Source of the DNA: an uncultured archaeon
Lineage (GTDB): Archaea > Asgardarchaeota > Thorarchaeia > Thorarchaeales > Thorarchaeaceae
Length of the DNA stretch: 12,772 nucleotides
Reading direction: 5' to 3'
NCBI GenBank assembly: GCA_964590575.1
Contig: CAZPWM010000090.1
Location: forward strand, 1-12,772
Positions 1-12,772 of the stretch are shown piece after piece (position 1 is the stretch's first letter; each line of letters starts with the position of its first letter). The notes below the pieces were generated by a model, which saw only the letters and a list, made by a program, of their open reading frames with translations, did not search any database and was not told the DNA's origin. Both the position numbers and the translations under genes were made by a program.

Positions 1-1
1 G

Positions 2-1216
2 ATGAAGATTCTCCATCTATGTGATAGCCTTAATCCTGCCGGTCTCGGAGGCTATGAGTCTATTATCCATTATCTTTCAAAAGCGCTGGCCTCAGAGGGA
101 CACGAGACCTTCGTTGTTACACAGTCACCCTATCGTAATTCCCCAGAATTGATCCGAAAAGAGTACTACACCATATTTCATTTGACCGGTAATCTACTTG
201 AAGCTAGAAAGTGGGAGTTCTATGCGCTGCCAGAGAAAAAAAGACTAGAAGCTACTAGCGATTTGTTCAAGTCCTCAGATATTACTGAGAATGTGGAAAT
301 TCTCACCAGTCAACTTGCTCAGCTCATACATGAACTTCAACCAGACATAATCCATGCCCACAGTACCTATGTTATTTTCAACCGGGTGATTTCAAAGCTG
401 CGTATGCTATCCAAATTAAAAATTCCTGTCATTGTGACAATCCATGGCTTACCAAAGCCCCTTATCCTTCCAGACGGAAAAGAAACAACAGATTACAATG
501 AGTTTGTCTCAAACTTTGATTTTGATTTAGTGATTGCAGTAAGTGAGAATGTTGCTGAAGTTATCAAAAAATATCTCAGGTTAGAACTTCATTATAAAGT
601 TCGCACGTTATACAGTGGAATTGATCTTTCAGTGTTCAGGCCTCTGCCAGATTTAGAAAAAGACTGGGATTTAGCGTTCATGGGTCGGCTTGAAGACATG
701 AAGTCTGTAGATCTCTTTCCGGAGATGCTATCCATTCTCAAACCTGAGTTTCCTGACCTTAAGATGATGATGACTGGAGAAGGGTCACTCAAGGAATGGT
801 TATTCAATGAGTTTGATGAAAAGGGAGTATCATCCATGGTAGACTATCAAGGAGTCGTTGCAACAGAAGATGTCCCTACTCTTATCAACAAGAGCCGAGT
901 CTTTCTCTATCCTTCAAGACAAGAGCCATTTGGACTTTCAATAATCGAAGCAATGGCCTGTGGAGTTCCAGTCGTAACAACAGATGTTTTTGGTCCAAGA
1001 GAGATAATCAGGAATAACTATGATGGAGTTGCTGTGCCACCAGATAATGTTGAAGCGCTCGTTAACGCTGTTGAAACACTCCTGAAAGATAGCGAACTCA
1101 GAAATAGGATTGCGAAAAATGCGCTCCAATCTGTCAAAGAGAGATATGACATCAGGCAACACGCAAAGCGTCTAGTATCGATATATGATGAGTTGATAGC
1201 AGGTAGGAAAAAGTGA
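2..1216 (+). CDS. Glycosyltransferase family 4 (GT-B fold, RfaB/PimA-like), 404 aa
   Basis: N-terminal MKILHL...GLGGYE; DIIHAH; VTIHG; FMGRLEDMK; EPFGLSIIEAMACGVPVV (ExFG...E donor-binding motif). ATG is at the window edge, but the N-terminus looks complete for the family. Confidence 0.95.
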   Translation: MKILHLCDSLNPAGLGGYESIIHYLSKALASEGHETFVVTQSPYRNSPELIRKEYYTIFHLTGNLLEARKWEFYALPEKKRLEATSDLFKSSDITENVEILTSQLAQLIHELQPDIIHAHSTYVIFNRVISKLRMLSKLKIPVIVTIHGLPKPLILPDGKETTDYNEFVSNFDFDLVIAVSENVAEVIKKYLRLELHYKVRTLYSGIDLSVFRPLPDLEKDWDLAFMGRLEDMKSVDLFPEMLSILKPEFPDLKMMMTGEGSLKEWLFNEFDEKGVSSMVDYQGVVATEDVPTLINKSRVFLYPSRQEPFGLSIIEAMACGVPVVTTDVFGPREIIRNNYDGVAVPPDNVEALVNAVETLLKDSELRNRIAKNALQSVKERYDIRQHAKRLVSIYDELIAGRKK

Positions 1217-1218
1217 TT

Positions 1219-1244
1219 TTGCGGGACTCAAAAGAACCCCGCAA
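1219..1244. terminator. Stem-loop between convergent genes, possible bidirectional terminator
   Basis: TTGCGGG (1219-1225) and CCCGCAA (1238-1244) form a perfect 7-bp inverted repeat in the 34-nt gap between the convergent stops at 1216 and 1251. Confidence 0.55.
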
Positions 1245-1250
1245 TCAAAT

Positions 1251-2069
1251 CTATTTTACAATGACTCGAGTACACTGGCAATCTTCATTCTTGAGGAAGG
1301 ATCTCAGGTGCCCATATTCCATCATAGAGATGAGCCCTATTTCCAAACCTTGTTCTATTAGCGGTTTGGCTGGAACAATGGACTGTAGCTTTCCTTTCAT
1401 TGCTCCACTTGCATCCTCTATCCCAGACACACCCATTCTCTTCAGGGTTTTTTCGAGGTCGTTGAGGTTGACTGTATCGATAAGGGAAGCATCCTTCTTG
1501 AGCTTGGGGTCCGCATCATAGATTCCAGACACATCAGAGGCAAAGATTAGCCGTTTTGCACCTAATTCCCTACAGATAATGACAGCCAGTTGATCTCCAC
1601 TACCAATACTCCATCCCATAACCGAGTCAATAAGGATGTCACCTCCCAATAGTGGAACCATTCCAAGTGAAACAAATCCCTTCAGAGGTTCCAAGAAGTA
1701 GTCAGTCATCCTCATTTTTTCAGAGATAATCATAGATGAAGGATACATCAGACAGACCGGAATGCTTGCATTCTGAAGCTCCTTCACAATGATATGACGC
1801 AATGTTGCCACACTTTCTTGTGTCTTAGAGAGGGGTAGAAGTTGCTCAGGACCCAAAAACCCCTTGTGGAGCTTGTGCTCAAGAACTGGTGGATGTCCAT
1901 AAGAGCCTACGCCATGTAACAGAATCAAGGACTCAATAAGGCCTTCATCGAAACACTCTCTAATCTCTCGAGACACTGATTGTAGTACTTTCTCTCTGTA
2001 GGTGTACGGTTTCGTTTTGTCGGTCAGCAGCGAACCGCCAAGCTTGATGACCGTCAGTTCTTTAGTCAC
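1251..2069 (-). CDS. ipk: Isopentenyl phosphate kinase (amino-acid kinase family), 272 aa
   Basis: VIKLGGSLLTDK; HGVGSYGH with the IPK/FomA signature His; LGGD; SGDQLA; SDVSGIYDADP; DASGAMKGK (DxTGGMxxK-like). GTG start preceded by a GGTG RBS. Confidence 0.88.
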   Translation of the reverse strand: MTKELTVIKLGGSLLTDKTKPYTYREKVLQSVSREIRECFDEGLIESLILLHGVGSYGHPPVLEHKLHKGFLGPEQLLPLSKTQESVATLRHIIVKELQNASIPVCLMYPSSMIISEKMRMTDYFLEPLKGFVSLGMVPLLGGDILIDSVMGWSIGSGDQLAVIICRELGAKRLIFASDVSGIYDADPKLKKDASLIDTVNLNDLEKTLKRMGVSGIEDASGAMKGKLQSIVPAKPLIEQGLEIGLISMMEYGHLRSFLKNEDCQCTRVIVK

Positions 2070-2087
2070 TGAGCAACACCATGGAAT

Positions 2088-2894
2088 CTAAAAGAGACTG
2101 AACATCGGGAATGGCCAGAACAACCCGAGGAAGGGCAATAGTAGGACCATGATAATAGCTGCGATAGTGATAGTCAGGTTATCAAAGCCTTTGGGTGTTA
2201 TTGCTTCAACAATCGTTGCTACAAGACTCACAACCAAGATTGGCAGAATCAAGTCGACAACGGAGAATGCAGCCACCTCAAATGAGAATAGAAACACTAG
2301 AACAAAGCTGAATAGAAATGATCCAATGAACATCCCAATAACTCCAGCAAGTGTCTTCTCAGCACCACCAATTCCGAACTTTCTTTCGCCGCCATATTTG
2401 CGCCCAATTACATCTGCGAATCCGTCTCCTCCAGCTAAGCATCCAAACACGATTAGTGCCAATGGAGTTGCATTAGCCAGATTACCATCTGCTGGAACAT
2501 AGAACCAGAGGATTCCTACTACAACCATTAAGAAGGCGTAGTACAATGTACCACCGAGGAGCTCTCGGGGGTCTCCGCTTCTAGACATCGAGCGTACAAA
2601 GTCCTCATTCTTGCTCTTTCCAGTCCCAATCATCACGAACTGCAGCACAAATATGAGTGGTACAATAATAGCCAGCCAGCGGCTGAATATACTACCAGAG
2701 AATAGCAGCCATGTGAGAACCCAAAGTGGAGCTGCAAATGTGTGAATAACTTTCCGGGTCACAACCGTTGAAAACGTACCGCTCTTCTCGATTTTTGCAT
2801 TGATCTGGACAAGCATCAGTATCACGATAAACGAGATAATGAACGCAACAATATCCCAGATGATTTCTAAACCAGGCAAAGGATTGAATACCAC
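2088..2894 (-). CDS. CTP-dependent polyprenol kinase family membrane protein (phytol kinase VTE5 / farnesol kinase / dolichol kinase SEC59-like), 268 aa
   Basis: Multi-pass hydrophobic protein with RKVIH, RELLGGTLYY, GDGFADVIGRKYG, KTLAG and VEAITPKGFDNLTI motifs. GTG start with GGAGG at 2907-2903. Ends 18 nt upstream of ipk, consistent with an operon. Confidence 0.88.
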   Translation of the reverse strand: MVFNPLPGLEIIWDIVAFIISFIVILMLVQINAKIEKSGTFSTVVTRKVIHTFAAPLWVLTWLLFSGSIFSRWLAIIVPLIFVLQFVMIGTGKSKNEDFVRSMSRSGDPRELLGGTLYYAFLMVVVGILWFYVPADGNLANATPLALIVFGCLAGGDGFADVIGRKYGGERKFGIGGAEKTLAGVIGMFIGSFLFSFVLVFLFSFEVAAFSVVDLILPILVVSLVATIVEAITPKGFDNLTITIAAIIMVLLLPFLGLFWPFPMFSLF

Positions 2895-2940
2895 GACCTT
2901 TTCCTCCTTTGAGAATTGTTAATGGTTTATACGACCCTGC

Positions 2941-2947
2941 TTATAAA
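2941..2947 (-). promoter_or_regulatory. Putative archaeal TATA box for the kinase-ipk operon
   Basis: Minus strand reads CTTTATAAG, about 50 nt upstream of the GTG, leaving room for the GGAGG RBS. Confidence 0.5.
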
Positions 2948-3189
2948 GATACGATTTAGACGATCACATGGAATGCCATCGTAGTTGAACCTTCTGACTA
3001 ATAACCAGCCAAAGTCTAGCTAAGATGAAGGTAATTAGAATAACTGATGGTATGCCCGTTGTGAGTAGGGGGCATGACAAAACCAAGTGACACTAGAACC
3101 GAATAGTTCTGTACAAAAAGACCAAACCTTGGAATACCAATCAATGGATAATTGAGATTAGTTCACCAAAAAGGCTGAATAAAAGATGG

Positions 3190-3209
3190 GAGGGGGTCCC
3201 CACCCCCTC
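3190..3209 (-). terminator. GC-rich hairpin terminator downstream of peroxiredoxin
   Basis: GAGGGGG-TCCCCA-CCCCCTC (7-bp stem) 17 nt after the prx stop, followed on the minus strand by CCATCTTTTATTCAGCCTTTTT. Confidence 0.6.
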
Positions 3210-3226
3210 GAATCAATATTTTGTAA

Positions 3227-3877
3227 CTAGAGATCTTTCTTACAGAACCACCAATCAGTACAGTCATAGCCTTCCTTGAAACGCTTCTCTGCACCTTCCT
3301 TGGTCTTTGGAGGTGGTACAATCACTTTGTCACCAGGCTTCCAGTTGGCTGGTGTGGCAACTTTGTGTTTGTCAGCAGTTTGGAATGCATCAATGGCACG
3401 TAGAATCTCGGCCATGTTGCGTCCATTGCTCAGAGGATAATAGATCAGTGCTCTGAGTTTGAACTCCGGATCAATGAAGAATACTGCTCGTACTGCTGCA
3501 GTACCGCTCTGAGCAGGATGAATCATGCCGTACTTCCTAGCTACAGACATACTGAGGTCTTCGATTATTGGGAACGGGATCTCAACCCCGAACTTCTCCT
3601 TTATTGTGCGAATCCAAGAGATGTGAGAGTAGATACTATCAATGCTAAGTCCCAACAGCTTGACGCCGCGTTTCTGGAGTTCTGGATAGATTTCTGTGAA
3701 CCCAATGAACTCAGTGGTGCAGACTGGCGTAAAGTCAGCAGGATGGCTGAATAGAATGACCCAACTGTCCTTGGCCCATTCACTGAATTTGATTACGCCA
3801 TCTGTAGTCACAGCTTCAAAGTCTGGAGCTTTTTCTCCTATGAGGAGTATTCGTTTCTCAACTTGAGTTTCTTCCAT
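3227..3877 (-). CDS. Peroxiredoxin, Prx6 (archaeal TPx-like) subfamily
   Basis: LFSHPADFTPVCTTEF (peroxidatic Cys, TGC codon); YYPLSNGRN; VATPANW; C-terminal CTDWWFC like archaeal Prx6 enzymes. The ORF track starts at 3892, but ATG 3877 has GGAG (3890-3887) as an RBS and is preferred. Confidence 0.95.
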   Translation of the reverse strand: MEETQVEKRILLIGEKAPDFEAVTTDGVIKFSEWAKDSWVILFSHPADFTPVCTTEFIGFTEIYPELQKRGVKLLGLSIDSIYSHISWIRTIKEKFGVEIPFPIIEDLSMSVARKYGMIHPAQSGTAAVRAVFFIDPEFKLRALIYYPLSNGRNMAEILRAIDAFQTADKHKVATPANWKPGDKVIVPPPKTKEGAEKRFKEGYDCTDWWFCKKDL

Positions 3878-3920
3878 TATTATTTTCTCCATGAAATTAC
3901 TTCAATTAGTAGTCAGTAAT

Positions 3921-3952
3921 CAATAATAATTATTATTTAAGTATTATTATCA
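3921..3952. promoter_or_regulatory. Fur/Per-box-like operator in the prx-perR divergent promoter
   Basis: Perfect 16-bp palindrome AATAATAATTATTATT (3922-3937) containing overlapping 7-1-7 sites CAATAAT-A-ATTATTA and TAATAAT-T-ATTATTT, plus an ATTATCA half-site at 3946-3952. It overlaps a minus-strand TTAAATAA TATA-like element. Confidence 0.6.
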
Positions 3953-4013
3953 ATAGATATATTTTTGTAACTAGGAATATATTTATTTACAAAAAAATGA
4001 AAGAGCTGATAAC

Positions 4014-4442
4014 ATGATATCCTCTAGAGAAGAAATTGCTGACACAATCAGGATGCATGGTCATCGGGCAACTCCGCAGAGAATCGTAATCTATGAAGCC
4101 CTATGGACATCAGGATCGCATCCGAGTGTTTCAGACATCCACGAGCATGCAATCAAAACGGACCCATCCATTAGTCTGGCCACCGTATACAAGACATTGC
4201 AGCTTTTTTCTGATATTGGACTGGTCAGAGAGATGGGTATCAGGGATGGACCAACTCGTTATGATCCCGATACTGAATTCCATATCAATCTCGTGTGTAA
4301 CAAATGTGGCAAAGTAGAGGATTTCAACTGTGTTTCTATCGACAAGATAGTACCAAATCTGTATGACCAAACAGGATTTCAGGCACAGAGTTATAGCTTT
4401 GAAGTGCGTGGAGTCTGTTCTAGTTGTCGAAACTCTAAGTAG
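4014..4442 (+). CDS. perR: Fur-family transcriptional regulator, PerR-like, 142 aa
   Basis: RATPQR, SHPS, SLATVYKTL, RYD, CNKC and CSSC Zn site. Asp103 (Asp rather than Glu is PerR-type). Divergent from peroxiredoxin. Confidence 0.88.
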   Translation: MISSREEIADTIRMHGHRATPQRIVIYEALWTSGSHPSVSDIHEHAIKTDPSISLATVYKTLQLFSDIGLVREMGIRDGPTRYDPDTEFHINLVCNKCGKVEDFNCVSIDKIVPNLYDQTGFQAQSYSFEVRGVCSSCRNSK

Positions 4443-4639
4443 ACATTCACCGTATCACATAGTTTGCCAAAGCAATTTCCAAGTTGCTCTCAACTCATCT
4501 TCTTCTAACTATCAAGAGGGGTCAATTAAATCGCGGTTCTTTGAGAATGTTTAAGAGCGCGAAATTGTAAGTAAAGGTTGGAAGCTGTTCTTTCTTAGAA
4601 GTTTTAACTCTAGCAATTATTTCAGCAATCAGTGAAAGT

Positions 4640-4657
4640 TACAGTAGAATTACTGTA
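4640..4657. promoter_or_regulatory. Palindrome upstream of the deacylase (operator or hairpin)
   Basis: TACAGTA-GAAT-TACTGTA perfect 7-4-7 inverted repeat about 55 nt upstream of ATG 4712. Confidence 0.4.
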
Positions 4658-4711
4658 GCAACCCTATGATATCGCTAAACGAATCTTGTCTATTCATTGG
4701 AGAGATGGCAG

Positions 4712-6361
4712 ATGACACAAGAGCTTGATTTACTCATTCGAAATGGTGCAATAGTAGACGGTTCAGGTAGTAGACCCATCAAAGCTGATGTAGGTGTCAG
4801 TGATGGTCAAATCTCTCGTATAGAACCAAATATCTCCGCTGATGCAAAGGCAGTCCTTGATGCAAAGAGAATGATTGTAAGCCCAGGGTTCATTGATATT
4901 CACAGCCATTCTGACATGAGCATACCATTCGATAATAGACTTGAGTCAATGATACGACAGGGAGTCACTACATCGGTTATTGGTAACTGTGGATCCTCTC
5001 TCGCTCCAATCAACGAGGATACACTTGATATTATCCAGAAGGATTTTGATGTCTTCTCACCCCCTGGTCACAAACTGAATATCACTTGGCGTAGTTTTCG
5101 AGAGTATCTTAAGACCTTGGAGAAGACGGGCATACCGATCAATATGGTACCGCTTGTCGGTTTTGGGACTGTTAGAATCGCAACGGGTCCAGCATTTGAT
5201 AATCGAGAACCTACAAAGAAGGAACTTGCTAATATGAAAGCAAGTGTCGCTGAGGCGATGGAGGCTGGAGCCTTTGGACTAAGCACTGGACTGTTTTATG
5301 CTCCACAAGTATTCGCGTCAACTAACGAAGTCATCGAGCTAGCGAAGACGGTGGCTGAGCACGATGGGTTATACGCCTCTCATATAAGAGGAGAAGGAGC
5401 ATCAGTAGTTCAAGCTGTTAATGAACTAATTCACATTGTGGAAGAGTCAGGCTGTAGAAGAGGACAGCTTTCGCACCACAAAATAGCTGGACGACCTTAT
5501 TGGGGAACAAGCAAAGAAACTCTCAAGCTTATTGCAGATGCTAATAGTCGCGGGCTTGTCATTGCATGTGACCAGTACCCGTATAATCGCGGAATGACCT
5601 CATTAATTTCCGCACTGCCTCCATGGGTTCACGAGGGAGGAATGGAGAGTATTCTTAATCATCTAATCACACCTGAGTCTCAAAATCAAATTATGCGAGA
5701 TGTCAATGGTGGAATTAATGGATGGGAGAACATAATCAAGGACGTCGGATGGGAGGGCATATACATTGCATCAGTCAGGACTGAAAAGTGGAGGACCATT
5801 CAAGGGAAAAGCCTACAACAAATTGCAGAGGAATACGGGTATTCTGACCCATTTCTACTGCTCTTCCAGCTTCTGCTTGATGAAACAGGCGAGGTGTCTA
5901 TGACCATCGAGAGCATGGATGAAGGAGATATTCAGCGTATCATGAAAGACAAACATACCATGATAGCAACCGATGGGTGGGGACTTTCTCCGACAGGAGT
6001 GTTTGGTTACATCAAGCCTCATCCTCGATCCTATGGGACATATCCAAGGGTCCTAAGTAAGTATGTTAGAGAAGAGGGATTACTGACTCTGGAGGAAGCT
6101 GTCTGGAAAATGACGGGATATCCAGCTAAGACACTAAGACTAGGGAATCGAGGTTTGATACGAGAAGGATATTGTGCAGATATGGTTGTATTCGATTCCG
6201 AGATGATTCAAGATAAGGCCACGTTTCTCCAGCCTCACCAGTTCCCAGTAGGAATACACCACGTGATTGTCAATGGAGAGATTGTAGTGGATGGTACCAC
6301 ACAGTTGGATATATTCCCTGGGAGGGTTCTCAGAAATGAAGCAGAAATTAGCTCAACTTAG
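4712..6361 (+). CDS. N-acyl-D-amino-acid deacylase / D-aminoacylase family amidohydrolase
   Basis: DLLIRNGAIVDGSG; PGFIDIHSHSD (HxH); GNCG Cys ligand; GLSTGLFYAP; YASHIRGE; SHHK; ATDG; HPRSYGTYPRVL. The ORF track begins at TTG 4697; ATG 4712 with GGAG (4699-4702) is preferred. Confidence 0.93.
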   Translation: MTQELDLLIRNGAIVDGSGSRPIKADVGVSDGQISRIEPNISADAKAVLDAKRMIVSPGFIDIHSHSDMSIPFDNRLESMIRQGVTTSVIGNCGSSLAPINEDTLDIIQKDFDVFSPPGHKLNITWRSFREYLKTLEKTGIPINMVPLVGFGTVRIATGPAFDNREPTKKELANMKASVAEAMEAGAFGLSTGLFYAPQVFASTNEVIELAKTVAEHDGLYASHIRGEGASVVQAVNELIHIVEESGCRRGQLSHHKIAGRPYWGTSKETLKLIADANSRGLVIACDQYPYNRGMTSLISALPPWVHEGGMESILNHLITPESQNQIMRDVNGGINGWENIIKDVGWEGIYIASVRTEKWRTIQGKSLQQIAEEYGYSDPFLLLFQLLLDETGEVSMTIESMDEGDIQRIMKDKHTMIATDGWGLSPTGVFGYIKPHPRSYGTYPRVLSKYVREEGLLTLEEAVWKMTGYPAKTLRLGNRGLIREGYCADMVVFDSEMIQDKATFLQPHQFPVGIHHVIVNGEIVVDGTTQLDIFPGRVLRNEAEISST

Positions 6362-7774
6362 ATGAGATGAAATGGTAGGAAATTCAGCATCCTTAGTGGC
6401 ATTTTCAACTTCTCTCAAAGCATCTGTGAATATGTCCAGTCCTGCTTCTGCTAGTTCGCGAGTCAAGACGAGTGGAGGCATGAATCGGACAACATTGGAA
6501 AAGTGTCCTCCTATCTCGACTATCAGTCCTCTTTGGTAACAAGCCGTCCGAACCGCCTTAGCAAATTCAGTCCAAGGCATCTTGCTCTCCTTATCCTTCA
6601 CGAATTCAATCCCCAGCATCAGTCCCTTTCCACGAGTGTCTCCAATAAACCTGCTTTCTTCTTGTAGTTCCTCGAGTCGTGGAAGGAAGACCTCCTCGCC
6701 CAACTTAGCAGCATATGTCCATAGTTTATGTTTCTTGATAAATCTCAATGTCGCAACACCTGCCGCTAGCGCTACAACATTACCCCGGAATGTTCCCACA
6801 TGCGCACCTTTTTCCCATGTGTCAAGCTTCTCATCGAAAACCAAAACGGATAATGGAAGACCTCCTCCAATTCCCTTTGATATAGTCATGATGTCAGGGG
6901 TTATGCCTGAGTGTTGATACGCCCACATTTTGCCAGTTCTAGACATACCTGCTTGAATTTCATCCACTATGAGGGGAATACAATAGTCTTCTGAGATTCT
7001 TTTGACTTCTTTAAGAAACTCGACTGGAGCTGGAAGTGACCCTCCCTCACCTTGAACTGCTTCTATGATAATAGCTGCAGGGTCAACAACTCCAGATTTT
7101 GGATCCTCTAGCACATGTTCAAGGTATCTAGCACATTCAAGACCACAGTTCGAATACTCTTTCCCAAAAGGACACCGATAGCAATATGCGTAAGGTACAA
7201 AGTGCACCTCAGGGATCATTGGCATCAAGCTTTGCTTCAATGCTTTATTTGCTGTCAATGTTATTGCACCAGCGGTCATCCCATGATATGCTCCCTCAAA
7301 GGATATCATTCCCACCCGACCTGTATTGAACTTCGCTAGCTTCATCGCTGATTCAACAGCATCCGAGCCAGTTGGAGCGACAAAAAGTAGCTTAGCAATG
7401 TTCCTCAATTTCAATGGGAGGACTGAGAGTATTTCATCCACAAGCTCCATTCTGATAGGTGTTGGAAAATCAAGAGTGTGTGTTAGTTTTCCCATTTGCT
7501 CCTTTGCAGCCTCGACAACCTCAGGATTGCAATGTCCTACGTTTAAGACTCCGGCACCTGCAAAGAAATCGATGTAGACATTTCCATCAACATCTTTTAG
7601 AGTTGCACCTTTTCCCTCTGCAAAAGCGACTGGAATTGCTTTCGGATAGGAAACTGCTGCGCTTTCAGCGTAATCTTGTTTTTGTAGCATTTCTCTGGAC
7701 CGAGGACCAGGAGGCTTTTCAAGAATTATCGCTTTATTTGAGAGGTGCAGGTCTCTAAATTTATCATCTAACAT
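6353..7774 (-). CDS. Class III PLP aminotransferase, diaminobutyrate:2-oxoglutarate aminotransferase (Dat/EctB)-like, 473 aa
   Basis: ESAAVSYP; DFFAGAGVLNVGH; HTLDFPT; PTGSDAVE; YHGMT; EAVQGEGG; DEIQAG; SKGIGGGLP (PLP Lys); GAHVGTFRGN. ATG 7774 has GGAGG at 7789-7785, so the ORF-track extension to 7900 is probably non-coding. Confidence 0.9.
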   Translation of the reverse strand: MLDDKFRDLHLSNKAIILEKPPGPRSREMLQKQDYAESAAVSYPKAIPVAFAEGKGATLKDVDGNVYIDFFAGAGVLNVGHCNPEVVEAAKEQMGKLTHTLDFPTPIRMELVDEILSVLPLKLRNIAKLLFVAPTGSDAVESAMKLAKFNTGRVGMISFEGAYHGMTAGAITLTANKALKQSLMPMIPEVHFVPYAYCYRCPFGKEYSNCGLECARYLEHVLEDPKSGVVDPAAIIIEAVQGEGGSLPAPVEFLKEVKRISEDYCIPLIVDEIQAGMSRTGKMWAYQHSGITPDIMTISKGIGGGLPLSVLVFDEKLDTWEKGAHVGTFRGNVVALAAGVATLRFIKKHKLWTYAAKLGEEVFLPRLEELQEESRFIGDTRGKGLMLGIEFVKDKESKMPWTEFAKAVRTACYQRGLIVEIGGHFSNVVRFMPPLVLTRELAEAGLDIFTDALREVENATKDAEFPTISSHLS

Positions 7775-7809
7775 TACAACTGAACCTCCATAGCAAACAA
7801 AATTCACTT

Positions 7810-7848
7810 TCGGGTATCCGGAAAATTCGCGATTTTCTAGTGTCCCGA
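7810..7848. promoter_or_regulatory. Interrupted 39-bp dyad upstream of the aminotransferase
   Basis: TCGGG-N6-GAAAAT-TCGCG-ATTTTC-N6-CCCGA; inner and outer arms share one axis at 7829. Confidence 0.4.
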
Positions 7849-8007
7849 TTATTTCATAATCATCAACAACAAATTTGCCTATAACCATTGTCAAAGACAC
7901 AAATCCGAAAAGAGTACTCCTACGCCTCCATTGAATAGGACTGGTTTGAAAATCTCGTCTATCCTATACTAAGAAATATAGCCTGAGTAATTAGAAGGAA
8001 TCCCATC

Positions 8008-8667
8008 ATGAAGACATTCATTGTTTTACCAATGAAACGCGAGAAAGAAATACCTCAAGAGTTTCAAAAGAGTGATAACCGATTTGCAGAATGTCTCGTG
8101 AGGTTCCTCATTAAAGAATATTCCAAACCTGGAGATATTGTCCTTGATATCTTTGCAGGACTTGGTACAACACTCTTTGTTGCTGAATCAATGGGAAGAA
8201 TTCCTTATGGAATTGAATTGGACTCGAATCGTTTCAAATTCATAAATGAGAACCTAGCGACAAAGGGCGGTATAATTCATGGAGACTCTCGAAAGCTTGA
8301 TGACTATAATTTACCTGATGTAGACCTTGTTTTGACATCGCCTCCATTTATGAGACACACGTCTACGAAGAACCCACTCACCGTGGACAAAACAGATGGT
8401 CATTATTCTCAATATCTTGATGAGTTGTCTGAAATTTTCCAGAGACTGAAAGGATTATTGAACCCAGATGCACATGTGATATTAGAAGTGTCTAATCTTA
8501 GGGGTGAGGAAATAACGCCCCTCGCATGGGACATATCGAGAGAAATCTCGAAGGTCCTGCATTTTGAGGGAGAGTTAGTTGTATGTTGGGAGGGCCCTGA
8601 CAATGGTAAGGGTGTCTTTGGATATGGGTATGATCACTCGTATTGTCTTGTATTCAGAAAATTCTAG
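8008..8667 (+). CDS. SAM-dependent amino-methyltransferase (N4-C/N6-A DNA methylase or Trm11-like family), orphan, 219 aa
   Basis: YSKPGDIVLDIFAGLGTT (motif I); GIELD; HGDSR; DLVLTSPPF (motif IV). No obvious large target-recognition domain and no adjacent nuclease. Confidence 0.85.
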   Translation: MKTFIVLPMKREKEIPQEFQKSDNRFAECLVRFLIKEYSKPGDIVLDIFAGLGTTLFVAESMGRIPYGIELDSNRFKFINENLATKGGIIHGDSRKLDDYNLPDVDLVLTSPPFMRHTSTKNPLTVDKTDGHYSQYLDELSEIFQRLKGLLNPDAHVILEVSNLRGEEITPLAWDISREISKVLHFEGELVVCWEGPDNGKGVFGYGYDHSYCLVFRKF

Positions 8668-8746
8668 ATTCCGTTTCATAATTAATGATTCATAGAATCT
8701 CGCTCATTATTGAAAACAGTGATTGCTCACAACGAAAAAGAACTGA

Positions 8747-8774
8747 TAACGGACCAAGAGGGAATTAAACCCTC
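8747..8774 (-). repeat. Degenerate tRNA 3'-end fragment A (att-like relic)
   Basis: Minus strand GAGGG-TTTAATT-CCCTC-TTGGTCC-G-TTA: perfect 5-bp T-stem, 7-nt loop, 7-nt acceptor strand, discriminator and decayed CCA, with exact tRNA spacing. No 5' half found. Confidence 0.55.
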
Positions 8775-8812
8775 ATCTTATTGTTGATTGGTTGGGTGTT
8801 CTCCTCCTCTGA

Positions 8813-8820
8813 TTTATATA
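8813..8820 (+). promoter_or_regulatory. Putative TATA box for the beta-helix gene
   Basis: TTTATATA ending 32 nt upstream of GTG 8853. Confidence 0.55.
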
Positions 8821-8852
8821 TTGGATACACACGGACAAATGCGGGGAAACTC

Positions 8853-11246
8853 GTGAAGAAAGTCAATTCTCTTTTAATACTGAGTTTTTTGTTGTGTGTG
8901 TCTTTTGTTAGTATCAGTACCATTTCTACACCTCTGTTCTTGAGTGGACCTAGAAATGACTCAACAAGAGTGCCATCATTCACAGCTCATGGGGCAATCA
9001 CAATAACAGGAGATGGAGATTTTACCACACAGGGATGGCCAGGCGACGGATCTCCAATGTCACCATATATTATTGAATCACTTGAGATAGTCACAGATGG
9101 CACATGTATAAGCATCTCAAATACTGATGCTCATTTCATCATTAGAAACTGTACATTATCTTCACCAATCATTGGAGTAGGAACCGGTATCTATCTTTCA
9201 CATGTCGACAATGGAACAATAGAGAATTGTACGATATCCTCCCTCGATACTGGAATTGAGTCATATTATACTAATGATTGCATCTTTTCTAATAACACGT
9301 TGAAAGGTTGTGGTAGCTATGGAATCTATCTGTATTCAGGCTTAAACTGCACTGTTAATGACAACAGAGTGTTCAATCTTGATGGCTATGGATTCTTCTT
9401 GGTAAGCCTAAGATACTCTCTTGTAGAACACAATAATATTTCCAACTGTAAAGAAATGGGTTTTGCTTTGGCTAGCTCACTGAATGCTTCTATTGTGAAT
9501 AATGAGATTGAAGAGAGTGGCAGATTTGGACTCTACCTCACAAACTCTTTGAACTGTACCTTCACGAACAATACGCTTGAGAATGGCGGATTTGGAGTGG
9601 GAGGAGATACTGAACCATATTGGTTCCATAATTTCTCAGAAAATACAGTAAATGGCAAATCATTTGGTTATTTCTTCAATACAAATAACACGGAGATAGA
9701 TGGAGGTCTATATGGTCAAGTATTCTTAATTGACTGCTTCAATGTGAGTCTTAATTCGGGAGTGTTTTTCAACGCTTCAGTCGGGGTCAGTCTGTTTTTC
9801 TGTATAAATTGCACAATCAGTAATGCTGTGATCAGTGAAAATCTGTATGGAATCAACTTGCTTCAATCAGAGCACACCACCCTAGTGGGTAATTCCCTTA
9901 TCGATTGTGGTGTAAGGTTTGATGGAATCGAAACCAAGTATTGGATTATTACAGAAACAGGGAACTTTGTTAATGGAAAACAATTCGGATATTTCCACAA
10001 TCAAAATGATTTGGTAATCAATGGAAACGACTATGGGCAGCTTGTCCTTGTAGATTCAAACCATCTTTCTATAACAAACGGGAGCTTCAATTCAGTGACC
10101 TGTGGTTTCGTTGCATACTCCTGCTTAAATTGTAGTATAAAGGATGCCTCATTCGTTGACAATTACCGCGATGGAATACTATTATTGAAATCGAACAACT
10201 GTACCTTGGTTAATGTGACCAGTGAGGGTTCTCGTAGTAGAGGACTCTATAATAGTGCGTCTAACAACACTATTGTAACTGCTAGCAAAATCCACGGAAA
10301 TGGAGATGGTATTTCAGTCTCTAGCTCTGACAACTTCCTCTTTGATTCCAATCAGATTTACAATAATCGTGGAAATCCCATCTATCTTAGTGGAACGTTT
10401 TATGGGATAATTGAGAACAACTCGATACATAATAATGATGGATCTCTAAGGCTCTATGTGGTCAACTATTTGCAGATTATCAACAACACGATATCTGAGA
10501 GCTTGTCAGACGGCATTTACATGGATTTCACATCAGGTGTCGTTATAGTTGGTAACAAAATCTATGGAAACACAGGTTATGGATTGAATGTCAGATCCTA
10601 TGCGTTGTTCTCTGAGATTTACGACAACATGATAGGCTTTAACACAGCAGGAAACGCTATGGATTTAGGGTTATTTGACGAGTGGGATGACGGAGCAGGT
10701 ACAGGGAACGTCTGGTCAGATTATTCAGGTACGGGGGACTATTTTATTTCAGGAATGGGGGTAGACCATTATCCACTGGGTTTTGTTAGTCGACCCGCTG
10801 ATGTACAGTATATTGTAGGAGCTGTTGTTCCAGCAATCACATGGGATGTGAGGTTACCAAATCCAGACTCGTATGCACTATTGTGGGATGGAGTTGTTAT
10901 TGCTCAAGGTTCATTGAACTCATCGTTGGAACACCTAGTAAAGCCAATTGAGGGCTTACCTGTTGATAGTTACAATCTGACTCTAGTAGTGAACGATGCG
11001 TCTGGATATAATTTGGTTGATACTGTCATCATCATTGTAGTAGAGGAATCTGTTACAACAACCACAACTACTACAACTTCTACTACCACTACTACGTTGA
11101 CTACAACAACCACGGTATCAACTACTTCAAGTACAACCACATCGACGCTTCCGCCATCAGAAATCCCAATGGTATTTGTCATCATGGCTGTTGGAGTCAT
11201 AGGTGTCTTCGTAGTCCTCATAATAATCGTCATCCGGAAAAGGTAG
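8853..11246 (+). CDS. Membrane-anchored surface protein with right-handed parallel beta-helix repeats (NosD/PbH1/pectin-lyase-like), probable Ig-like domain, Thr-rich linker and C-terminal TM
   Basis: Signal-peptide-like (M)KKVNSLLILSFLLCVSFVSIST from GTG 8853 (ORF track begins at 8781); GWPGDGSPMSPYIIE cap; many GIYL/NCT/NN ladder repeats; abundant N-x-S/T sequons; poly-Thr; hydrophobic helix followed by RKR-stop. Confidence 0.9.
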   Translation: MKKVNSLLILSFLLCVSFVSISTISTPLFLSGPRNDSTRVPSFTAHGAITITGDGDFTTQGWPGDGSPMSPYIIESLEIVTDGTCISISNTDAHFIIRNCTLSSPIIGVGTGIYLSHVDNGTIENCTISSLDTGIESYYTNDCIFSNNTLKGCGSYGIYLYSGLNCTVNDNRVFNLDGYGFFLVSLRYSLVEHNNISNCKEMGFALASSLNASIVNNEIEESGRFGLYLTNSLNCTFTNNTLENGGFGVGGDTEPYWFHNFSENTVNGKSFGYFFNTNNTEIDGGLYGQVFLIDCFNVSLNSGVFFNASVGVSLFFCINCTISNAVISENLYGINLLQSEHTTLVGNSLIDCGVRFDGIETKYWIITETGNFVNGKQFGYFHNQNDLVINGNDYGQLVLVDSNHLSITNGSFNSVTCGFVAYSCLNCSIKDASFVDNYRDGILLLKSNNCTLVNVTSEGSRSRGLYNSASNNTIVTASKIHGNGDGISVSSSDNFLFDSNQIYNNRGNPIYLSGTFYGIIENNSIHNNDGSLRLYVVNYLQIINNTISESLSDGIYMDFTSGVVIVGNKIYGNTGYGLNVRSYALFSEIYDNMIGFNTAGNAMDLGLFDEWDDGAGTGNVWSDYSGTGDYFISGMGVDHYPLGFVSRPADVQYIVGAVVPAITWDVRLPNPDSYALLWDGVVIAQGSLNSSLEHLVKPIEGLPVDSYNLTLVVNDASGYNLVDTVIIIVVEESVTTTTTTTTSTTTTTLTTTTTVSTTSSTTTSTLPPSEIPMVFVIMAVGVIGVFVVLIIIVIRKR
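11055..11147 (+). repeat. Low-complexity ACN-codon tract encoding the Thr/Ser linker
   Basis: Encodes TTTTTTTTSTTTTTLTTTTTVSTTSSTTTST with mixed synonymous codons. Confidence 0.85.
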
Positions 11247-11280
11247 ATTCAGAACCGTGTAAAAGCTGGACAAAGTAGGT

Positions 11281-11307
11281 TAGCGAGTCAGGTGGAATTT
11301 GAACCAC
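11281..11307 (-). repeat. Degenerate tRNA 3'-end fragment B (att-like relic)
   Basis: Minus strand GTGG-TTCAAAT-TCCAC-CTGACTC-G-CTA: canonical GGTTCAAAT T-loop, GTGG/CCAC stem, 7-nt acceptor strand, G, and CTA for CCA. No 5' half found upstream. Confidence 0.6.
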
Positions 11308-11402
11308 TCCATAACAGTAAGGCATCGTAGTGATTGTTCTATCTGATGACGATATTTATCTGTGAGAATCTAGTCAATGGTCAAGAGATGTGTGTGACCC
11401 AA

Positions 11403-12377
11403 ATGATAAAGACGAAAGTAACTGAAATGCTGGGATGTAAATATCCGATTATTGCAGGGACCATGGCAAGAATTTCTAATCCCGAATTTGTCGCGGCAGC
11501 TAGCAATGCTGGTGCGTGTGCTGTTTTAGCCAGTGCAAATTACAAATCTCCTGACGATCTGCGTGATGCAATCAAAAAAACGCAGTCTCTTACAAATCAA
11601 CCATTTGCAGTTAACATCAATTTGTTCCCTGCTCTGATGCCTCAGGACAAGCTAGAAGATTATGTTGATGCTACATTAGCTGAGGGCGTGAAAATCATTG
11701 AAACAAGCGGTCACAAAGCCCCAGAGGATTTAGTTCCTAAATTCAAGAACAGTGGCGCCATCTGGATCCATAAATGTGCAGGAGTGAGATACGCGAAGAA
11801 GGGAGCAGCTCTAGGTGCTGATATAGTAACGGTTGTTGGATATGAGAATGGTGGAGCTACTGGAGTCTTAGATATAGGAACGATGGTAATGACTCCATCT
11901 GTAGTTGATGCTCTTGATGTTCCTGTAATTGCTGGCGGCGGAATAACAGATGGCAGAGGCGTTGCTGCAATCTTGGCACTCGGTGCAGAGGGAGTAATCA
12001 TGGGTACAAGGATGATGGCTACAAAAGAATGTCCTATTCATGACAACCTCAAGCAAGCCTTCATTCAAGCAGTCGAAACTGATACATGTTTGGCTCTACG
12101 CTCTGTCCAAAATACCCACAGAATATGGAACAATAAAGCAGCAGAGCATTTGCTTGAACTAGAATCGCAAGGAGCTCCCCTATTTGCTCTCATTCAAGCG
12201 GCCTCTGGAGAAAAAGCACAAGAGATGTATAGGAACGGAGATATTGACGTTGGGGTTGTAAGTTGTGGTCAAGGTGTAGGCTTGATCAAAGACATACCCA
12301 CTGTCAAGGAATTACTGGATAGAATGATGGTTGAGGCTGAAGAAATAATTTCAAGACTTAACAAAATATCAAATTAG
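11403..12377 (+). CDS. Nitronate monooxygenase / FabK / NADH:quinone reductase family FMN-dependent TIM-barrel oxidoreductase
   Basis: MIKTKVTEMLGCKYPIIAGTM; AAASNAG; PFAVNINL; ETSG; WIHKC; PVIAGGGITDGRG; LALGAEGVIMGTR; SCGQGVGLI. The ORF track starts at TTG 11334; the family N-terminus fits ATG 11403. Confidence 0.92.
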   Translation: MIKTKVTEMLGCKYPIIAGTMARISNPEFVAAASNAGACAVLASANYKSPDDLRDAIKKTQSLTNQPFAVNINLFPALMPQDKLEDYVDATLAEGVKIIETSGHKAPEDLVPKFKNSGAIWIHKCAGVRYAKKGAALGADIVTVVGYENGGATGVLDIGTMVMTPSVVDALDVPVIAGGGITDGRGVAAILALGAEGVIMGTRMMATKECPIHDNLKQAFIQAVETDTCLALRSVQNTHRIWNNKAAEHLLELESQGAPLFALIQAASGEKAQEMYRNGDIDVGVVSCGQGVGLIKDIPTVKELLDRMMVEAEEIISRLNKISN

Positions 12378-12427
12378 TTTCATGCCGCGATGATTTTGTC
12401 GTTATTTGTAGACTTCGGAAAACTAGA

Positions 12428-12454
12428 TGGTGGGCTAGGAGGAATTTTTGGACC
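12428..12454 (-). repeat. Degenerate tRNA 3'-end fragment C (att-like relic)
   Basis: Minus strand GG-TCCAAAAAT-TCCTC-CTAGCCC-A-CCA: intact ACCA end and acceptor strand, T-loop with a 2-nt A-run expansion. Matches fragment B at 19 of 26 aligned positions, and 6 of the 7 differences are transitions. Confidence 0.5.
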
Positions 12455-12531
12455 AATAGTCAGACTAGGGATATGAGTCAAATACATACTATTGAATGAA
12501 TACACACTCTAATGGGAGAGTCTTCGTTAAA

Positions 12532-12759
12532 ATGAAAAAAGGAGTAGCAAAACCACGTTTTGTAGGTCAGCTGATTATGGGAATTCTAGAAATAATCATA
12601 ATCTTTGCGTTGATACCGTATGTGAATGAACTTGGTGGCTCACTGATCACATCAAGCACATATGGGAATGTGATAACGTTTGGTGTGTTAGGGTTCGTAG
12701 TTGTACATGGATCGTGGCGTATCATTGATGCTTTCACCACGATGCGCAATGCGGATTAA
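12532..12759 (+). CDS. Small hypothetical membrane protein with two predicted TM helices
   Basis: Basic N-terminus MKKGVAKPR, then hydrophobic LIMGILEIIIIFALIPYV and VITFGVLGFVVVHG segments. Alternative start at 12496; GGGAG at 12514-12518 precedes ATG 12532. Confidence 0.65.
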   Translation: MKKGVAKPRFVGQLIMGILEIIIIFALIPYVNELGGSLITSSTYGNVITFGVLGFVVVHGSWRIIDAFTTMRNAD

Positions 12760-12772
12760 ATTCTAATCCAGT

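Follow-up and report, generated by a model that had tools for sequence, protein, structure and literature searches.

The stretch of DNA analysed here (the window) is the whole 12,772-nt contig C90 of a Thorarchaeota (Asgard) archaeon, whose genome is labelled G000. The features discussed below are as follows.

8008..8667, plus strand: short DNA-methyltransferase-like ORF (Pfam N6_N4_Mtase, 4e-18), just past A and outside the recognisable array
8747..8774, minus strand: element A, GAGGG TTTAATT CCCTC TTGGTCC G TTA, the most decayed copy of the tRNA-Lys(CTT) 3' end; distal boundary of the beta-helix cassette
8781..11246, plus strand: gene for a beta-helix/NosD-type surface protein (Pfam Beta_helix 1.5e-48, NosD 4.5e-43), the sole gene between A and B
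11281..11308, minus strand: element B, AGTGG TTCAAAT TCCAC CTGACTC G CTA, a decayed copy; boundary of the NMO and beta-helix cassettes
11403..12377, plus strand: gene for a nitronate monooxygenase-family (NMO) FMN enzyme (Pfam NMO 1.5e-61), the sole gene between B and C
12428..12454, minus strand: element C, …CCAAAAATTCCTC CTAGCCC A CCA, a decayed copy; boundary of the small-membrane-protein and NMO cassettes
12496..12759 (likely start 12532), plus strand: gene for a small two-helix membrane protein (ORF), the sole gene between C and D
12877-12900 (window-equivalent, on the next contig, C69): copy D, the first copy after C

The beta-helix protein carries a Thr-rich linker and a C-terminal membrane anchor, and its gene has a likely GTG start at 8853 and a TATA-like box near 8812-8820, both conserved in alignment. 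It is 58% identical in amino acid sequence, over its full length, to the tRNA-proximal cassette gene of the relative G005; the homologues in G003 and G006 are shorter and share 55-56% identity with it. The NMO gene, with a conserved upstream region (about 11290 to 11402), is found at 85-92% amino acid identity in 16 of 18 congeners and is thus nearly core, indicating that this part of the array is old; this part may now be static. The small membrane protein has no Pfam match, and the position of its homologues relative to NMO varies: some congeners have them downstream, G018 has them upstream, and in G011 they flank NMO on both sides. The methyltransferase-like ORF covers only positions 163-220 of the 221-position N6_N4_Mtase profile, and was not found by tblastn in the loci of nine relatives.

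The array continues beyond the window. The end of C90 and the start of C69 overlap by a 55-mer that occurs nowhere else in the genome, and C69 contains five better-kept copies, D-H, on the same strand as those in the window and with the core AAATCCnnnCTGGCCCGCCA. Together, the eight co-oriented copies A-H extend over ~11 kb from C90 into C69, with one gene in six of the seven intervals, and their alignment spans TTCAAAT(T)CCnnCTGGCCCGCCA(TCT). The same order is found on a single contig in G001, comprising NMO, SAM-MTase, TM145/Abi genes, tRNA-Lys(+), a TnpB-like gene and an 1800-aa ORF. Aragorn detected no tRNA gene in the window, and the 31 Rfam tRNA matches of the genome are all on other contigs. 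The genome has a second array on contig C19, where a tRNA-Leu-like last exon occurs in five identical copies and each of the four intervals contains a single small ORF.

The consensus CTGGCCCGCCA, proposed for the three elements in an earlier sequence-only reading of the window, is the exact 3' end of the intact copies, and the parent, which had been guessed to be a Lys or Arg tRNA with G73, is tRNA-Lys(CTT) with G73. The repeat corresponds to the T-loop-to-CCA segment of the gene (last exon, AAATCCnnnCTGGCCCGCCA), preceded in some copies by the 5' T-stem. In the congener loci inspected, the tRNA heads the array; the heads in G005, G017, G034 and G039 are multi-intron tRNA-Lys(CTT) genes, and the exons of the congeners' head tRNA-Lys align to the intronless tRNA-Lys of G000, the last exon being the repeat core. 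Of 27 congeners, 20 have the tRNA 5' exon, with a same-strand repeat 85-157 nt downstream of it in nearly all listed cases, and an 11-mer gave 49 matches, clustered and co-oriented, in 24 of 28 genus genomes, compared to 6 for the reversed control. Within one genome, the copies share that genome's own T-stem variant, which is CCCGT in G017 and G003 and CCCTC or CCCAC elsewhere. An intact minus-strand tRNA had been predicted to the right of the window; the array does extend to the right on the minus strand, and an intact target tRNA stands at one end of the array in congeners, but in G000 itself the head tRNA is broken: all that is left of it is the last exon plus an intron tail (copy H) and, 2.3 kb beyond, a degenerate 5' stub. 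An intronless tRNA-Lys(CTT) lies on the opposite strand. Because its head tRNA is broken, the G000 array may be frozen.

The sequences originally given for A, B and C are exact on the minus strand (8747-8774, 11281-11307 and 12428-12454), and the accompanying claim that they depart from the consensus only by C>T or G>A changes also stands, as all nine of their differences from CTGGCCCGCCA are G:C-to-A:T transitions, with four C>T changes in A. Copies E and F on C69 have two departures from CTGGCCCGCCA, both again G:C-to-A:T transitions, and the mismatches along the G000 array number 0 in H and G, 1 in F and E, 0 in D, 2 in C, 3 in B and 4 in A. The elements had been described as having correct T-arm spacing; because of their uneven stems, this is fully true of A alone (5-bp stem, 7-nt loop), while B pairs over 4 bp around an 8-nt loop, and C is stemless. 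T-rich trailers follow many copies. Homologues of B in relatives are better kept (e.g. ...TTCAAATCCCACCTGGCCTG in the locus L008), and the DNA homology of six relatives' NMO loci stops within B, at 11287-11298. Homologues of C are found directly after the NMO stop codon in relatives (...AAATCCCGTCTGGCCCGCCA in L004 and ...TTGGCCCGCCA in L006), and homology to L008 starts again at 12429, i.e. at C. Element A is located 45 nt past the TATA box of the beta-helix gene, and in the homologous cassettes of three relatives a repeat occupies the same place, 40-130 nt past the TATA box, a correspondence that also supports A as a genuine repeat.

Two tests for chance resemblance gave different outcomes, the first of them being the comparison with shuffled controls that the sequence-only reading had named. 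With a generic matrix built from 29 host tRNA 3' ends and applied to the genome and three shuffles, real tRNAs score 15-44 bits, B 9.9, A 0.06 and C -5.4. The score of C is reached by 3897 genome matches compared to about 4016 in shuffles, that of A by 820 compared to about 737, and that of B by 75 (61 of which score at least 15) compared to 12-19, placing A and C at chance level and B at a marginal one. By contrast, a family-specific profile, built from 33 copies from the next contig and relatives with the window copies excluded, ranks all three high. In a whole-genome nhmmer search with this profile, C ranks fifth (12.3 bits) and B sixth (11.8 bits), above every true tRNA, and A was not recovered at E<=50; ungapped scores of 25.6 bits for C, 21.3 for B and 11.3 for A are reached by 7, 16 and 46, respectively, of 6,797,782 genome positions. 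Of the best eight nhmmer matches in 3.4 Mb, only that at rank 7 is a true tRNA; the other seven belong to the array and share one strand of C69/C90. The nhmmer and ungapped scans together map the fragments to one cluster rather than to dispersed sites. A, B and C are confirmed as genuine, each a worn copy of the terminal 20-28 bases of a lysine tRNA gene.

Across ten loci, 27 of 34 intervals between repeats contain one ORF of at least 60 aa, four contain two and three contain four, as called by a crude greedy caller. Profile matches in these loci number 47 on the array strand and 3 on the opposite strand, two of the latter being true tRNA-Lys genes. The cassettes have their own TATA boxes, and their orientation is mixed but cassette-specific: NMO and MTase are always opposite in strand to the repeats in the arrays mapped, while Rce1 is on the repeat strand in all five arrays where both were mapped. 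Over 70 loci, the repeats are opposite to NMO in 62 matches versus 2. Gene-content breakpoints at the relics had been predicted, and are borne out by cassette contents that differ among relatives and by homology that breaks at the repeats. For example, the copies of the SAM-MTase cassette (5 genomes) can be aligned with one another between successive cores, starting immediately behind the first, and the same holds for the Rce1-like cassette (4 genomes); outside these limits the flanking DNA is unrelated. Cassette order also varies, with the beta-helix cassette tRNA-proximal in G005 and distal in G000, and Rce1 and MTase swapped in G003. The MTase cassettes of G000 and G006 are 95.6% identical at the nucleotide level, whereas the neighbouring NMO genes are only 79.5% identical. 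G000 contains three mid-array cassettes between NMO and MTase that are missing from G001, and these are not explained by insertion only at the head without deletions or insertion at internal repeats. Repeat score drops with distance from the tRNA (mean Spearman rho -0.61, 8 arrays), with a permutation p of 0.0004 that is overstated because related genomes are not independent.

The lack of an integrase, pointed out for the window, extends to the arrays, as none of the 123 + 82 + 12 + 11 + 10 ORFs in or beside them gives a match. PF00589 has no matches in G000 or in the closed chromosome of a relative, and its matches in 8 of 28 genus genomes include none on an array contig; PF07508 is absent from all 28 genus genomes, and PF00239 is represented only by ~200-aa genes in 8 of the 28, away from the arrays. 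No match to the core pattern was found in viral contigs, and no integrase-bearing partner in the annotated array loci of nine relatives or in 41 metagenome loci. Since the array ORFs include no integrase match, site-specific recombination is deduced from anatomy alone.

The elements A, B and C are likely to be boundary repeats, older and more eroded than all the others, in a tRNA-Lys(CTT)-anchored tandem array built by serial site-specific accretion of integrase-less modules. Each module would be a small piece of DNA that combines a gene under its own promoter with an attachment site derived from the tRNA end, and modules would be added one by one through site-specific recombination within the ~20-nt core. 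If most insertions occur at the tRNA end, older modules would be pushed outward, away from the tRNA, with their repeats decaying by G:C-to-A:T transitions. Recombination between repeats could also delete modules or exchange them between lineages. The recombinase, which is not encoded in the arrays, would presumably be supplied in trans, e.g. by a virus or plasmid that was not binned with the genome. What the data show directly are the repeats and their derivation from the tRNA, the array, the breakpoints at repeats, the fixed polarity, the decay gradient and the cassette whose similarity between lineages far exceeds that of its neighbour; we infer the chemistry of recombination, the enzyme and any activity today.

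An unlikely alternative is that the intervals are the remains of full-size integrase-bearing elements (virus, plasmid or island) at tRNA-Lys, whose single-gene appearance results from decay, the small cassettes never having been mobile. Such elements are the textbook origin of displaced tRNA 3' fragments, and the window copies are indeed old and decayed. Tycheposon islands, in a part of their description, contain partial tRNAs and degenerated elements (bioRxiv 10.1101/2020.12.28.424599), and CIMEs, in the passages that define them, are decayed elements keeping attL and attR (PMC5704250). However, the 27 single-ORF intervals are each nearly filled by exactly one intact ORF, and no integrase or integrase fragment is present among the scanned ORFs. 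Single-gene units bounded by the core at either end are each shared by 4-5 genomes in which their neighbours differ, so what is moved or exchanged is already a single gene. One cassette also shows much higher similarity between lineages than the cassette beside it does.

Quite improbable is a static, vertically inherited array without a dedicated recombinase, in which the differences arise by deletion or gene conversion between short direct repeats and by allelic exchange between strains. It would be consistent with the lack of the three Pfam recombinase families from most genomes and from the closed chromosome, with the wide occurrence of NMO and several other cassettes in the genus, and with the T-stem variant shared by the copies within a genome, as gene conversion would yield. 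It leaves unexplained how each gene first gained its tRNA-end flanks, the permutations of cassette order and the increase in decay with distance from the tRNA; repeats of 20 nt also offer little length for homologous recombination to work efficiently. A dispersed tRNA-derived repeat acting as a terminator or RNA-processing signal, or a chance resemblance, is very improbable: it would fit the T-rich trailers, the position of most C69 copies just 3' of a same-strand gene and the chance-level generic scores of A and C, but it is already contradicted by the genome-wide map, which confines the family to one locus, by the window copies, which lie on the strand opposite to the genes and are therefore not in those mRNAs, and by repeat polarity, which tracks the tRNA and not the genes.

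The interpretation first drawn from the window is supported overall, and most of its predictions held. The locus would be a gene-collecting site, a row of swappable, mostly single-gene cassettes with no recombinase gene found, whose oldest end is marked by A, B and C.

Several known systems share features with this array. SSV-type integrases reportedly act in ‘gene capture’ at tRNA genes of archaea (She et al. 2001). When elements of this type integrate, their int gene is split and pieces of it stay behind at the ends. The resemblance lies in the archaeal host, in the tRNA 3' fragments left as direct repeats and in the fixation of captured DNA; unlike in SSV-type integration, the intervals here are too short for int fragments and are nearly filled by one unrelated gene, and no integrase match flanking the inserts was found among interval ORFs of at least 60 aa. 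The array had also been called integron-like, which is apt for its row of mostly single-ORF cassettes (27/34 intervals), but is an analogy only, because it has no IntI and no attC and its cassettes have their own promoters and mixed orientation. The attC sites of integrons are imperfect palindromes that fold as single strands, about 55-140 nt in length. The repeat here is 20-28 nt long, aligns to the tRNA end and is stemless in many copies, and is on these grounds not an attC; nor was an IntI tyrosine recombinase with an adjacent attI found. In the parts of PMC9668308 concerned, integrons and CALINs of Bacteria and Archaea likewise consist of single-ORF accessory cassettes, each closed by a recombination site, and most archaeal examples are CALINs, i.e. 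lack an integrase. Unlike in integrons, the repeat here is a tRNA 3' end rather than a folded attC, and a tRNA gene serves as the anchor of the array.

Of the known systems, tandem accretion/CIMEs, the Dehalococcoides ssrA islands and tycheposons come closest. In Prochlorococcus tycheposons, as portrayed in part in bioRxiv 10.1101/2020.12.28.424599, the only separators between elements are likewise partial copies of the island tRNA, later arrivals displace older ones inward, scattered partial tRNAs trace older events, and the cargo is accessory. The same part defines them by tyrosine recombinases and replication genes, and counts 937 integrase-carrying elements. By contrast, no tyrosine recombinase and no replication/packaging hallmark gene is present in any array here, and the unit is one gene. 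The Dehalococcoides ssrA islands, in the relevant sections of PMC3146451, also have numerous 20-bp direct repeats, which lie downstream of a tRNA-like gene and copy its 3' end, and are tandem and strain-variable, some lacking an integration module. These islands are phage-genome-sized, and according to the same sections 16 carry a six-gene integration module including the CcrB-like serine recombinase DsiB (PMC3146451). Unlike in Dehalococcoides, no such module is found here, where PF07508 is absent (0/28) and no CcrB/DsiB-like large serine recombinase overlaps attL, the PF00239 ORFs being ~200 aa and elsewhere.

Accretion and CIMEs of the ICESt1/ICESt3 type are said to have their primary accounts in Pavlovic 2004 and Bellanger 2011. 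Such CIMEs, where PMC5704250 deals with them, are modules that carry attL/attR copies of the target gene 3' end without integration and transfer genes, and their tandem arrays grow as one module after another integrates site-specifically at a single site, both as proposed here. They are described there as bacterial, several-kb decayed ICEs or IMEs beside a functional integrase-bearing element (PMC5704250). As in an accretion array, the repeats at the present locus are co-oriented copies of the target tRNA 3' end and coincide with breakpoints in gene content; a cognate integrase was found neither in the array members nor in the genome. Unlike CIMEs, the modules are mostly single genes of 0.3-2.5 kb, and their host is an Asgard archaeon.

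The three decayed minus-strand tRNA-3'-end repeats of the window, A (8747-8774), B (11281-11308) and C (12428-12454), have minus-strand sequences identical to those of the sequence-only reading, and the series continues on a second contig (C69) of the same genome (G000; 3.4 Mb, 194 contigs, 43.5% GC), in which the window is one entire contig (C90). C90 ends with the 55-mer with which C69 begins, and the assembly contains it at no other place. A congener (G001) supports the join, having the same gene order on a single contig, comprising a nitronate monooxygenase-family flavoenzyme gene (NMO), a 248-aa SAM-methyltransferase, a 145-aa membrane protein, Abi/HEPN, a plus-strand tRNA-Lys(CTT), a TnpB-like gene and an 1800-aa ORF. 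The contig break coincides with the 3' end of a small membrane protein gene (smallTM), and a 55-nt overlap between the window start and the reverse-strand end of contig C10 makes the locus extendable leftwards too. The genes of the window, in their order along it, and the features of C69 (repeat copies located by alignment), are as follows.

Window, first block: GT4 glycosyltransferase, amino-acid kinase, unknown ORF, peroxiredoxin, Fur
Window, second block: amidohydrolase, class-III aminotransferase, short DNA-methyltransferase-like ORF
Window, array block: beta-helix surface protein (between A and B), NMO-family flavoenzyme (between B and C), small membrane protein
C69 160, minus strand: repeat copy D
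C69 657, minus strand: repeat copy E
C69 1627, minus strand: repeat copy F
C69 2462, minus strand: repeat copy G
C69 6673, minus strand: repeat copy H
C69 8922-8998, strand opposite to the array: intronless tRNA-Lys(CTT), between H and the 5' stub
C69 (locus L020) 9045-9026: degenerate 5' stub CGACCAGTGGCTTAGCCAGA, 2.3 kb beyond copy H

The DNA-methyltransferase-like ORF at 8008-8667 (+) aligns with no more than the final 58 positions of the N6_N4_Mtase profile and was not found in the nine relatives' loci searched; it could be truncated, or else an unusually short form.

The alignable stretch shared by all eight copies is TTCAAAT(T)CC-nn-CTGGCCCGCCA, which leads into a T-rich trailer, and the consensus that had been derived from A-C proved to be CTGGCCCGCCA, the actual end of intact copies on C69. 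Mismatches to the 11-mer number none in H, G and D, one each in F and E, two in C, three in B and four in A, and 11/11 of these changes are G:C-to-A:T transitions. Across the genus the 11-mer has 49 matches, in 24 of 28 genomes (six for a reversed control), which are clustered, co-oriented and mostly on the contig that carries NMO.

Whether A-C exceed chance depends on the model used. A generic matrix was made from the 3'-terminal 28 nt of 29 host tRNAs (CCA encoded in all 29); it gives real tRNAs 15-44 bits, but B only 9.9, A 0.06 and C -5.4. Genome positions scoring at least as high as C number 3897, against 3964-4074 in three block shuffles; the corresponding figures are 820 against 708-765 for A, and 75 against 12-19 for B, with 61 of the 75 at 15 bits or more. 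By this matrix alone, the proposed match to host tRNA ends is at chance level for A and C and marginal for B. Among its high scorers that are not annotated tRNAs are series of well-preserved tRNA 3' ends that share an orientation and lie elsewhere in G000, including those of C69. A family profile of 25 nt was accordingly made from 33 copies from C69 and nine relatives' loci, window copies excluded, and its ranks supersede a chance origin of A and C: nhmmer over the whole of G000 places C at rank 5 and B at rank 6, above every true tRNA, and in ungapped scoring the value of C is reached by 7, that of B by 16 and that of A by 46 of 6,797,782 positions. A was not recovered by nhmmer at E<=50, and is further supported because in three congeners (G003, G005, G006) the homologous beta-helix cassettes (a cassette being the DNA between successive repeats) have a repeat at A's location, 40-130 nt beyond the TATA box of the gene. 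Decayed att relics of this kind are recognisable only with a family-specific model and the neighbouring contigs, not by generic tRNA searches. Aragorn finds no tRNA in the window, none of the 31 Rfam tRNA matches of the genome lies on C90, and Rfam in E-value mode gives five weak window matches, with no tRNA among them. Many G000 tRNA genes contain one to three introns (Rfam matches 104-136 nt long), and aragorn without intron mode counts 16 tRNAs where Rfam counts 31; all of the tRNA genes encode CCA, and a tRNA-Sec lies at C120:2154-2244.

The parent gene is seen in four congeners (G005, G017, G034, G039), whose arrays start with a tRNA-Lys(CTT). The exons of these head genes align to the intronless G000 tRNA-Lys(CTT), with interruptions at 37/38, in the T-loop and, in two genomes, in the variable region, and their exon after the T-loop intron, AAATCCnnnCTGGCCCGCCA, equals the repeat core. 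The 5' exon is present in 20 of 27 congeners (at most 2 mismatches), 85-157 nt upstream of a same-strand repeat in nearly all listed cases. Five genomes (G004, G009, G034, G035, G039) have two 5'-exon matches each, and G005 (L034) has a 10-nt stub of this exon at 4151-4160, 400 nt upstream of its head. Some mid-array repeats (e.g. L030 10380, L028 9586) carry intron tails typical of the heads of other genomes, which suggests that whole heads have been displaced.

In G000 itself an intact head 5' exon is absent, and copy H retains only the T-loop-intron tail and the last exon. The predicted Lys-type, G73 tRNA on the minus strand to the right of the window thus holds for the lineage, where congeners have intact heads, but not for G000, where the head is broken. 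The interval between H and the 5' stub (C69 6684-9045) contains ORF75, ORF314 and ORF178 besides the intronless tRNA-Lys(CTT). Searches of the C69 ORFs with Pfam, PHROGs and NCBIfam gave no integrase signature in these three; by eye, ORF314 (TM and wHTH-like) and ORF178 have a membrane or winged-helix look. The disruption may have arisen by inversion or by insertion of a tRNA-bearing element. Directly adjoining the plus-strand tRNA-Lys(CTT) are a TnpB/Cas12f-like ORF (716 aa) and a divergent 1801-aa ORF lacking any Pfam match (C69, L020, 9064-16797), an arrangement conserved in G001 (L036 7073-14803).

The repeats delimit units of uniform anatomy. In ten loci (G000 and nine relatives), 47 profile matches of at least 6 bits share the array strand and 3 do not, two of the latter being true plus-strand tRNA-Lys genes. 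By a simple greedy caller, one ORF (>=60 aa) is present in 27 of 34 intervals, two in 4 and four in 3, and some of the multi-ORF intervals conceal decayed repeats such as A. Polarity relative to the repeats is fixed for each cassette: NMO and the SAM-methyltransferase always occupy the opposite strand, and the Rce1/CPBP-like protease occupies the repeats' strand in 5/5 arrays where both were mapped. At 70 NMO loci of species representatives, matches of at least 7 bits are opposite in 62 cases and co-directional in 2; these 70 are what remained of 80 fetched loci after removal of L235 and L246 (partial) and of L238-L245 (<=68% identity). Cassettes have their own promoters, seen as a conserved TATA box (beta-helix, Rce1) or conserved upstream region (NMO), and their cargo is a miscellany of accessory genes (SAM-methyltransferases, GNAT, VIT1, Rce1-like, beta-helix, flavodoxin, S41 peptidase), including the defence genes AbiTii, HEPN and AbiV.

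Breakpoints in relatives fall at the relics, as the sequence-only reading had anticipated. DNA homology around NMO stops at 11287-11298, inside B (six loci), and restarts in one relative at 12429, the 3' end of C. The SAM-methyltransferase cassette (five genomes) and the Rce1-like cassette (four genomes) can each be aligned between cores, starting just past one and stopping where the next ends, and the sequence outside is unrelated on either side. Cassette order varies among genomes, reading from the tRNA outwards:

G034: tRNA, PD40, Rce1, NMO
G005: tRNA, beta-helix, Rce1, ORF224, ORF75, ... NMO
G003: tRNA, beta-helix, Rce1, MTase, NMO
G000: ..., MTase, Rce1, ORF166, smallTM, NMO, beta-helix, ...

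The smallTM gene (window 12496-12759), whose product has two helices, lies beyond NMO as seen from the tRNA in G018, on the tRNA-facing side of NMO in G000, and on both sides, as two copies, in G011 (relatives' loci L012, L015). The methyltransferase cassette is 95.6% identical in nucleotide sequence between G000 and G006 (90.6% between G000 and G039), against 79.5% for the neighbouring NMO of G000 and G006, which points to its recent exchange between lineages. Repeat score drops with distance from the tRNA (mean Spearman rho -0.61 over eight arrays; permutation p 0.0004, a generous value because related genomes are non-independent). Three G000 cassettes between NMO and the methyltransferase are missing from G001, so that insertion at the head cannot have acted alone and must be accompanied by deletions between repeats or by insertion at internal ones. 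In G001 (L036), two att copies ~60 nt apart at ~2420-2511, one good and one degenerate, look like an almost empty array slot.

A second array in G000 uses a different tRNA. On contig C19 (22487-24536; L021 4488-6537), the minus strand holds five exact copies of CTCGCCCTCCGCACCA, a tRNA-Leu-like end (16 nt; a 22-23-nt unit), at spacings of 422-627 bp. The four intervals contain one small ORF each (an unknown 95-aa protein, a CxxCxxCC protein, an unknown 119-aa protein and a PrcB_C protein), and an ICMT/PEMT-like gene lies just past the distal copy. Ahead of the copy closest to the tRNA body there is, once more, an insert between T-stem and T-loop, here of 30 nt. Sets of tRNA-like ends on contigs C22 and C6 were rejected as arrays: they have full T-arms, one is called tRNA-Thr by aragorn, and they are probably separate intron-bearing tRNA genes.

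No recombinase was found with the arrays, the tally being 0/123 ORFs in nine relatives, 0/12 on C69 and 0/11 in the window. The tyrosine recombinase family (PF00589) has no match in G000 or in a closed relative chromosome, and occurs in 8/28 genus genomes, never on an array contig; six integrase-bearing congener loci contain no att core and no tRNA. Large serine recombinases (PF07508) are found in 0/28 genus genomes, and Cas1 (PF01867) and PF13495 have no match in G000. The resolvase domain (PF00239) has one match in G000 and is present in 8/28 genus genomes, as ~200-aa genes distant from the arrays. In metagenomes, 41 low-GC loci, kept from 79 fetched after removal of those with GC >0.50 and of six overlapping duplicates, yielded no recombinase among the 82 ORFs that reach 140 aa and lie no more than 2 kb from a core, and the core pattern has no match in a viral contig collection. 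Logan contigs of four salt-marsh runs, which are blind to rare forms, gave no cassette-precise joint or circular junction on C69:1-7000. They contain one weak joint linking 4293 with 6443 (depth 2, side 27). Contigs also end loosely at 2472, within copy G (4/4 runs), and at 2448, where they continue into another att variant. All of these look like strain variants.

This anatomy matches what repeated site-specific integration at a tRNA T-loop sublocation would produce, in that the ~20-nt core runs from T-loop to CCA, breakpoints fall inside the core, polarity is fixed, the tRNA stands at one end with older copies further out, and a complete T-arm lies distal to some cassettes. A circular attP form would read ...GAGGGTTCAAATCCCTCCTGGCCCGCCA, followed by that cassette's own first bases. 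A more ambitious reading, which we put forward tentatively and regard as rather unlikely, is that of a native Thorarchaeota gene-capture platform on tRNA genes, integron-like in working, in which the site would be the terminal exon of an intron-split tRNA, single-gene cassettes would be inserted, shuffled and exchanged, and the enzyme would be neither a known tyrosine nor a known large-serine type, given that even the closed chromosome yields no detectable member. The T-loop intron abutting the core in Lys and Leu heads could be a recombination footprint or a guard against recombination.

The hotspot is conserved genus-wide and holds small genes as separate units, each delimited by a 20-nt tRNA end, with methyltransferases, acetyltransferases, CAAX-type proteases, surface beta-helix proteins, flavoenzymes and defence genes as cargo. 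Its units recur in differing orders, at least one appears recently exchanged between lineages, and none of the searches brought up a recombinase gene for them. Should single genes truly be the mobile modules, they would constitute an archaeal, tRNA-based counterpart of integron cassettes and would point to a recombinase yet to be identified. An old proposal by Randau and Söll reportedly linked split tRNA genes to mobile-element integration, and the association of T-loop tRNA introns with integration sites at the Lys locus bears on it.

No description of this arrangement in Asgard archaea or Thorarchaeota was found in the literature searched. Archaeal integrons are known, mostly as integrase-less CALINs (PMC9668308); they use attC sites, which the Thorarchaeota array repeats are not. 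The same pattern of accretion is described for Dehalococcoides ssrA islands (PMC3146451), whose repeats measure 20 bp and whose insertion point is mid T-loop. Tycheposon islands (bioRxiv 10.1101/2020.12.28.424599) and CIME accretion (PMC5704250) also show it. Compared with these systems, the Thorarchaeota arrays are distinguished by one self-contained gene per unit, by the absence of an integrase-bearing member in the arrays examined, and by their Asgard host.
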